Of a DNA stretch of 64,000 nucleotides, positions 1 through 64,000 are shown piece after piece. Position 1 is the stretch's first letter, and every line of letters starts with the position of its first letter. The DNA is from a virus. The position numbers and the translations under genes are program-made. Under the pieces are notes generated by a model, which did not search any database, was not told the DNA's origin, and saw only the letters and a list, made by a program, of their open reading frames with translations. The stretch lies in the IMG/VR virus record IMGVR_UViG_3300047476_000521, positions 64,001 through 128,000 of that record; one strand, 5' to 3'.

Positions 1-1098
1 ACTACCATGCTGGCTTGGGCCAGAGATGGGAAAAATTTATCTTTAGGCGCTAATAGCACTACAGTTATGTTGTTAAGCTCCAATGGTAACGTTGGTGTTG
101 CTAATGGAATTCCTTCGCATAAATTATCAGTTAGCGGTACTGGTTATTTTGCTGACACAGTTTCAACTGCAGGTTCTTTTAGCGTAGGAACCACAGACTT
201 TACTACAGATTTAGCATATAATACTAAGTTAGTAGTGTCAGGAACAGGACCAGTTTTATATCTAAGAGAAACTGATGGCGACGATTGGGCTCTGAGCGCT
301 CTTTCTAATAATTTTACAATCAGATCAGTTCCAGATGTTGCAAATTCTTCTACTTGGACTGCTCCGTTTTTTGTTGGTACAGGAGCTCCGACTAATTCAT
401 TATATGTTGCTGCTAACGGTAATGTTGGATGTGGAACTGCCTCTCCATCAACAAAACTTCATCTTTCTGGAACAGACGCTACTCTTAGAATAGATGGAAC
501 TGGTAGTTCTGTTTCTTCTATTCAATTAAATCCCACTGCTACTGCTGGTTATCTGGGAACAATTAGTAATTATCCTCTTATTTTTGTTACTGCTTCAGGC
601 GGTACTGAAAAAATGCGAATCGATACTGGCGGTAACGTCGCTATCGGTACTACAACAACAAATTCTAGACTAGTAGTTTCAGCAGCTGATGGCGTTCCTG
701 CTTATTTTGCAGGAGCTACGAAGGCTGTAAGAATTGTAACAGGTACAGGAGGTTGTTCTGTTGAAGGAGTAGATAATACAGGCTACGCTTCTTATCAACC
801 TTTAACAGTTGGTGGTTCCACTTTAACTTTCCATACTGGAGGAACTGGAAGATTATCAATCGATGCTTCTGGTAACGTTCTTCCAGGAGCAGACAATACC
901 TATAATTTAGGTTCGCTTACTATGAGATGGGCAAACATCTATACAGGCGACTTACATCTTTCTAACGAAAACTCAAAAGGTAATGACGTTGATAAGACTA
1001 CTGGTAACTGGACAATCCAAGAAGGCGAAAACGATCTCTACATTATAAATAACAAAAACGGAAAAAGATTCAAATTTAAACTGGAAGAGATTCAATGA
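1..1098 (+). CDS. Tail fibre protein, 5'-truncated by window edge
   Basis: Frame open from position 1; repeated GNVGIGT-type fibre motifs; C-terminal RWANIYTGDLHLSNE..GNWTIQEGENDLYIINNKNGKRFKFKLEE module typical of T4-like phage fibres. Confidence 0.8.
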   Translation, partial: TTMLAWARDGKNLSLGANSTTVMLLSSNGNVGVANGIPSHKLSVSGTGYFADTVSTAGSFSVGTTDFTTDLAYNTKLVVSGTGPVLYLRETDGDDWALSALSNNFTIRSVPDVANSSTWTAPFFVGTGAPTNSLYVAANGNVGCGTASPSTKLHLSGTDATLRIDGTGSSVSSIQLNPTATAGYLGTISNYPLIFVTASGGTEKMRIDTGGNVAIGTTTTNSRLVVSAADGVPAYFAGATKAVRIVTGTGGCSVEGVDNTGYASYQPLTVGGSTLTFHTGGTGRLSIDASGNVLPGADNTYNLGSLTMRWANIYTGDLHLSNENSKGNDVDKTTGNWTIQEGENDLYIINNKNGKRFKFKLEEIQ

Positions 1099-4000
1099 CC
1101 TTATTTGTTGGTAATTCCACAGTAAACACTTCTATAAATGCAAATACTGCTAGTATTTTTGCTAATAGTACTGCGACTGCTTTATTTGTTGCCGCTAATG
1201 GAACTGTCGGAGTCGGAACGTCTTCTACTGGTTCGGCTAGATTAAATGTAAACGGCAAAGTATCTGCTTCGCAACTGGGAACAGAAAGCGGTAATCTTTT
1301 AATAGATACTGCAGGTAATGCGGGTACAATTACTCTTGGTTCAAGTTTCTTAGTAATACCTTCTAATGGTAATATTGGTATTGCAACTACCTCACCTCGT
1401 AACAAACTATCAATAGGAACTATTACTTCAACATCAACAGCAACTCCAGATGTAATTGATATAGGAGGCACATACAACAGCAGTGCTGGCAGCGCACCAA
1501 AACTTCGTGTGTGGACTGACGGCTCTAGTCATTATGGTATTGGTGTTTCTACTAATCAGATGGAATTTACTACGCAAGCAGGCGGAGCTCAAGTTTGGTA
1601 TACTGATGGTACCGAAAAAATGCGTTTGTCTTCTAATGGTAATGTGCGTATAGGTTCCGCTACAGCATCAGTAAGGTTTACTGTTGGAGATGGCGGGGAT
1701 AATCAATCAGGTCCAGGAACAGCGCAGATTGTTCTAAATGGTGCAGGAACAACTCCTTCAGTAACAGGTAAACCTACTTTATTCCATAAAGCAAATATTG
1801 GTTTAGGTTTACACTCAGATTCAGCAATGTCATTTACTGTTGCTGGTGCGGCTTACACTGAAGCAATGAGAATCGCTTCAAGTGGTAGTATTACTGGATA
1901 TGTCGATATTCGTTCTCCTATCTTTTATGACAGTAATAATACAAGTTTTTATGTTGATGCTGCATCCGCTTCTAGATTTAGTTCAATATATTCAGATCAA
2001 TATAGAATATTGAACAGCGGCGTTTTCATTTGGCAGCATGATAGCGCAGCAGCTAATAATAAGTTTTGGGATACATACTCAGGAAGCGATGGTACATTAA
2101 ACTTTAGAACAGTCAATGATACATATACAGCGGCGGTAAATTGGTTAACTGTAACACGCACTGGTAATTCTCCTCAAGTCATATCACTTGGCGGAACTTA
2201 TACGGCAGCGGCAGGTTCTGTAAGATCACCACTCTTCTACGATAGCGACAATACTGGTTACTATATTGACGGCGCAGGAACGTCCGTTTTGAATGCTGCT
2301 ACTTTTGCAGGTTTACATACAATTGATAGTCTTGGTATTATTGCTAGAACCGGTGGTGGTAACTATGGTGTTCGAATTTATCCCGGCGGTGGAACATCGG
2401 CTGTCAATGCCGTTCTACAATTCACAAATGCTGCACAAAATGTACAATGGGGAACACTCAACTTTGATGGTACCGCTGGCAGCGTAGGTACAGATACCGC
2501 TGTTCCTTTTTATATTAGGTCAAATGCGTCTAATAGAATCACCCTTCTTAGCGGCGGCAACGTTGGTGTAGGAACAATTTCACCCTCGACAAATTTTCAA
2601 GTTGTTGGTACTAGTTGGCTTGGTGGTTCAACAAATACCCAATCTACGATTGCAATTTATAGTCAAAACGCAACTTCTGCTAGTATAGAAGCGTTTGATC
2701 CAACAAATTCTGCCACAAAACGTGATATAGGTATTTCTGCTTTTGGTGGTAACGTTGGAATAGGAACTCAAAGCCCGACTCAAAAATTGACAGTTAGTGG
2801 TACAGGAAACGCTACTGGCGATTTCAGAGCGCCTATTTTCTATGACAGTGACAATACTGCTTACTATATGAATCCTAACGATTGGTCGAATTTTGGTGGT
2901 CTCTACGTTGATTGGGGCGTCATAACTTTCCAGTCCACCAAGCACAAGCGTATCACATCAAACGATGGTGGTGGTAACTGGAACTTCCGTGCAGGTAACT
3001 ACATGGATGGTTCGCTAAAGTATATCAACAACAGTGCAAATAGTGGTGCTGCTACTATCTCATTCTCTGTAGATAGCTCCGATGGATACATTAGTTTTCT
3101 CACTGCACCGATTGGTGTTGCTGGAGCAAACGTTTCGTATACCGGAACAGCATATCTAGATCGATATGGTACCTTTGGAACAAGTAACGATTTCAGAGCG
3201 CCTATCTTTTATGATAGTAATAATACTGCTTATTATTCTGATCCTAATGGTACATCAGTATTAACTAGAGTATCGCTATGGTCCGGAACAACTTCTGCAT
3301 TACATATCAACGACGTTGCAGGAGCAGCATCCTACAACAATATCATGTCAGCAGCAAACGATGGTGGCACTAAACTTGTTGCATTCGTTAACGGTTCTAC
3401 AAGAAATACTGATGGTGGTAATAATGCTGTTGTTATAAGAAACGATGGAGGACCATTTGTTCTTGGTTCTACTTCGCAGATAACAACTGTTGCAGGTTCG
3501 TATGTAGGTATTCCCACTGATCTTATCATATCTGGTGGTGTTGACGCCATTCAATTTAATAATGCTACAAGCAACTATATCACTTGGAATACTGCTGGCG
3601 TTGCTGCTCCAACTTTTACTACTCGTTCTGCTGGAACCAAGTTAGTATTATATCCATCTCTTGCCGCTTCTGCTGCTGATTATGCTATTGGTATTGAGAA
3701 TAACACTTTATGGAATTCTGTAATTAATACTGGAGCGCAGTTCAAATGGTATGGCGGAACTACGCTCGCCCTAACCCTTTCTGGTGCTGGTTTGTTGACT
3801 ATTGTTAATAGTCAAATAGCCAATCTAGGATCCACTTCGCTTAATAGTTTTGCAACAGCAGCAACAGCTACAGAAGGTCAGTTAATTGCTAATTTCACTG
3901 GTCAAAACTCTGCTTATCTATTCAATAACTCTACATTCTGGGGATTATATTCTGGTTCTGGCGGAGGCATTATTGCTTGGGATAGAGGTAATACTAGAGT

Positions 4001-5543
4001 CAACATAGCAAGCGGTGGTGGATTTGCGCAAATAAGCGGTTCTGCAAGAGCACCAATCTTCTACGATTCTGATGATACTATTAGTCGTTGGACTAGTAAT
4101 GATTTTGTTCTTAGAGGAACATCGCCAACAATTTTCTTACGAGATACAGATCATAATTCAGCAATGATTCATTGTAATTCTAATTTGTTATACGTTCTTA
4201 GAGGCGGCGTTGATACAGAAACTTGGGCGCAAGTTAATTCTCAATGGCCTCTCACCATAAATCTCACAAACAACGATGCTGTTTTTGGTGGTACTCTTTC
4301 TTCTGTTGGTGCTGCATATTCTCCTATTTACTATGATAGGGATAATACTGCATATTATGTTAATGGCAATGGAACTTCTCTACTAAGTTCATTGTCTCTT
4401 CAAGATGTCGGTGGTCTATGGGCAAGAGCTGGTTATTCTGATGGATATCATGATATTACATTCCGTGGTTATCCATCAACATTTGGCGCTTTTCCTGCGA
4501 CAACTATTGCTGATGTTATGGCATTTAGTGATTGGGGTGGTGATTTCAGGTTCTATCATAAGACAAGCACTGTCTTAACACATTTAGCACACATCACGAC
4601 AGATTATCTATGGCATTATTCTAATATAAGAACACCTATCTTCTATGATAGCAACGATACAAATTATTATTTGAACCCCAATGGTGGTAGTCAAGTAGCA
4701 GGGCATTTTAGAATTGGACCATACGCAGGTTCTGCAACTACTGGTAATGTTACTGGCTTAGAAATTATGAACGCTGGTGGTACTGGCGATTCAAATCTTG
4801 CTGCTATTTCTTTTCACTGTCAGGGCACATATGGTGCTCATATGCATCTTCGTGCTGATGGAGTGTTTGGTATTGGTGGATGGTCAGCTTCTTCATATCG
4901 TTGGTATGTCGATTTACCAAACTCTATTACATATATGACCAACCAATCACGTTCTAATATACATTACGATCTTGATGATACAAACTATTATGTAGACCCT
5001 AACAGCACCACAAGACTAAACAATCTAACTGTTGTCGGAACAGGCAGTAAGACTCTTATTGCAACTCTTACAGCATCAAATTCTGCAACCCTTTCCACAA
5101 CAGCACTAAGCGGATATAGATATTATGAAATTATTTTCACAAATATCGTTCCTGTAACAACATCAACGAATCTAAGATTACAGTTTTATAGTAATGGTTC
5201 GTATCAAGCAGCAAATTATCTAAACTATCTTGCTGTGTTCAACACAGGAGGTTCAACAGCAGGAGCGTCCACAACTTATGTTGATCTTTCAGCAGGTAAC
5301 AGAGTTTCTAATACAGCAAGTAATGGATTTACGGGTACAGTTTTATTGACAAACGCTAACCAAGCAACTGGTTTCAAACAATACATAGTCGATTCCGGAG
5401 GTTTAGATTCAAGCACTGCAGGATATTGTAGATGTTGGGGTACAGGTTCTTTGAATGTTACTACAACGATTACAGGTCTTCAGGTCTATATGTCATCTGG
5501 TAATATTTCAACTGGCGTTATTCAAATTTGGGGATGGAACTAA
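1095..5543 (+). CDS. Long tail fibre protein (1482 aa) with repeated R(A/S)PIFYDSxNTxYY modules
   Basis: GNVGIGT repeats and about 9 copies of RxPIFYDSxxTxYYxxP linker; G/S/T/N-rich. Confidence 0.8.
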   Translation: MTLFVGNSTVNTSINANTASIFANSTATALFVAANGTVGVGTSSTGSARLNVNGKVSASQLGTESGNLLIDTAGNAGTITLGSSFLVIPSNGNIGIATTSPRNKLSIGTITSTSTATPDVIDIGGTYNSSAGSAPKLRVWTDGSSHYGIGVSTNQMEFTTQAGGAQVWYTDGTEKMRLSSNGNVRIGSATASVRFTVGDGGDNQSGPGTAQIVLNGAGTTPSVTGKPTLFHKANIGLGLHSDSAMSFTVAGAAYTEAMRIASSGSITGYVDIRSPIFYDSNNTSFYVDAASASRFSSIYSDQYRILNSGVFIWQHDSAAANNKFWDTYSGSDGTLNFRTVNDTYTAAVNWLTVTRTGNSPQVISLGGTYTAAAGSVRSPLFYDSDNTGYYIDGAGTSVLNAATFAGLHTIDSLGIIARTGGGNYGVRIYPGGGTSAVNAVLQFTNAAQNVQWGTLNFDGTAGSVGTDTAVPFYIRSNASNRITLLSGGNVGVGTISPSTNFQVVGTSWLGGSTNTQSTIAIYSQNATSASIEAFDPTNSATKRDIGISAFGGNVGIGTQSPTQKLTVSGTGNATGDFRAPIFYDSDNTAYYMNPNDWSNFGGLYVDWGVITFQSTKHKRITSNDGGGNWNFRAGNYMDGSLKYINNSANSGAATISFSVDSSDGYISFLTAPIGVAGANVSYTGTAYLDRYGTFGTSNDFRAPIFYDSNNTAYYSDPNGTSVLTRVSLWSGTTSALHINDVAGAASYNNIMSAANDGGTKLVAFVNGSTRNTDGGNNAVVIRNDGGPFVLGSTSQITTVAGSYVGIPTDLIISGGVDAIQFNNATSNYITWNTAGVAAPTFTTRSAGTKLVLYPSLAASAADYAIGIENNTLWNSVINTGAQFKWYGGTTLALTLSGAGLLTIVNSQIANLGSTSLNSFATAATATEGQLIANFTGQNSAYLFNNSTFWGLYSGSGGGIIAWDRGNTRVNIASGGGFAQISGSARAPIFYDSDDTISRWTSNDFVLRGTSPTIFLRDTDHNSAMIHCNSNLLYVLRGGVDTETWAQVNSQWPLTINLTNNDAVFGGTLSSVGAAYSPIYYDRDNTAYYVNGNGTSLLSSLSLQDVGGLWARAGYSDGYHDITFRGYPSTFGAFPATTIADVMAFSDWGGDFRFYHKTSTVLTHLAHITTDYLWHYSNIRTPIFYDSNDTNYYLNPNGGSQVAGHFRIGPYAGSATTGNVTGLEIMNAGGTGDSNLAAISFHCQGTYGAHMHLRADGVFGIGGWSASSYRWYVDLPNSITYMTNQSRSNIHYDLDDTNYYVDPNSTTRLNNLTVVGTGSKTLIATLTASNSATLSTTALSGYRYYEIIFTNIVPVTTSTNLRLQFYSNGSYQAANYLNYLAVFNTGGSTAGASTTYVDLSAGNRVSNTASNGFTGTVLLTNANQATGFKQYIVDSGGLDSSTAGYCRCWGTGSLNVTTTITGLQVYMSSGNISTGVIQIWGWN

Positions 5544-5989
5544 TGACACTCAATTATAAATCTAGAAACGATACTGAAGCTGTAGTTCGTCTAACCGATG
5601 GAGCAATCATCGGTCCTGAAAACGAAACAGAATGGGAAGAATATCAAACTTGGTTATCTGAAGGTAATACACCAGAAGAACCAGAATCAGAGTTACTTCC
5701 TGTTCCCTCGACAATATCAGATCGTCAGTTTTTTCAACAGGCAGCTATACTTGGTGTTATTTCACAAGCAGAAGCATTGGCCGCTGTTCAGACTGGCACA
5801 ATTCCAACAGTTCTTCAAAGTATTGTTGATGGAATACAAAATTCGTCTGAAAAGTTTGCAGCAACAATGTTGTTAGCAGGAGCAACAGTATTTGAGAGAA
5901 ATCATCCATTCACTAATGCTGTTGGCAACGCTTTAGGTTGGTCAACTCAACAGATTGATCAGTTTTTCATTGACGCAGCAAAGTTATAA
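5543..5989 (+). CDS. Tail fibre-associated/assembly protein
   Basis: ATG overlaps fibre stop (TAATG); EWEEYQTWLSEGNTPE and VPSTISDRQF..FERNHP..IDQFFIDAAKL motifs seen in fibre chaperones. Confidence 0.65.
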   Translation: MTLNYKSRNDTEAVVRLTDGAIIGPENETEWEEYQTWLSEGNTPEEPESELLPVPSTISDRQFFQQAAILGVISQAEALAAVQTGTIPTVLQSIVDGIQNSSEKFAATMLLAGATVFERNHPFTNAVGNALGWSTQQIDQFFIDAAKL

Positions 5990-6032
5990 TTCAACCTAAA
6001 TATAAAATATCGCATTAAAGGAGATAGAAATT

Positions 6033-6428
6033 ATGGCTATTACATACACTTGGGAAGTTACTGGTATGAAAACCACAACTTTCAACGATACTCCTGATAT
6101 AGTCGTTCAGACTTATTGGAAGAAAATTGGTACTGATGAAAATGGTAATGAAGGAACTTTTAGTGGAGCCACTCCATTTCCTCTCAATAACATGCCTGCC
6201 GGGACATCATTTATTCCTTTCGAAGATTTGACAGAGGCAGATGTTCTATCATGGATTCAAGCAGTTGTTGTTGGTAATTATGCAGATCACGTTAATGGTC
6301 AAATTCTAAAACAGATCAACGAAAAGAAAAATCCAATCGTTGAGCCACCATTACCATGGGCTCCTGTTACTAATACTGCTGTAAGTAATACAGCACCTGT
6401 AACTAATACATCAACAAGTAATACTTAA
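6033..6428 (+). CDS. Small tail-associated hypothetical protein
   Basis: SD AAGGAG; YTW..FIPFEDLTEADVLSWI..LPW pattern common next to phage fibres. Confidence 0.7.
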   Translation: MAITYTWEVTGMKTTTFNDTPDIVVQTYWKKIGTDENGNEGTFSGATPFPLNNMPAGTSFIPFEDLTEADVLSWIQAVVVGNYADHVNGQILKQINEKKNPIVEPPLPWAPVTNTAVSNTAPVTNTSTSNT

Positions 6429-6429
6429 A

Positions 6430-6783
6430 ATGACTATCAAATATGACTGGTCTATTGTTTCTCTGAAATACAAGAAAAACGATAAAGACGAAGATATAAT
6501 TACTGAAGTTATATGGAGAAAACGAGGCGTCGACGAAGAGGGCCATGAAGGCTCTTTCGAAGGTTTGTTAGATCCAAAAACTGTTACATACCCAGATAAT
6601 TATAAGTTTCTGCCTTATAATAAGTTAAAAGAAGCAGATGTTATTAAATGGGTAAAGATGTTTGTTTCTGAATCTTTAGACGATCATGTTAATAACATTA
6701 TCGCCAAACAAATAGAAGAAAAGAAACTAATTGTAGTAGAAGATACATTTCCTTGGTCAAAGGGAAATAAAAAGAATAAATAA
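6430..6783 (+). CDS. Paralogue of preceding tail-associated protein
   Basis: YDW..FLPYNKLKEADVIKWV..FPW aligns with 6033-6428 protein. Confidence 0.7.
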   Translation: MTIKYDWSIVSLKYKKNDKDEDIITEVIWRKRGVDEEGHEGSFEGLLDPKTVTYPDNYKFLPYNKLKEADVIKWVKMFVSESLDDHVNNIIAKQIEEKKLIVVEDTFPWSKGNKKNK

Positions 6784-6810
6784 TAAAAATACCATAGGGG
6801 ATAGGGAACC

Positions 6811-9366
6811 ATGGCGACTTTAGATTTCAGAGTAAAAAACGGTTTAGTTACCGGAGCAAATAACACAACATTAGGAACAGCAGTTACCGTTTTATTAGGC
6901 GGTAATGTTGGTATTGGAGATTCGAATCCTTCTTCAAAATTAGCTGTTTCCGGAACTCTGAACGCTACTGGCGCCATCACTCAAGGCGGTAATCAGGTTC
7001 TTCACGCTGGTAATTATAATTCATATTCTCCAACGCTAACCGGAACAGGAGCTTCTGGTACTTGGGGCATTAACATTACTGGTAATGCTGAGACTGTTGA
7101 TGGTTATAGCGCCTCTACTTCTGCTTTTATGAACACTATAGTTGTTAGAGATGCTAGTAATTATGCTTATTTCAATTACATTAACAGTAATACAGCTAGT
7201 GGAGAAAATCCAGCAGTTTCGCAAGTAATTGTTACTAATGCTGCTGACGGGTTTTATCGTAAAGCATCAATTTCTCACCTTACTTCTGCAGTTCAAACGA
7301 ATGCTTCTGGTAACTGGAGTATCAATTCTCTTAATATTACTCAGTACCCTCTAAATCAAGATGTAAGAACTACTGCTTCTCCTACTTTTGCTGGATTAAC
7401 TTCAACAGGCGCAGTTAGTGTTCCTGCTGGTTTCACAGTTCGTAAGCAAGATAACGCTAACGAAGGCGCAGAAATTACATTTGAAAAAGCGACTAACTCA
7501 ACACTAGCAGGCAATATCATCATTGATAATGCTTCAAATGCAATTCGTATATTTGAAGGTGCTGGAAGTTTCCGTGGTGTTACACTCGATATTACTGGTT
7601 GCGGTTCGCAGTCCGCACTACTTCACTCATCAAACTATAACTCGTACGCACCAACTCTAACAGGCGGTAATGCATCAGGAACTTGGGGTATTAATATTTC
7701 AGGTTCAGCTGCAACTTTAACTACTGCTAGAACAATTAACGGAACTTCGTTTAATGGTTCTGCTAATATTACTACTGTTTCTTGGGGAACTGCTAGAACC
7801 TTAACTATCGGAAACACAGGTAAGCTGGTTGATGGTTCTGGTGGTGTTGCTTGGTCGCTAACAGAAATCGGTGTTCCTTCGTTAACAGGTACTGGAGCTT
7901 CTGGTACTTGGGGTATTAGTATCACTGGTAATGCTGCAACTGTTGCTGGTTATGGCGTAGCTTCAACAGCTACTGGATCAACTGTTGCTCTAAGAGATGG
8001 TTCTGGTCATTTATTTGGCGTTTATCTATACAGTCAATATTTGAACATGTCTCACGCTTCCTCATCAAGAACCGGAGATACTATATTTTATAGTTCTTAT
8101 GATGATTTTGTTCGTAAGAACGATGCTGCTGGTATGCGTGGTTCGCTTAATGTTCCTACTAGAACTGGTGGCGATGCCTCTGGTACTTGGGGAATCAACG
8201 TAACTGGAAACGCAGGAACAGCAACTACTGCTACATATTCTATAAACACAACACAATCATTCGCTTCAAATTGGAATACAGATTTCGCAAATACTCCAGC
8301 TGGAAGCATGAACCTAAGAGGCGACACTTCTACAGGTACTTCTACTGGTGGTCCTGGTGGTTCTTGGTGGTTTCAAGAAAACTTTAGGCACAATAATAAT
8401 TCAAGCACTTGGGGCGTCCAGGTTGCATGGGGTTGGGAAGATAATGCCAATACCCTTAGAACACGTAACGTTCAAAATGGCGCATTTGGCGCATGGGTAA
8501 CTTATCTTAATTCGGGCAATTATAATTCTTATTCGCCAACATTAACAGGAACTGGCGCTTCCGGAACTTGGGGCATCAGCATTACAGGTAATGCATCAGG
8601 CAATGCTGGAACTGCTACAACTCTACAAACTGCTAGAAATATTAACGGTACTTCGTTTAATGGTTCCGCTAATATTACAACAGCTACATGGGGAACTGCA
8701 AGATCAATCACAATTGGTGGTACTGCCAAATCAGTTGACGGTTCAGCAGCAGTTTCTTGGTCGCTAACAGAAATCGGTGTTCCTTCATTAACAGGAACTG
8801 GTGCTTCTGGAACTTGGGGTATTAGTATTTCCGGTAATGCTGCTACTGCCACAACTGCCTCTACTGCTACATCTGCTACTACTGCTGGATCAGCAACTAC
8901 TGCTGGTTCTGCTACAACGTTTACTAGCACCACCCAGAATTCTCAGTTTAATTCAATCGGAGTTGGTACTGCTGCTTCTGCGATTGCTGGTGAAATTCGT
9001 GCCACAAACAATATCACCGCTTACTATTCTGATAAGAGACTCAAGGAAAATATCAAGAAAATAGATAATCCTCTTGAAAAGGTTTCAATGATCAGCGGCG
9101 TGACTTATAACAGCAATGACATTGCAGCGTCTTATGGTTACACAGACAAGTCAACTCAGGTTGGTGTTATTGCTCAGGAAATCGAACAAGTTCTTCCAAT
9201 GGCTGTCAAGCAGGCACCATTTGATATCGATGTCAAGCATGGTGTTGAATACTCTAAGTCTGGAGAGAACTATCTCACTGTTCAATATGAAAAGATTATT
9301 CCTTTGTTGATTGAGGCAATCAAAGAATTGAAGTCTGAGATTGACCAACTAAAGAGCAATAGATAA
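6811..9366 (+). CDS. Tail fibre protein with C-terminal peptidase S74 intramolecular chaperone
   Basis: N-terminal DFRVKNGL; repeats LTGTGASGTWGISITGNA; C-terminal YYSDKRLKENI..VGVIAQEIEQVLP..YEKIIPLLIEAIKEL. Confidence 0.85.
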   Translation: MATLDFRVKNGLVTGANNTTLGTAVTVLLGGNVGIGDSNPSSKLAVSGTLNATGAITQGGNQVLHAGNYNSYSPTLTGTGASGTWGINITGNAETVDGYSASTSAFMNTIVVRDASNYAYFNYINSNTASGENPAVSQVIVTNAADGFYRKASISHLTSAVQTNASGNWSINSLNITQYPLNQDVRTTASPTFAGLTSTGAVSVPAGFTVRKQDNANEGAEITFEKATNSTLAGNIIIDNASNAIRIFEGAGSFRGVTLDITGCGSQSALLHSSNYNSYAPTLTGGNASGTWGINISGSAATLTTARTINGTSFNGSANITTVSWGTARTLTIGNTGKLVDGSGGVAWSLTEIGVPSLTGTGASGTWGISITGNAATVAGYGVASTATGSTVALRDGSGHLFGVYLYSQYLNMSHASSSRTGDTIFYSSYDDFVRKNDAAGMRGSLNVPTRTGGDASGTWGINVTGNAGTATTATYSINTTQSFASNWNTDFANTPAGSMNLRGDTSTGTSTGGPGGSWWFQENFRHNNNSSTWGVQVAWGWEDNANTLRTRNVQNGAFGAWVTYLNSGNYNSYSPTLTGTGASGTWGISITGNASGNAGTATTLQTARNINGTSFNGSANITTATWGTARSITIGGTAKSVDGSAAVSWSLTEIGVPSLTGTGASGTWGISISGNAATATTASTATSATTAGSATTAGSATTFTSTTQNSQFNSIGVGTAASAIAGEIRATNNITAYYSDKRLKENIKKIDNPLEKVSMISGVTYNSNDIAASYGYTDKSTQVGVIAQEIEQVLPMAVKQAPFDIDVKHGVEYSKSGENYLTVQYEKIIPLLIEAIKELKSEIDQLKSNR

Positions 9367-10049
9367 TGCCAACACCAGCATCTGGTACGATATCATTAAA
9401 TGACATTGGAACCATTACAAAAGGCGCTTCTGGCACTGTTGTAAGTTTAAACGATTCTAAAGTTAGAACTTTATTGGGAATACCAAGCGGGCAGATATCT
9501 TTATCACAAGCATACAACAAACCAGCTTCTGGAACTGCAAGTCAAACAGTGCCTGGCACATACTCATACGCTCCACCTCCTTATCAGTATTTGACTGCTG
9601 ATTGTAGAGGCGGCGGAGGTGGCGGCGGCGGACAGTGCTGGCTATTTTATGGAGGAGGTACAGCAGGTGGTGCTGGCGGAGCTACTACTTTTTTCAGTAC
9701 AACTAACGTTGTTGCTAACGGAGGCGGTGGTGGTGGAGGCCAAGATGGATTCGGTAACTTTGGTGCTGTAGGAACTGCTGGTGGTGGTTCTGGAGGAACT
9801 GTAACAACTGGCGGTGGCGCTGCAGGCGGAGCCAGCGGTTATTCTGCGTATGGTCAAGGTGGTACAGGTGGTAATGGTGGTAAAACTACTCAGACTTGGA
9901 CGTATGCTGCTACAGCTGGTTATCCTGAATGGGGAACATCTTATACCTATACAGTAGGAGCAGCTGGTGCAAGAGGTATTGGTTATGCTGGCGTTGGAGC
10001 AAACGGTCAGCTAGGTGCTCCTGGAGCTATATACTTTACTTATTCATAA
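9366..10049 (+). CDS. Glycine-rich tail fibre tip/adhesin-like protein
   Basis: N-terminal MPTPASGTISLNDI..SGQISLSQAY followed by polyglycine repeats; follows S74 fibre. Confidence 0.65.
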   Translation: MPTPASGTISLNDIGTITKGASGTVVSLNDSKVRTLLGIPSGQISLSQAYNKPASGTASQTVPGTYSYAPPPYQYLTADCRGGGGGGGGQCWLFYGGGTAGGAGGATTFFSTTNVVANGGGGGGGQDGFGNFGAVGTAGGGSGGTVTTGGGAAGGASGYSAYGQGGTGGNGGKTTQTWTYAATAGYPEWGTSYTYTVGAAGARGIGYAGVGANGQLGAPGAIYFTYS

Positions 10050-10057
10050 AGGAGATT

Positions 10058-10474
10058 ATGATGCGTTGTTTTATAAGAGTAGTGGAGGGAAACCCTTTTG
10101 AACATCCATACACAGCAGAAAATTTATCTCAGTTAATTAAAGATTTTGACCCTGACAATCCACCAGATGGTTTAGAAGAGTTTATACGTATCGCTCCTCC
10201 TGTTGTTAACTTTTTAGAAACATTTGTAGGTACAACTTATGAAAAAGTTAATGGGTTTTGGCAAGATGTTCATAATGTTAGACCGTTAACTGAAATTGAA
10301 AAAGAAGAAAAGATAAAGTTTACCAAAAGTATTTTTATATTTTCTGATACTTGGACTTTAAACGAAACTACAGGACAGTGGATTCCACCAGTTCCTTATC
10401 CAACCGATGGCAAACTTTACGGTTGGGATAACGATAAATTAGAATGGTTCGAATCTAATAATCTAAATACTTAA
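10058..10474 (+). CDS. Hypothetical tail-associated protein
   Basis: SD AAGGAG before ATG 10058; C-terminal WTLNETTGQWIPPVPYPTDGKLYGWD motif. Confidence 0.65.
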   Translation: MMRCFIRVVEGNPFEHPYTAENLSQLIKDFDPDNPPDGLEEFIRIAPPVVNFLETFVGTTYEKVNGFWQDVHNVRPLTEIEKEEKIKFTKSIFIFSDTWTLNETTGQWIPPVPYPTDGKLYGWDNDKLEWFESNNLNT

Positions 10475-10490
10475 AACAAAAGAGAGCAAA

Positions 10491-11231
10491 ATGGCAGTCC
10501 CAACAACAAGAACAGAATTCGCTGAACATTGCTTGAGAAGATTGGGTAAACCAGTCATTGAGATTAATGTTGACGACGATCAAGTTTCTGATCGTATCGA
10601 CGAAGCTCTTCGTTGGTATTGGGATTATCATTTCGATGGTTCCGAAAAGACATATTATAAAAAACAAATTGATGCAACTGATATAGCTAACAAGTATATT
10701 ACTCTTCCTGAGAATATTATTGGCGCAGTAAATATATTTCCGCTAGGTTCTGCTCTTGGTCTAAACAATCTTTTTAATATTCGATACCAGATTGCACTAA
10801 ACGACCTTTATACTTTGACATCAGTGTCAATGGTTCCATATTACATGGCCATGAATCATGTTCAATTCCTCGAACAGATGCTGGTTGGTCAACAGCCGCT
10901 AAGATATAATCGACACATAAACCGTTTATACATCGATATGTCATGGGATCAAGTTGCAGTAGGAAACTATTTGATTGTTGAAGCGTACCAGGTTGTAGAT
11001 CCTGATGTATATGTTGATGCATGGAATGATCGTTGGTTACAGCGTTATGCTGCTTGTTTGATAAAGCAGCAGTGGGGTCAGAATTTGAAAAAGTTTCAGG
11101 GTATGAAACTTCCTGGTGGTCTAGAATTCAACGGTCAAAGAATTTATGATGAAGCTACAAACGAAAGAGAACAGTTAGAAAAAGAAATGATTTACAGCTA
11201 CTCATTACCAGCTACGGATATGATTGGTTAG
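10491..11231 (+). CDS. gp13: Neck protein gp13
   Basis: CLRRLGKPVIEINVDDDQVSDRIDEAL..KQQWGQNLKKFQGMKLPGG; synteny. Confidence 0.93.
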   Translation: MAVPTTRTEFAEHCLRRLGKPVIEINVDDDQVSDRIDEALRWYWDYHFDGSEKTYYKKQIDATDIANKYITLPENIIGAVNIFPLGSALGLNNLFNIRYQIALNDLYTLTSVSMVPYYMAMNHVQFLEQMLVGQQPLRYNRHINRLYIDMSWDQVAVGNYLIVEAYQVVDPDVYVDAWNDRWLQRYAACLIKQQWGQNLKKFQGMKLPGGLEFNGQRIYDEATNEREQLEKEMIYSYSLPATDMIG

Positions 11232-11237
11232 AAATAT

Positions 11238-11822
11238 ATGAAAGCTTTCGTTTACTGTTGGACAGATAAGAAAACTAATATGTTATACGTTGGATCCCAC
11301 AAGGGTTCGATCGATGATGGATATATTTGTTCTAGTAAATATATGATAGAAGAGTATAATAAAAGACCAGAAGATTTTAGTAGACAGATTGTTGCTGAAG
11401 GGTCTTTTGATGATGTAAGAAATTTGGAAGCAAAAATTTTACAGTCTGTAAATGCAGCACTTGATGAACAGTTTTATAATAGGCGCAATTGCGATAATAA
11501 ATTTTATTTAAAAGAACATACAGAAGAGACCAAAAGAAAAATAGCGTCCAAACATGTTGGTAGAATTAGATTAGATTTATCAGAAAGAAATAAAAAAGGT
11601 CTATCCGAAGAAAGCGTTAAAAAAATGGTTTCTACCAGAAAAGCTAACGGTTCCTACGATAGAGAACGTAACCCTATGTTGGGCAGAAAACATTCTGAAG
11701 ATTCAAAGAATAAAATGTCGTTAAACAGGATAGGAAAAAACAGATCTCCTAAATCAGAAGAAACTAAACAAAAAATGTCAGAAGCCAGAAAAAAATATTG
11801 GGAGATTAAACGTGGCCACTAA
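11238..11822 (+). CDS. Free-standing GIY-YIG (Seg-like) homing endonuclease with NUMOD3 repeats
   Basis: AFVYCWTD..LYVGSH..YICSSK..E..FYN catalytic pattern; HTEETKRKIA, HSEDSKNKMS, SEETKQKMS repeats. Confidence 0.88.
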   Translation: MKAFVYCWTDKKTNMLYVGSHKGSIDDGYICSSKYMIEEYNKRPEDFSRQIVAEGSFDDVRNLEAKILQSVNAALDEQFYNRRNCDNKFYLKEHTEETKRKIASKHVGRIRLDLSERNKKGLSEESVKKMVSTRKANGSYDRERNPMLGRKHSEDSKNKMSLNRIGKNRSPKSEETKQKMSEARKKYWEIKRGH

Positions 11823-12534
11823 TTTTTTTGTTAATAATTTTCAGGCTTCACAAGAACAGCTGTTGATTGAAGATCTTATCGTTGAATCAATTCGCCTATA
11901 TGGACATGATGTTTATTATTTGCCACGTAAACTAAACAATTACGACGACGTTTATGGTGCTGACGATCAATCTTCTTATGAGATTGCATATCCAATAGAA
12001 ATGTATATCAAATCTATTGATGGTTTTGGCGGAGATCAAGAATTTCTGTCTAAGTTTGGTGTTGAAATACGCAATCAAGTTGTGTTCTCTGTATCTAGAA
12101 GAAGATTCAACGAAGAAGTTGGAGAATTTACAACCCAAATAAGACCTAATGAAGGAGATATAATTTATTTTCCTTTAAACAAAAGAGGGTTTCAGATTAA
12201 GTTTGTAAACAAGTATGAGATGTTTTATCAGCTTGGCGCTTTACAAACATGGGAAATGACCTGCGAAGTATTTGAATACTCTGGCGAAACCTTCTCAACA
12301 GGTATACCAGAAATTGATTCTATTCAGAAAAAGTTTGACACTAACGTTCTTTACTGGACTATCAAAAACCAACTAGATGAAAAGATTGTCACCGAAGATG
12401 GTGATTATATTGTTCTAGAAAATTCTTCAATGGATGATTTGGTACCAGCTGCAGATAACGAAGAGATACAACAAGAATCTGATTTGTTCGTAGACTTTAG
12501 TTCTATTGATCCATTCAGCGAAGGAAAAATATAA
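11812..12534 (+). CDS. gp14: Neck protein gp14
   Basis: GTG start; EQLLIEDLIVESIRLYGHDVYYLPR..RPNEGDIIYFP..FYQLG. Confidence 0.92.
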   Translation: MATNFFVNNFQASQEQLLIEDLIVESIRLYGHDVYYLPRKLNNYDDVYGADDQSSYEIAYPIEMYIKSIDGFGGDQEFLSKFGVEIRNQVVFSVSRRRFNEEVGEFTTQIRPNEGDIIYFPLNKRGFQIKFVNKYEMFYQLGALQTWEMTCEVFEYSGETFSTGIPEIDSIQKKFDTNVLYWTIKNQLDEKIVTEDGDYIVLENSSMDDLVPAADNEEIQQESDLFVDFSSIDPFSEGKI

Positions 12535-13392
12535 ATGTTTGGATCACCTTTTTACTTCGGCCTTATTCGTAAATACGTTATTTTAATGGGAACTTTGCTC
12601 AATCAAATTCGCATTACAAGAACAAATAAAGCTGGCGAAGTAACATCTCTTATGCAAGTTCCAATTACTTATGCCCCAAAAGATAAAATGTTGGCACGTA
12701 TTAAACAAGATCCAGCGTTGGACTCTCAGAGCGCCGTAGCTCCTTTACCTATGATTTCTTTTGAGATGGGTAAAATGGTTTATGACGGTTCTAGAAAATT
12801 AAACACAATCGGAAAAGCTTCTGTGCGTGATGCTACTACAGCTAATAAGTTCAAGTATCAGTATAATCCTGTTCCTTATAACATAGAATTTAAAGTTTAT
12901 GTGTATGCTAAAAATGCTGAAGATGGAACTAAGATTATTGAACAGATTTTACCTTATTTTACTCCTGATTGGACTACGACTTGTAACCTTATTCCTGAAG
13001 TAAACGTTACTATGGATATTCCTATCATCCTAAATAACATAGGTTACACTGATAATTATGATGGTCAGTATACCGAAAGAAGAGCTATCATTTGGCAGCT
13101 TGATTTTGTATTAAAGGGTTATCTCTACGGGCCAGTAAAATCTTCTAACATTATTAAGTTTGTTAAAGGTAATTTTTATATACCATCAACAAACACTGCT
13201 GCTCAAGGCAGAGGTATTTCGCCTATCGAAGAAAGAATTACAGTTCAACCTGGCTTAGATGCAAACAATAATCCTATAAATTATTATGGTGGGCCTAATG
13301 CTAATACAGGAACTCTTCCTTACGCTCAAATTGAAGTTGATGACGATTTCGGATTTATAACTCAAATTTATGACGCAGATGAGATAGAATGA
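12535..13392 (+). CDS. gp15: Tail sheath stabiliser/terminator gp15
   Basis: VPITYAPKDK..LPMISFEM..YNPVPYNIEF..QILPYFTP. Confidence 0.92.
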   Translation: MFGSPFYFGLIRKYVILMGTLLNQIRITRTNKAGEVTSLMQVPITYAPKDKMLARIKQDPALDSQSAVAPLPMISFEMGKMVYDGSRKLNTIGKASVRDATTANKFKYQYNPVPYNIEFKVYVYAKNAEDGTKIIEQILPYFTPDWTTTCNLIPEVNVTMDIPIILNNIGYTDNYDGQYTERRAIIWQLDFVLKGYLYGPVKSSNIIKFVKGNFYIPSTNTAAQGRGISPIEERITVQPGLDANNNPINYYGGPNANTGTLPYAQIEVDDDFGFITQIYDADEIE

Positions 13393-13805
13393 CAGAAAAA
13401 GATGATGATCCTATTGGCAAGGCTCTTGGCATTGCTCCTTTACAACATGAATTACAAATAGAAAAAATGTTAGCTCAAGCTCATGATGATTCAGCAAAGA
13501 ATGATTTCGAGGCGGCTAGAGCAAATCTTTACGAAGTTATTCAAACTGGTAAAGAAGCAATGGATACGCTAACAGAAATAGCTACTCAGTCTCAACACCC
13601 ACGTGCGTTTGAAGTGTTGGCTAAACTCATGGACACCATAGTAAATACCAACAAAGATCTCTTAGAACTCCAAACTAAGATCCGTGAGATTGACGCTAAA
13701 GATTCCCCAATCAACGATAAAGCCCAAACTATCAATAACAATTTGTTCGTTGGTTCTACTGCAGAACTTCAAAAAGTTCTTAAGGATATGAAGAATAATG
13801 AATGA
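13389..13805 (+). CDS. gp16: Terminase small subunit gp16
   Basis: DFEAARANL..QHPRAFEVLAKL..INNNLFVGSTAELQKVL. Confidence 0.93.
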   Translation: MTEKDDDPIGKALGIAPLQHELQIEKMLAQAHDDSAKNDFEAARANLYEVIQTGKEAMDTLTEIATQSQHPRAFEVLAKLMDTIVNTNKDLLELQTKIREIDAKDSPINDKAQTINNNLFVGSTAELQKVLKDMKNNE

Positions 13806-15438
13806 TTTGGTTGGTGGTTATAAGGGTAATGTTCTTCTAAAAAAGACTAATCAAAACATCGAATGGACTCCTGAACTCGTTCAGGAGTACGTCAAGTGTC
13901 AAGAAGATCCCGTTTATTTTACTGAAAACTATATGAAGATCATCTCTATTAATGAGGGTCTTACTAGCTTTAACATGTATGAGTATCAGAAGGATATGGT
14001 TAAATCCTTCAAGGATAATCGTTATACAATCGTTACAACGGCAAGACAGGCAGGTAAGTCAACTACAACCTGCGCTTTCATTCTTTGGTATATCATTTTC
14101 CATCCTGATAAAACCGTTGCTCTTCTAGCCAATAAGGGCGATACGGCTCGAGAAATTCTTGGTCGAGTTCAGTTGGCTTACCAACACTTACCAAAATGGC
14201 TACAACAGGGCGTGGTCGAGTGGAACAAAGGTTCATTCGTTCTAGAAAACAACAGTCGTGTTTTGGCTGCTGCTACTTCTGGTTCTGCCATCCGTGGTTA
14301 TACTATCAACCTTCTATTCATCGACGAAGCGGCCTTCATTGATAACTGGGACGAGTTCTTCACCTCAGTTTATCCTACTATTTCTTCTGGCCTTGAATCT
14401 AAGATTATCCTAGTTTCTACGCCTAATGGTTTGAACCACTTTCACGCTACTTGGGCGAACGCTCAAAAAGGTCAAAATGGTTACCATCCTATCCTAGTGC
14501 ACTGGACTAGCGTCCCAGGAAGAGACGAAAAGTGGAAAGCCGAAACCTTAGCAGGTATGAACTTTGATCACGAAAAGTTTGATCAGGAATATAACTGCGA
14601 ATTCTTAGGTTCTTCCGGAACTCTGATTGCTGGTTGGAAGCTTAAAGAGCTAGTTTCTAGTAACCCAATCTTACAAAAAGACGGTTTAACTCAGTTCGCT
14701 CATCCAGAAAAAGATCATGTTTATATGATGGTATGCGACGTTTCTAGGGGTAAGGGATTAGATTATTCTGCCTTTCAGCTTATGGATGTCACTCGTATGC
14801 CATACCAACAAGCTGCAGTTTACAGAAACAATGCCATTACTCCACTGGATTATGCTGACATTATTTACAGAACAGCCAAAGCCTATAATAACGCTTCAGT
14901 TCTCGTCGAAGTAAACGATATTGGCGAACAAGTATCAACTTCTTTGAACTATGATTTTGGTTACGAGAACGTTCTGTTCACTGAAAATGCAGGAAGATCT
15001 GGTAAAAGAATTACGACTGGGTTTGGTGGCGGATCAATAGATAAGGGTATCAGAACTACTAAAATTGTTAAATCCATAGGTTGTTCTATTCTAAAACTTT
15101 TAGTAGAACAGAACCAAATGGTGGTCAGAGATATTAATACCATCAGCGAACTGGGAACTTTTTCTAAGAAAGGCAAATCTTTCGAGGCAGAACCTGGTAA
15201 ACACGACGACTTGGTTATGTGTTTGGTTCTATTTGCTTGGCTTTCGGACCAACAGTATTTTAAAGATTATACTAATATTAACACCCTCATGTCTCTGAGA
15301 GATAAAACTGAAGAAGATATAGAACAAGATCTGGCTCCATTTGGATTTGTGGATTCAGGTCGAGATGACTTTATTGAAGAAGAATACGAACGATATGTCC
15401 CTGACAGCTGGATGTGGGATACACCAAGAGACTTCTAA
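13798..15438 (+). CDS. gp17: Terminase large subunit gp17
   Basis: Walker A RQAGKST, Walker B LFIDEAAF, STPNG, nuclease DVSRG..DYSA and HDDLVM. Confidence 0.97.
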   Translation: MNDLVGGYKGNVLLKKTNQNIEWTPELVQEYVKCQEDPVYFTENYMKIISINEGLTSFNMYEYQKDMVKSFKDNRYTIVTTARQAGKSTTTCAFILWYIIFHPDKTVALLANKGDTAREILGRVQLAYQHLPKWLQQGVVEWNKGSFVLENNSRVLAAATSGSAIRGYTINLLFIDEAAFIDNWDEFFTSVYPTISSGLESKIILVSTPNGLNHFHATWANAQKGQNGYHPILVHWTSVPGRDEKWKAETLAGMNFDHEKFDQEYNCEFLGSSGTLIAGWKLKELVSSNPILQKDGLTQFAHPEKDHVYMMVCDVSRGKGLDYSAFQLMDVTRMPYQQAAVYRNNAITPLDYADIIYRTAKAYNNASVLVEVNDIGEQVSTSLNYDFGYENVLFTENAGRSGKRITTGFGGGSIDKGIRTTKIVKSIGCSILKLLVEQNQMVVRDINTISELGTFSKKGKSFEAEPGKHDDLVMCLVLFAWLSDQQYFKDYTNINTLMSLRDKTEEDIEQDLAPFGFVDSGRDDFIEEEYERYVPDSWMWDTPRDF

Positions 15439-15543
15439 ATAACTATAAACGCTCTCTTTGTAAGGATGAAACTAGCGGTCTAAAAGTAAAAAATAATAAA
15501 TACAAAAAACATTTAATTGACATCCTAAAAAAGGGAGAAAAAA

Positions 15544-18111
15544 ATGGCTTTCCAATTAAGTCCAGGTGTAAATGTCTCTGAAATCGACCTAACTACAGTG
15601 GTTCCATCAGTCGCTACTAGCGACGGTGCTATCGCTGGCGTATTCCGTTGGGGTCCAGTAGGAGAGAGAATTCTAGTAGACACTGAGAATAGTCTCGTTT
15701 CTAGATTTGGTAAACCAACAAACTTCAACGCCGAGACATGGTTCTCAGCAGCCAACTTCCTATCTTACGCTAATCGCCTATATGTAGCACGTGCTGCTGA
15801 CACTTCAGGCGCAACTCCATTTGTTTCAGCAAACGCTGCAGGTGGTGCAAATAGCATTCTAAACGTTGGCGATACATCAGCCATTACAGTTGGTATGTAT
15901 GTAACTCAAGTAGGAAACAATAGCGTTCTTACTGGTAACGTAGCTTCGTTCATAGTTGTTTCAAAGAATTCTTCACATATTGTGATGAACAAGAACACAG
16001 CTTCTTCATTCACTAACGTAAATTTCTATTTCGGGCGTCCTGAAACAGTATATACTGCTGTTGGATTTGATCCTTCAAACACTGTAGCCAAGGCAGCTAA
16101 CCTTGTTAATCAGATTGTTAAGAACGAAACTCATTATGCTCAGAAAGATGGAACTTTCGATACAGACGTTGTTTATGTTGCTAAGTTCCCAGGTGCAATT
16201 GGTAACTCTCTAAGAGTTGCAGTTTGCGATAACGCTGATAGCTTCAATTCTGCAATTCCTCTATTCGGCGCTAACACTGCTGGTTCTGGTATTACTGCTA
16301 ACGCTGTTATGGAATTCAGAGTTGGTTCTAACGTAGCTACCATGAAGGTATTAGGTTCAACTAACGCTGTTACAAACTCAGTAATCTCAAAGATTGCTGT
16401 TGGCGATCAGATTCTTGCTGGTAATAGCACTCTTGGTGTTCAGTATCTACAGGTTAGATCTTCGACTATCGCTGCTAATACTACTGCAGTCACCACTTTC
16501 GTAGGAAACACTGCAGTAAATAGCAACATTAACTTTATTTCTGTTCCAAGTAATCCATTTACTAATGGCGATATTGTTGTGTATGCTAACAGTGCTGGTG
16601 AATCAGAAGTTAACGGTCTGCTTAACGGTACAAGTTATCATGTTATTCAAGCTAACTCTAGCGGCCTAAAGCTTTCTAATAATCCTTTTGGAACTGAAAT
16701 TGATCTTGTTGCAACTCCAGGTTCCAACTCAGTTCTAACAGCTAACTATCGTGTTCTATCAGTTCAATTCGAAGACCCATATAGACTTCGTGAAAACTAT
16801 ACAACTCAGACAGTTGACCGTTATTGGGAATTCTTTAATGTTGTAGAAACTGCACCAGGTCAGTCTAACTATGTCCTATTCAACGGTAATACTGCTGCAA
16901 GCGACGAGCTTCATGTTGTAGTAGTTGACGATGGTGGCGCATTTACTGGAACCCCAGGAACTGTCCTAGAAGTTTACAAGGGCGTTTCAAGAGCAACAGA
17001 CGCAAAGAATGCTGATAATTCCCTTAACTATTATAAGGACGTTATTAATCAGAGTTCTGAATATATTTGGTGGGCTAATGATCGTGGCACTGCTCCTTCT
17101 GCCAACTCACTAAATCTTATTTCTGCAACTTCTACTGCTCCTGCAAGCATTCAGTTGCAGCTAGGCGCTGATGGTAGAAACGAAAACGACGCTTCGCTAG
17201 GTATTCTTGGCGCTGCATACGACTTGTTCGCATCACCAGAAGATATTGACATTTCTCTAGTTCTACAGGGCAAGCCAGTTGGTGGTTCTACTGCAATCAA
17301 CGGAAGAACTGTTCAGAACTTCCAGCTAGCTAATTATATCATCGAAAACATCTGCGAAAGAAGAAGAGATTGCGTTGCTCTTATTTCACCAGATAAGTCT
17401 CTAGTTCTAAACAACGTTGGAAACGAGACAACTGACCTAAGAGCATGGAGAGGAGCTATCACTAGCACTTCTTACGCTGTTCTTGATTCAGGTTGGAAGT
17501 ATCAGTACGATCGTTATAACGATCTTTATCGTTGGGTACCACTAAACGGCGACATCGCTGGTATCTGCGTAAGAACAGATAACACTAATGACGCTTGGTG
17601 GTCACCAGCTGGTTTCAACCGTGGTCAGATCAAGAACCTAGTTAAGCTAGCATGGAATCCACGCAAGGCTGAAAGAGATGTTCTATACAGCAACGGTATT
17701 AACCCAGTTGTTACTTTCCCAGGTCAGGGAACTATCCTCTTCGGAGATAAGACCCTACAGGCTAAACCATCTGCCTTTGATCGTATTAACGTTCGTAGAT
17801 TGTTTATCGTTCTTGAGAAAGCAATTTCAGTTGCTGCTAAGTATCAGTTGTTCGAATTCAACGATGCGTTTACAAGAGCACAGTTCCGTAATCTTGTAAT
17901 CCCATATCTACGCACCATTCAGGGCCGTCGTGGTATTACTGATTTCCATGTTGTTTGTGACGATACTAACAATACTCAGCAGATTATTGATAGTAACCAG
18001 TTTGTCGGAGATATCTATATCAAACCTGCGAGAAGCATCAACTTTATCCAGCTTAACTTCGTAGCTGTTCCTTCTGGAGTACAGTTCTCTGAAGTTATCG
18101 GAAAGTTTTAA
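15544..18111 (+). CDS. gp18: Tail sheath protein gp18
   Basis: SPGVNVSEIDLT..FRWGPV; WWSPAGFNRG; FDRINVRRLF; IKPARSINFIQLNF. Confidence 0.97.
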   Translation: MAFQLSPGVNVSEIDLTTVVPSVATSDGAIAGVFRWGPVGERILVDTENSLVSRFGKPTNFNAETWFSAANFLSYANRLYVARAADTSGATPFVSANAAGGANSILNVGDTSAITVGMYVTQVGNNSVLTGNVASFIVVSKNSSHIVMNKNTASSFTNVNFYFGRPETVYTAVGFDPSNTVAKAANLVNQIVKNETHYAQKDGTFDTDVVYVAKFPGAIGNSLRVAVCDNADSFNSAIPLFGANTAGSGITANAVMEFRVGSNVATMKVLGSTNAVTNSVISKIAVGDQILAGNSTLGVQYLQVRSSTIAANTTAVTTFVGNTAVNSNINFISVPSNPFTNGDIVVYANSAGESEVNGLLNGTSYHVIQANSSGLKLSNNPFGTEIDLVATPGSNSVLTANYRVLSVQFEDPYRLRENYTTQTVDRYWEFFNVVETAPGQSNYVLFNGNTAASDELHVVVVDDGGAFTGTPGTVLEVYKGVSRATDAKNADNSLNYYKDVINQSSEYIWWANDRGTAPSANSLNLISATSTAPASIQLQLGADGRNENDASLGILGAAYDLFASPEDIDISLVLQGKPVGGSTAINGRTVQNFQLANYIIENICERRRDCVALISPDKSLVLNNVGNETTDLRAWRGAITSTSYAVLDSGWKYQYDRYNDLYRWVPLNGDIAGICVRTDNTNDAWWSPAGFNRGQIKNLVKLAWNPRKAERDVLYSNGINPVVTFPGQGTILFGDKTLQAKPSAFDRINVRRLFIVLEKAISVAAKYQLFEFNDAFTRAQFRNLVIPYLRTIQGRRGITDFHVVCDDTNNTQQIIDSNQFVGDIYIKPARSINFIQLNFVAVPSGVQFSEVIGKF

Positions 18112-18143
18112 TAAATAATAAAAATCTCAAAGGAGTAACATAG

Positions 18144-18755
18144 ATGCCTTTTAATATTAACTCTTTCAAAGCAAACGGAATGCAGTGGGGCGGAGCTCGC
18201 CCTGCTCTATTCCAGGTACAAGTAACTCCACCTCCAACACTTCCGCTAAATCCGGAAGCATTCAGAAAGTTGGTATTTACTTGTAGAGCAGCGGAATTAC
18301 CAGAGTCAACAATTACTAATATTGAAATTCCATATTTCGGTCGTAGAATTAAGGTTGCTGGCGAAAGAACTTTTGCTGATTGGTCAATCACAATAATGAA
18401 CGACGAAGACTTCTCAGTTCGTTCTATGTTTGAAGCTTGGCACAACGCTATCAATACTATGCAGACTAACGTTCGTCTACCAGAAGCTGCTTTTGAACAA
18501 TATAAAGCATTTGCTGTTGACGTAACTCAGTTCAGTAAGGACGGCGAAATTCTTCGTGTTTATCAGCTAGTCGGCGCTTTCCCAACACAGGTAAGCGGTA
18601 TCGGTCTTGGCTGGGATACTCAGAATGCTATTGAAGAGTTCACAGTTAACTTTTCATATGATTATTGGTTACCAGTTGACGAAGGTACTACAGTCAAGAC
18701 TTCTGGAAAGATTACTCCATATCTTGGCTTGACCAATACTGGTCCGCAGGAATAA
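18144..18755 (+). CDS. gp19: Tail tube protein gp19
   Basis: GGARPALFQV..YFGRRIKVAGERTFADWSITIMNDEDF..IEEFTVNFSYDYW. Confidence 0.96.
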   Translation: MPFNINSFKANGMQWGGARPALFQVQVTPPPTLPLNPEAFRKLVFTCRAAELPESTITNIEIPYFGRRIKVAGERTFADWSITIMNDEDFSVRSMFEAWHNAINTMQTNVRLPEAAFEQYKAFAVDVTQFSKDGEILRVYQLVGAFPTQVSGIGLGWDTQNAIEEFTVNFSYDYWLPVDEGTTVKTSGKITPYLGLTNTGPQE

Positions 18756-18776
18756 TCTAAATACACTATATTATTT

Positions 18777-18796
18777 GGAGGGAGGAAACTCCCTCC
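18777..18796. terminator. Intergenic hairpin between gp19 and gp20
   Basis: GGAGGGAG-GAAA-CTCCCTCC perfect 8-bp stem with GNRA loop; weak U-tract. Confidence 0.5.
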
Positions 18797-18813
18797 TACA
18801 CTTGGAGAAATAA

Positions 18814-20646
18814 ATGGCAGAATTATTCGGCTTCGAATTCAGAAAAAAACGCCCAGAACCAGAATTACCTTCGTTTGCTCCAGAGAGAGATTCAGACGAC
18901 GGAGCAGTTGTCGTTTCAGCAGGAGGTGCGTTTGGCACGTATGTTGATCTTGATGGTACAGTAAGATCAGAAGCTGAGCTAGTTACAAAATATCGTGAGA
19001 TGTCACTACAACCAGAATGCGATGCTGCTGTTGATGAAATTGTAAACGAATCTATTGCTATAGACGAAGAACACGTTGTAAAGATCAATCTTGAAGATCT
19101 AAAAGTAAACGATAATATTAAGAAGGCTATTCGTGAAGAATTTCAGAATTGTTTAAATATTCTTGAATTTAACAAATATGCTTACGAAATTTATCGTCGT
19201 TGGTATATTGATGGTCGTTTATATTATCATGTAATCATTGATGACAAGAACCCATCAGCAGGTATTAAAGAAGTAAGATACGTCGACCCACGTAAGATTC
19301 GTAAAGTCCGTGAGGTCCAAAAGAAAAAGATTCAAGCAAACAATCCAGGCGATGCAGTTGTTACTAAAACTGTTAATGAATATTTTATCTTCAACGATAA
19401 AGGTTTTAACTTTGGTAATAAAGCAGTGGGACCATCAACTACAGGTCTAAAGATCGCTAGGGATTCTATTCTACACGTTGTGTCAGGTCTAACAGACAAT
19501 CAAGGCACAATGGTTCTTTCCTATCTTCATAAAGCTATTAAGCCTCTCAATCAATTAAGAACATTAGAAGACGCTCTAGTTATCTATCGTCTTGCTCGTG
19601 CACCAGAACGTCGTATTTGGTATATTGACGTTGGTAATCTTCCTAAGATGAAGGCCGAGCAGTATGTTCGTGACATTATGGTAAAGCATAAGAACCGTTT
19701 AATTTATGACGCCCAAACAGGCGACATCAGAGATGACCGCAAGTTCATGACTATGTTAGAAGACTATTGGCTTCCTCGTCGCGAAGGTGGTAGAGGTACG
19801 GAGGTTACTACCCTACCAGGCGGTCAGACACTAGGACAGATGGATGACGTTTTGTATTTCCAGAAGAAATTCTTAAACTCTCTAAACGTCCCAGTGTCAA
19901 GATTAAATTCCGATGCTCTATTCTCAGTTGGTAGAGCTACTGAAATTACTAGAGACGAATTAAAGTTTACTAAGTTCACAACAAGACTAAGAAACAGATT
20001 CGCTCATCTCTTCAGTAAAATGTTAGAAAAACAATTAGTGCTGAAGGGTATTTGCACTTTAGAAGATTGGAAATTATTTTCCGATAATATTCGTTTTGAT
20101 TTCTCTAAGGATAATTACTTCACTGAACTTAAAGATTCTGAAATTCTTGAAGGTAGAATTAATCAAGCTAGAAACGTTCAAGATATGATTGGTAAATATT
20201 ATTCTCACGATTGGGTTCGTAAAAACGTTCTCCGACAGTCAGATGAAGATATTATCAATAACGATAAGAATATTAAGATCGAGAATAAACTTTCGGAGCA
20301 AGGCGATTATAGATGGGTCAACCCAACTGTAATAAACAATGAAATGTTACTACAACAAGCCGAAGCTCAAATGCAACAACAGCAAGAAGCATTGCAACAG
20401 CAGCAACAACAACTTCAACCTGGTACAGAAGGTTCTACTGAATCTGATCCTGAAATGGCTCAGAAAATGGAACAAGTACGTAATGCTCAAATCATCGTAG
20501 ACCAGATGAAGAAAATGCCAAAAGCTAATAGAACTATGGCCGACGAAGCCAAGTATAAAGCAGCAGTGCAAATAATTGCTAAAAATCCAGATTTAGTAAG
20601 CAGAGCGCAAGCAGGTGGCGCTCCGCAACCAACTCAACAACAATAA
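18814..20646 (+). CDS. gp20: Portal protein gp20
   Basis: WYIDGRLYYH; YRLARAPERRIWYIDVGNLPK; EDYWLPRREGGRGTEVTTLPGG. Confidence 0.97.
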   Translation: MAELFGFEFRKKRPEPELPSFAPERDSDDGAVVVSAGGAFGTYVDLDGTVRSEAELVTKYREMSLQPECDAAVDEIVNESIAIDEEHVVKINLEDLKVNDNIKKAIREEFQNCLNILEFNKYAYEIYRRWYIDGRLYYHVIIDDKNPSAGIKEVRYVDPRKIRKVREVQKKKIQANNPGDAVVTKTVNEYFIFNDKGFNFGNKAVGPSTTGLKIARDSILHVVSGLTDNQGTMVLSYLHKAIKPLNQLRTLEDALVIYRLARAPERRIWYIDVGNLPKMKAEQYVRDIMVKHKNRLIYDAQTGDIRDDRKFMTMLEDYWLPRREGGRGTEVTTLPGGQTLGQMDDVLYFQKKFLNSLNVPVSRLNSDALFSVGRATEITRDELKFTKFTTRLRNRFAHLFSKMLEKQLVLKGICTLEDWKLFSDNIRFDFSKDNYFTELKDSEILEGRINQARNVQDMIGKYYSHDWVRKNVLRQSDEDIINNDKNIKIENKLSEQGDYRWVNPTVINNEMLLQQAEAQMQQQQEALQQQQQQLQPGTEGSTESDPEMAQKMEQVRNAQIIVDQMKKMPKANRTMADEAKYKAAVQIIAKNPDLVSRAQAGGAPQPTQQQ

Positions 20647-20655
20647 GGTGTTATT

Positions 20656-20871
20656 ATGACAGATCATAAATATGAAATGACAGATTTAGTTGTAGCTGCT
20701 CTAGAGCAAAAGCCAACAGATTTCGAGGCTGCGTTCAATGATTTGATTATTGATCGCATCTCAGCAGCTATAGAAGATAAAAAAATTGCTGTTGCTCAGC
20801 AAATGTATGGTTACAATTCTGAAGAAGAAATAGATAACTCAGAGGAAGAGGATTATGGCGAAGAGTCTTAA
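20656..20871 (+). CDS. Prohead core protein gp67-like
   Basis: Small acidic ORF directly after portal, T4 gene order. Confidence 0.65.
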   Translation: MTDHKYEMTDLVVAALEQKPTDFEAAFNDLIIDRISAAIEDKKIAVAQQMYGYNSEEEIDNSEEEDYGEES

Positions 20872-21451
20872 AGATATTTTAGCTGGTCAGAAGAAAAGCA
20901 AAGTTTCTCCGCCAGACATCGACGATAAAAACCTTTATCAGTGGAATGGTCCTGATGGTGTAAAGTTCATCAAGAAGCATGAAATTGAAACTCATGATTA
21001 TCCTCATGATGCTGAAGCTGCGTTCAAGGGTAAGAAGGGCGGGTCAGAAAAAACTACGAAGTATAAGTTCCAGAAAGATGGAGTTTATGAAGCCTCTTGT
21101 AATCAAACAAACGAAGGCGTAATGTGCGAAGTTCATGGTGAAGCTGCCTGTCCTACTGGTACAGAACCAAAGGATATGAAAAAGGGTAAGAAGGTTCTTC
21201 TTGATAAGAAAATTAAAGAAGAAGCTATTAACGAAGTAGCTCCAAAAAACCCAAAGATTGAAAAGTGGATTAAGTCCAACAAAGAACGTTTCGTAAAAGA
21301 ATACGGTAAAGAAAAAGGCATGCAGGTTCTTTATGCTAAGGCATGGAAGATGCATGGTCAGTCAGAGTCAGGAACAGCAACTAATACAGATTATACTGGA
21401 CCAGGCGCTGCAGGATATACTACTGGTAGATTAGATGTGGGGACTCTATAA
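20855..21451 (+). CDS. Putative prohead core/internal head protein
   Basis: Position between gp67-like and gp21; Lys/Glu-rich; KEYGKEKGMQVLYAKAWK motif. Confidence 0.55.
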   Translation: MAKSLKDILAGQKKSKVSPPDIDDKNLYQWNGPDGVKFIKKHEIETHDYPHDAEAAFKGKKGGSEKTTKYKFQKDGVYEASCNQTNEGVMCEVHGEAACPTGTEPKDMKKGKKVLLDKKIKEEAINEVAPKNPKIEKWIKSNKERFVKEYGKEKGMQVLYAKAWKMHGQSESGTATNTDYTGPGAAGYTTGRLDVGTL

Positions 21452-21696
21452 TGTTTATTAAATTACTTGGCGCCGAAAGAGCAATCTCAACAGCAAACAA
21501 TTTTGGTAACACTGCAAATCTTTGTAGAGTTGTGAATCCAACTACTGCAGCTGTTTTAAACATCGCTTATGCTAACGGAGTTGTATACGCTAACACAACA
21601 GTTACAAATACAGCACCAATCTTTGTCGTTAAAGATTTAACAGACACACTTCAAGGAACTGGTATGTTAGCAACACCAGTCGCTTACAGAGGGTAA
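21451..21696 (+). CDS. Small head-module hypothetical protein
   Basis: ORF coupled to neighbours upstream of gp21. Confidence 0.65.
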   Translation: MFIKLLGAERAISTANNFGNTANLCRVVNPTTAAVLNIAYANGVVYANTTVTNTAPIFVVKDLTDTLQGTGMLATPVAYRG

Positions 21697-21697
21697 A

Positions 21698-22360
21698 ATG
21701 AAACTCATCGCCGAATTAACAGAAGATACACAATATATCACAGAGAGATCCGAAGACGGTAAGAAACATCATTACATTACTGGCCGCTTCATGACTGCTG
21801 AAGAAAAGAACAAGAATGGTAGACTATATAAGAAAGACATTCTTGAAAAAGAAGTAGAAAGATATCTCAGAGAAGTTGTAAAAGCAAAAAGAGCTTTCGG
21901 CGAACTAAATCATCCTGCTGGTCCGACAATTAATTTAGATCGCGTTTCTCACATCATCACAGAACTTAATTGGGATGGTAATTTTGTTAATGGTAAAGCC
22001 AAAATAACATCAACGCCTATGGGCGAAATTGCTCGTGGTCTCCTAGAATCAGGCGGACAGCTTGGCGTTTCTACTCGTGGTATGGGATCTTTGAAAGAAA
22101 GCAATGGAGTTATGGTTGTTCAACCAGACTTTAAACTTTCTACAGTTGATATCGTTTCCGACCCAAGCGGACCAGGTTGTTTTGTAAATGGTATTATGGA
22201 AAATGTTGATTGGATCTATGATCCAGTTCATAACACATGGCACGAAGAAAAACTTCATGAAACAAAGAAGTATATTCATACTCTATCAAAATCGCAGTTA
22301 GAAGAAAAGAAACTTGCTATTTTTGAAGAGTATTTATCATCCCTAACTCTAAAAGACTAA
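21698..22360 (+). CDS. gp21: Prohead protease gp21
   Basis: KNKNGRLY..FGELNHP..RVSH..LGVSTRGMGSL..DIVSDPS. Confidence 0.96.
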   Translation: MKLIAELTEDTQYITERSEDGKKHHYITGRFMTAEEKNKNGRLYKKDILEKEVERYLREVVKAKRAFGELNHPAGPTINLDRVSHIITELNWDGNFVNGKAKITSTPMGEIARGLLESGGQLGVSTRGMGSLKESNGVMVVQPDFKLSTVDIVSDPSGPGCFVNGIMENVDWIYDPVHNTWHEEKLHETKKYIHTLSKSQLEEKKLAIFEEYLSSLTLKD

Positions 22361-22364
22361 TTAA

Positions 22365-22372
22365 TATAAATA
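22365..22372 (+). promoter_or_regulatory. T4-type late promoter (gp22)
   Basis: TATAAATA about 30 nt upstream of gp22 ATG. Confidence 0.8.
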
Positions 22373-22403
22373 TAATAAATTTCTAAAATAGGAGACTATT
22401 TAA

Positions 22404-23564
22404 ATGGCTAATAACGAACACGACCTCGAGGACTTTGTTGAACTAGAAGATATTGCTGTATCTGAAGCAAAGCACGAAGAGGAAGAAGAAGAGGAAGAAG
22501 ACGAAGAGTCTTCTAAGAAGATGAAGAAGAAAAAGCACGAAAAGAAAGATGATGTTTCAGAAGAAACTCTTGCTGCTTCATCACTACATCCAAAGGCACG
22601 TTCATCAGACCCAATGTCAAAGCTTGGCGCTATGCATGGTGTTATGAATGTAATGGCCGGAATGGGTAAGTCAGATCTTATCAATTTCTTCAATCAGGTT
22701 CAGTCTCAGTTTGGTCCAGGTAAGGATTATGGCGTTGGCGATAAGTCAGCCGCTAATCAGTCAACTCTTGACATGAAGCCTTCCGATGCTACTGGTAAGT
22801 CTGCACCAAAGACTCGTGACGCTATGCCTAAGCTAAACGTCAAGGAAGACATTGAAGAAATGTTCAATGGTCAGGATCTTTCAGAAGAATTTAAGGATAA
22901 TGTTGCTACTCTATTCGAAGCAGCTGTTTCCGCAAGAATGGTTGCTGAAACTGCTCGTCTTGAAGAAGCATATGAAGAAGCACTACAGGAAGAAATTGCA
23001 AACTTCGGCGAAGAACTAACATCAAAGCTCGACACATATCTCGATTATGTTGTTGAAAACTGGATGAAGGAAAACGAAGTAGCTATTGAATCAACCCTAC
23101 GCAATGAACTCGCAGAAGAGTTCATGGAAGGATTGAAGAACCTATTCGCTGAGCACTATATTAGTGTACCAGAAGAAAAGGTCGATGTTCTAGAAGCAAT
23201 GGCTGAAAAGGTTGCTGCCCTAGAAGAAAAACTTGATGAAACTATTACTGAGAACTTTGAGCTAAAGAGCCTTGCTGCTGAGAACGAAAGACAGGACATT
23301 GTTGAAAGTCTTGCTTCCGATCTAGCATTGACACAGCAGGAAAAGTTCGCTGCTCTTGTTGAAGGTATCGAGTTTGATGGTGATCTTGACACTTATGCTA
23401 AGAAGCTAATGATTGTCAAAGAAAACTATTTTAAGGTTGAATCAACTTCGCATTCTTCAAACATTGAAGAAGAAACTTTTGAAGGAGAAGTAAGCGAAAC
23501 TAAGAACGTCGACCCAACAGTAGGACGTTATCTAGCCGCTATCTCCAGAACAGTTAAAAAGTAA
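22404..23564 (+). CDS. gp22: Prohead scaffolding protein gp22
   Basis: LSEEFKDNVATLFEAAV..LDTYLDYVVENWMKENEVAIE..LKNLFAEHYI. Confidence 0.93.
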   Translation: MANNEHDLEDFVELEDIAVSEAKHEEEEEEEEDEESSKKMKKKKHEKKDDVSEETLAASSLHPKARSSDPMSKLGAMHGVMNVMAGMGKSDLINFFNQVQSQFGPGKDYGVGDKSAANQSTLDMKPSDATGKSAPKTRDAMPKLNVKEDIEEMFNGQDLSEEFKDNVATLFEAAVSARMVAETARLEEAYEEALQEEIANFGEELTSKLDTYLDYVVENWMKENEVAIESTLRNELAEEFMEGLKNLFAEHYISVPEEKVDVLEAMAEKVAALEEKLDETITENFELKSLAAENERQDIVESLASDLALTQQEKFAALVEGIEFDGDLDTYAKKLMIVKENYFKVESTSHSSNIEEETFEGEVSETKNVDPTVGRYLAAISRTVKK

Positions 23565-23569
23565 TTTAT

Positions 23570-23577
23570 TATAAATA
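23570..23577 (+). promoter_or_regulatory. T4-type late promoter (gp23)
   Basis: TATAAATA upstream of major capsid gene. Confidence 0.85.
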
Positions 23578-23611
23578 GATAAAGTATATTTTCTAGTAGA
23601 AAGGAAAACAA

Positions 23612-24988
23612 ATGTATCTAGCTGAGGAAATTCAAAACAAGTGGGCACCAGTCCTTGACCATGACGCTCTTGGCGCCATTAAGGATCAGCACCGCCGTTC
23701 AGTCACTGCAGTTATGCTCGAGAACACAGAGAAGGCTCTCCGTGAATCAGCAGCACACGGTGACTATCAGACACTAACAGAAACAAGTTCACTAGTTCCA
23801 TCTAACCTAATGGGCGCTTCAAGCTCCACTCAGGGTACTGGTGGTATCGATACTTTCGATCCAGTTCTTATTTCTCTAGTTCGTCGTGCAATGCCAAACC
23901 TAATGGCATACGACATCTGCGGCGTTCAGCCAATGACTGGACCAACTGGTCTTATCTTCGCAATGCGTTCACGTTATGCTAATACAACTAGCTATAACAA
24001 CGCTGGCGCAGAAACATTCTATAACGAAGTTAACACTCAGTTCTCTTCTGTTACATCTGGTGCTAACACCTTCGGTCAGAAGCATGTTGGTACTATCCCA
24101 GGTGCAACTAACACTTCACCACTAACAGCAGTCAACACCTATAACACTGGTGCTGCAATGGGTACTTTCCAGGCTGAAGCTCTTGGAACTGACTCAAACA
24201 CTGCTTTCCCACAGATGGCATTCTCAATTGAGAAGGTTACTGTTACAGCTAACACTCGTGCTCTAAAGGCAGAGTATACTATGGAACTAGCCCAGGATCT
24301 TAAGGCTATCCATGGTCTCGACGCTGAAACAGAACTAGCTAACATTCTTTCAGCAGAAATTCTAGCTGAAATCAACCGTGAAGTTGTTCGTACTATCAAC
24401 ATCACTGCTGAGGCTGGCGCTCAGGAAAACACAACTACTCCAGGCGTGTTCGATCTTGACACTGACTCAAACGGTCGTTGGTCAGTTGAAAAGTTCAAGG
24501 GTCTAATGTTCCAGCTAGAGCGTGAAGCTAACCAGATCGCCAAGCAGACTCGTCGTGGTAAGGGTAACATCGTTATCTGTTCTTCAGACGTTGCTTCTGC
24601 TCTACAGATGGCTGGTGTTCTTGACTACGCTCCTGCTCTTAATTCAAACAACCTACAGGTTGACGATACTGGAAATACTTTCGCTGGTATTCTAAATGGT
24701 CGTCTACGTGTTTATATCGATCCATACGCTCTTGGCGGAAACTATCTAACTGTTGGTTATAAGGGTTCATCAGCTTTCGACGCTGGTCTATTCTATTGCC
24801 CATACGTTCCACTACAGATGGTTCGTGCAGTTGATCAGTCAAGCTTCCAGCCAAAGATCGGCTTTAAGACTCGTTACGGCATGGTCGCAAACCCATTCGC
24901 TGAAGGTCTTACACAGGGCTTTGGTCGTTCTAACGTTATTAGCACTAACAAGTACTATCGTAGAGTTATTGTTACTAACCTTATGTAA
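23612..24988 (+). CDS. gp23: Major capsid protein gp23
   Basis: LISLVRRAMPNL..GVQPMTGPTGLIFAMR..LKAEYTMELAQDLKAIHGLDAE..FQPKIGFKTRYG. Confidence 0.98.
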   Translation: MYLAEEIQNKWAPVLDHDALGAIKDQHRRSVTAVMLENTEKALRESAAHGDYQTLTETSSLVPSNLMGASSSTQGTGGIDTFDPVLISLVRRAMPNLMAYDICGVQPMTGPTGLIFAMRSRYANTTSYNNAGAETFYNEVNTQFSSVTSGANTFGQKHVGTIPGATNTSPLTAVNTYNTGAAMGTFQAEALGTDSNTAFPQMAFSIEKVTVTANTRALKAEYTMELAQDLKAIHGLDAETELANILSAEILAEINREVVRTINITAEAGAQENTTTPGVFDLDTDSNGRWSVEKFKGLMFQLEREANQIAKQTRRGKGNIVICSSDVASALQMAGVLDYAPALNSNNLQVDDTGNTFAGILNGRLRVYIDPYALGGNYLTVGYKGSSAFDAGLFYCPYVPLQMVRAVDQSSFQPKIGFKTRYGMVANPFAEGLTQGFGRSNVISTNKYYRRVIVTNLM

Positions 24989-25023
24989 TTTGTTTTCGGA
25001 CGAAGAGCCGAAAACTAGAAACT

Positions 25024-25051
25024 GGGGCGGTCTTCGGATCGCCCCTTTTTT
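25024..25051 (+). terminator. Rho-independent terminator after gp23
   Basis: GGGGCGGTC-TTCG-GATCGCCCC followed by T6; C(UUCG)G tetraloop. Confidence 0.92.
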
Positions 25052-25053
25052 CA

Positions 25054-25061
25054 TATAAATA
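25054..25061 (+). promoter_or_regulatory. T4-type late promoter (gp3)
   Basis: TATAAATA then SD AAGGAG. Confidence 0.8.
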
Positions 25062-25078
25062 GTTGAAAAGGAGTTAAC

Positions 25079-25600
25079 ATGTCAGCGATAGATAATACGC
25101 CTTCTAATAGAAATTTTCTTTCACCTTTAAACTTCAAATTTCAATTGAAGCGTTCGCCCCATGTTAACTTTTTTATTCAAAAAGTAAATATTCCTCCCAT
25201 GGAATTACCACCAATAGCTTCACCAAACCCTTTCGTGAACATCCCATATTCTGGTGAACATATCAGTTATGGAAACCTTTCCATAACTTTTAAAGTAGAT
25301 GAAGATCTTCAGAATTACCTCGAGATTCATAACTGGGTAAAAGCTTTAGGTAAGCCAAAGGATTTCGAAGAGTATAGAAATATTTCTTCTAAGCAAGAAT
25401 ATACAGGCGAAGGGCTGAAATCTGATATATCTTTAATGGTTTTATCCAGCACTAAATCTGCAAACTATGATATAACTTTTGCAGATGCTTTTCCTATTTC
25501 TCTTTCGGGTATTGTTTTTAATACTACAGATGAAAATGTCATATATACAGAAGCTTCGGCCGAGTTTAAATATACTTACTATGACATAATAAAAGTTTGA
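25079..25600 (+). CDS. gp3: Tail completion/tube terminator gp3-like
   Basis: NFLSPLNFKF..P.VNFFIQKVNIP..FKVDEDLQNYLEIHNW..FPISLS. Confidence 0.85.
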   Translation: MSAIDNTPSNRNFLSPLNFKFQLKRSPHVNFFIQKVNIPPMELPPIASPNPFVNIPYSGEHISYGNLSITFKVDEDLQNYLEIHNWVKALGKPKDFEEYRNISSKQEYTGEGLKSDISLMVLSSTKSANYDITFADAFPISLSGIVFNTTDENVIYTEASAEFKYTYYDIIKV

Positions 25601-25625
25601 CAATTTTCTAGAAATATAGTAATAT
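25597..25625 (+). promoter_or_regulatory. Sigma70-like early/middle promoter (uvsY)
   Basis: TTGACA-17-TAATAT. Confidence 0.7.
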
Positions 25626-25655
25626 AAAATATTAGATGAAAACTGTGAGAGAGTT

Positions 25656-26090
25656 ATGACTATTGATGAAATCTTAGAAAATTGGCAAGTTGATGCAAAG
25701 ATCGATAATACTGAACTGGGTCAAGAAGCCCTCAATATACCGAAGCTACATCATAAATATTATAAAATTTTTGTCAAGGAAAAACTGATTCTCAGAAAAC
25801 AAGAGACAGAATTAAAGCGTCTAAAGCTTGACAAATTTGAATTTTTCACACAAGGCCCAAACGAAGAGACAAAAGATAAAGGTTGGAAGCTTCCTCCAAA
25901 AGGTATGATCCTAAAGGGAGATATACCAATGTATATGGATGCTGATGAAGACATTATTAATTTGTCTCTTAAAATTGGTTATCAACAAGAAAAGATAGAA
26001 CTTCTAGAATCAATCATTAAGACTATTGTTAATAGAAGTTTTCATATTGGTAATGCTATTGATTGGCAAAAGTTCACCATGGGAGCATAA
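25656..26090 (+). CDS. uvsY: Recombination mediator UvsY
   Basis: IPKLHHKYY..YMDADEDI..NRSFHIGNAIDWQKF. Confidence 0.9.
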   Translation: MTIDEILENWQVDAKIDNTELGQEALNIPKLHHKYYKIFVKEKLILRKQETELKRLKLDKFEFFTQGPNEETKDKGWKLPPKGMILKGDIPMYMDADEDIINLSLKIGYQQEKIELLESIIKTIVNRSFHIGNAIDWQKFTMGA

Positions 26091-27544
26091 TGGATACTGT
26101 TCAAGTAGAAAAATACGACGAGGTTTACATAAAGATAAAAGCTGAACCCTCGATCATGATGGAATTGAGTGAATATTTTACATTCGAAGTTCCTGGTGCT
26201 AAGTTCATGCCTGCTTATCGTTCTAAGTTTTGGGACGGTAAGATTAGGCTTTTGAATGTAATGACTGGTTTGCTATATGCTGGTCTTACAAAATACATTG
26301 AAGAGTTCTGTAAGTCTAGAGAATACGAACTAGAATATACATCAGACTTCTCTTCTGAAAATTTTTCTGTGAAAGAAGCAAAAGATTTCATAGAAAAACT
26401 AAAGCCAACCATGCAGCCAAGAGATTATCAGATTGATGCTTTCGTTCACGCTGTAAGAGAACGTAGAGCTCTACTTCTTTCTCCAACTGCTTCTGGTAAG
26501 TCGTTTATTATTTATTTACTTGTGAGGTATTATGCAAAAAGAACTCTCATCATTGTACCAACTACTTCTCTTGTTAGCCAGCTTTCCAGTGATTTTGCTG
26601 ACTATGGTTTCGACTCCGATACTTTTGTTCATCGTGTGTTCGCTGGACAGGACAAGGGAACAACAAAACCTATCACCATCACAACTTGGCAAAGCGTATA
26701 CAAGTTACCTAAAGAATTCTTTGATTCATTTGATGTTGTCATCGGAGACGAAGCTCATCTCTTCAAAGCAAAATCTCTTACTTCTATACTTACTAAATTA
26801 TCCGGAACACGCTACCGTTTTGGATTTACCGGAACATTGGATGGTTCTGAAACCCACCGCCTCGTTCTTGAAGGGCTCTTTGGAGCAGTCAGAAGAGTAA
26901 CTACTACTGCTGAGTTGATAGAGCAGAAGCATCTAGCTGACTTTAAGATCAAAGCTATTGTTCTTTCTTATCCAGATGAAGTAAGAAAGATGATAGCCAA
27001 GGCCAATGATTATCAGGCAGAGATGGATTACCTGGTTAGATTAGAAGCAAGAAATAAATTCATTCGTAATCTAACTCTTTCATTAGAAGGTAACACTCTA
27101 TTACTTTTTCAATACGTAGAAAAACATGGTAAAGCATTATTCAACGATCTTACTAAAGAAGCTGGAAAGAATCGTAACGTATTTTTCGTCTCAGGCGAAG
27201 TTAGTGGCGACGATCGCGAAGGAATTCGTAAAATTGTCGAAGAAGAGAGCAATGCTATTATCGTTGCAAGTTTTGGTACTTTTTCCACTGGTGTTAATAT
27301 ACGAAACCTTCACAATATTATATTTGCCTCGCCTTCGAAGTCTCGTATCCGCAATCTTCAATCGATCGGAAGAGGACTAAGAAAATCTGAGTCTAAGACA
27401 AGTTCAACTCTATATGATATAGCTGATGATATGTCTTGGAAGAATAAGAAGAACTATACGTTACTACACTTTATGGAAAGAATTAAAACATATAACGAAG
27501 AGAAGTTTGAATACAAGATCTATAAAGTAGGAATAGATATTTAA
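26090..27544 (+). CDS. uvsW: DNA helicase UvsW
   Basis: SF2 motifs SPTASGKS, DEAH, TGT, QSIGRGLR; N-terminal FMPAYRSKFWDGKIRL; ATG overlaps uvsY stop. Confidence 0.95.
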   Translation: MDTVQVEKYDEVYIKIKAEPSIMMELSEYFTFEVPGAKFMPAYRSKFWDGKIRLLNVMTGLLYAGLTKYIEEFCKSREYELEYTSDFSSENFSVKEAKDFIEKLKPTMQPRDYQIDAFVHAVRERRALLLSPTASGKSFIIYLLVRYYAKRTLIIVPTTSLVSQLSSDFADYGFDSDTFVHRVFAGQDKGTTKPITITTWQSVYKLPKEFFDSFDVVIGDEAHLFKAKSLTSILTKLSGTRYRFGFTGTLDGSETHRLVLEGLFGAVRRVTTTAELIEQKHLADFKIKAIVLSYPDEVRKMIAKANDYQAEMDYLVRLEARNKFIRNLTLSLEGNTLLLFQYVEKHGKALFNDLTKEAGKNRNVFFVSGEVSGDDREGIRKIVEEESNAIIVASFGTFSTGVNIRNLHNIIFASPSKSRIRNLQSIGRGLRKSESKTSSTLYDIADDMSWKNKKNYTLLHFMERIKTYNEEKFEYKIYKVGIDI

Positions 27545-27564
27545 CTTCAACTGGTGCACTAGTG

Positions 27565-27592
27565 ATTATACTCGTGCTTGTCAAAAAGTCAA
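27565..27592 (-). promoter_or_regulatory. Antisense-oriented sigma70-like promoter
   Basis: Minus strand TTGACT-16-TATAAT (CTTGACTTTTTGACAAGCACGAGTATAAT), near copy of the promoter at 43514. Confidence 0.5.
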
Positions 27593-27602
27593 GGAATATA
27601 TT

Positions 27603-28157
27603 ATGGAAGTAAAAAAGTCTAAGAGAAAAACAAATTACATCAACAACAAGACTCTCTACGGAGCGATGATTCATTATAAAAATGATTTACAACATGCGTT
27701 AGAACACGATGCTGATAAACCACAAGTCCCGAGGTATATCGGCGAATCTATTCTTTTAATTTGTAACAACCTAGCCAAGAAACCAAATTTCTCAGGTTAC
27801 ACTTATAAACAGGATATGATTAGTGATGGTATTATGGACTGTATATCCGCAGTAGATAATTTCGATCCAGATAAAACAAATAATCCTTTTGCTTATTTTA
27901 CACAGATTGCTTGGAATGCTTTTCTTAGAAGAATCCAGAAAGAAAAGAAACAGACATACATTAAACACAAAAATTACATCAACTCTAATTTGATGGAAGA
28001 TATCGCTAGAGAAATGTATATTACTGGTAATAAAATCAACAACGAGTATTCAGATGAAATGGTTCGCAACTTTGAAGATAAGTTGACAAAAACCAAAAAA
28101 CCGAGTAAACTTACTGGAGTAGAAAAATTCTCAGAGGTAGAAAACGATGAAGAATGA
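27603..28157 (+). CDS. gp55: Late-transcription sigma factor gp55
   Basis: NYINNK..KPNFSGYTYKQDMISDGI..NPFAYFTQIAWNAFLRRIQKEKKQ. Confidence 0.95.
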   Translation: MEVKKSKRKTNYINNKTLYGAMIHYKNDLQHALEHDADKPQVPRYIGESILLICNNLAKKPNFSGYTYKQDMISDGIMDCISAVDNFDPDKTNNPFAYFTQIAWNAFLRRIQKEKKQTYIKHKNYINSNLMEDIAREMYITGNKINNEYSDEMVRNFEDKLTKTKKPSKLTGVEKFSEVENDEE

Positions 28158-28335
28158 ACATCTCGTTCCTGTCAATGTGCAGGATATAGCAAACAGATTG
28201 TATGATAAAAATCTTAGCGCCAATGAACGACTAGTGCTACTACAGCGTCTAGATGCTATTCGAGAGTATACTGAGGCGCAGTATAAGAAGCATAATTTCG
28301 TAGACTTTGGTCAGACGTATTCAGGTAGAAAATGA
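28147..28335 (+). CDS. Hypothetical protein
   Basis: Coupled ORF between gp55 and gp47. Confidence 0.65.
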   Translation: MKNEHLVPVNVQDIANRLYDKNLSANERLVLLQRLDAIREYTEAQYKKHNFVDFGQTYSGRK

Positions 28336-29402
28336 AAATTGCTCTAATTACTGATTCGCATGCAGGAGTCAGAAATGACTCTATGGCTTTTCACGATTAT
28401 ATGAAGAAATTTTATGATGATGTTTTCTACAAATATCTAGACGTTCATAATATTAAAACAATTGTACATTTGGGCGACATTGTAGATCGCCGTAAATATA
28501 TTAACACTTATACAGCTTTTCGTCTTAGGAAAGATCTGATTGAGCCTGCGCTCGAGCGTGGTATTAATTGGCACCAGATTATTGGTAACCATGACACGTA
28601 TCATAAGAACACTAACGAGGTTTCTTCTTTCACTGAACTTTTCGGTAGTTATATTAATTACACTACTCTAAATATCTATGATAAAGCAACCGAAGTAGTG
28701 TTCGATAATACCAAGATTTTATTCATTCCTTGGATTTGCGATGATAATAAAGAACACTCCTTCAAATTAATTAAGGAAACAGATGCACAAATTGCTTTCG
28801 GACATTTGGAAATTCAGGGATTCGAAATGTTCAAAGGTTCTATCGTTTCTCATGGAGATGATCCAAATGTGTTCGGACGTTTTGATCTTGTCTGCTCTGG
28901 GCATTTTCATCATCGCTCAAACCGTGGCAACATTCATTATCTTGGTTCTCCTGCAGAGTTTACTTGGTCTGATTACGATGATCCACGTGGCTTTCATATA
29001 TTTGACACGGAAACGAGAGATCTAAAGTTTATTGAAAATCCATATAAGATGTTTCATAAGTTTTGGTATAATGATGGCGATCCTAAGTTCGTAGATTCTG
29101 AGGTTGATTATAGTCAGTTTAAAAATAAAACAATCAAGATCATTATTACCGAAAAGAACAATCCTTATTGGTTTGAAAAATTCGTAGAGAATATAGAAAA
29201 ACAGAATCCTGTTGATATTCAAATTGTAGAAGATCATCTAAACCTAAACATGGAAGAAGATCAGGAAATTGTTGACGAAGCCGAATCTACAATTGAAATT
29301 TTTAAGAAGTATATTACGGGCGCTGAAGTAAAGGGCGTTGATAAAACTAGATTAGAAAGTAAGATTATAGAACTTTATAATGAGGCTCTTACAGTTGAGT
29401 GA
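28332..29402 (+). CDS. gp47: Recombination endonuclease gp47 (Mre11-like)
   Basis: Metallophosphoesterase motifs DSH, GD..DRRK, GNHD, GH, SGHFH. Confidence 0.94.
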   Translation: MKIALITDSHAGVRNDSMAFHDYMKKFYDDVFYKYLDVHNIKTIVHLGDIVDRRKYINTYTAFRLRKDLIEPALERGINWHQIIGNHDTYHKNTNEVSSFTELFGSYINYTTLNIYDKATEVVFDNTKILFIPWICDDNKEHSFKLIKETDAQIAFGHLEIQGFEMFKGSIVSHGDDPNVFGRFDLVCSGHFHHRSNRGNIHYLGSPAEFTWSDYDDPRGFHIFDTETRDLKFIENPYKMFHKFWYNDGDPKFVDSEVDYSQFKNKTIKIIITEKNNPYWFEKFVENIEKQNPVDIQIVEDHLNLNMEEDQEIVDEAESTIEIFKKYITGAEVKGVDKTRLESKIIELYNEALTVE

Positions 29403-29410
29403 TTTGACAT

Positions 29411-31117
29411 ATGATAATCTTTAAGAAATTAAGATGGAAAAATCTATTATCTACTGGTAATGTGTTTACCGAGATTGATTTATTTAATAAAGAAACTACG
29501 CTAATAGTCGGAACTAATGGCGCTGGTAAATCAACCATTTTAGACGCTTTATCTTTTGTTCTGTTTGGTAAACCTTTCCGTAAAATTACAAAACCACAAT
29601 TAATTAATTCTATTACTCAAAAAAACTGCGTAGTAGAAGTTGAATTTACTATTGGTATGAATAATTATAAGATTATTCGTGGTATGAAGCCGACTATATT
29701 TGAAGTTTATATGAATGATAAGCTTCTTAATCAGTCTGCAGAAATGAAAGATTACCAAGAAATTCTAGAAAAGCAGATTATCAAAGTAAATCAAAAGTCT
29801 TTTAATCAAGTAGTTGTTCTAGGCTCGGCTACATTCCAACCATTTATGCAGTTACCTGCTGGCCAGCGTAGAGAGATTATTGAAGACCTTTTAGATTTAC
29901 ATATATTCACTATAATGAACTCTCTATTAAAAGATAAAGTGTTAATTAATAGTGGGTCTATTACCGATTCGTTAAACAATAAAAAGTTAGTAGAATCAAA
30001 ATTAGAATTAACCAAACAGCATATGCAAGAGGTTAACGAAAACATTGCTAAAACCATTAAAGAAAAACAAAAATTAATAAACGAAACTGAGAATAAAGTA
30101 AAAGATCTTAACAAGAAATATTCTGATTTAGAAACTCAAATTGAAACTCTATGTTCTAAGACGGAAGATGAAGAAACTGTTTCTAAAAAGATCAACAAAA
30201 TCTCTAAACTAAGGCATCAGATTGAAGCTAAAGTTTCGTTGTTGAATAGCGATCTAGACTTTTTCAAAAACCATGAAAATTGCCCTACTTGTAAACAGCA
30301 TATCGCTGAAGACTTTAGGTTAAAAACTATAGAAGAAAAGAATATCCAAAAGAAAGAGATCGAAGATGGTCTTAATCTGTTGCTAGTGGAATATGAGACA
30401 ACTAATAATAGATTAAATCAAATTATGGAATTAATTAACGAAATTCGGTCATTAGAAATGAAGAAAATTGAATGTAAAACTACTATCAATTCTCTAACAA
30501 AATATTCTCGATCTTTAGAGGAAGAAATTGATAGCTTACAAAAACCAATTAAAACTGTATCCGAGGATAAGGTTGCAGATTTTCAATTAGAAATTAAACA
30601 GATTGAAGGCGAATATAATAAACTAATCGAGGAAAGAAACCTATTGACTGCTGCTGGGATATTGTTAAAGGACGGCGGTATTAAGTCTAAAATCGTCAAA
30701 CAATATATACCTGTTATTAACAAACTTATTAATAAGTATCTTTCTGCTATGGATTTCTTTGTTTCTTTTGAACTTGACGAGCAGTTTAACGAGACTATAA
30801 AGTCCAGATACAGAGACGACTTTACATATGCTTCTTTCTCGGAAGGCGAAAAACAAAAGATCGATCTAGCGTTATTGTTTACTTGGAGAGCAGTAGCTAA
30901 ATTGCGTAATTCGATTAATACAAATCTTCTTATAATGGATGAAGTATTTGACTCTTCTTTGGATATGAATGCTGTAGACTATCTAATGAATATTATCCGA
31001 GATATATCAAAAGATAGTAACATTATAATCATATCACATAAAGAACATCTCAACGAGAAGTTCAATAACGTCTTGAAATTCGTTAAGAATAAAAATTTCT
31101 CTCAGATCCAAGAATAA
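29411..31117 (+). CDS. gp46: Recombination ATPase gp46 (Rad50-like)
   Basis: GTNGAGKS, CPTC zinc hook, FSEGEK signature, MDEVFD. Confidence 0.95.
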   Translation: MIIFKKLRWKNLLSTGNVFTEIDLFNKETTLIVGTNGAGKSTILDALSFVLFGKPFRKITKPQLINSITQKNCVVEVEFTIGMNNYKIIRGMKPTIFEVYMNDKLLNQSAEMKDYQEILEKQIIKVNQKSFNQVVVLGSATFQPFMQLPAGQRREIIEDLLDLHIFTIMNSLLKDKVLINSGSITDSLNNKKLVESKLELTKQHMQEVNENIAKTIKEKQKLINETENKVKDLNKKYSDLETQIETLCSKTEDEETVSKKINKISKLRHQIEAKVSLLNSDLDFFKNHENCPTCKQHIAEDFRLKTIEEKNIQKKEIEDGLNLLLVEYETTNNRLNQIMELINEIRSLEMKKIECKTTINSLTKYSRSLEEEIDSLQKPIKTVSEDKVADFQLEIKQIEGEYNKLIEERNLLTAAGILLKDGGIKSKIVKQYIPVINKLINKYLSAMDFFVSFELDEQFNETIKSRYRDDFTYASFSEGEKQKIDLALLFTWRAVAKLRNSINTNLLIMDEVFDSSLDMNAVDYLMNIIRDISKDSNIIIISHKEHLNEKFNNVLKFVKNKNFSQIQE

Positions 31118-31147
31118 TATTGCTTTATTTACAATTGAGGTTATAAT

Positions 31148-31621
31148 ATGAATCTAGATGATAGATATTTACTCGAGAAATGCGAAGACTTTGATTTCAA
31201 AGATCCTCCGTTTGATCCCGTGCAGTTTGCTCAGACATTAGTAAAATATATGCACGAGAAAAACGGATTAGGATTGGCTGCTAATCAGGTCGGAGTTCCA
31301 TATCGCATATTCGCTATGCGTGGTTCTCCTGAAAATTTCGTTTGCTATAATCCTAAGATAGTTCAGATAAGCGATCAAACAGTAACTCTAGAGGAAGGTT
31401 GTCTTTCTTATCCTAATCTTTATGTTAAAATTAAAAGACCATCGATGATAAGAGTTAGATTCACCACTCCTAATGGAGATACAATCACGAAACAATTTAT
31501 TGGAATGACTGCTAGATGTTTTCAGCACGAGTATGATCATTTAGAAGGTAAAAGGTTTTATGACCAAGCTAATAAATTTCACAGAGATCAAGCCATAAGG
31601 AAGTGGAAGAAAAATGGGTAA
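31148..31621 (+). CDS. def: Peptide deformylase
   Basis: GLGLAANQVG, EGCLS, QHEYDHLEG motifs. Confidence 0.95.
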   Translation: MNLDDRYLLEKCEDFDFKDPPFDPVQFAQTLVKYMHEKNGLGLAANQVGVPYRIFAMRGSPENFVCYNPKIVQISDQTVTLEEGCLSYPNLYVKIKRPSMIRVRFTTPNGDTITKQFIGMTARCFQHEYDHLEGKRFYDQANKFHRDQAIRKWKKNG

Positions 31622-31772
31622 ATGGTTCGATATAGCAGGATTGAACGAAAGATATTTTCATTTCGACAATCTAGTAGAGTTAATGCACAAGATTGAAGAT
31701 TTAGCATTATTTGCTATTTTGTGCTTTTTAGTTTATATTTGGGTTAAGTTGTTTCTCTATTGGGATAATTAA
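31614..31772 (+). CDS. Small putative membrane protein (52 aa, not in ORF track)
   Basis: MGKWFDIAGLNERYFHFDNLVELMHKIEDLALFAILCFLVYIWVKLFLYWDN; overlaps both neighbours. Confidence 0.6.
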   Translation: MGKWFDIAGLNERYFHFDNLVELMHKIEDLALFAILCFLVYIWVKLFLYWDN

Positions 31773-32335
31773 TGAACATCTTTTATATTTCTGATAATCC
31801 TGTTCAAGCTGCCGAGTGGATGGTAGATCGTCATGTCGTTAAGATGATCCTAGAATCTGCTCAGCTTCTTTCTACTGCACATCGTATTCTTGATGGTAGA
31901 GAGATTCAGTTAGAAGTTCAGGTTGAACAGGAAGACGGGAACGTTAAGACTCGTAAGAAGAAGTGGTGGTTACTAAATGATGCTCGCGAGCACATTATCT
32001 ATTCAGCTACGCACATCAATCATCCTTCTGCTATCTGGGCTCGCACGAGCGTAGAGAATTACAATTGGCTCGTAGATCATTTCTTTGCATTGATGGAAGA
32101 ATACACTTATCGTTACGATAAGACTCATAAGTGCTATGGTGAAATCTCTGCGACTCTGTGCTCTCCTCCCAAAAACTTAACTGAATATGATATGACAACC
32201 ATGCCATCTTGTATGGATCCTAAGTATATTGTATCTTCGGATCCGATAGAGAATTATCGTAATTATTACAAGGTGGGTAAAACTCATCTTCATACTTGGA
32301 AAAACCGTAACCCGCCGGAGTGGATGAATGACTAA
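31772..32335 (+). CDS. Pyrimidine-dimer glycosylase/endonuclease V-like protein
   Basis: MNIFY..DRHVVKMILESAQLLSTAH..THINHPSAIWAR..NYNWL..YRNYY. Confidence 0.8.
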   Translation: MNIFYISDNPVQAAEWMVDRHVVKMILESAQLLSTAHRILDGREIQLEVQVEQEDGNVKTRKKKWWLLNDAREHIIYSATHINHPSAIWARTSVENYNWLVDHFFALMEEYTYRYDKTHKCYGEISATLCSPPKNLTEYDMTTMPSCMDPKYIVSSDPIENYRNYYKVGKTHLHTWKNRNPPEWMND

Positions 32336-32714
32336 TTTTTATAAAGATGTAAAAGAGTTTCAAACAGCAGTAGGTCAGAACGTAGGACAGGCTCCAGCTT
32401 TTCCTGATAACTCTGAACGTGCTTTACGAATGAGACTTCTAGAAGAAGAGTTTGACGAATACAACGAAGGCGAGTATAATAACGACTTGGAAAACATCGC
32501 TAAAGAGCTTGCTGATATTATTTACATTGTATGTGGCACTGCTGTTTCGTATGGTATTCCTCTTGATAAAGTATTCGATGAGGTTCATCGATCAAACATG
32601 GCAAAGTTAGTTGATGGTAAACCAATTCGTCGTGATGATGGTAAGATTTTAAAGCCAGAGGGTTGGACGGCTCCTGACATTAAAAAGATTCTTTATGGAG
32701 TAAGTGATGGTTAA
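32328..32714 (+). CDS. MazG-like all-alpha NTP pyrophosphohydrolase
   Basis: LLEEEFDE..KELADIIY..EVHRSNMAK..DGKILKP. Confidence 0.88.
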   Translation: MTNFYKDVKEFQTAVGQNVGQAPAFPDNSERALRMRLLEEEFDEYNEGEYNNDLENIAKELADIIYIVCGTAVSYGIPLDKVFDEVHRSNMAKLVDGKPIRRDDGKILKPEGWTAPDIKKILYGVSDG

Positions 32715-34089
32715 ACGTATTGTTGCAAGAGAAAAACATGATTCTGAACATCTTCTAGGAACATTTCTAGACGAAAGTCATTATGATGTTTTAATCACAA
32801 AAGATACAGATTGTTTCATGCCGCCGAACTGCGATGTCATTACCAAGGCAGATTGCGGTATGAATGATTGTGATACTTGCGAAAAGGGTAATGACGAACT
32901 ACGTATTGCTTTTAAGTTTCGTAAGAATTATTTCTCCAAGCAAGAATGTCATGAAGCATATCTTGGTCTAAGGGGTGCAGCTACTGAATCGCAGAACCGT
33001 GGTCTAGCTGCTGGGCCTCGTGGAGAAATGCTTGCATGCGAAGGTCGTGGCGGTCGTGATTGGGTTACTCCTTATCAGGCTGAGATGCTAGACTTTCTTC
33101 AGTTAGATGCTGCTAACTTAGAATCTTATTTTGACGAAGAAACTTCAGTAGAAAGCATTCGTGCTAAGTATAACGATCCTAAATATAAGCCAGTAGACGA
33201 AACTCGTGGCACTGTTTGGCTTCGTTCTGAGGTCGAAAAGGTTTATCCTGAGTATCATGGTTGGTTCGATAAGTGGGTCGATGGCCTTAGTAATAAACCA
33301 AAGGAGATGGTTCGTGAAGAAGCAAGAATGGTTGCAGAAAAGTGGGCTTCGACCACAAATTATGCCAAGTCCGTGTTCTCAGGTGTGGCTGGCTGGTACG
33401 ATCGTTACCCTCGCATTCCTTATGGGCGTCCAACTTCATATACTGAGAAATACCCAGAGCTATTTGAGCAAGCATATCCATTCCTCCAAACCCTAAACAA
33501 GGGTTTTCGCGAACTCCTTCCTTGGCGTTGGAAGAATCAGCGTGCTGCTGCAGATAAGCTTGATCCACGCTTCCTAGTTCCAGGAACAGTGTTTACTACA
33601 ATCACTGTTAATAAAACATTCAGAACTGCAGCGCACAGAGATGCTGGTGATCTTGAATCAGGATTATCAAACCTTCTTGTTCTAGGCTCAGGAGATTATA
33701 CTGGTGGTTATCTTATTTTCCCTGAGTATAGGATTGCTGTTGATGTTCGTCCTGGCGATCTCCTTCTTGTTAATAATCATGAAATTATTCATGGAAATAC
33801 ACCTATTGTACTTAACAATCCTGATGATCCTGCTTGCGAGAGAATCTCCGTAGTTTGTTATTTCCGAGAGAAGATGCTTGAGCTAAAGGGTTATGACTAC
33901 GAAGCATTGCGTAAGCAATATGTTGAAGAACGTCGCATGAATAAGGATCATCGTTTACATCGTCCGTTGTGGAATGGAGTTTCACCAGGAATGTGGGAAG
34001 AAAAAGAATGGTATGATTATCTCCATGAACATGGTATGATTGATCCTTATGGTAAGGATGAAGTTGCAAGCCTAGAAGGATTTTTCTAA
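32707..34089 (+). CDS. TET/JBP-family 2OG-Fe(II) dioxygenase
   Basis: FTTITVNKTFRTAAHRDAGD (HxD), GGYLIFPEY, HEIIHGNT (H), RISVVCYFR (RxS); adjacent glycosyltransferase. Confidence 0.85.
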   Translation: MVKRIVAREKHDSEHLLGTFLDESHYDVLITKDTDCFMPPNCDVITKADCGMNDCDTCEKGNDELRIAFKFRKNYFSKQECHEAYLGLRGAATESQNRGLAAGPRGEMLACEGRGGRDWVTPYQAEMLDFLQLDAANLESYFDEETSVESIRAKYNDPKYKPVDETRGTVWLRSEVEKVYPEYHGWFDKWVDGLSNKPKEMVREEARMVAEKWASTTNYAKSVFSGVAGWYDRYPRIPYGRPTSYTEKYPELFEQAYPFLQTLNKGFRELLPWRWKNQRAAADKLDPRFLVPGTVFTTITVNKTFRTAAHRDAGDLESGLSNLLVLGSGDYTGGYLIFPEYRIAVDVRPGDLLLVNNHEIIHGNTPIVLNNPDDPACERISVVCYFREKMLELKGYDYEALRKQYVEERRMNKDHRLHRPLWNGVSPGMWEEKEWYDYLHEHGMIDPYGKDEVASLEGFF

Positions 34090-34871
34090 TGGATTATCAA
34101 ATTGCTATTCCTTCGTATAAGCGCCCAGAAACTATTAAGAAAAAGACTCTAAAAGTTTTAGAGAGTTATAATATCGATCCGTCACGAATTACAATCTTTG
34201 TAGCGGATGAAGAAGAACTTGCCGCTTATAAGAAGTCTTTAGGAGGAACTCCTTATCAGAAGTTAGTGGTCGGTGTTCATACCATTGGAGCGCAACGTAA
34301 CTTTATTGAAAAGTATTATCCTGAAGGCACTAAGTTGGTGATGTTTGATGATGATGTTGAAGAAGTTCAGAAGAAAATCTCCGAGCAGAAACTTGGTAGG
34401 CTCGAAGACCTTGAGAAAGACTTCATCATCAAGGGGTTTGAAGAATGCGAAAAGGTTGGTGCGAAAACGTTTGGCATCTATGCTGCCTCAAATGCATACT
34501 TTATGAAGGATAGAGTTTACACTAAGCTCTGTTATGTTATTGCTTCAATGTTTGGTGTGATTGTAGATCATGATCCATTTCTTGAACGTGTGACAAATCA
34601 TGGTGAAGATTACGAATATTCTATTCGCCAGTATGTAAAGAATGATGCAGTTGTTCGATTTGATTATCTCACAGTTAAATCTAATTATTACAAAGAAGAT
34701 GGCGGATTACAGACAATTCGTACCAAAGAATATGTTTATGAATCTATTAAAAAGATTGCAGACATGTTTCCTGATTTATGCACGATGTATATTCGTGAGA
34801 CAACTGGTAACGCTGAACTTCGATTGAAGGATATGCGTGTTAAAGGCAATACACTGGAGAGTTTTTTCTGA
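34089..34871 (+). CDS. TET-associated (GREB1-like) glycosyltransferase
   Basis: IAIPSYKR, QRNFI, MFDDD, GEDYEYS, YYKEDGGL; ATG overlaps TET stop. Confidence 0.82.
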   Translation: MDYQIAIPSYKRPETIKKKTLKVLESYNIDPSRITIFVADEEELAAYKKSLGGTPYQKLVVGVHTIGAQRNFIEKYYPEGTKLVMFDDDVEEVQKKISEQKLGRLEDLEKDFIIKGFEECEKVGAKTFGIYAASNAYFMKDRVYTKLCYVIASMFGVIVDHDPFLERVTNHGEDYEYSIRQYVKNDAVVRFDYLTVKSNYYKEDGGLQTIRTKEYVYESIKKIADMFPDLCTMYIRETTGNAELRLKDMRVKGNTLESFF

Positions 34872-35239
34872 TGACAAAATTATGCGACGATAATTGGATT
34901 TCATTAAAGGATGCTATTAAACAACAGCAATATGGTTTGGCGCCAACTAAATACAAATATAAGGAAGACCAGATTATTGCTGACTTCCATGCCTATATCG
35001 ATAAAACATATGGGCAGCATTATATGACTGAAGAGCAGAATATAGAATGTTTTGATGTGTGGCTCGCCCTTGGTGAATCTATGCCTACCTTCCGAAACAC
35101 AGCTATTAAGTATCTTTGGCGCTATGGAAAAAAGCATGGCAGCAATAAAGATGACTTGCTAAAAGTTCTGCATTACGTTATAATGATGTTATATGTGGAC
35201 CACTATAAGGAAGTAAATGAAGACTATCGAAGAACATAA
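34871..35239 (+). CDS. DUF3310/T7 gp1.7-like nucleotide-binding protein
   Basis: TYGQHY..AIKYLWRYGKK..DLLKVLHY. Confidence 0.72.
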   Translation: MTKLCDDNWISLKDAIKQQQYGLAPTKYKYKEDQIIADFHAYIDKTYGQHYMTEEQNIECFDVWLALGESMPTFRNTAIKYLWRYGKKHGSNKDDLLKVLHYVIMMLYVDHYKEVNEDYRRT

Positions 35240-35411
35240 TCGCGAGAAGTATGAACACTACGCTTTAAAAGAAGTAGGAACTGGTGTTCAATGTCCGCAT
35301 TGTGGCGATGAAATGTTTGAATCAGAACCAGAAGTTGTTTTGTTAACCTTTCCTCCACGAAAAAAAGTTCATTGCAAAAGTTGTAAATATAAAACAACAT
35401 TGATTAAGTAA
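35217..35411 (+). CDS. Small zinc-ribbon protein
   Basis: CPHC...CKSC. Confidence 0.65.
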   Translation: MKTIEEHNREKYEHYALKEVGTGVQCPHCGDEMFESEPEVVLLTFPPRKKVHCKSCKYKTTLIK

Positions 35412-35425
35412 GAAAGGTGATTTGA

Positions 35426-36298
35426 ATGGAAATTAAGATTCCTATTGAAAAGTTGAGAGAGCGTGGTTTGTTTGTTGCCACGCCAATGTATGGCGGCCAG
35501 TGTGCTGGTATGTTTGCTAAGTCTTGTGCAGACTTATCTGCTCTTTGTACTCAGTATGGTATTCCTCTACAATATTATTATCTTTTTAACGAGTCGCTAA
35601 TTACTCGTGCTCGTAATTATTGTTGTGATGAATTTATGCGTTCTCAGTCGCAACATCTAATGTTTATTGATGCTGACATTGGATTTAATCCACAAGATGT
35701 TATCGCTCTTATGGCTCTACAAGCTCAAGAAGAGGAAAAGTTTGACATTATTGGCGGACCATATCCTAAGAAGTGTATCTCATGGGAAAAGATTAAGCAC
35801 GCTGTAGATAAGGGTGTTGCTGATGATGACCCAGGCGTTCTAGAAAAGTTTGTTGGCGATTATGTATTCAACCCAAAGGGTAATCAAACTTCAATCCCAC
35901 TAAGCGAACCAGTTGAAGTCCTAGAAATCGGAACTGGATTTATGATGGTTTCTAAGAAAGCCATGCAGAAATTTTACGACCATTACAAGGATCAGTATTC
36001 TTATAAGCCAGACCATGTTCGTACGGAACATTTTGATGGTACTCGAGAAATTCTACAGTTTTTCCAGGCTGAAATTGATCCAAAGTCAAAGCGTTATCTA
36101 TCAGAAGATTATTGGTTCTGTCAGAAGGCTCAGGATATTGGACTACGTACATGGTTCTGCCCATGGATGAAGATGCAGCATGTTGGAACTTATATCTTTG
36201 GTGGTTCTCTTGCTGATCTAGCTAGTATCGGCGCTTCAGCTACAGCTGATCCAGGCGCTCTTAAATCTAAGAAAATGATGAAGTCTAACATTAAGTGA
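35426..36298 (+). CDS. GT-A fold glycosyltransferase-like protein
   Basis: VATPMYGG, ESLITRARN, MFIDADI (DxD), GTGFMMV, LSEDYWFC, HVG. Confidence 0.75.
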   Translation: MEIKIPIEKLRERGLFVATPMYGGQCAGMFAKSCADLSALCTQYGIPLQYYYLFNESLITRARNYCCDEFMRSQSQHLMFIDADIGFNPQDVIALMALQAQEEEKFDIIGGPYPKKCISWEKIKHAVDKGVADDDPGVLEKFVGDYVFNPKGNQTSIPLSEPVEVLEIGTGFMMVSKKAMQKFYDHYKDQYSYKPDHVRTEHFDGTREILQFFQAEIDPKSKRYLSEDYWFCQKAQDIGLRTWFCPWMKMQHVGTYIFGGSLADLASIGASATADPGALKSKKMMKSNIK

Positions 36299-36314
36299 TA
36301 GGAGAAGGTATATT

Positions 36315-36968
36315 ATGAAAATTGATACAGATACAGTTAACGTTCTAAAGAATTTTGCTAAGATTAATCCATCCATTGTCATTCAGGAAGGCAACGTTCT
36401 AAAGACGATTTCACCGACTAAGACAATCATGGCCAAGGCAAAGGTTAAGACTGACTTTGATAAGCGATTTGCAATTTATAATCTCGATCGTTTCATTTCG
36501 ATCGTTAGCACTTTCACTGATCCAGATTTTAAGTTTGGAGATAGGTCTGTTGATATTTGCGACAATAATCGTAAGACTCATTATGTTTATGCTGACGAGA
36601 ATTCGGTAACCAAGGCACCAGATAGGGAGATTAATCTTCCATCTATCGACGTTACCTTTAGACTCACTAACGAGAACCTAAAGGATGTCGAGAAGGCTGC
36701 TGGCATTCTTGCTCTTCCTGAGATTGTTGTCATGGGTGATGGTAGTAACCTATTCCTACAGGCAGCTGATTCAAAGAACCCAAGCGGTGACGTTTATTCG
36801 ATCCAGATTGGAGAAACTGATAAGGCTTTTAAGGCAATCTTTAAGGCAGAGAATATCAAGATTATTCCTGGCGATTACGATGTCAGTATTTCAGCAAAGG
36901 GTATTTCTCACTTTGTCCGAGATGAAGTTGAATACTACATTGCTGTTGAACAGACGTCAACTTTCTAA
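36315..36968 (+). CDS. gp45: Sliding clamp gp45
   Basis: LKNFAKINPSI..FAIYNLDRF..FKAENIKIIPGDYDV..YYIAVE. Confidence 0.93.
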   Translation: MKIDTDTVNVLKNFAKINPSIVIQEGNVLKTISPTKTIMAKAKVKTDFDKRFAIYNLDRFISIVSTFTDPDFKFGDRSVDICDNNRKTHYVYADENSVTKAPDREINLPSIDVTFRLTNENLKDVEKAAGILALPEIVVMGDGSNLFLQAADSKNPSGDVYSIQIGETDKAFKAIFKAENIKIIPGDYDVSISAKGISHFVRDEVEYYIAVEQTSTF

Positions 36969-36973
36969 TAGTT

Positions 36974-36997
36974 GGGGACTACGGTCCCCTTCTTTTT
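36974..36997 (+). terminator. Rho-independent terminator after gp45
   Basis: GGGGAC-TACG-GTCCCC then TTCTTTTT. Confidence 0.85.
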
Positions 36998-37014
36998 GAT
37001 GTGAGGTTTATATT

Positions 37015-37248
37015 ATGAGAAAGATACCAGATCCGATAGTTATTCAAACAGTGTTTGGTCCAGAAGTTGCAACTAAGAAATGCAATGCATGTAAAGATGT
37101 AAAATACATTCATGAATTTTATTGCGAAACTCCTTCTAAGTTGAATAAACTTAAAAGATATGGAGAGCAGGTAAGAAATCAATGTATTGACTGTTGGGCA
37201 AAATACCAAGGTCGTGTTTGGTCGCTACAATATGATGAGGTGAAATAA
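37015..37248 (+). CDS. Small Cys4 zinc-finger protein
   Basis: KKCNAC..EFY..RNQCIDC. Confidence 0.65.
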   Translation: MRKIPDPIVIQTVFGPEVATKKCNACKDVKYIHEFYCETPSKLNKLKRYGEQVRNQCIDCWAKYQGRVWSLQYDEVK

Positions 37249-38186
37249 TGAATGAAGAATTTCTCTGGGTTGAAAAGTATCGTCCAAAGGCAATTGAAGA
37301 TACTATCCTTCCTTGTGATCTGAAGGCAACCTTTCAACAGTTTGTTGATCAAAAGAATATTCCTAATCTAATTCTAGCAGGCTCGGCAGGCGTTGGTAAG
37401 ACAACTGTTGCACGTGCTATGCTTGAGCAGTTAGGTTGTGATTATATCGTAATTAATGGATCTATGAATGGCAATATCGACACACTTCGTAACGAAATAC
37501 TCAACTTTGCGTCATCCGTTTCATTATCAGGTGGCAGGAAATATGTCATCCTTGACGAAGCGGATTATCTTAATGCCAATTCTACTCAACCCGCACTTCG
37601 TAATTTTATGGAAGAATTTTCCAGGAATTGCGGTTTCATCCTCACTTGCAACTTCAAGAATCGAATCATCGATCCTCTGCACTCCAGATGTTCTGTAATT
37701 GATTTCAAGATTCCTAAGAAGTCCATGGCCAAGTTGGCTGGTCAGTTCTTCAAGCGTGTTCAGACCATCCTCGAGTCAGAAGGTGTGGAATACGACAAGG
37801 CAGTAGTTGCTGAGGTAATTAACAAGCACTTCCCAGATTGGCGTCGTGTTCTAAATGAACTACAGCGTTATTCAGCAACAGGTAAGATTGATTCTGGTAT
37901 TCTAGCAAATATGACAGAATCATCAATCAAGGAATTGGTTGGGTTTCTTAAGAGTCAGAATTACACAGAGATCCGTAAGTGGGTTAAGAATAACCTAGAC
38001 ACTGATGTTAATTATCTGTATAATCAGTTCTATGATATTTCTTCTGATATTTGTACCAAGCAATCAGCACCAGCACTAGTTCTGAGCCTTTCAAAGTATC
38101 AGTATCAGAATGCATTTGCTGCTAATCCAGAGATCAACTTTATGGCTTTTCTGATTGAGATTATGATTGAATGTGAGTTCGTTTGA
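37248..38186 (+). CDS. gp44: Clamp loader ATPase gp44
   Basis: LWVEKYRP, GSAGVGKT, ILDEAD, LHSRC. Confidence 0.95.
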   Translation: MNEEFLWVEKYRPKAIEDTILPCDLKATFQQFVDQKNIPNLILAGSAGVGKTTVARAMLEQLGCDYIVINGSMNGNIDTLRNEILNFASSVSLSGGRKYVILDEADYLNANSTQPALRNFMEEFSRNCGFILTCNFKNRIIDPLHSRCSVIDFKIPKKSMAKLAGQFFKRVQTILESEGVEYDKAVVAEVINKHFPDWRRVLNELQRYSATGKIDSGILANMTESSIKELVGFLKSQNYTEIRKWVKNNLDTDVNYLYNQFYDISSDICTKQSAPALVLSLSKYQYQNAFAANPEINFMAFLIEIMIECEFV

Positions 38187-38641
38187 TGACTAAGTTTCTA
38201 GACGTTACGTTACAGGAGAGAAAAGAACCTAAACAAGAAATTAAATTGGAGAAACCCAGATATGACTGGCGGTATGAAAATTCTATTACCTCTGGGAAAG
38301 AAATCGAGATTGACACTGATTATAGTCAATGGAGAACTAATAGTGTCCTATCAAATTATAGAGAAACCATCCTTTATGCCAACGAAATGAATTGTCATTA
38401 TGGCGTAACAGATCAAATGCATTATGATTATCTTTATAATTCCATTCGTAAGAAAAGAATGAAGGGTGTTAAAGAAACAGATAAAGAAAAGAAAGATCGT
38501 AAGCAAAAGGAAGAGCTCCAATCTCTAGTTTCCGACTATTATAAATATAATATTGTGCGCACTAAAGAAGCTTTAAAAATACTTACTGCGGAACAATTGA
38601 ATTTTATAAAGAATAAAAATAATAAAGGTGGAGTCAAATGA
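38186..38641 (+). CDS. gp62: Clamp loader small subunit gp62
   Basis: YANEMN..QMHYDYLYNSIRKKR..YYKYN..EALKILT..KGG; between gp44 and regA. Confidence 0.88.
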   Translation: MTKFLDVTLQERKEPKQEIKLEKPRYDWRYENSITSGKEIEIDTDYSQWRTNSVLSNYRETILYANEMNCHYGVTDQMHYDYLYNSIRKKRMKGVKETDKEKKDRKQKEELQSLVSDYYKYNIVRTKEALKILTAEQLNFIKNKNNKGGVK

Positions 38642-39039
38642 ATGAACTTTTAGATTCTCTAATTGAGGTGAAGATCGCCGAAGAAGAAGATTTTCTCAAA
38701 ATCAAAGAAACCCTAACACGTATCGGTGTGGCTTCTCGTAAAGAGAAGAAGCTCTATCAGTCCTGTCATATATTCCATAAGCAGGGTAAATATTACATTG
38801 TTCATTTTAAAGAGATGTTTAGTATAGATGGTAAGCCATCTAATTTCTCTGATGAAGATAAGGGACGACGTAATAAAATCATTCAGTTACTCCAAGAATG
38901 GGGTCTGTTAAAGGTAGTAGAACCAGAACGTATTACTGAGCCACTAGCTTCCATGAGTCAGATTAAGATTATTAATCACAAAGAAAAGCATGAATGGAAT
39001 CTAGAAGCTAAATATAACATGGGTCGTAAGAAGAAGTAA
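38638..39039 (+). CDS. regA: Translational repressor RegA
   Basis: DFLKIKETLTRIGVASRKEKKLYQSCHIFHKQGKYYIVHFKE. Confidence 0.96.
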   Translation: MNELLDSLIEVKIAEEEDFLKIKETLTRIGVASRKEKKLYQSCHIFHKQGKYYIVHFKEMFSIDGKPSNFSDEDKGRRNKIIQLLQEWGLLKVVEPERITEPLASMSQIKIINHKEKHEWNLEAKYNMGRKKK

Positions 39040-39054
39040 CTGAAGGAATATATT

Positions 39055-39402
39055 ATGTGGCCATTTAAAATTGTAAAAAAGAATAATACTCCTGCCGAAG
39101 AAAGACTTGAACAGATTAAGGATATACTTTTTCCGCCAAGTAAGCTAAATGAAGAATTAGATAAAGACGGTAGTATTTTCAAATGGCAAGTAGATTATTC
39201 TGCCGATATGAATCTAGATGCTGCGTTGACGGACCTAGAAGAAGGTATTAACGATCCTGCAGTTCATAATACTATAAGAGATATTTCAAAAAGACTTTCT
39301 AGTATTAGAGAATTATTAGATGCTTACATGGAGTTACATCCAGAAGCCAAGTATATAATGGTCGAAAGCAGTAAGGATGATGTAGATGTCGGAAACCTCT
39401 GA
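39055..39402 (+). CDS. Hypothetical protein
   Basis: ORF with SD AAGGA. Confidence 0.65.
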   Translation: MWPFKIVKKNNTPAEERLEQIKDILFPPSKLNEELDKDGSIFKWQVDYSADMNLDAALTDLEEGINDPAVHNTIRDISKRLSSIRELLDAYMELHPEAKYIMVESSKDDVDVGNL

Positions 39403-39568
39403 GAAATTAGAAGAAATTCCTGCTATTCTAGAGAGAATTATAGACTCTAGATTTAAATATTTACATGAATTGCGATTCGAAAATCATAGACTCGCGAGAC
39501 ATATACTCGAAAACGAATATAATCCTGAAGTAGAAAAAATAAAAAAGATCCTAGAAAATATCGCTTGA
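39386..39568 (+). CDS. Hypothetical protein
   Basis: Coupled small ORF. Confidence 0.55.
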   Translation: MSETSEKLEEIPAILERIIDSRFKYLHELRFENHRLARHILENEYNPEVEKIKKILENIA

Positions 39569-39593
39569 CATTTTTCCGGATCTAGGGTAATAT
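39565..39593 (+). promoter_or_regulatory. Sigma70-like promoter
   Basis: TTGACA-17-TAATAT; similar boxes at 39780-39808 (TTGACA-17-TATAAT) and 40200-40228 (TTGACT-17-TAAGAT). Confidence 0.75.
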
Positions 39594-39616
39594 AAGCATA
39601 CGATAGGGAGAACTCT

Positions 39617-40042
39617 ATGTCTATGCATATTTTACCCGCCTTCTATACGACTACGAACACTCGTAAACGTAAGAAGAAGCCAGCAGCCAAGACTAAGCTC
39701 GTGTCAGATCACGATCGTTGGCTGATGAAGAACGGAGTCCATCCGGATCAAATCCGTTCGAAAAAAGATAAAAAAGTACTTGACAAAATGTGGCGTTCGG
39801 GTTATAATGATTCTATGATGGTTGATCGATCTACTCGCCACTACGACGACAAAGAGTTGGTCGCTGGTGATTGTTCTAAGCGAGATATTATGACCAATCT
39901 TCATAAAGAACCAGAGCATGTGCAGGAGGAAATCCTCCGTAAAGCTTCTCTGGTTATGCCCCTCTATAACAAGGGCGGTTTACAGTATGCCGGTCCCAAC
40001 GTTGATTTGACGACTGTAGGGACTAAATCTCGAAGAGGATAA
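39617..40042 (+). CDS. Hypothetical protein (basic; C-terminal PLYNKGGLQY)
   Basis: SD GGGAGA; motif recurrent in T4-like phages. Confidence 0.7.
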   Translation: MSMHILPAFYTTTNTRKRKKKPAAKTKLVSDHDRWLMKNGVHPDQIRSKKDKKVLDKMWRSGYNDSMMVDRSTRHYDDKELVAGDCSKRDIMTNLHKEPEHVQEEILRKASLVMPLYNKGGLQYAGPNVDLTTVGTKSRRG

Positions 40043-40043
40043 T

Positions 40044-40241
40044 ATGGCTCAGATTAAGCTAAGTGATGCGTTTATGAATGTTTCTGACAGTGTTACTGTC
40101 AATCGATACGAGAATGGTTGGATGGTCGAGGTCTCTGGCAACGATCATAGCGACAGTTGGCAGAATAAAAAGTTTATCTTCTCTGACCTAAAAAATGTCT
40201 TGACTTTTCTCGAAGAATATAGTAAGATTACTCTAAGCTAA
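40044..40241 (+). CDS. Hypothetical protein
   Basis: SD AGGA; coupled ORF. Confidence 0.65.
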   Translation: MAQIKLSDAFMNVSDSVTVNRYENGWMVEVSGNDHSDSWQNKKFIFSDLKNVLTFLEEYSKITLS

Positions 40242-40258
40242 GAAAAGGGGTTACGGAT

Positions 40259-40432
40259 ATGGACATGATCGAAATTCAGCTTCAGGATCAGACGGGCAAC
40301 TGGCGTACGTATTCGTATACTCAAAATATTCCTCTCTTGTATCGGGATGGAATGCGCCAGCTGCAGTGGCAGTTTCCGGATGCTCGGATCCGTGCAGTTG
40401 ACTCTAATGGTCGTGTTGTAGATATCTTTTAA
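40259..40432 (+). CDS. Hypothetical protein (57 aa, not in ORF track)
   Basis: MDMIEIQLQDQTGNWRTYSYTQNIPLLYRDGMRQLQWQFPDARIRAVDSNGRVVDIF with SD AAGGGG. Confidence 0.65.
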   Translation: MDMIEIQLQDQTGNWRTYSYTQNIPLLYRDGMRQLQWQFPDARIRAVDSNGRVVDIF

Positions 40433-40445
40433 TGGAGAATATATA

Positions 40446-40709
40446 ATGGTTCAGAATGCTACTAAGGTTGATAAGGTGTTCGAGGCTCTTGTTGCTCGTG
40501 GCGAGCAGCTAACAGCTCAGCAGATTAAGGCTCGTTATGGTGTCGCTAATCCGCATGATGCTGTTTACCAGATTCGTCAGATGGGTTATGCTATCTATCT
40601 AAACGAGAGCAAGAATGCCAAGGGTGAGACTGTTGCTAAGTATCGTGCTGGTACTCCAAACCGCAAGCTAATTGCTGCTGGTTATCGAGCTCTGGCCGCT
40701 GGCCTTTAA
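40446..40709 (+). CDS. Winged-helix-like DNA-binding protein
   Basis: LTAQQIKARYGVANPHDAVYQIRQMGYAIYLN..KYRAG. Confidence 0.7.
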   Translation: MVQNATKVDKVFEALVARGEQLTAQQIKARYGVANPHDAVYQIRQMGYAIYLNESKNAKGETVAKYRAGTPNRKLIAAGYRALAAGL

Positions 40710-40715
40710 TACAAC

Positions 40716-40791
40716 GCTGCTGTAGCTCAGTTGGTAGAGCAACTGATTAGTAATCAGTGGGTCGGGAGTTCGATTCTCTCTAGCAGCACCA
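40716..40791 (+). tRNA. tRNA-Thr(AGT)
   Basis: Cloverleaf; ACTGA-TTAGTAA-TCAGT; encoded CCA. Confidence 0.92.
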
Positions 40792-41047
40792 GAATTCCAC
40801 GGCAGACTTTGAATCTGTTTGTGGATTTGCAGAGAGCAAATAGCCGATGTGCATTCGATATGTTTCCGTAGAATGCATCCCGTCAAGGGTTGATAGGAGA
40901 GGGAAACACTGACTGCGAATAAGTGTATATCGGCCATTCCGGGTGTACATTTAGTTTAACAGGAATGGTGTAGTCTCATGTTGTCCGTCGGCATGGGATA
41001 AGATTAAATTGGGTTGGAGATAATCCCCTGATAGGGCGGACCAATTT
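40792..41047 (+). ncRNA. Candidate structured ncRNA A
   Basis: Multiple stems incl. GCCGATGTGCAT/GTGTATATCGGC, CCATTCC/GGAATGG, TCTCATGTTG/CGGCATGGGA; no ORF. Confidence 0.6.
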
Positions 41048-41048
41048 C

Positions 41049-41123
41049 GCTGGTAGGTCGGCAGGATGTCGAAACGCTCTCATAAGGCGTCTAAGGTTGG
41101 TTTGATCCCAACTACCAGCACCA
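41049..41123 (+). tRNA. tRNA-Met-like (CAT), atypical D and T loops
   Basis: GCTGGTA/TACCAGC acceptor; ACGCT-CTCATAA-GGCGT; T loop TTTGATC; CCA. Confidence 0.8.
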
Positions 41124-41286
41124 ATGTTACTGCGTCAACGGATTAGACTACGGTTCGAAACGTTGACAGTAATGTGTTGTAAAGTTAGCAAAGGTGACCG
41201 GAGAGACCGTAAAAAGGTCTCGTATGGGATCCAGGTTCCGGTTGCAAAGTCCGGTCATTATGCTAATCCGTTGACGCAGTAACATT
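41123..41286 (+). ncRNA. Candidate structured ncRNA B bounded by perfect 24-bp inverted repeat
   Basis: AATGTTACTGCGTCAACGGATTAG (41123-41146) / CTAATCCGTTGACGCAGTAACATT (41263-41286). Confidence 0.65.
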
Positions 41287-41288
41287 AT

Positions 41289-41364
41289 GGACCGATAGCT
41301 CAGTTGGTAGAGCAGCCGACTCTTAATCGGCTTGTCGTGGGTTCGATCCCCTCTCGGTCTACCA
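41289..41364 (+). tRNA. tRNA-Lys(CTT)
   Basis: GCCGA-CTCTTAA-TCGGC; CCA. Confidence 0.93.
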
Positions 41365-41366
41365 TA

Positions 41367-41450
41367 TTGATACACAACAACGGGACGCCGACCTCAAGGA
41401 AGCGGGTATGGAGATAGCTACCAGATACGTGGAGAGGCGTTGTGTATCAA
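41367..41450 (+). ncRNA. Candidate structured ncRNA C
   Basis: 12-bp perfect terminal stem TTGATACACAAC/GTTGTGTATCAA around GC-rich core. Confidence 0.55.
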
Positions 41451-41459
41451 GTTTTATAT

Positions 41460-41535
41460 GGACCCATAGCTCAATAGGTAGAGTACTGGACTTTTAATCC
41501 ATGTGATCTCAGTTCAAATCTGAGTGGGTCTACCA
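41460..41535 (+). tRNA. tRNA-Lys(TTT)
   Basis: TGGA-CTTTTAA-TCCA; CCA. Confidence 0.92.
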
Positions 41536-41586
41536 AAATTTATAAATTTATAAATAAGCAAAAGGCGTCAGTTTATGAGGTATTAG

Positions 41587-41979
41587 ATGCATTGCTTAAA
41601 TTGTGGTAAAGAAATAAAAGTTGGAAAATATTGCAATAATAAATGTCAAGGCGAACTCAGAACCAAAAAACTATTACAAGAATGGTTTGATGGAAACGAT
41701 GAAGGTTATAAAGCAGGATTGAGGATTAAATCGCATATAAGAAACTATATGTTAGAGAAATCTAATTATAGTTGTTCAGAATGTGGTTGGGATAAAATCA
41801 ATCCAATTACAGGTAAAACGCCATTAGAAATCGATCATATAGATGGTGATTGTAAAAATTGTAAAGAAGATAACCTTAAAGTTCTTTGTCCAAACTGTCA
41901 TTCATTGACGCCTACTTGGAAAGCTTTGAATAAAGGCAAAGGAAACAAAGAAAGACATAAGTACTCTAAACTAATATAG
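41587..41979 (+). CDS. HNH homing endonuclease
   Basis: CSECG..LEIDHIDGD..N..NLKVLCPNCH; late promoter TATAAATA at 41549-41556. Confidence 0.9.
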   Translation: MHCLNCGKEIKVGKYCNNKCQGELRTKKLLQEWFDGNDEGYKAGLRIKSHIRNYMLEKSNYSCSECGWDKINPITGKTPLEIDHIDGDCKNCKEDNLKVLCPNCHSLTPTWKALNKGKGNKERHKYSKLI

Positions 41980-41988
41980 GTGAGTGTC

Positions 41989-42189
41989 ATGAAGCGCAAG
42001 TATACATTTATGGAAATGGTTGATCTTTCGTATTCTGAACATTATCGTGAGTATCTTCGCCATCTTTGGTGGCCTCATGGATATCGTCATAATAAAGAAG
42101 TTCAAGAAAAGATTCTAAACAACTTGGTTAGGGATCTTTTTGGATTTGATGAATACCTTGATCAGTATTTCTTGAGTCTTGCAGTATAA
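41989..42189 (+). CDS. Hypothetical protein
   Basis: SD AGGTGA before ATG 41989. Confidence 0.55.
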   Translation: MKRKYTFMEMVDLSYSEHYREYLRHLWWPHGYRHNKEVQEKILNNLVRDLFGFDEYLDQYFLSLAV

Positions 42190-42200
42190 ATAAAGTTTTT

Positions 42201-42276
42201 GGGGGATTAGCTCAGTTGGGAGAGCGTCTGATTTGCATTCAGAAGGCCATCGGTTCGATCCCGGTATCCTCCACCA
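42201..42276 (+). tRNA. tRNA-Ala(TGC)
   Basis: TCTGA-TTTGCAT-TCAGA; G3:U70; CCA; TATAAATA at 42185-42192. Confidence 0.93.
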
Positions 42277-42278
42277 AG

Positions 42279-42414
42279 TTTCGGGTGCATACGTAGCCAC
42301 ATACCTGTCAGCACGTAGCGACAGGAGCGCATTTGTGGTGCAAGTATATACGGCTAGCCACGGCGCTGCACAAATGTGGAGAAGAGACGAATGTGTGTCC
42401 TCGTCTGCCCGAAA
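42279..42414 (+). ncRNA. Candidate structured ncRNA D (multibranch)
   Basis: Closing TTTCGGGT/GCCCGAAA; CCTGTC/GACAGG; CGCATTTGTG/CACAAATGTG; AGACGA/TCGTCT. Confidence 0.6.
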
Positions 42415-42423
42415 ATTAACATT

Positions 42424-42499
42424 GGGGATGTAGCTCAATTGGGAGAGCGCAGCACTGTCACTGCTGAGGTAGCGAGATCGAAACTCGTCATTCCCGCCA
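42424..42499 (+). tRNA. tRNA-Asp(GTC)
   Basis: CAGCA-CTGTCAC-TGCTG; G73; CCA. Confidence 0.93.
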
Positions 42500-42508
42500 T
42501 TTTTGAAT

Positions 42509-42592
42509 ATGGGCGTCTATGGGGGTTCGACTCCCCAGCGGGCTTGCGACATAGATGAAAAAACAATGTTAGTTGCAACTGGCATTGCCCAT
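42509..42592 (+). ncRNA. Candidate structured ncRNA E with T-loop hairpin
   Basis: ATGGGC/GCCCAT closure; GGGG-TTCGACT-CCCC; CAATGTTAGT/ACTGGCATTG. Confidence 0.55.
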
Positions 42593-42599
42593 TTATTTT

Positions 42600-42703
42600 A
42601 TGGTCTATAGAAAGATACATTCAGACATTTCCAATGCCGCTACTAAGAGAGTTGGAAACTGTTAGTAGGTCAGCATTCTGAGTGTATCTTTCTATGGTCC
42701 CAT
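42600..42703 (+). ncRNA. Candidate structured ncRNA F, long stem plus possible pseudoknot
   Basis: 20-bp stem TATAGAAAGATACATTCAGA/TCTGAGTGTATCTTTCTATG; inner TTTCCAA/TTGGAAA crossing CTACTAA/TTAGTAG. Confidence 0.6.
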
Positions 42704-42704
42704 A

Positions 42705-43274
42705 TCAGACTCGTTCCCAACCGTATTTTTTATACGCAGGAACTTGATTTCTTTTTATTGTTTTAAATTTACCATTTTTAGTTATTTGAACTTGACTATA
42801 AGTAGGATTTGGGTTTTTGGTTCTTGTTTTAGCTGCAGCTAAACCGCCTTTTCTTCCTCTTTCTACTCTTTCTTCTTTGGAAATTTTGTTAAATGTTTGT
42901 CTGTCTCTATATTTTTTACATTGCCATAACAGTTTCATCGAATCAGATATAGATTTTCTTCTTCTATCCTCTGATACAGAGTCTTTTAAACATACTCTTG
43001 GTGATGATATTGCCTGGTTATAGAATTTAGGGTTAGAAACTGCTTTAACTCTTTGAAGAAACTTTGTTTCGTGGTTACGAGCTTCTTCGTATGTATTAAA
43101 TTTTCTTCTAATTTTAAATAAAAAGTTTTCAACACCTTCAGACTCAATAAGTCTTTGGATTATTTTTGATGAAGAAAAGTATTGAACGCCAATATCATTT
43201 ATAGAAGATTTTCTGACACCGTAATAAATAATACCAGTAGTGATATGGACTATAGTGTAAGTGTACGCTTTCAT
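42705..43274 (-). CDS. GIY-YIG (Seg-like) homing endonuclease, antisense to tRNA array
   Basis: AYTYTIVH..IYYGVR..YFSSSK..E..FYN; minus-strand TATAAATA at 43303-43310. Confidence 0.85.
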   Translation of the reverse strand: MKAYTYTIVHITTGIIYYGVRKSSINDIGVQYFSSSKIIQRLIESEGVENFLFKIRRKFNTYEEARNHETKFLQRVKAVSNPKFYNQAISSPRVCLKDSVSEDRRRKSISDSMKLLWQCKKYRDRQTFNKISKEERVERGRKGGLAAAKTRTKNPNPTYSQVQITKNGKFKTIKRNQVPAYKKYGWERV

Positions 43275-43324
43275 ATTTTGCCTCGTTTGTATCTGCTGCT
43301 ATTATTTATAAGTTTTATGATCTT

Positions 43325-43416
43325 GGGCGTGACGCTGGGTAGCGGGGAGGCTCTTATAAAGCCTTTAGCATCAGATGGGTGTTCTTCAGTGGGTTCGAGT
43401 CCCACCATGCCTACCA
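43325..43416 (+). tRNA. tRNA-Ile(TAT) with long variable arm and short D loop
   Basis: GGGCGTG/CATGCCT acceptor; AGGCT-CTTATAA-AGCCT; about 24-nt V region; GTGGG-TTCGAGT-CCCAC; A73 CCA. Confidence 0.8.
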
Positions 43417-43421
43417 ATTAT

Positions 43422-43512
43422 GGAGAGTTGGCCGAGTGGTCGAAGGCGGCTCACTGCTAACGAGTTGAACCCTAACACGGTTCCGAGAGTTCGAATCTCT
43501 CACTCTCCGCCA
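43422..43512 (+). tRNA. tRNA-Ser(GCT)
   Basis: CTGCTAA loop; long V arm; G73; CCA. Confidence 0.92.
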
Positions 43513-43513
43513 C

Positions 43514-43541
43514 TTGACTTTTTGACAGAAAACGGTATAAT
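43514..43541 (+). promoter_or_regulatory. Sigma70-like promoter inside tRNA array
   Basis: TTGACT-16-TATAAT; further copies at 43893-43920, 45457-45485, 45885-45912, 47448-47476. Confidence 0.7.
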
Positions 43542-43557
43542 GGTAATATGAGTTTAT

Positions 43558-43632
43558 GGCTCCTTCGTCTATCGGTTAGGACACAAGACTTTCAATCTTG
43601 GAAGAGGGGTTCGATTCCCCTAGGAGCTACCA
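43558..43632 (+). tRNA. tRNA-Glu(TTC)
   Basis: CAAGA-CTTTCAA-TCTTG; CCA. Confidence 0.92.
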
Positions 43633-43633
43633 A

Positions 43634-43858
43634 ATGAAATATCTACACGAAAAATATCCCTTTACTTTTGGTGTGATATTTTTTATAATATATTTCGCAT
43701 TGGACTTTATTGATGCTAGATTTTTCATACCAAGAAAGATCGCTGAAGCAAGACAATGTGAGTTAGATGATAAGTGTAGAACTTGGATAAATATACACAC
43801 GGAGGATGGCGTGCATGGTGCACACACAGTCTTGAAAACTGCGCCACCGAAAGGTTGA
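43634..43858 (+). CDS. Possible small membrane protein reading into tRNA-Ser(TGA)
   Basis: ATG 1 nt after tRNA-Glu CCA; hydrophobic FTFGVIFFIIYFAL; no SD; overlaps tRNA. Confidence 0.4.
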   Translation: MKYLHEKYPFTFGVIFFIIYFALDFIDARFFIPRKIAEARQCELDDKCRTWINIHTEDGVHGAHTVLKTAPPKG

Positions 43859-43884
43859 TGGTTCGATTCCTTCATCCTCCGCCA
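43801..43884 (+). tRNA. tRNA-Ser(TGA)
   Basis: CAGT-CTTGAAA-ACTG; V arm; G73; CCA. Confidence 0.9.
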
Positions 43885-43929
43885 CTTTTTTATTGACATC
43901 TTGACTAAATAAAGTATACTAGAGTTTAT

Positions 43930-44005
43930 TGCGGGTGGGAGGTATTAGTATCTTGTCGGTTTCATACGCCGATAGAAGTGGGGGCAGTTCCCACACCCGC
44001 TTCCA
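43930..44005 (+). tRNA. tRNA-(f)Met-like (CAT), atypical
   Basis: 1:72 mismatch; TCGGT-TTCATAC-GCCGA; T loop GGCAGTT; CCA. Confidence 0.75.
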
Positions 44006-44009
44006 GTAT

Positions 44010-44182
44010 AGATACATATTCCTCAAACTGGATCCGCTATGCCGAAAGGTGCGAGGACAATGTGTGTCTTATGTGCCGTGCTTGGCCCGTCACGGGATAT
44101 AAATCTACGGGGTGCATGTCGATAGATGCGAGCAGTCCATTGCTTGTATTGTGCTATCTGACCGCTAACGGGCCTCCAGTTT
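44010..44182 (+). ncRNA. Candidate structured ncRNA G
   Basis: AGATACATATT/AATGTGTGTCT; AAACTGGA/TCCAGTTT; GGCCCGT/ACGGGCC; GATGCGAGCAGT/ATTGCTTGTATT. Confidence 0.55.
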
Positions 44183-44184
44183 AT

Positions 44185-44258
44185 ATCGGTGAAGTGTTAC
44201 GGTAGCACATCTGTCTCCAAAACAGAGGGCGAGGGTTCGACTCCTTCCGCCGGTGCCA
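44185..44258 (+). tRNA. tRNA-Trp(CCA)
   Basis: TCTGT-CTCCAAA-ACAGA; CCA. Confidence 0.92.
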
Positions 44259-44265
44259 GTTTTAT

Positions 44266-44342
44266 CGGGGTGTAGCTCAGTCTGGTAGAGTGCTTGCTTT
44301 GGGAGCAAGATGTCGTAGGTTCGAATCCTGCTACCCCGACCA
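44266..44342 (+). tRNA. tRNA-Pro(TGG)
   Basis: CTTGC-TTTGGGA-GCAAG; CCA. Confidence 0.95.
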
Positions 44343-44344
44343 TT

Positions 44345-44525
44345 TGATGTTGAATTGTTTCAATGGAAAGGTCTGTTGAAACACAGTTGGAGTCGAGATT
44401 TCAACCGCCAGGGCAGGCGTTCCAACAGCCCGACTGTTATGTGCCTTCCAGAGACCGTCTGCGTAGCGGGCGGAACCTTGCACACTAGGTTTTCTGTTTC
44501 CTGGGGAAGAAAAACAGACAGAATT
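44345..44525 (+). ncRNA. Candidate structured ncRNA H
   Basis: ACAGTTGG/CCGACTGT, CCGTCTGC/GCGGGCGG, AACCT/AGGTT, TCTGTTT/AAACAGA; GC-rich non-coding spacer. Confidence 0.5.
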
Positions 44526-44527
44526 AT

Positions 44528-44603
44528 GGACGATTAGCTCAGTTGGGAGAGCAACGCTTTTACACAGCGAAGGTCGGCAGTTCGAACCTGTCATCGTCTA
44601 CCA
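44528..44603 (+). tRNA. tRNA-Val(TAC)
   Basis: CGCT-TTTACAC-AGCG; CCA. Confidence 0.93.
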
Positions 44604-44712
44604 ATTCCAGTGAATCGCTGTGGACGCACAGAGGGGTTGCTGGCAGGGATACGCAGTAGTAGTATAAATGACCAGGGGGTAAACCTGCTACTAAACGATC
44701 CCGTAAGTTTAT

Positions 44713-44789
44713 GCCTCTGTAGTCCAACTGGAAGAGATGCCTGACTTAGAATCAGGAGGTTGTAAGTTCGAATCTTACCAGGGGCACCA
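44713..44789 (+). tRNA. tRNA-Leu(TAG), short variable loop
   Basis: CCTGA-CTTAGAA-TCAGG; 5-nt V loop; A73; CCA. Confidence 0.9.
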
Positions 44790-44799
44790 TTATAAATAT

Positions 44800-44875
44800 G
44801 CTTGTTTGGTGTAGCTGCTGCGCACGTCCGTCTGAAGAACGGAAGGATCTAGTTGAATTCTAGGAACAAGCACCA
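44800..44875 (+). tRNA. tRNA-Phe(GAA), atypical D/T loops
   Basis: TCCGT-CTGAAGA-ACGGA; T loop TTGAATT; D loop lacks GG; CCA. Confidence 0.82.
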
Positions 44876-44897
44876 TCCTACGAAAAGGAAATATATC

Positions 44898-45110
44898 ATG
44901 AACAACGAAAAAACGTTGTTTAGATTGAGAGCGGGTATTGTAGGAAAAGATAAGACTGTATCGGTATACTGCGATATGCCTGTGAAACCGAGAGACAACT
45001 GGATCAATCTTGATCCCGGCGTTTATACATATGAGAGTTTGTTGTGTGAACGCATGTTGATTATTGTAAAGAATAAGAGTTTCCACGCTTCTTCTATGCC
45101 TAATGGGTAG
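44898..45110 (+). CDS. Hypothetical protein inside tRNA array
   Basis: SD AAGGA before ATG 44898; 70 aa. Confidence 0.6.
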   Translation: MNNEKTLFRLRAGIVGKDKTVSVYCDMPVKPRDNWINLDPGVYTYESLLCERMLIIVKNKSFHASSMPNG

Positions 45111-45133
45111 ATAGCGCACCAGGAAACTTACTT

Positions 45134-45210
45134 GCCCTCGTAGCCCAACCGGCAGAGGCAGTTGACTCAAAATCAACCAAGTGTCAGTTCGAATCTGACC
45201 GAGGGCACCA
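45134..45210 (+). tRNA. tRNA-Leu(CAA), short variable loop
   Basis: GTTGA-CTCAAAA-TCAAC; 5-nt V loop; CCA. Confidence 0.9.
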
Positions 45211-45211
45211 T

Positions 45212-45288
45212 GTCTCTGTAGCTCAACTGAATAGAGCATCGGTCTTCGAAACCGAGGGTTGTGGGTTTGAATCCTACCAGGGACTCCA
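45212..45288 (+). tRNA. tRNA-Arg(TCG)
   Basis: TCGGT-CTTCGAA-ACCGA; T loop TTTGAAT; CCA. Confidence 0.88.
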
Positions 45289-45294
45289 GTTTAT

Positions 45295-45372
45295 GTTGCG
45301 GTGTGTCCGGAACGGTTACGGCAAGGTCTGCAAAACCTCTTCATGTGGGTTCGAATCCCATCCGCAACTCCA
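45295..45372 (+). tRNA. tRNA-Cys(GCA)
   Basis: AGGT-CTGCAAA-ACCT; U73; CCA. Confidence 0.88.
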
Positions 45373-45376
45373 ATTT

Positions 45377-45450
45377 GCTGGGGTAGTGTAGTGGTAGCAC
45401 CTGAGGTTGTGGACCTCAGAGTCCAGGATCGATACCTGGTCCCAGTACCA
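45377..45450 (+). tRNA. tRNA-His(GTG), no G-1, A73
   Basis: TGAGG-TTGTGGA-CCTCA; base before G1 is T; discriminator A. Confidence 0.9.
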
Positions 45451-45505
45451 AATTGGTTGACTTTTATGTCAATCTAGGGTAATATATGTGAACAGTAAGA
45501 ATTAA

Positions 45506-45581
45506 TGTCCCTTAGCTCAGTTGGTAGAGCGCAGTCCTGATAAGACTGAGGTCGCTGGGTCGGAGCCAGCAGGGACAACCA
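45506..45581 (+). tRNA. tRNA-Ile(GAT)
   Basis: CAGTC-CTGATAA-GACTG; T loop GTCGGAG; CCA. Confidence 0.9.
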
Positions 45582-45584
45582 GTT

Positions 45585-45700
45585 ATCCCGTTTTCTAGAT
45601 ACACGGGAGAGACCTAACGAGAATAACAGCAGGGAAAGCTCGTGAATATCGGATTGTTGACTGCTTTAGCTAAAGGGCTAAACCGATAAGGTGTATGGAA
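45585..45700 (+). ncRNA. Candidate structured ncRNA I
   Basis: TCCCGT/ACGGGA, ACGAG/CTCGT, TATCGG/CCGATA, TTTAGCT/GGCTAAA, ATACAC/GTGTAT. Confidence 0.5.
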
Positions 45701-45703
45701 TAT

Positions 45704-45795
45704 GCGTGGACGGCAACGACGGTGGTGTTGCGACGGACTGTAAATCCGTTCCCTTTGTGGTAACATTGGTGGTTCGAATCCATCTCCACGCACCA
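45704..45795 (+). tRNA. tRNA-Tyr(GTA)
   Basis: ACGGA-CTGTAAA-TCCGT; long V region; CCA. Confidence 0.9.
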
Positions 45796-45801
45796 GTTTA
45801 T

Positions 45802-45875
45802 TCGGGGATAGTTTAATGGTAGAACGTCAGACTTTGAATCTGATTGTCGGGGTTCGAGTCCCTGTCCCCGATCCA
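45802..45875 (+). tRNA. tRNA-Gln(TTG)
   Basis: TCAGA-CTTTGAA-TCTGA; U1:A72; CCA. Confidence 0.93.
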
Positions 45876-45921
45876 AAAAAGAACTTGACTTTGTGACTAA
45901 ATAAGTTACAATATGTTATAT

Positions 45922-45997
45922 TCCCGTGTAACTCAGTTGGTAGAGTAGGTGACTGTTAATCACTTTGTCGGAGGTTCGAGTCCTTCCTCGGGAGCCA
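45922..45997 (+). tRNA. tRNA-Asn(GTT)
   Basis: GGTGA-CTGTTAA-TCACT; G73; CCA. Confidence 0.93.
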
Positions 45998-46065
45998 GTT
46001 TAGGTTGGTCGCTATAAATAGACTCGTGAGGGCCCACGGTTAGTCCTCTCTTTTGGAGAGAGAAA

Positions 46066-46353
46066 ATGAAAAAGATTATCTTATCGTTATCATTGTTTCT
46101 TGGTTTGAGTATGCAACCAGCAAACGCCCAGTATTGGGGAGGTTATGGCTACGGTTATGGTTATAATGCTGCTGCTGGTTTAGCTATTGGTGCTCTGGCT
46201 GGAGCAGCTATCGCTAGTGCTGCCAATCCATATTGGAATTATGGTAGACCAGGATATGGGTATTATCCTCCGTATGGTGGTTATTATGCTGTCCCTGTTG
46301 CTCCTCCTGCGTATTATTATCGCCCAGGACGTGCATACTACTACGGTTACTGA
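46066..46353 (+). CDS. Secreted Gly/Tyr/Pro-rich protein (BA14K-like architecture)
   Basis: Signal peptide ending ANA; AAAGLAIGALAGAAIAS segment; TATAAATA at 46013-46020. Confidence 0.7.
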   Translation: MKKIILSLSLFLGLSMQPANAQYWGGYGYGYGYNAAAGLAIGALAGAAIASAANPYWNYGRPGYGYYPPYGGYYAVPVAPPAYYYRPGRAYYYGY

Positions 46354-46354
46354 T

Positions 46355-46765
46355 ATGAAAAACATTGTTATTGCTCTCATGTTGGTATCAACTCCAGCTG
46401 CAGCCAGTAATTATAACATTGATGTTTGTAATAACTGTAATATCAATGTTCAAAAGAAAGTTATTAAAAAGGTTGTAAAGACTGTTCCTGTTGCAATTGA
46501 GTATGTTCCTGCTGGTCCTGGACCAATCAGTTCTACCATTGCAGTTCCAGTAGCAGTTCCTGTTCAACCTGTACCGTTGGTTCCTGTATATAACTCTGTA
46601 CCAACACCAGAAGCATCGAATATCTATTCGCCTCCAGGATATCCTACTAACGTTCCTGTGGCAACTTCTGGTAACTGTGCCATGTATATTGATCCTTATG
46701 ATTTATTTGGTCAACTTTTTGGTGGAGCAGATTTAGTTCAGAGTTGTTTAGTTCCAGCGTATTAA
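46355..46765 (+). CDS. Secreted Pro/Val-rich hypothetical protein
   Basis: MKNIVIALMLVSTPAAA signal peptide; ATG right after upstream stop. Confidence 0.65.
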   Translation: MKNIVIALMLVSTPAAASNYNIDVCNNCNINVQKKVIKKVVKTVPVAIEYVPAGPGPISSTIAVPVAVPVQPVPLVPVYNSVPTPEASNIYSPPGYPTNVPVATSGNCAMYIDPYDLFGQLFGGADLVQSCLVPAY

Positions 46766-46766
46766 T

Positions 46767-46842
46767 GCCGGTATAGCTCAGACGGTAGAGCAACTCACTT
46801 GTAATGAGAAGGTCGTGGGTTCGACTCCTGCTGCCGGCACCA
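46767..46842 (+). tRNA. tRNA-Thr(TGT)
   Basis: CTCA-CTTGTAA-TGAG; CCA. Confidence 0.94.
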
Positions 46843-46843
46843 T

Positions 46844-46918
46844 TGGGGATTAGTTTAACTGGCAGAACGTCTGACTCTGACTCAGGTAGTTGAGGTTCGA
46901 ATCCTTGATCCCCATCCA
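46844..46918 (+). tRNA. tRNA-Gln(CTG)
   Basis: TCTGA-CTCTGAC-TCAGG; CCA. Confidence 0.92.
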
Positions 46919-46926
46919 AAAGTTAA

Positions 46927-47000
46927 GCGGTAGAAGTGTTACGGTAGCACGATAGGCTTCCACCCTGTAAGCGTGGGTTCGACTCCCACTTACCGCTCCA
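46927..47000 (+). tRNA. tRNA-Gly(TCC)
   Basis: ATAGG-CTTCCAC-CCTGT; U73; CCA. Confidence 0.92.
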
Positions 47001-47039
47001 GTTTTGATTTAATTCATCATGATAAAACGGAGATAGATA

Positions 47040-47444
47040 ATGGGCAAGTGTTATACGAATGTAGTGGCAGAACCTTTCACTAACGAAATCGGTCAGACTA
47101 TTAATCCTGGAGATGAGGTAGTAGTTGTTACTACTGGTTATTCTCATAGAGTTAATGTTTATACTGCTAAGTTTCTAGGAGTTCGTCGTAATAAAGAAAC
47201 CTATGAATTCGTTGGTACTTCCGTAGGAGATGTTCCTTCTACTAGGACTCGCATTGTTTATTCGTCTGATGGCGAATACGAAGAAATCAAGTATGGAGAC
47301 TATGATTGGACGACACAAAAAGGCTCACAAATTAAAACTGGCCGAAGATATTCTTTTGTTCGAGAAGATGTTATGACTAGGCGAGCTCTATATTGTAATC
47401 GAATTTTTAAGATCGGTACTCAGCTTGCTGATGTTAGAATTTAA
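47040..47444 (+). CDS. Hypothetical protein
   Basis: SD GGAG; NEIGQTINPGDEVVV SH3-like start. Confidence 0.65.
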   Translation: MGKCYTNVVAEPFTNEIGQTINPGDEVVVVTTGYSHRVNVYTAKFLGVRRNKETYEFVGTSVGDVPSTRTRIVYSSDGEYEEIKYGDYDWTTQKGSQIKTGRRYSFVREDVMTRRALYCNRIFKIGTQLADVRI

Positions 47445-47487
47445 TTCTTGACTTTATCGCAATTAAGCGATATAATTACTGATAATT

Positions 47488-47509
47488 GGAGGGATCTTCC
47501 CTCCTTTTT
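47488..47509 (+). terminator. Rho-independent terminator ending tRNA region
   Basis: GGAGGGA-TCT-TCCCTCC then TTTTT. Confidence 0.75.
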
Positions 47510-47523
47510 CATTGGGTAGATCG

Positions 47524-47937
47524 ATGACTCGCGACGATAAGTATATGGCCTTTACTCGTCGAATGGCTATTTCCAATAAAATGAAAATGAAACTCGCTGC
47601 TTGCCTCGTTATCCAAAACGAGGTAATCAGCATAGGATATAACTCTGATAAGTCTCATCCCCTGCAAAAAAGATTCTCCAAGAATTCAGAATCAATCTTT
47701 AAGCACGCAGAGATTGATTGTATCGTCAATGCGCTCAAACACATTGACGCTGAAGATATGAAGCGTGCGACTCTCTATGTTTATAGAGTAAAAAAGAAAC
47801 AGAAAGGAGATAGTGGGTGGGTTGATGGAAGAGCAGAACCTTGTTCAGGATGTAAGAAAGCTATCGAACATTTTGGAATTAAGATGGTTGTGTATTCCAC
47901 AGACGATCCTGGGATGTATGGGATTGACTACGCCTAA
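47524..47937 (+). CDS. Cytidine/deoxycytidylate deaminase-fold Zn enzyme
   Basis: HAE and PCxxC (HAEIDCI, EPCSGC) motifs. Confidence 0.88.
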   Translation: MTRDDKYMAFTRRMAISNKMKMKLAACLVIQNEVISIGYNSDKSHPLQKRFSKNSESIFKHAEIDCIVNALKHIDAEDMKRATLYVYRVKKKQKGDSGWVDGRAEPCSGCKKAIEHFGIKMVVYSTDDPGMYGIDYA

Positions 47938-47945
47938 ATAATCAT

Positions 47946-48275
47946 ATGGGAACAGTAAGAACTAGAATTTCAAAGAAATCAGGACCAATTAGAACTACTA
48001 CTTCTTGGGGAGGTGGCAGAGGCACAACTTCTTCCATGTCTTACAGTAATGGTAAGGGGATAGGTAGAACAAGAGTAACCTATTCTACAAATCAAAAGAC
48101 AGGTAGATCTAGGTTCACTCAGTCGCAAAAGGTAGGCCAGAACTCTTGGTATACTACCAGTAAAACTACTGGCGGTTTCTCTAAGAGAAGAGGAAGAAAA
48201 CCTAAGATAAAGTCTTGGTCAGAATTATTCTGGACTCTTGTTATCTTAGGCGTTATTATCCTGTTTGTGCTGTAA
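47946..48275 (+). CDS. Basic hypothetical protein with C-terminal TM helix
   Basis: Arg/Thr/Ser-rich then LFWTLVILGVIILFVL. Confidence 0.6.
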   Translation: MGTVRTRISKKSGPIRTTTSWGGGRGTTSSMSYSNGKGIGRTRVTYSTNQKTGRSRFTQSQKVGQNSWYTTSKTTGGFSKRRGRKPKIKSWSELFWTLVILGVIILFVL

Positions 48276-48918
48276 AGATATCGATAACTCTATCTACATA
48301 TTGACCACGATCTTTCACAAATAGCTGTGGAGGTTCGTGGTCAACTGCTATTAGGATTGCTATTTGTGGGATCTTTATCTTATAGATCCATTCAAACATC
48401 ATAGAATATACTGTTGTCTGGAGGAAGTAGCTTTCAATCCACTCCTCCTTTTTTAATTTACGGCTTGTTTTAAAATCAATTACAGAAGGAACACCATCGA
48501 ACTCAGCAATGAGATCGCAACGTCCAGCTGTCTTAAGAGCAACAGAATATAATGGTAGCTCGATGCCTAGAATATTATCAACATGCTTATCTAAGAGCGT
48601 TTGAACACCTTTGAAAGCATCAATTCCAGAAGGCATAGCGCCCCGAAGATAGTTCTCTTCGTTGAGGACATAACGCTCTGCGATAGAGTGTACGGCGGTT
48701 CCACGACGAGCAGCTTGTGTAGAAATTTTTTGAGCTTCCTCATGTCCTACTCTTTTCCTCCATTCGTGTAGTGCTGTTTTATCCATAGCTCCATCTAATA
48801 CGGTTGTTACCGAACGGAATTTCTCACCGTTCGGTAACACATAATATCTCTTACCATCTATGGTAGTTGTATTAATGTCAATCTCTGGTACGAGATTGTG
48901 TTTAAATGTTTTTCTCAT
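48256..48918 (-). CDS. PD-(D/E)XK exonuclease
   Basis: SVTTVL, RGTAVH, E.PLYS, AGRCD, IDFKTS, YFLQ. Confidence 0.88.
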   Translation of the reverse strand: MRKTFKHNLVPEIDINTTTIDGKRYYVLPNGEKFRSVTTVLDGAMDKTALHEWRKRVGHEEAQKISTQAARRGTAVHSIAERYVLNEENYLRGAMPSGIDAFKGVQTLLDKHVDNILGIELPLYSVALKTAGRCDLIAEFDGVPSVIDFKTSRKLKKEEWIESYFLQTTVYSMMFEWIYKIKIPQIAILIAVDHEPPQLFVKDRGQYVDRVIDIFTAQTG

Positions 48919-49283
48919 AAGATATCCATTGTAAATAAAGCCCTAACAGGATAAAGTGGCGGTATTCTCTGTCTAGCGAATACCACGTAACCAAAATCAT
49001 CTTCACCAATAACTTCTAGCATGGATGTTCCTGTCGTCCATACATCATCCACAACAAGACGATAAGTCTGATGTGTTTTCTCTGTTTCACAATATTTTTG
49101 TAGCGCAGAGGCAAGTTTATTTCCGCCTCTTGGTATTCCTACTACTTCGTGAAACATAATACGATCAGAAATCATCTTGGCAAGACAATCCCAATCATCA
49201 TCCGTTAGAGCGTCACATTCTAATTTCCAATTTAGCTCATTACCAGAATGACTGGTGAACTTTCCTAGCTGAAATAAACTCAT
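48915..49283 (-). CDS. Phosphoribosyltransferase-fold protein
   Basis: GIPRGG and LVVDDVWTTGTS PRPP-binding motif. Confidence 0.82.
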   Translation of the reverse strand: MSLFQLGKFTSHSGNELNWKLECDALTDDDWDCLAKMISDRIMFHEVVGIPRGGNKLASALQKYCETEKTHQTYRLVVDDVWTTGTSMLEVIGEDDFGYVVFARQRIPPLYPVRALFTMDIL

Positions 49284-50044
49284 ACCACAATCCTCATCTT
49301 ATCTTTTAGAATTATATATTCTTTAACCAGAGCAGATCTAACAATATCTTCTGCATTAAACTCAATCAAATTAAAAGAACGCATACTCTTGATAACTCTC
49401 ATGAAGTCAGTCAATCCATTCTTCTCGTGTTCTCTTGTAAAGTCAGACTGGCGGAAATCGCCGCAGAATATGATCTTACAATTATGTCCTACACGTGTGA
49501 TTACTGAATCTAGTTCGTGAAGAGTAGCATTCTGCATTTCATCCACAATTACAATACAATCGTTGAGGGTAATACCACGAATAAAGGAAGTAGAAATAAA
49601 CTCAACCAAGTTTCTCTGCTTTAGATACTCATAGGCATCACCTCTACCAAATAGCTCGGAGCATATTGCGTAGTAAGGAGCCTCATAAACCTTAGTCTTT
49701 TCTTTAGAGTTACCTGGCAGGAAGCCCATGTCTCTGGTGGGCACGACTGTACGCACGATAACGATCTTTTTAAAAGAACTGTCCGGATTATTAAGTATCT
49801 GTTTCAGAGAAAGATACATCGCCATGAACGATTTACCAGTTCCGGCTATACCATGTAACATTAGATTCTTTTCGTCAGCAAAAGATCTAAAAGCAATCCT
49901 CTGGTTATCTGTAAGAGGATCGAAATGTCTTAGGTTAAAATTTAGCTTTTGCTGTTGAGAACTTTCTTTTGTTTTTCCTTGTCGAAGAAGTCTTTTTTCT
50001 TTACGAGTTAATCTTTTTGTTGGTTCTAGGATTTCTTCTTCCAT
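49280..50044 (-). CDS. phoH: PhoH-family ATPase
   Basis: GIAGTGKS, MGFLPG, FIRGITL, DEMQN, GDFRQSD, DIVRS. Confidence 0.94.
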   Translation of the reverse strand: MEEEILEPTKRLTRKEKRLLRQGKTKESSQQQKLNFNLRHFDPLTDNQRIAFRSFADEKNLMLHGIAGTGKSFMAMYLSLKQILNNPDSSFKKIVIVRTVVPTRDMGFLPGNSKEKTKVYEAPYYAICSELFGRGDAYEYLKQRNLVEFISTSFIRGITLNDCIVIVDEMQNATLHELDSVITRVGHNCKIIFCGDFRQSDFTREHEKNGLTDFMRVIKSMRSFNLIEFNAEDIVRSALVKEYIILKDKMRIVV

Positions 50045-50051
50045 TTTGCCT

Positions 50052-50297
50052 CTAAAATGTATGGATGGTGCTCCTGCTAATGCCTTTTTGATTACCCTTT
50101 TTAATGTGTTTAAGTAGGTCACGGAAACCATCATCAGGTTTACCCATGCCTCTACCAGAGTGTATCATTGGAGCGCCATTGACTAATTGAGTGATGTGTT
50201 TATTCTCTTCAAGATAGACTTCAAGAGCAGAGATGCTCATGAATTCCTCATACTCTTCACCAGTTTCATCATTACGAAATAAATAAGTAGGGCACAT
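50052..50297 (-). CDS. FmdB-like small protein
   Basis: PTYLFRNDETGEEYEEFMSIS..GAPM..PDDGFRDLL. Confidence 0.75.
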   Translation of the reverse strand: MCPTYLFRNDETGEEYEEFMSISALEVYLEENKHITQLVNGAPMIHSGRGMGKPDDGFRDLLKHIKKGNQKGISRSTIHTF

Positions 50298-50298
50298 A

Positions 50299-50895
50299 TT
50301 AAGAATCCTTTTTCTTTCTTGCGGCTAACATTTTCTCTCTCCAAACAGGGTCTTTCCACAATTCTTTAATTTTTTCAGAATTTTTTCTCTTATGATCTTC
50401 TGTTTGTATTGCACCCTTTTTTGATTCTGATATTTTGTTTTTAGTTTCTTCGTCTCTGGATTTACCTAACCAATATTTACTAGGATTTTTCTTAGCAGCA
50501 ATTCTCATATTTTCTCTTGCTTTTTCAGAGGTAGTTGTTCCTTTTCTTGGGGGATTGGATTTACATCTTTCTGACACCCAAGGTTTAGGTTTTTTAGCAG
50601 AATCGCTCATTCTTTTTCTTGTAATAGAAGAAATATTGGAAATTCCTTCGCCGCCATCAGTCATATTTAACAGTGTGCCATTACCTATGTCTCTTCTTCC
50701 ATACCAATTAATATAAAATCTTTCTAAAGCAAAAGCTCCTATTTCTGTCAAATTTTTTTCCATTATAATAATTCTATTATGTTCTTTCGGTACAGGTATT
50801 TTACCATGTTTTTTATATGCTCTATTACCTGTTCCTTTACCTATATAATAGGGATTTCCATTTTTATTAGAAATATATGCGTATATGTAATACAT
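50299..50895 (-). CDS. GIY-YIG homing endonuclease with NUMOD3 repeats
   Basis: [28 protein letters not shown]; [10 protein letters not shown]. Confidence 0.9.
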
Positions 50896-50958
50896 AGCTG
50901 TGTCCTCCTAGACATAGAGTCCGCGGAGCGCCAACTCGTGACGGACACAACTATTTAT
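50894..50958 (-). promoter_or_regulatory. Late-promoter-like box plus RBS-sequestering leader hairpin
   Basis: Minus strand ATAAATA then ATAGTTGTGTCC...GGACACAGCTAT(G) 12-bp stem overlapping SD GGAGG and ATG. Confidence 0.65.
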
Positions 50959-50992
50959 GATTCTCAAGTTTTTAAAAACTTATATGTTGGCA

Positions 50993-51214
50993 TTACTTAC
51001 CTGTTGAATCTAAGAAAGGTTTGTTTATCGAAGTAGAATCTTTGATCTTCTTCATTGGTGTGTTCTTACCCATGGTACCAGTGACCATGGGCGCACCATT
51101 GAGGAGAAGTTTGACATGAGGATGCTCTAATAGCTTAGATTCCATTTCTGAAATGGACATAAGCTCTTCCCATTCTTCTTCGGTTTGTGTGTTGAGAAAC
51201 TTATAGATAGGCAT
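50993..51214 (-). CDS. FmdB-like small protein, paralogue of 50052-50297
   Basis: MPIYKFLNTQTEEEWEELMSISE..NGAPM. Confidence 0.7.
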   Translation of the reverse strand: MPIYKFLNTQTEEEWEELMSISEMESKLLEHPHVKLLLNGAPMVTGTMGKNTPMKKIKDSTSINKPFLDSTGK

Positions 51215-51426
51215 TAGCAAACTGCCCTAGATGGGATGACAGGTTTCCAATCAGTAGAATCTGCGACTGGCGCTGCAGTTGTATTTCTGGGGATATACTT
51301 GGGAGTCTTCTTTTCGAAAACTGTCTGTAGATGTTCACGAATTGCTTGCCACTGAGCCTCCGTTGGAGGCTCACCGTTAATCTCAGCAAATCCCTGTAGC
51401 CAATAACAAAACTGTAAAGGTTCCAT
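51214..51426 (-). CDS. Hypothetical protein
   Basis: FCYWLQGFAE..QWQAIREHL..VF motif common in phages. Confidence 0.7.
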   Translation of the reverse strand: MEPLQFCYWLQGFAEINGEPPTEAQWQAIREHLQTVFEKKTPKYIPRNTTAAPVADSTDWKPVIPSRAVC

Positions 51427-51653
51427 CAGTCGTCCTCTTCAATAATATGCCCACGAGTAGTCCCTGCGCAAATCTCAGAGATGTCAAAGTCATCATCGTC
51501 TTCTTCTAGAAGACTAGAGATATCCTTGGTACGTAGAGCACGTTCCACACGCTTTTCCTTATACTTATTAACACGATTACGAGGGTCTTCATGATACTCT
51601 TCATGATCCGAATAATCGTTCTTCTTAAACTTCTTTAGTGCTGACTTGCTCAT
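51426..51653 (-). CDS. Hypothetical protein
   Basis: Coupled ORF. Confidence 0.6.
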   Translation of the reverse strand: MSKSALKKFKKNDYSDHEEYHEDPRNRVNKYKEKRVERALRTKDISSLLEEDDDDFDISEICAGTTRGHIIEEDD

Positions 51654-52069
51654 TCTGCGATTAGTCCTGGTAGTGCTTCTTTAACGTGTTGAACTGTGAT
51701 GCCTGGAAATGGCATCTTCTTATCCTTCATTCCTAGGACAAGCTTTGCATCGTCTGGATCTAATCTTTCTAGGAACTCAACAAACATAGTCTCTCGCTTT
51801 GTCTGGTTGAGCGTAGGATGAAATCCTTCGACGAAATACCTAATCTTATCAGCTTCCTTGTGGAACACATGCTGCTGATCAACAAGATCGTTGGGCTTAT
51901 ATGGGGGTTCGCCTTCTGGCAATAGAAACTTTACGTTTGGATCGAAGATTGCTTGTAGAACAATTCGTAGAGCAAATGTATCATTAGCCTTTAGATTGTC
52001 TACCTTTTCTTGCGTCTTCTTTAGTTTTGAAACCTTGTGTAGAAATTCATACATTCCAAGGACAGCCAT
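51650..52069 (-). CDS. Conserved T4-like hypothetical protein downstream of rnh
   Basis: FDPNVKFLLPEGEPPY..KRETMFVEFLERL..KDKK. Confidence 0.75.
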   Translation of the reverse strand: MAVLGMYEFLHKVSKLKKTQEKVDNLKANDTFALRIVLQAIFDPNVKFLLPEGEPPYKPNDLVDQQHVFHKEADKIRYFVEGFHPTLNQTKRETMFVEFLERLDPDDAKLVLGMKDKKMPFPGITVQHVKEALPGLIAE

Positions 52070-52078
52070 TTATATCTC

Positions 52079-52936
52079 CTAAAAATCACTCAAACAGTCA
52101 GTAAGGTTTTTGAGTTTGTTTGCTATAAAATAATTTAGTAGTTTGCTACGATCGCGATTTGACTGTGCGTCAAACTGCTCCATAACCTTCTCACGAATGA
52201 AGTCAGGAGTAAAACTGAGATCGATTAGCTTTGCGTTACGAGAATAATTACGGGCAGTAACTGTATCCATATCTTCTAGATCAGTTCCCATAATCTTTTC
52301 CATCTTCTTTGCTGTCAGTGGTCTCTGGCGATCGCCAACAACAAAAACATTATCAGGGGAAAGGACGTTAGGAATGCCATCACCAGCATCTCCCTTTAGG
52401 ATATGTTCGTGAAGAAAACGTTCCGGATCCTCGTGAGAAACCCACTTCTTGCGGGTAGGATCATACTGTCTTACATTAGGATAAATGTGCAATTGAATGA
52501 AATCTTTATCGCCTGATAGAATGAGAATTTTCTCACCAGTATTTAGCTCTGAACTAAACTCAGTGACAAGAGTTGAGATGATATCGTCTGCTTCTGCAGC
52601 TTCAACATCAATAACTCGGTAAGGAAAATACTCCTTTAGTTCTGCGCGAATCTTGTTAAGGCATTCGAACAGAGCCTTCCAATCTAGCTCAGACTTTTCA
52701 AGGTTCTTCTTTCGGTTTGCCTTGTAATAAGGAAACACCTGCTTGCGCCAATAATTGGTGTTATCACAAGCAATAATCATTTCGCCATACTCGTCACCGA
52801 ACTTAACCTTATACGAACGGAGAGAGTTTAAGATCATATGGCGAACCATATTTTCTTCTAGCTGAGCGTTGGTATGGTTACCAAGCTGCATTAGAAGATT
52901 TGACAACATGACCTGATTCAAGTCAACAATAATCAC
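52079..52936 (-). CDS. rnh: T4 RNase H (5'-3' exonuclease)
   Basis: YWRKQVFPYYKANR, EADDII, SGDKDFIQL, GDAGDGIPN. Confidence 0.93.
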   Translation of the reverse strand: MIIVDLNQVMLSNLLMQLGNHTNAQLEENMVRHMILNSLRSYKVKFGDEYGEMIIACDNTNYWRKQVFPYYKANRKKNLEKSELDWKALFECLNKIRAELKEYFPYRVIDVEAAEADDIISTLVTEFSSELNTGEKILILSGDKDFIQLHIYPNVRQYDPTRKKWVSHEDPERFLHEHILKGDAGDGIPNVLSPDNVFVVGDRQRPLTAKKMEKIMGTDLEDMDTVTARNYSRNAKLIDLSFTPDFIREKVMEQFDAQSNRDRSKLLNYFIANKLKNLTDCLSDF

Positions 52937-52944
52937 AATTTCAC

Positions 52945-53331
52945 CTATTCTGTTTCTTCGTCTTCTACAGTTTTTAGTTCGAGTTCTAGTTTATTTACAA
53001 TCTTATACGCACCTTCCTCTTTGGGATGAGGAATAAAGATTGCTTCTGCTACTTGCTGAAAAGGATGGTGCATATCATAGTGTTTTAGCATTAGAGAACG
53101 TAACGCTTCAACTATAAGAGCGCCATCCTTAATATCATGATCAACATCGTCTTCAATGAGACCAAATCCTGCGATATCTAGCTGGTTAAAAATCATAGGA
53201 ACAAGGTTTTGAATCGTCTCTTGGATATGATAATGCCTCATCATGTCCATGTTATGTTGGATATCCTCTAGAGTTATTCCCTTTGTATCCTGTTTTCCCT
53301 TGGGAAAAGTTACAACATTATTCGAAGTCAT
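52945..53331 (-). CDS. Hypothetical protein
   Basis: SNNVVTFP start; HPFQ motif; promoter-like TTGACA upstream. Confidence 0.7.
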   Translation of the reverse strand: MTSNNVVTFPKGKQDTKGITLEDIQHNMDMMRHYHIQETIQNLVPMIFNQLDIAGFGLIEDDVDHDIKDGALIVEALRSLMLKHYDMHHPFQQVAEAIFIPHPKEEGAYKIVNKLELELKTVEDEETE

Positions 53332-53371
53332 GATAATATATTACCTTATAATATTATTATTGTCAATATAT

Positions 53372-54361
53372 TTAGTTGTGATAGACCACACTAGATCCTA
53401 GTCCATAAAATTCGAAGTCGTAAATTCTACAGTCTTTGTGTAGATTAGAGATCGCCCAAGTTACTGACGATCTATGAATTTCTGGCACATAGAAAATAAA
53501 AAATCCTCCTCCGCCTGCTCCTAGAAGTTTACCTCCTAAAGCTCCAGAATCCATTGCTGTATTGTAGATTTCATCGAAATAGTCTTGCGTTATTTCTTCG
53601 CAAACACCTTTCTTATCTATCCATGATTCGTGTAGAAGTCTACCGAAATCGTCAATCTTTCCTTTATGGATCAGTTCTAATGCTTCGAAAGCCTTATCCT
53701 TAGACCTCTTGACTTTATTAAATTTGTCAACATCTACCATGGCTTTCTGTTGTTTCTGAAGAATGTTATTAGCGTTTCTACTTCTTCCAGAGTAAACCAA
53801 CAATAGATTTTTTTCTAAAGCCATTAAATTAGGATTGGTTAGTCTAACTTCTTCTACATCAACTTGACCGTTTTTTCTAAACTGAAAAAGATTAAACCCT
53901 CCATAAACGGCAGCGTATTGATCCTGTTTACCAACAGGATATCCGCAACGATTCATTTCTATTTCGCATGCAGTTTCTGCGAAATGACTTCGGGATCTTT
54001 CGTTGTTGTTAATTGTAGAGATAGCCTTAACAAGCCCAACTGTAAAAGCAGAAGAGCTACCAAGGCCAGAACCCTTAGTAACAATATCAGACATTGACGC
54101 AACCGTAATCTCCTTTGAAATATTGTAATACTTTAAAGTTTCTCTTGTGATTGCGTGTTGCATTTGTTCAATATCGTATTGTTCTTCAACTTCATCATAC
54201 ATGCAGCGTACGCCCATGTGAGGAACTTTGTGAGCCATTACGTAAATAAATTTATTGATAGTCACTGAAAGAGCGGCACCGTCTTCCTTTTCATAGAAAG
54301 ACGGCATATCGCTACCACCACTGAAGAAAGAAACACGTAGTGGAGTTTTTGTAATAATCAT
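53372..54361 (-). CDS. hddA: GHMP sugar kinase, HddA-type (heptose-7-phosphate 1-kinase)
   Basis: TPLRVSFFSGGSD, GSGLGSSS, GKQDQYAAVYGG, GGKLLGAGGGGF. Confidence 0.87.
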   Translation of the reverse strand: MIITKTPLRVSFFSGGSDMPSFYEKEDGAALSVTINKFIYVMAHKVPHMGVRCMYDEVEEQYDIEQMQHAITRETLKYYNISKEITVASMSDIVTKGSGLGSSSAFTVGLVKAISTINNNERSRSHFAETACEIEMNRCGYPVGKQDQYAAVYGGFNLFQFRKNGQVDVEEVRLTNPNLMALEKNLLLVYSGRSRNANNILQKQQKAMVDVDKFNKVKRSKDKAFEALELIHKGKIDDFGRLLHESWIDKKGVCEEITQDYFDEIYNTAMDSGALGGKLLGAGGGGFFIFYVPEIHRSSVTWAISNLHKDCRIYDFEFYGLGSSVVYHN

Positions 54362-54362
54362 A

Positions 54363-55358
54363 TTACACCTTATATACGAACATTGGTTCAGGGAACTTTC
54401 TAGATTCAACAGTTGGATACTGTTGTAGGAGATCTCTTAAGACAGCATTCCATTTGTTATTAATGAACTCAATGTTAAATCTAGAATCAACGTATACCTT
54501 ATTGAAAGCTAACATACTCTTCTCGTTGTCTTCTCTAACAAGTTGAATAGCAGCGTTCAAATTACCAGCAAACAAAGAAGCATGAATAGTCTTGTCTTCC
54601 ATGTTACCATGGTACATAACATTTAATCCACCAGATGTTTCAGGTAAAGCTCCAAGATTAGGATGAACACAAACTAGTCTAGCAGACATAGCTTCAAGCA
54701 TAGCACGACAAGAAGTCTCAACCCAAATAGAAGGATATGCAAAGATATGAGCAGAGTTTAGATGCTCCTTCAACTTTTCGTTTGAAACAAATCCATGATA
54801 TGTCATTTGAGGATGATTACGAATCTTATCATATAATGGCTCAAACTGTTTATCTGCTTCATCCCAGCCATAAATCTTAAAAGAGGAAAATACGTCTAGA
54901 TGAATATCAGGTTGAGTCTCTGCCAACCTCTCGAATACAGGAACTAAAATCTCTAGCCCACGTTGAGGAGTTGATGTGTAAACTAACCGAATCTTATCCT
55001 TGGGCTTTTCTACCTCTGGAGCAGGTTCGATGCCTGACTCTAGGATAACTGACTTGTTATCCATGGGTAATCCATGGATAAGATTGTACCTCTGGTACTG
55101 CCAGTTTGAAATAAAAACAAACTTGTGATACTTATCTCGCCATTCAGTGTTACGGAACTTAGCAGACTCTGGGTCTTCTGGTAAATCGTGACACCAAAAT
55201 AATCTAATCTTAGATTCGTCTAACTGACGTTCGCGAGAACAGATAATTTGAAAATTATCTAGTAGATCCTGATCTAAAATCTCAGCTAGCTTTCTCTTTG
55301 CGATCTCTGTTCCGCCTTGAGCCTTTGATGAAATTTCGTTTTCTTCAAATCCCTTCAT
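54363..55358 (-). CDS. GT-B (family 4-like) glycosyltransferase
   Basis: GGTE, YTSTPQRGL, AYPSIWVETSCRAMLEAMS, GALPET. Confidence 0.87.
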   Translation of the reverse strand: MKGFEENEISSKAQGGTEIAKRKLAEILDQDLLDNFQIICSRERQLDESKIRLFWCHDLPEDPESAKFRNTEWRDKYHKFVFISNWQYQRYNLIHGLPMDNKSVILESGIEPAPEVEKPKDKIRLVYTSTPQRGLEILVPVFERLAETQPDIHLDVFSSFKIYGWDEADKQFEPLYDKIRNHPQMTYHGFVSNEKLKEHLNSAHIFAYPSIWVETSCRAMLEAMSARLVCVHPNLGALPETSGGLNVMYHGNMEDKTIHASLFAGNLNAAIQLVREDNEKSMLAFNKVYVDSRFNIEFINNKWNAVLRDLLQQYPTVESRKFPEPMFVYKV

Positions 55359-56104
55359 TATACTTCAATCCTGTATCCAGATGCAACAGCATCATTATAA
55401 AACATTTGAACTGTTTCTTGTGAAAACTCTTCTAAATCCTTGTTCTCTAGACTTAACTTTTTAATCTGATCATGAAGCATAGTAATAATGTTACAGCCAG
55501 AATGTTCAGCCATTCGTAGATGATAAAGTTCTCTACAAGAAGCCCAAAGAAACTTTACATTTTTTACATCGTTTTCTTCAAAACAATCCATTTCTTGAAC
55601 ACAACGTTTTGTTCTATCAACTGGATCTCGAAGAGTATCAGCAATACGTCCAGAGAAGATAGAAATAATTACTGGAACTTCGGGGTTGTTAATGCTTTCA
55701 AGAATTTTAAAGGTCTGTTGTGGCGTAAACACAGCGGTAACATTTACCTTCACACCCTCTTCGTTAAGCAAACGAATAAGACCGTAATTAGGTTCGCCCT
55801 TTGTATTCGTAACTGGAATTTTAACGAATACGTCATACTTATAAAACTCGCCCCACGAAGCAATCTTCTTTGCTTGCTCGTACATACTATTAGTATCATC
55901 AGCAAATACTTCTAGAGAAATATTAGTCCCTGGTCTCTTTTGCGCTAAAACACTAATAATATTATGAGCGAATTCCTCATAATCAGTAACACCAGCTTGC
56001 CTCATAAGAGTTGGATTAGTAGTAAATCCAGTAACAAGAGGATTCTCTGCCGCTTTTAAAATACCATTAAAATCAGCACCATCTGCATAAATTTCAATCG
56101 TCAT
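55358..56104 (-). CDS. tal: Transaldolase
   Basis: YADGAD, GFTTNPTL, VFVKIP Schiff-base Lys, VNVTAVF, SIFSGRIAD, LWAS.R. Confidence 0.9.
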   Translation of the reverse strand: MTIEIYADGADFNGILKAAENPLVTGFTTNPTLMRQAGVTDYEEFAHNIISVLAQKRPGTNISLEVFADDTNSMYEQAKKIASWGEFYKYDVFVKIPVTNTKGEPNYGLIRLLNEEGVKVNVTAVFTPQQTFKILESINNPEVPVIISIFSGRIADTLRDPVDRTKRCVQEMDCFEENDVKNVKFLWASCRELYHLRMAEHSGCNIITMLHDQIKKLSLENKDLEEFSQETVQMFYNDAVASGYRIEV

Positions 56105-56643
56105 TCGCCACCTACATTTTGTTGAATAATAATTACTGCCTCAAGAAGATTCTTGGCATAAAAGTCTGGTTTGATATGCATATACTCTTCAGGAGAAGAA
56201 TAGATATCTCCAAGGTATATAGTCGCGACCCCAGCCTTGTTACCAGCAACCACATCTTTCCAAGTATCACCAATCATCCAACTACGTTCTCTAGTAATCA
56301 TCCATTCTTTGATTACCTTATCAAGCATACCAGAATTAGGTTTGTATTCTGGTGTACCACGAGTTCTAGCTGCTTGAATAGTATCAACTTTTAAATCATT
56401 CTTGAGGCGTTGATGAATTACATTCATTGTTTCTTCAGTAGTATAACCATCATCAACATCAGGTTGATTGGTTACTACATGCAAAGTATAACCTAAACTA
56501 CGAAAACTAGCAATAGCTTGTTCTACGCCATCAATATATTCAAACTCTGAATAATACCAAGGACAAACATGTTTAGGATTATCCCTTCCATGAACCAATT
56601 CGTTGATTGTTCCATCTCGATCTAGGAAAATAGCTTTTACCAT
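56101..56643 (-). CDS. gmhB: HAD phosphatase, GmhB-type
   Basis: FLDRDGTIN, VTNQPD, KPNSGM, MIGDTWKD. Confidence 0.88.
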   Translation of the reverse strand: MVKAIFLDRDGTINELVHGRDNPKHVCPWYYSEFEYIDGVEQAIASFRSLGYTLHVVTNQPDVDDGYTTEETMNVIHQRLKNDLKVDTIQAARTRGTPEYKPNSGMLDKVIKEWMITRERSWMIGDTWKDVVAGNKAGVATIYLGDIYSSPEEYMHIKPDFYAKNLLEAVIIIQQNVGGE

Positions 56644-57221
56644 TTTGTAGAATTCTTCTGTAAAACTGGATTAGAAACCAAGCAATGCCAAACTACTGCC
56701 TGAAATGCTTCTGAATGAGGCGTAACCCGAGCAGGATTTACCTCAGGAATATGAACAACCTGATGAGCCATCTGATGGGTATATCCGTTATTCTTACCAA
56801 CAATACCAAAGATATGAGCTCCAACATAATTGGCATAATCAATTGCCTTAACTAAGGCTACTGATACATTCTTTTCTTTGTTTCCACCACCAACGGAAAG
56901 AACAAAGATAGCATCATACTTATTAAGATTGCTAGTGCGTAGATATTCGTCGAAGATAGTATCAAAACCTTCATCATTTGTTCTAGCAGTAAGCTCTGGA
57001 ACATTATCTGTTGGACAATACGCTTCAATACCACATAGCTTTCTAAGATCGTTTACCATGTGAGAAGCATTACCAGCAGAACCACCAACTCCCAAAACAA
57101 AAACTCTACCTGCTCGAGCTCTAACTTCTGAAAGAGCTTCGGCTAGAATTTGAATCTTTCGAGTATCGATAGCCTGTGAAATAGTTGTTACTTCTTGAAA
57201 GAAATCGTCAGAGTGACTCAT
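56637..57221 (-). CDS. gmhA: SIS-domain phosphosugar isomerase, GmhA-type
   Basis: GVGGSAGNASHMVNDL, LTARTND, LSVGGG, PHSEAFQ. Confidence 0.87.
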   Translation of the reverse strand: MSHSDDFFQEVTTISQAIDTRKIQILAEALSEVRARAGRVFVLGVGGSAGNASHMVNDLRKLCGIEAYCPTDNVPELTARTNDEGFDTIFDEYLRTSNLNKYDAIFVLSVGGGNKEKNVSVALVKAIDYANYVGAHIFGIVGKNNGYTHQMAHQVVHIPEVNPARVTPHSEAFQAVVWHCLVSNPVLQKNSTKW

Positions 57222-57645
57222 TATGTTTAATCCTTTTTCTCAAACCACTTGAAGAATAATTATGTAATCTATCAATATAGATAATCTCAACGGATCTGTT
57301 TTCGCAGATGTCTTGACCGTTTAATGTTTGACCCTTATATTCTGATCCTATAAACCTTTTGTTTATATTAAGAATAGATAGCATATTACTTAGGTCTTCC
57401 TCAGTATCGTAAGGAATGATCTCATCTACGCATCTTAAAGCGTTTAACTGACACCAACGTTCGAACGTTGTCTGAACTGGTTTGTTTTTCTCTTTGGGCC
57501 TATTAATAGTAGGATCAGTTTGTAACCCTACTATCAACCAATTACATTGTTTCTTACATTGTTCTAGCATGGAAACATGACCTGCATGAAGCAGGTCAAA
57601 TGAGCCAAAAGTAATTCCTATTGAAAAATTATCCTCTGACAACAT
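57208..57645 (-). CDS. HIGH-class nucleotidyl/cytidylyltransferase (TagD/HldC-like)
   Basis: GSFDLLHAGH, LIVGLQTD, KP..ER, RLHNYSSSGLR. Confidence 0.87.
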   Translation of the reverse strand: MLSEDNFSIGITFGSFDLLHAGHVSMLEQCKKQCNWLIVGLQTDPTINRPKEKNKPVQTTFERWCQLNALRCVDEIIPYDTEEDLSNMLSILNINKRFIGSEYKGQTLNGQDICENRSVEIIYIDRLHNYSSSGLRKRIKHNESL

Positions 57646-58456
57646 AATACATATTTCCTCCATCCCACTTATTAAGACCATCGCTTACTAAAGGAATCTT
57701 TTCTACGTTCTTGTCCATGAAGAAATTGTTGAAATAATCATCATTGACTTCTAAACCAAACACTGCTGACTGAGCAAGGACAAGCCAATTCTTAGACTTA
57801 TCGATCTTAGGCATTAAAACGTTTCTATATTCTACAGGAGTTTCTGACAAAGACCAAGTAGCAATAACTAGATCAGAATGAGTAGCAACGTCATCTTCGA
57901 ACGACCATTTAGGATTAATACCCTGCTTACTAAGATAAAATTCTTGGATTGGCTGCGTCTCTGGAATATCAACAATAGTATATTCGCCCTTAAATCCTAG
58001 AGCATGAACTACCGAACACATATCTCCATAACCAGCACCGATCTCAACAATTGACTTCATATCCTTTAACTTATCAGCAAAGCCAGTTATACAAAGATGA
58101 GCAATATCTTGGATACGCTGCATCGATGTATCAAAGTCAGAAGTGACACGAAGCATTGGTCTAATGTGATCTGGCGCTCCAATCCAATTTTCTTGGAGCG
58201 CCGTGGCAATTTGCTCATCTCGTGCAGCATGATAAAACGATTCGCCAACAAAGCGAGAAGTTCTATACTGAGTAATAAAAGGTACATTGTGACAAGAAGC
58301 CCATAGCCTAAAACGATTAAGCGGGAGTGTAGCGCAATCATGCTTAAACACTTCCCGCATCGTTGGCCAATACTCTGGCCCGTTTACGTTTTTAGCTTCT
58401 CGAGCTTTCACTGAAACTTCTGACATTGGATCAAAGTCAGACCATATTAAATCCAT
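57629..58456 (-). CDS. Putative sugar O-methyltransferase (class I SAM)
   Basis: VEIGAGYG, YTIVDIPE, DLVIATWSLSE. Confidence 0.75.
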   Translation of the reverse strand: MDLIWSDFDPMSEVSVKAREAKNVNGPEYWPTMREVFKHDCATLPLNRFRLWASCHNVPFITQYRTSRFVGESFYHAARDEQIATALQENWIGAPDHIRPMLRVTSDFDTSMQRIQDIAHLCITGFADKLKDMKSIVEIGAGYGDMCSVVHALGFKGEYTIVDIPETQPIQEFYLSKQGINPKWSFEDDVATHSDLVIATWSLSETPVEYRNVLMPKIDKSKNWLVLAQSAVFGLEVNDDYFNNFFMDKNVEKIPLVSDGLNKWDGGNMYYVVRG

Positions 58457-58470
58457 AATAAACTCCTATA

Positions 58471-58833
58471 TTAAGCTTGTCTAGTTAGAAGCGTAGAATC
58501 AATATTCTTTGCTTCGAAAAATGTTCTAACTAGATGAAGAACTGTCTTCTCGTTAAAAGGCTTGCAAGAAAAGACGTCGAGGTAAATATCATCAGTTTCG
58601 TTAACGAAGTGTGCGCAAATATTGCTTGTTTCGATTAATTGAACAAGAGTGTAACCTGCTTTGTTTCCTGAACCAAAGTTCACAATCTGTGGTTCGCCAT
58701 AAGCAACCATATCGATATCTCTGACTAACTGTTTAGTAAACTCATGAATTACACCATAGTTAGTAATCATTTCGTGATTACACCCGCTTGCATTAACAAT
58801 AAGATGATAACCCCAATAAGTCTTTTCGCTCAT
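58471..58833 (-). CDS. speD: Pyruvoyl-dependent S-adenosylmethionine decarboxylase-like proenzyme
   Basis: GYHLIVN, GYTLVQLIETSNICAHF, YLDVFSCKPF. Confidence 0.85.
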   Translation of the reverse strand: MSEKTYWGYHLIVNASGCNHEMITNYGVIHEFTKQLVRDIDMVAYGEPQIVNFGSGNKAGYTLVQLIETSNICAHFVNETDDIYLDVFSCKPFNEKTVLHLVRTFFEAKNIDSTLLTRQA

Positions 58834-58844
58834 GTATTTGTCTC

Positions 58845-59123
58845 CTATGAATATTGGTAAGGATCTAAAATTTCAACATACTCAATGGAGTCAATGCGAA
58901 AAGAACGCCATCCTCCCTTCATCACATCCCATACGGCAAGAACATCTGGGTTCTTGCCGTGAAAATCTTTTTCTTCTGCCTGTTCGTTTACGTAGTTAGG
59001 AGGAAGAAGAGCAGGCATTAAAGTGCATCGCATCTCTCGCTTCTCGCCGTTTACCTTTGTGAAGTACACGGCCATAACATTTTTACGTAGATCGTTTAGA
59101 AGCGTATCACGTTCATAAGCCAT
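58845..59123 (-). CDS. SH3/WYL-like beta-barrel protein
   Basis: VYFTKVNGEKREMRCTL..VWD..GWRSFR. Confidence 0.8.
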   Translation of the reverse strand: MAYERDTLLNDLRKNVMAVYFTKVNGEKREMRCTLMPALLPPNYVNEQAEEKDFHGKNPDVLAVWDVMKGGWRSFRIDSIEYVEILDPYQYS

Positions 59124-59383
59124 TAGTCGTTCTCCAATAGAATCTTACGGTTATCTGAAGTTTCTTCAGTAAGATGTCTCTTTAGCTGTTCAAATCCACC
59201 AATGTTGAATCCATCCAGAACGATTACTGGAAAGGTCTTTGCTTCGGGGAATTTGGTAAGTAACACTTCTCTTGTAAAGTCTTCGTCTAACTTATATTCG
59301 ACGAACTCCTTACTGTGAAGTCGTAGCATTTGTTTAGCTTGATCGCAATACACACAATTATTTTTTGAATAAACCTCAATCAT
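59123..59383 (-). CDS. Glutaredoxin
   Basis: YSKNNCVYC, TFPVI, IGGF. Confidence 0.9.
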   Translation of the reverse strand: MIEVYSKNNCVYCDQAKQMLRLHSKEFVEYKLDEDFTREVLLTKFPEAKTFPVIVLDGFNIGGFEQLKRHLTEETSDNRKILLEND

Positions 59384-59492
59384 TGAAATAACTCCACCAA
59401 TAATGATATACATCGTTAGGATCATAAGGATTGTAACCCTTCATGATCATGTCTGTCTCTACCATAAACTCTAGATCGCTGCTCATATCCAT
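59376..59492 (-). CDS. Small hypothetical protein (38 aa, not in ORF track)
   Basis: SD GGAGG; MDMSSDLEFMVETDMIMKGYNPYDPNDVYHYWWSYFND overlaps glutaredoxin start. Confidence 0.55.
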   Translation of the reverse strand: MDMSSDLEFMVETDMIMKGYNPYDPNDVYHYWWSYFND

Positions 59493-59549
59493 AACAAACC
59501 TCCAATTAAGACATATTATTATACTAATTGTTTGGGAAAAAGTAAACTC

Positions 59550-60275
59550 TTATTTTAAGGAGAGCTCTTTATCTTTAAGCGAAGACTCGTACTTATTCAT
59601 CTTATCTATATATCCACGATTACGTAGTTCTTTGAATAAAAGGTTTTCTCTACCGAACTCTCCATACTGCTGAAGAGAAGCTGTTCTCATATTCTTAAAT
59701 TTAGTTTTCATGTTATTGAAAGATTCTTCTCCCATATGATGTTTGATCATATGATCAATAGCATGCATGTAATGAGAAACTTTTTGTTTGAGTAGATGAT
59801 CGTTCTTAAAGTCATAGTTGACTTTAACAGGTTTCTTTACCCATTCATTTTTAAGAAGAGAATACACTCCTTGATTCTTAGGATATGTTATATCCTTGTC
59901 TTGAGCGTAAGGTTCTAGAGGATAACCATAAACATCAATATTATGAGTAAGAGTCCAAAGAGATTTTTTATCTTGAAGATATTCTTCAACGAATTTGGGG
60001 TCGCTGAATAGTTTACTACGATCAACAATCAAATGAACGTCTATGTCTGACTTGTTTGTGTAATTATAATTTGCATTACCGCCAGTCATTACAATATCTT
60101 CGATCATTGACTTAGGTATTTTAGCAAACTCTGCCCATGCATGCCCAAAATTTATGAGAGCTTTTCTTACTTCTGGGTTTAATTTGTCTGAGGAGCTCCA
60201 AATTTTTGGGTTTAATTCTTCGTGGTATTGAAGAGTTAATTTCAACTCAGACAAATAAATGTTAAAATTAAGCAT
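59550..60275 (-). CDS. Pol-beta superfamily nucleotidyltransferase
   Basis: TGGNANYNY..SDIDVH motif; third acid in PLEPY; GVYSLLKNEW. Confidence 0.8.
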   Translation of the reverse strand: MLNFNIYLSELKLTLQYHEELNPKIWSSSDKLNPEVRKALINFGHAWAEFAKIPKSMIEDIVMTGGNANYNYTNKSDIDVHLIVDRSKLFSDPKFVEEYLQDKKSLWTLTHNIDVYGYPLEPYAQDKDITYPKNQGVYSLLKNEWVKKPVKVNYDFKNDHLLKQKVSHYMHAIDHMIKHHMGEESFNNMKTKFKNMRTASLQQYGEFGRENLLFKELRNRGYIDKMNKYESSLKDKELSLK

Positions 60276-60278
60276 GGT

Positions 60279-60316
60279 TCCTCCGGAATGTTGTATATTA
60301 TTTATATTCCGGAGAA
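60279..60316 (-). promoter_or_regulatory. Late promoter inside an RBS-sequestering hairpin
   Basis: Minus strand TTCTCCGGAAT-ATAAATAATATACAAC-ATTCCGGAGGA-ACC-ATG; TATAAATA at 60299-60306. Confidence 0.8.
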
Positions 60317-60320
60317 ATTA

Positions 60321-61025
60321 TTACTTGGTCTTTATATATGATGCTTTGATCTTGCTCTTTTCAAGAATTTCGAAGCCATTAGGGAATAGATAAGTCTGTT
60401 CTACGATCTCGTCATGATCATACATCCAAATATCATCAAACACATGAACTGATCCAACTGGAGCACGCTTGACAAAGAAGTCGCACTCTAGATGTAAGGC
60501 TCCATTATCATGAGGACCATCAAAAAATACGAAAGCGTATTCGTTTTCTAGCTTCTTATAATCATCATATACCGGAACGCCATCACCATAACGATTGAAA
60601 AACTCTGAATCTTCTAGACAGAAAAAGGAGAAGTTCAAACCAGCATTATATGCATAGAAATATAGAGAAGGAATAATACGGTTACGCATTGTATTATCAT
60701 AATCAAAACGCTGGGGCGAAGTAATCTCCTTTGACATCTTATCGCCTTCGATCTGACGTTCTGGGTTATGAATTGACATGTTAAGATTAGTGCATTCAAT
60801 CTCGATGTTACCATATGGATCAATACAGAACATAGAACGATTGTTGTTGCCTGTCTGAACAAGCGTATCAATAATCAACTTAGCAGAACCACCACGACGA
60901 GTGCCAATCTCAACGATGGCGCCAGGAACTTCTTGCTTGACAGCAGCTGCTGCTCTTACTAAGATTTCATACTCCTGAGAATCTGTACCAAAAACTTCTT
61001 CATCACTAAAACGAATAATTGCCAT
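60321..61025 (-). CDS. Class I SAM methyltransferase (Methyltransf_24/TylF-like)
   Basis: VEIGTRRGGS, IDPYG, VFFDGPH, VFDD. Confidence 0.82.
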   Translation of the reverse strand: MAIIRFSDEEVFGTDSQEYEILVRAAAAVKQEVPGAIVEIGTRRGGSAKLIIDTLVQTGNNNRSMFCIDPYGNIEIECTNLNMSIHNPERQIEGDKMSKEITSPQRFDYDNTMRNRIIPSLYFYAYNAGLNFSFFCLEDSEFFNRYGDGVPVYDDYKKLENEYAFVFFDGPHDNGALHLECDFFVKRAPVGSVHVFDDIWMYDHDEIVEQTYLFPNGFEILEKSKIKASYIKTK

Positions 61026-61026
61026 T

Positions 61027-61266
61027 TTATACTCCTAATATAAGTTTAATCACGCCAACCAAATATAATATCAAAACAAAAGTTTGAATTATAATTAGAG
61101 ACCATTTATTCCATTTAACAGCCAAGAAAAACCACAGAAGATTTCCGATTACGTTGATATATATGTTAATCGGATATACGTTCCATGCAGTAAGGGCAAC
61201 ACCAATAATCAAAGTTATCGTTGCTGCCCACTCAATAAAAATCCACAATCTCGTCTGCGATACCAT
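61027..61266 (-). CDS. Small three-helix membrane protein
   Basis: Three hydrophobic segments; YPINIY..GNLLW. Confidence 0.7.
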   Translation of the reverse strand: MVSQTRLWIFIEWAATITLIIGVALTAWNVYPINIYINVIGNLLWFFLAVKWNKWSLIIIQTFVLILYLVGVIKLILGV

Positions 61267-61795
61267 ATTTTACTGCCTCTCTTGCAGAAAGCCAAACATC
61301 TTCTGGTGGTAATAGATACTTCTTAATAGTTGCTTCCGTTTGACCAGTGCACTTTTTATAATGATCCATAATACGTTGAGAAGTGTTTTCGAACTCTTTA
61401 ACCCTAGACATCAACTCATGTTCTTTACCATAGGATCCCCATGAGAATTGGTGTGATAGAATAGCTGTGTTTCTTGTAATATACCTATGACCCTTATGAC
61501 CTGCGATAAACGTAAGCAAACCACATGAAGAAATTTCACCAAGTCCATATGTATATATTGGAATCTTGGATCCTTTCATCGTATCAATAAGAGAGAATGC
61601 AGAAGTTACCATTCCGCCGGGTGAATTAATGATCATTTTCATGAACTTAGGACGATCTCTGCCCATTAAATTACGTGCGAGAATGAATCTCATAGCATCC
61701 GAGCAGGAACCATTGTCAAAATCTTGTGAGAAAATATAGTAATGATGGTCTTCAATGTTGGGAATATTAATGTCTTTTGTTTCTTCTTTTAGCAT
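61232..61795 (-). CDS. clpP: ClpP-family protease
   Basis: INSPGG, SSCG (Ser), LSHQ (His), DVWLSAREAVKYGIAD. Confidence 0.9.
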   Translation of the reverse strand: MLKEETKDINIPNIEDHHYYIFSQDFDNGSCSDAMRFILARNLMGRDRPKFMKMIINSPGGMVTSAFSLIDTMKGSKIPIYTYGLGEISSCGLLTFIAGHKGHRYITRNTAILSHQFSWGSYGKEHELMSRVKEFENTSQRIMDHYKKCTGQTEATIKKYLLPPEDVWLSAREAVKYGIADEIVDFY

Positions 61796-61809
61796 CTTAA
61801 CTCCATGTT

Positions 61810-61839
61810 AAAAAGGGGTGGCACGGACATTGCCACCCC
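61810..61839 (-). terminator. Rho-independent terminator
   Basis: GGGGTGGCA/TGCCACCCC 9-bp stem with T-run on minus strand. Confidence 0.8.
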
Positions 61840-61844
61840 AAATA

Positions 61845-62411
61845 TTAAAGCTGAACGTGAATATGGTCGTAGTGACCTGGAACTCGCCAGAGAACCTTAT
61901 ATCCACTTGCCCGCATACTTGCAGCGAGCGCATCGAACTTATGTGCATAACCTGAACGAGCTTCTGTTAAACCCGTTCCAACGTTCACATCAATAGCACG
62001 ACCTGAGTAGTGCGCCGAATGATGTGAGTGCACATGATGTACGCCACCAAATAGAGGGTGTTCTGAAACACGATAACCCTGTTCCTGTAGTTGGTGACCT
62101 AGTGCCACGATTGAATGCGAAGCAAAAGTAGAAGCAGTGGATGCAAAATATCTGCTCTGCTGATTCTGATATGCTCTTGCTTGCTTTTCGTTACGCCAGC
62201 GTGGTTGTGGAGTAACGGACCAGTTAGAGCCATTGCCGAAAATATGCTCAAGAAAATTTCTTGGCGGATTCTCAACATGATAGGCAACTTGATGGTCTTT
62301 ATCAACGACTGAATAACGAGTATTCTTGCCGTGATGGAGTCTGGCCTCAGCTGCTCCGCTAAACGCAAGAACAGCTGCAGCTGCCACCGCAGCCAAAATA
62401 TTCTTCTTCAT
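61845..62411 (-). CDS. Secreted Zn peptidase (LAS/M15-like), putative cell-wall hydrolase
   Basis: Signal peptide ending AEA; SAHYSGRAID (Hx6D) and HYDHIH (HxH). Confidence 0.75.
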   Translation of the reverse strand: MKKNILAAVAAAAVLAFSGAAEARLHHGKNTRYSVVDKDHQVAYHVENPPRNFLEHIFGNGSNWSVTPQPRWRNEKQARAYQNQQSRYFASTASTFASHSIVALGHQLQEQGYRVSEHPLFGGVHHVHSHHSAHYSGRAIDVNVGTGLTEARSGYAHKFDALAASMRASGYKVLWRVPGHYDHIHVQL

Positions 62412-62442
62412 ACTTATACCTTTCTTCTGCGCAACTGTGACT

Positions 62443-62772
62443 TCAATGCACTATAGAATAGAATAAACGTGCAACACCATTAAAACCTAGAGATCTCGCT
62501 ACATTTTGGTTAACGTCAAGGTTCCTACCCCTGACGAATGGACCTCTATCAGTCACAACTGCTGTTACGGATCTTCCATTTCTAGGATTGGTAATATGAA
62601 TCCTTGTGCCGAATGGAAGTGTTTTATGAGCTACACCATAGGTGGCTCTCATTCCCGAAGCTGTCCGTCCGCTTCGATCATTATACCACGATGCATTCGC
62701 ATTAGTGGAATTAGTATTTATTGGATGAAAATTGAGTGCTGCTGCACACAAAAATGGAATCAAGCAAGACAT
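62443..62772 (-). CDS. rlpA: RlpA-like lytic transglycosylase (DPBB)
   Basis: ASWY, TASG, AHKTLPFGT, VTDRGPF, LDV. Confidence 0.88.
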   Translation of the reverse strand: MSCLIPFLCAAALNFHPINTNSTNANASWYNDRSGRTASGMRATYGVAHKTLPFGTRIHITNPRNGRSVTAVVTDRGPFVRGRNLDVNQNVARSLGFNGVARLFYSIVH

Positions 62773-62788
62773 AATATACCCTTAAGAA

Positions 62789-62864
62789 TGGTGGGGATGG
62801 CAGGACTCGAACCTGCAACCAGGCCGTTATGAGCGGTCGGCTCTAACCATTGAGCTACATCCCC
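62789..62864 (-). tRNA. tRNA-Ile2(CAT) (lysidine type)
   Basis: GGGGATGTAGCTCAATGGTTAGAGCCGACCG-CTCATAA-CGGCCTGGTTGCAGGTTCGAGTCCTGCCATCCCCACCA. Confidence 0.88.
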
Positions 62865-62872
62865 GAGATAGA

Positions 62873-63331
62873 CTAAGCTAGTAGTCTATCGGCTGCAATA
62901 GAAGCAGCAAACGCACGAGGTTTAACAAAAGGAACAACATTACAGAACCCCTTGATATAACCTACTGCTTCAGAGATTACGCACGACGAACCATACTTCT
63001 CATCTGGATTGATGTCAAGATGAATTTCTACAGTACGGTCGCCAATTGCTTCTTCGAGATCAAGAAACATTTGAGCAGTTCGCATTACTTCATTCATTAG
63101 ACGCATACGTGGCTTGTCTTTCTTTTGGTCATAATCTCTTTCAGTTTCTAGCTGACCAAAAATCTTACAACCATGCTTACCGTCATAATGAACAACAACT
63201 ACAGTACAGTATTCAGCGAACCATGTTTCGTGTTTACGATGGCGTGCTGAATCCGAACCGATATAAATCTTAGTTGCTTCTGAAGTATTACGAATAAAAT
63301 CTTTGACTTCTTCTAGATTCAGCTTACGCAT
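62873..63331 (-). CDS. YkuK-family RNase H-like protein
   Basis: IYIGSDS, RLMNEV, EIHLDIN, KP.AFAAS.AAD. Confidence 0.85.
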   Translation of the reverse strand: MRKLNLEEVKDFIRNTSEATKIYIGSDSARHRKHETWFAEYCTVVVVHYDGKHGCKIFGQLETERDYDQKKDKPRMRLMNEVMRTAQMFLDLEEAIGDRTVEIHLDINPDEKYGSSCVISEAVGYIKGFCNVVPFVKPRAFAASIAADRLLA

Positions 63332-63345
63332 ATCGTTACCTCATT

Positions 63346-63618
63346 TTACTTCCAGATCTTCCAATTCCAAGGAAGAATCTTCTCGAACCCAGACTTGTTC
63401 TTACCAGTCACAGTAATGTCTAGATCAGCACCATCAACATCAACCTGCATATCAGCACCTAGTGGTGCACGAACAACAACCTGACCGTTCTGAATAGCAG
63501 CACCATAAGCTGGTGGCTGAACATTTAGATTAGCTGAACGCTTTGGCGGTAGCGGAACATCTGCAGCAAAAGCTGCGCCAGCAAACATCATAGCGACAAA
63601 AAACACAACCTTATTCAT
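63346..63618 (-). CDS. Secreted hypothetical protein
   Basis: Signal peptide ending AFA; VPLPPKR. Confidence 0.7.
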   Translation of the reverse strand: MNKVVFFVAMMFAGAAFAADVPLPPKRSANLNVQPPAYGAAIQNGQVVVRAPLGADMQVDVDGADLDITVTGKNKSGFEKILPWNWKIWK

Positions 63619-63710
63619 TATTTACCTTTCTTTATCAAACTGGGTCTCACGTATTGACCTGAATGTTGTCTAGCATTACGACATATATGTATCTAGATCA
63701 AACCCCTGAA

Positions 63711-63809
63711 TTACTTACGCTTACGGCCCTTCAGACGACGAGCCTTGCGCTTCTGCGAACCAACCTTACGACGACCCTTACGAGGGCGATTCTTATTCGG
63801 CCACGGCAT
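63711..63809 (-). CDS. Very basic 32-aa peptide (not in ORF track)
   Basis: SD AAGGAG; MPWPNKNRPRKGRRKVGSQKRKARRLKGRKRK. Confidence 0.65.
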   Translation of the reverse strand: MPWPNKNRPRKGRRKVGSQKRKARRLKGRKRK

Positions 63810-63912
63810 TAGCTAGCTCCTTCTTTTCTAGAAGCCAAAGAGTCTTACCTTCATTCTTACCAAGAAGGTTCTGTAACTTGATAAGCTTCTTACGCATCTT
63901 CTTTCTATTCAT
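63793..63912 (-). CDS. Small basic hypothetical protein (39 aa)
   Basis: SD GGAGGTG; MNRKKMRKKLIKLQNLLGKNEGKTLWLLEKKELANAVAE; TTGACT..TATAAT promoter upstream. Confidence 0.6.
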   Translation of the reverse strand: MNRKKMRKKLIKLQNLLGKNEGKTLWLLEKKELANAVAE

Positions 63913-64000
63913 ATTCACCTCCATCAATAATCACTATTATACCCGTTTTTAAAGATCAGTCAAGTGTTTTGTTTTGCGAACTTTTGCAGAGATCCAAGAA

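What the first reader, a model, noticed from the sequence alone, without database searches (positions are those of the whole stretch)
40792..45700. tRNA array interleaved with about nine mutually unrelated structured non-coding RNAs
Seen: many inter-tRNA spacers are a few nt, but about nine are 80-255 nt, GC-richer than the genome, lack convincing ORFs, and fold into multi-stem structures with G-U pairs on the + strand; several have ends that pair right next to the flanking tRNAs. Established: T4 co-transcribes RNA C and D of unknown function in its tRNA cluster. Inference: tRNA processing releases a battery of stable small RNAs (decoys of defence proteins, antitoxin mimics, ribozymes).
Basis: partly seen in the sequence, partly recalled or inferred. 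Interest (0 to 1): 0.8.

Follow-up and report, generated by a model that had tools for sequence, protein, structure and literature searches.

The report
Folded small RNAs between phage tRNAs
An uncultured T4-like lake phage packs its 27-tRNA cluster with about eight unrelated, self-folding non-coding RNAs (plus two probable tiny protein genes), a larger and swappable version of the unexplained "stable RNAs" long known from the tRNA regions of phages T4 and T5.

Summary
The observation largely holds. On the + strand, 27 tRNA genes lie at 40716-47000.

- **Conserved RNA structure, shown by compensatory changes in relatives (6 modules):** S2 41124-41288 is very strong; S3, S5, S10, S12 and a hairpin at 45077-45129 have fewer homologues.
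- **tRNA mimic:** 44084-44178 is a CCA-ended RNA with an acceptor-like stem. It has 8 sequence variants, all found inside phage tRNA arrays.
- **Thermodynamic support only:** 40792-40940 and 44006-44083.
- **No support:** 40954-41048 and 44343-44527.
- **Probably small protein genes:** two gaps (43633-43800 and the 5' part of 44876-45133).

None of these matches Rfam 15, T4 RNAC/RNAD or the T5 stable RNAs. The design, however, is that of phage T5's tRNA region: stable RNAs with paired ends, some ending in CCA, set among tRNAs, homing-endonuclease genes, small ORFs and several promoters.

Relatives carry the same tRNA pairs with 1-10 nt linkers or with other inserts, and modules recur in other phage clades. 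So these are exchangeable cassettes.

Processing, stability and any decoy function are inferred, not shown. The scan had already noted similar RNA cassettes in tRNA arrays on other DNA. My verdict is new members of a known but unexplained kind.

The parts
40716..47000 (+). Array of 27 tRNA genes, most with encoded CCA, in a 136-kb T4-like uncultured virus record
   Evidence: ARAGORN. Rfam tRNA hits. PHROG hits to T4-type portal, major head, sheath and terminase proteins.
40792..40940 (+). S1a: three-hairpin RNA. The first hairpin tip (about 40803-40822) copies the anticodon arm of the phage's own tRNA-Gln(UUG).
   Evidence: z -3.86, 0 of 200 shuffles as good. 19 of 20 nt match tRNA-Gln at 45828-45847. 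No homologue among 223 unique spacers except the near-identical strain L116. One RNA-library contig lies on 40700-41038.
40954..41048 (+). S1b: 3' part of spacer 1, with no support for a structure
   Evidence: z -1.13, 27 of 200 shuffles as good. A DNA contig of another study keeps this part while the first 162 nt of S1 are absent or replaced. No homologue found.
41124..41288 (+). S2: 165-nt RNA closed by a 23-24 bp helix, with an invariant CGGUUCGAAACG hairpin. The best-supported module.
   Evidence: z -8.54. 24-nt perfect inverted repeat. Across 11 distinct family sequences, 11 of 23 helix pairs show changes on both sides and 99.3% of cells are paired; 0 of 500 shuffles reach the observed percentage paired, double-change counts or covariation score (further pair types: 111 of 500). 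A U-G pair is conserved in 9 of 11. The ORF is not conserved.
41365..41459 (+). S3: 95-nt RNA with an 11-12 bp closing helix and inner hairpins
   Evidence: z -3.73. With 3 sequences, 8 of 22 predicted pairs change on both sides and stay paired. The near-identical strain L116 has a different 111-nt CCA-ended insert at this position.
41587..41979 (+). HNH-like homing-endonuclease ORF (130 aa), absent from strain L116
   Evidence: Weak Pfam HNH hits below the cut-off. Alignment with L116.
42277..42423 (+). S5: 147-nt RNA with an 8-bp closing helix, upstream of tRNA-Asp
   Evidence: Homologue at 86% identity in relatives (8 loci, 13 loci). Of 40 predicted pairs, 3 change on both sides, 2 on one side and 0 break. 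Single-nucleotide indels rule out a reading frame. z is only -1.68.
42500..42704 (+). S6a: a tRNA-fragment-like part (42500-42603, with a GGGGGTTCGACTCCCC hairpin) and a 21-bp hairpin (42604-42700), next to the endonuclease gene
   Evidence: z -6.36 for the whole, -1.65 and -7.24 for the two parts. Inverted repeat I2. The first part has one homologue, in L076.
42705..43274 (-). GIY-YIG (SegE-like) homing-endonuclease ORF, 189 aa
   Evidence: Pfam SegE_GIY-YIG at 19.3 bits, below the cut-off. A DNA contig of another study joins 42502 to 43411 without this segment.
43514..43541 (+). Promoter-like site in a 45-nt gap. Similar sites lie at 43893-43920, 45457-45485 and 45885-45912.
   Evidence: Matches of 11, 11, 9 and 10 of 12 positions. 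The total number of sites in the region is not above shuffles (18 against 15.3).
43634..43858 (+). S7: probable small membrane-protein gene (74 aa) that runs into tRNA-Ser(UGA)
   Evidence: ORF. GC 0.30. GGAG 7 nt before the ATG, read. No Pfam hit and no homologue.
44006..44083 (+). S8a: 78-nt hairpin
   Evidence: z -2.04, 6 of 200 shuffles as good. No homologue.
44084..44178 (+). S8b: 95-nt tRNA mimic with a 7-bp GGCCCGT/ACGGGCC stem, U, CCA and a GTTTAT trailer, but no cloverleaf
   Evidence: Stem scan. No Rfam match at E up to 10. Eight sequence variants in 19 virus contigs plus the window. 16 of the 18 loci checked for neighbours have same-strand tRNAs beside it. z -2.62.
44343..44527 (+). 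S9: 185-nt insert between tRNA-Pro and tRNA-Val, unsupported
   Evidence: z -1.46, 18 of 200 shuffles as good. No homologue.
44604..44712 (+). S10: two-domain RNA between tRNA-Val and tRNA-Leu
   Evidence: z -2.56. With 3 sequences, 4 of 17 predicted pairs change on both sides and stay paired.
44898..45110 (+). S11, 5' part: probable 70-aa gene behind AAAGGA
   Evidence: ORF. L188 has 94% identical DNA over 154 nt, and 5 of its 9 differences are at third codon positions. The only protein match is one near-identical cluster.
45077..45129 (+). S11, 3' hairpin module. In relatives it makes up most of the 70-71 nt Val-Leu spacer.
   Evidence: z -2.88. Alignment with L013, L021, L055 and L014 shows two compensatory pairs.
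45582..45703 (+). S12: 122-nt RNA upstream of tRNA-Tyr, shared with another phage clade
   Evidence: Homologues in L159, L164 and L185, also upstream of tRNA-Tyr. Of 29 predicted pairs, 3 change on both sides, 4 on one side and 1 breaks. z is only -0.52.

Best explanation
The inserts are a set of separate, self-folding RNA genes embedded in the phage's tRNA transcription units. They are the same kind of thing as the stable RNAs of phage T5 (RNAI, III, IV, 1, 2, 2H, 3) and T4 (RNAC, RNAD), but they belong to new sequence families.

**How it most likely works**
- Several sigma-70-type promoters drive polycistronic transcripts (inferred from consensus matches).
- RNase P cuts at the 5' end of each tRNA and of the CCA-ended mimic S8b. 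The A/U-rich linkers (TTTAT-like) are cut by RNase E-type enzymes. The 23-bp helix of S2 is long enough for RNase III. All of this is inferred.
- Each module has its two ends paired in a closing helix, so the released RNA resists exonucleases and accumulates (inferred).

**What is shown**
- Structure is conserved through compensatory change in six modules.
- The CCA-ended mimic forms a conserved family.
- The modules are accessory cassettes. Relatives have the same tRNA pairs joined by 1-10 nt or by other inserts. A near-identical strain carries a different cassette at the S3 position. S2, S8b, S11 and S12 recur in other phage clades, next to other tRNAs for S2 and S8b.

**Exchange.** It probably runs through recombination in the conserved tRNA genes, helped by the resident HNH and GIY-YIG homing endonucleases.

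**Function.** The trans-acting function of each RNA is unknown. My leading guess (about 1 in 5) is interference with host tRNA-directed or RNA-processing factors.
For: - **Array and gaps:**
- **S2:** 11 of 23 closing-helix pairs change on both sides across 11 distinct sequences, with 99.3% of cells paired. 0 of 500 shuffles reach the observed percentage paired, double-change counts or covariation score (further pair types: 111 of 500). Slid controls give 28-52% paired and at most 2 such pairs.
- **S3:** 8 of 22 pairs change on both sides.
- **S10:** 4 of 17.
- **S12:** 3 of 29.
- **S5:** 3 of 40, with 0 broken.
- **S11 hairpin:** 2 compensatory pairs.
- **Check not fitted to the homologues:** I used the window-only minimum-energy fold of S3, S5, S10 and S12. 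23 of 39 changed cells stay paired, against 93 of 285 in slid controls (Fisher p 0.0014). Double changes are 11 of 39 against 18 of 285 (p 0.00014).
- **Strand:** G-U pairs and lower energies point to the + strand.
- **S8b family:** it sits inside tRNA arrays of another clade.
- **Presence/absence and cassette replacement:**, and contigs of other studies.
- **T5 and T4 precedents:** both have paired termini and CCA ends.
- **SegB:** it cuts inside tRNA genes and drives inheritance of the T4 tRNA region (passages of PMC2330249).
Against: - There is no direct evidence of transcripts, ends or stability. The one exact RNA-library contig (40700-41038) may be carried-over DNA.
- S1b and S9 have neither homologues nor better-than-shuffle folding. 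S5 and S12 fold no better than shuffles.
- Covariation for S5, S10 and S12 rests on one or two homologues. In the unfitted check, 16 of 39 changed cells were broken.
- Relatives with 1-10 nt linkers show that the inserts are dispensable.
- Promoter-like sites are not more numerous than in shuffles.
- The window modules show no sequence similarity to the T4 or T5 RNAs.
Confidence: 0.6

Rival explanations
1. The inserts are passive structured spacers. They have no trans function. Their helices are kept only so that the spacer folds on itself, does not disturb folding of the neighbouring tRNAs, and offers entry sites for RNase III or RNase E during precursor processing.
For: - Closing helices lie directly beside the tRNAs.
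- A/U-rich linkers flank every insert.
- The S2 helix has the length of an RNase III substrate.
- In relatives, S2 often sits straight after a promoter-like stretch or at the head of an array.
Against: - Relatives process the same tRNA pairs with 1-10 nt linkers, so no spacer is needed.
- Unpaired stretches are invariant within families: the hairpin loop and GACAGUAAU of S2, and the motifs of S8b.
- The same module is kept across phage clades next to different tRNAs.
- S8b carries its own acceptor-like stem and CCA.
Confidence: 0.2
2. The inserts are debris: decayed tRNA genes and scars of recombination and homing-endonuclease traffic in a fast-changing array, evolving neutrally.
For: - S1 holds a 20-nt copy of the tRNA-Gln anticodon arm.
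- S6a holds a T-arm-like hairpin.
- S8b and the 111-nt insert of strain L116 are tRNA-derived.
- Several array tRNAs are themselves aberrant: the two tRNA-Met give no Rfam tRNA match at all, and the Cys, Ser(UGA) and Ile(UAU) tRNAs score below the tRNA cut-off.
- S1b and S9 are orphans with no structural signal.
Against: - Compensatory changes in six modules show selection on RNA structure.
- No spacer matches the tRNA model at E up to 10.
- The S8b end motifs are conserved in 8 variants.
Confidence: 0.1
3. The inserts are small protein-coding genes that were overlooked because they are short.
For: - S7 and the 5' part of S11 have ORFs of 74 and 70 codons with ribosome-binding sites.
- Spacers of 122-127 nt between tRNA-Gln and tRNA-Gly in relatives start with AAGGA...ATG.
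- T5 has many small ORFs between its tRNAs.
Against: - For S2 the frame is broken in 10 of 10 homologues.
- S3, S5, S10 and S12 differ from their homologues by indels of 1, 2 or 7 nt.
- Even the S11 ORF has no protein relatives beyond one near-identical cluster.
Confidence: 0.05
4. The inserts are DNA-level mobile elements (MITE-like) whose terminal inverted repeats are sites for a transposase or nuclease.
For: - Perfect 24-nt and 12-nt terminal inverted repeats in S2 and S3.
- Patchy distribution, and the same element next to different tRNAs.
Against: - There is one copy per genome and no copy outside tRNA arrays.
- No target-site duplication is visible at the junctions.
- G-U pairs conserved in the helix would be A-C mismatches on the other strand and in a DNA cruciform.
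- Inner hairpins also covary.
Confidence: 0.05

Closest known systems
Phage T5 stable RNAs of the tRNA region (RNAI, RNAIII, RNAIV, RNA1, RNA2, RNA2H, RNA3, RNAX; annotation of NC_005859)
   Same: The architecture is the same: 73-172 nt RNAs (one of 719 nt) on the tRNA strand, set among 25 tRNAs, HNH endonuclease genes, small ORFs and many promoters. The 7 short ones (RNAX was not folded) fold with their 5' and 3' ends paired. RNAI and RNA3 end in CCA, and RNA1 and RNA2 carry a T-arm. Their function is annotated as unknown.
   Different: No sequence similarity to any window module or related locus (nhmmer at E up to 0.1, 0 hits for the 7 short RNAs tested; RNAX was not tested). T5 is a siphovirus of Escherichia coli, whereas this is a T4-like uncultured freshwater phage. 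The T5 RNAs were seen as stable molecules (annotation; the older literature is recalled, not read); here nothing has been seen at the RNA level.
Phage T4 RNAC and RNAD (species 1 and 2 RNAs)
   Same: They are small RNAs next to tRNA-Arg, in a tRNA region that also holds the GIY-YIG endonuclease gene segB. RNAC has a T-arm and a closing helix, and RNAD ends in CACCA. Their roles are unknown (passages of PMC3014915 and PMC12685909).
   Different: T4 has two RNAs, against about eight here. There is no sequence similarity (nhmmer at E up to 1, 0 hits). Apart from S8b, the window modules have no tRNA features.
YrlA / bacterial and phage Y RNAs (Rfam RF02553)
   Same: They have a long helix formed by the two ends, carry a tRNA-like module, and are often found near phage tRNA arrays (recalled).
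   Different: The only RF02553 matches lie on true tRNAs, at 26.3 and 21.2 bits against a cut-off of 69, and not on any spacer. I did not look for a Ro/Rsr gene.
GOLLD and ROOL large ornate RNAs (phage-borne, often beside tRNAs; PMC12286853, search listing only)
   Same: They are phage-associated structured RNAs of unknown function next to tRNA genes.
   Different: They are several hundred nucleotides long (recalled) and single. There is no Rfam match in the window.
Canonical tRNA (RF00005)
   Same: S8b has a 7-bp acceptor-like stem, a discriminator base, an encoded CCA and the same trailer as the neighbouring tRNAs.
   Different: It has no cloverleaf and no T-arm before the 3' acceptor strand. 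There is no RF00005 match at E up to 10.

Membership tests
Stable RNAs of phage tRNA regions (T5 RNAI-IV/1/2/2H/3, T4 RNAC/RNAD) | Lies inside or next to a phage tRNA gene cluster, on the tRNA strand | tested here: met
   All modules lie between + strand tRNAs. G-U pairs and energies favour the + strand.
Stable RNAs of phage tRNA regions (T5 RNAI-IV/1/2/2H/3, T4 RNAC/RNAD) | Non-coding, with a compact fold whose 5' and 3' ends pair | tested here: met
   Met for S2, S3, S5 and S8b. S10 and S12 are multi-hairpin RNAs without a single closing helix. Not met for S7 and the 5' part of S11, which have ORFs.
Stable RNAs of phage tRNA regions (T5 RNAI-IV/1/2/2H/3, T4 RNAC/RNAD) | Co-transcribed with tRNAs and accumulating as a discrete stable species | not testable with these tools
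   The only evidence is one RNA-library contig with 0 differences over 40700-41038. Contigs show neither ends nor level, and DNA carry-over is possible.
Stable RNAs of phage tRNA regions (T5 RNAI-IV/1/2/2H/3, T4 RNAC/RNAD) | Sequence homology to a T4 or T5 RNA | tested here: not met
   nhmmer of rnaC, rnaD and 7 T5 RNAs against the window and all held loci gave 0 hits.
tRNA (Rfam RF00005) | Cloverleaf scored by the covariance model | tested here: not met
   No RF00005 or tRNA-Sec match lies in any spacer at E up to 10. ARAGORN calls in spacers appear only at a lowered threshold.
Self-cleaving ribozymes and other Rfam 15 families | Match to any of the 4227 covariance models | tested here: not met
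   Nothing lies in the spacers at the gathering score or at E up to 10. Minimal HDV-like 'theta' ribozymes may not be in Rfam, so they are not excluded (recalled).
Type III antitoxin RNAs (ToxI-like) | Tandem direct repeats of a roughly 36-nt unit | tested here: not met
   Tandem Repeats Finder lists only three short arrays (periods 6, 8 and 10) at 41536-41555, 45900-45918 and 46141-46164.
YrlA / Y RNA (RF02553) | Covariance-model match; a Ro-binding helix plus a tRNA-like domain | tested here: not met
   The sub-threshold matches lie on tRNA-Trp/Pro and tRNA-Leu/Arg only.

The most novel reading that the evidence does not exclude
Phage tRNA arrays act as exchange platforms for RNA gene cassettes. 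Discrete self-folding RNAs are swapped between unrelated phage lineages by homing-endonuclease-driven recombination at tRNA genes. They include CCA-ended tRNA mimics (the S8b family, with an invariant UCCA at the tip of its long arm) and a displayed tRNA-Gln anticodon arm (S1a). They serve as decoys or inhibitors of host tRNA-cleaving defence nucleases or RNA-processing enzymes. The patchy, strain-level turnover would then be the trace of an arms race fought with RNAs rather than proteins.
Probability: 0.15. Interest if true: 0.85.

Novelty: new member of a known kind. Interest (0 to 1): 0.5.

Why it matters
The small stable RNAs of the T4 and T5 tRNA regions have long had no known function. 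Passages of PMC3014915 (2010) and PMC12685909 (2025) still call the T4 ones unexplained.

This window shows that such RNAs are not oddities of two laboratory phages.
- A single uncultured phage carries about eight of them.
- They fall into families that can be followed across phage clades.
- At least one family (S2, 11 variants) already has statistically strong covariation.
- Another (S8b, 8 variants) is a compact tRNA mimic with an encoded CCA end.

The families give concrete, short sequences whose processing, binding partners and effect on tRNA-directed defences can be tested in laboratory strains. The presence/absence pattern among near-identical strains suggests that they are accessory, host-interaction genes.

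Tried and rejected
**Known RNA families.** Rfam 15 was searched at the gathering score on the whole window and at E up to 10 on 40000-47600, 40792-41459 and 44006-44184. Nothing lies in any spacer. The Plastid-ycf2, Plastid-psbl-rps4, tRNA-Sec, YrlA and mascRNA rows all lie on true tRNAs.

**Cultured phages.** Megablast and blastn against 50,697 phage records matched tRNA genes only.

**Bistable fold of S2.** The alternative helix is paired in 74.5% of cells against 74.7% in shuffles, and has one pair with a double change. Covariation does not support it, but it is not excluded.

**Pseudoknot at 42629-42668.** Two 7-bp helices cross. The 3-nt connecting loop looks too short to span a 7-bp stem (my reading of the sequence), so I treat them as alternatives.

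**Anticodon-arm mimics as a general theme.** I found 11 anticodon-like hairpins in the 11 spacers, against 6.2 +/- 2.5 in shuffles, and 20 of 300 shuffles reach 11. This is not significant. Only the S1 hairpin is convincing.

**Searches that found nothing useful**
- The 134-aa protein downstream of the array has no relatives in the virus contigs.
- A 23-nt pattern from S1b gave 0 hits.
- The S8b inner motif in 185,579 prokaryote genomes gave 2 chance hits without the acceptor stem.
- A local-alignment sweep of S1a, S1b, S8a, S9, S6a2 and S7 against 223 unique spacers gave no score above shuffled queries, except the near-identical strain L116.

**RNA-library run X24.** Parts of the stretch without cover say nothing. 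Apart from the contig on 40700-41038, its listed pieces lie on tRNAs (one runs from 46642 into tRNA-Thr), carry 7-10 differences, and probably come from other organisms.

**Rows dropped**
- From the S2 pattern scan (29 stretches) I left out L199, L204, L207 and L210, which have the motif but no closing helix, and L196, which is cut by the locus end.
- From the S8b pattern scan (29 stretches) I left out 11 GC-rich chance matches: L158, L160, L161, L162, L166, L172, L173, L175, L176, L178 and L180.

**Supplements.** Paper supplements were closed. None was needed for a claim here.

Full report
**What the window is.** The window is bases 64001-128000 of a 136,102-base virus record, estimated 82% complete. 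Its large ORFs match T4-type portal, major head, tail sheath, terminase and gp46-like proteins. It is therefore a T4-like myovirus known only from metagenomes. The public runs that hold most of the stretch are freshwater metagenomes. Neither megablast nor blastn against 50,697 deposited phage genomes matches anything in the array except tRNA genes.

**The observation.** ARAGORN finds 27 tRNA genes on the + strand at 40716-47000, and most encode their CCA. Between tRNA-Thr(AGT) and tRNA-Tyr there are 21 gaps:
- 10 gaps of 95-258 nt, which I call S1, S2, S3, S5, S7, S8, S9, S10, S11 and S12.
- 2 gaps of 665 and 825 nt with an HNH-like ORF and a GIY-YIG-like ORF.
- 3 gaps of 45-55 nt that match the sigma-70 consensus in 9 to 11 of 12 positions.
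- 6 gaps of 1-10 nt.

Eight of the ten mid-sized gaps are GC-richer than the genome: 0.469 pooled, against 0.389. The ten fall into ten different clusters among 127 unique spacers of this phage group. None has a second copy in the genome. So 'about nine mutually unrelated inserts' is a fair description.

Two points of the description fail.
- S7 is AT-rich (GC 0.30). It holds a 74-codon ORF with a hydrophobic stretch and a GGAG 7 nt before its ATG.
- The 5' part of S11 holds a 70-codon ORF behind AAAGGA. This is the kind of ribosome-binding site that also heads the small-ORF spacers of relatives.

**Folding against chance.** With 200 dinucleotide-preserving shuffles per sequence:

| Module | z-score | Shuffles folding as well (of 200) |
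|---|---|---|
| S2 | -8.54 | 0 |
| S6a 3' hairpin | -7.24 | 0 |
| S1a (40792-40940) | -3.86 | 0 |
| S3 | -3.73 | 0 |
| S11 3' hairpin | -2.88 | 1 |
| S8b | -2.62 | 1 |
| S10 | -2.56 | 2 |
| S8a | -2.04 | 6 |
| S5 | -1.68 | 11 |
| S9 | -1.46 | 18 |
| S1b | -1.13 | 27 |
| S12 | -0.52 | 56 |

Sixty-six random coding segments of the same lengths from this window give a mean z of -0.64 (sd 1.01). The 11 spacers taken together are lower (Mann-Whitney p 1.3e-5). As a set the inserts are more structured than chance, but four stretches are not distinguishable on their own.

**Relatives.** I collected related loci in several ways.
- The 87-aa protein just upstream of the array gave 78 loci in the virus contigs and 41 in the metagenome contigs.
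- A protein inside the array gave 32 more, 29 of them new.
- Pattern scans gave further arrays from other phage clades.

Their tRNA maps show the central fact. The same pair of tRNAs is joined by a few bases such as TTTAT in some phages and by 70-500 nt of mutually unrelated sequence in others. For example, tRNA-Pro and tRNA-Val are 4-5 nt apart in three phages and 91, 100, 101, 129, 131, 185 or 883 nt apart in others. The inserts are therefore dispensable for tRNA production and come and go as units.

Two metagenome contigs (L116, L117) are identical to the window through S1, tRNA-Met, S2 and tRNA-Lys(CUU). Exactly at the end of that tRNA, L116 (L117 ends with that tRNA) switches to a different 111-nt insert in place of S3 and a diverged tRNA-Lys(UUU), and it has no HNH gene.

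Contigs from other studies tell the same story. One joins tRNA-Asp directly to tRNA-Ser, without S6, the GIY-YIG gene or tRNA-Ile. Another joins tRNA-Leu to tRNA-His, without two tRNAs.

**Conserved structure.**

*S2.* S2 belongs to a family with 11 distinct sequences. I dropped L199, L204, L207, L210 and L196, for the reasons given under Tried and rejected. In the 23-bp closing helix:
- 11 pairs change on both sides and stay paired.
- 99.3% of 286 cells are standard pairs.
- 0 of 500 shuffles reach the observed percentage paired, double-change counts or covariation score. For the count of further pair types, 111 of 500 do.
- Slid controls give 28-52% paired and at most 2 such pairs.
- A U-G pair is kept in 9 of 11 sequences. 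On the other strand it would be a mismatch.

The hairpin CGGUUCGAAACG and the following GAC.AGUAAU are nearly invariant, while the interior exists in at least two unrelated versions. The 52-codon ORF that spans S2 is interrupted in 10 of 10 homologues; 5 of them also start with TTA or ATA, which are not usual start codons.

*S3.* Three sequences, one found only by comparing syntenic spacers. 8 of 22 predicted pairs change on both sides.

*S10.* Three sequences, with 4 of 17 pairs changing on both sides.

*S12.* It is shared with a different phage clade, where it also precedes tRNA-Tyr. 3 of 29 pairs change on both sides, 4 on one side, and 1 is broken.

*S5.* 3 of 40 pairs change on both sides and none is broken.

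*S11 hairpin.* The last 53 nt of S11 form a hairpin. In relatives this hairpin makes up most of the 70-71 nt Val-Leu spacer, and it shows two compensatory pairs.

*Control for fitting.* RNAalifold fits its structure to the alignment, so I repeated the count with the fold predicted from the window sequence alone. In S3, S5, S10 and S12 together, 23 of 39 changed cells stay paired (11 by double change). In slid controls, 93 of 285 stay paired (18 by double change). Fisher p is 0.0014 and 0.00014. The 16 broken cells lie largely where the homologue has a different hairpin. The support for these four modules is real but moderate.

**The tRNA mimic.** I confirmed a 7-bp stem GGCCCGT/ACGGGCC followed by U, CCA and the same GTTTAT trailer that follows true tRNAs here. 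There is no tRNA-model match at E up to 10.

- A scan for that stem with a 65-90 nt interior found 29 stretches. Of these, 18 are clear relatives and 11 are GC-rich chance matches.
- A scan with an inner motif found 14 stretches. One was new, and it has the same stem.
- The family has 8 variants. They share CGG(K)AUAUAAAUC..GGGGU after the 5' strand, GCUA before the 3' strand, and an invariant UCCA at the tip of a long arm. Seven variants have U and one has A as the discriminator base.
- In 16 of the 18 loci checked, same-strand tRNAs of a different array order flank it, and it follows a tRNA-Met or tRNA-Gly.
- It is absent from the close relatives of the window and from 185,579 prokaryote genomes at that motif.

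So one conserved RNA gene sits in the arrays of two phage lineages.

**Comparison with what is known.** The T4 record annotates rnaC and rnaD beside tRNA-Arg and the GIY-YIG gene segB. RNAC has a T-arm and a closing helix, and RNAD ends in CACCA. Their roles are unknown according to passages of a 2010 review (PMC3014915). A 2025 paper (PMC12685909) reports a convergent mutation in rnaD when a T4-like phage adapts to a semi-permissive host.

The T5 record is closer still. It annotates eight 'stable RNAs with unknown functions', three of them called tRNA-like. They lie among 25 tRNAs, four HNH endonuclease genes within that region, many small ORFs and a dozen or more promoters. The seven short T5 RNAs all fold with paired ends, and two end in CCA.

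Neither the T4 nor the T5 RNAs resemble the window modules in sequence. The window is thus a new and richer instance of a known design, made of new families.

SegB of T4 cuts inside tRNA genes and imposes the T4 tRNA region on a co-infecting phage (passages of PMC2330249). This gives a ready mechanism for the cassette exchange seen here, where two such endonuclease genes sit in the array.

**Mechanism and confidence.**

Shown:
- The inserts exist.
- Most are non-coding.
- Six keep their helices in evolution.
- One is a conserved CCA-ended mimic.
- All are accessory and exchangeable.

Inferred:
- They are co-transcribed with the tRNAs.
- They are released by RNase P, RNase E and, for S2, RNase III.
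- They are stable because their ends are paired.

The only RNA-level datum is one 404-nt contig of a metatranscriptome library that matches 40700-41038 exactly. It cannot prove transcription. What the RNAs do is open. A role against host tRNA-directed or RNA-processing factors is my leading guess, at about 1 in 5. It rests on the tRNA-like ends, the tRNA-Gln anticodon arm displayed in S1a, the accessory distribution and the T4-like rnaD result. A general excess of anticodon-like hairpins was not found.

**Verdict.** These are new members of a known but unexplained kind. The scan has noted comparable RNA cassettes in tRNA arrays on other DNA before. I treat that as a lead, not as support.

Noticed in passing
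41049-41123 and 43930-44005: ARAGORN calls two tRNA-Met(CAU) genes here, but the Rfam tRNA model gives no match even at E up to 10. Their T-loops read TTTGATC and GGCAGTT instead of TTCGAAT. tRNA-Cys, tRNA-Ser(UGA) and tRNA-Ile(UAU) also score below the tRNA cut-off.
   Followed up: partly
L116:about 3540-3650, and L022, L024, L025, L048, L055, L092 (spacers Leu-Phe and Phe-Leu): A second family of CCA-ended tRNA-like RNAs (105-112 nt in five of its seven members) has an 8-bp acceptor stem, a D-arm, a T-arm and two extra arms. The tip of the long arm carries a self-complementary stretch that changes between members (UCCGGA, ACUAGU, CCGG), which would suit loop-loop dimerisation. In strain L116 it replaces S3.
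   Followed up: partly
42604-42700: A 21-bp hairpin with two G-U pairs on the + strand lies directly beside the stop of the minus-strand GIY-YIG gene. Its tip can form two crossing 7-bp helices (TTTCCAA/TTGGAAA and CTACTAA/TTAGTAG). z -7.24, and no homologue was found.
   Followed up: partly
41587-41979, compared with L116: The HNH-like gene is present in the window but absent from an otherwise identical strain. The divergent tract starts exactly at the 3' end of tRNA-Lys(CUU) and includes S3 and tRNA-Lys(UUU), as expected for homing with co-conversion.
   Followed up: partly
G000:C1:916-989, outside the window: ARAGORN calls a tRNA with anticodon CUA (listed as tRNA-Pyl). This is an amber-suppressor-type tRNA far from the main array.
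   Followed up: no
46066-46353 and 46346-46765: Two ORFs sit inside the array, between tRNA-Asn and tRNA-Thr. Their N-termini look like signal peptides (my reading). The first is rich in Gly and Tyr (GYGYGY). The second is conserved in relatives at 72-90% identity.
   Followed up: no
40716-40791 and 43325-43416: There is a tRNA-Thr with anticodon AGU, and a 92-nt tRNA-Ile(UAU) with a long extra arm. A zinc deaminase gene lies at 47512-47937.
   Followed up: no
L016, L022, L024, L025 (spacers Gln-Gly, 122-312 nt): These spacers start with AAGGA..ATG and look like tiny protein genes. Inter-tRNA inserts in this phage group are therefore a mix of RNA genes and small ORFs, as in T5.
   Followed up: no
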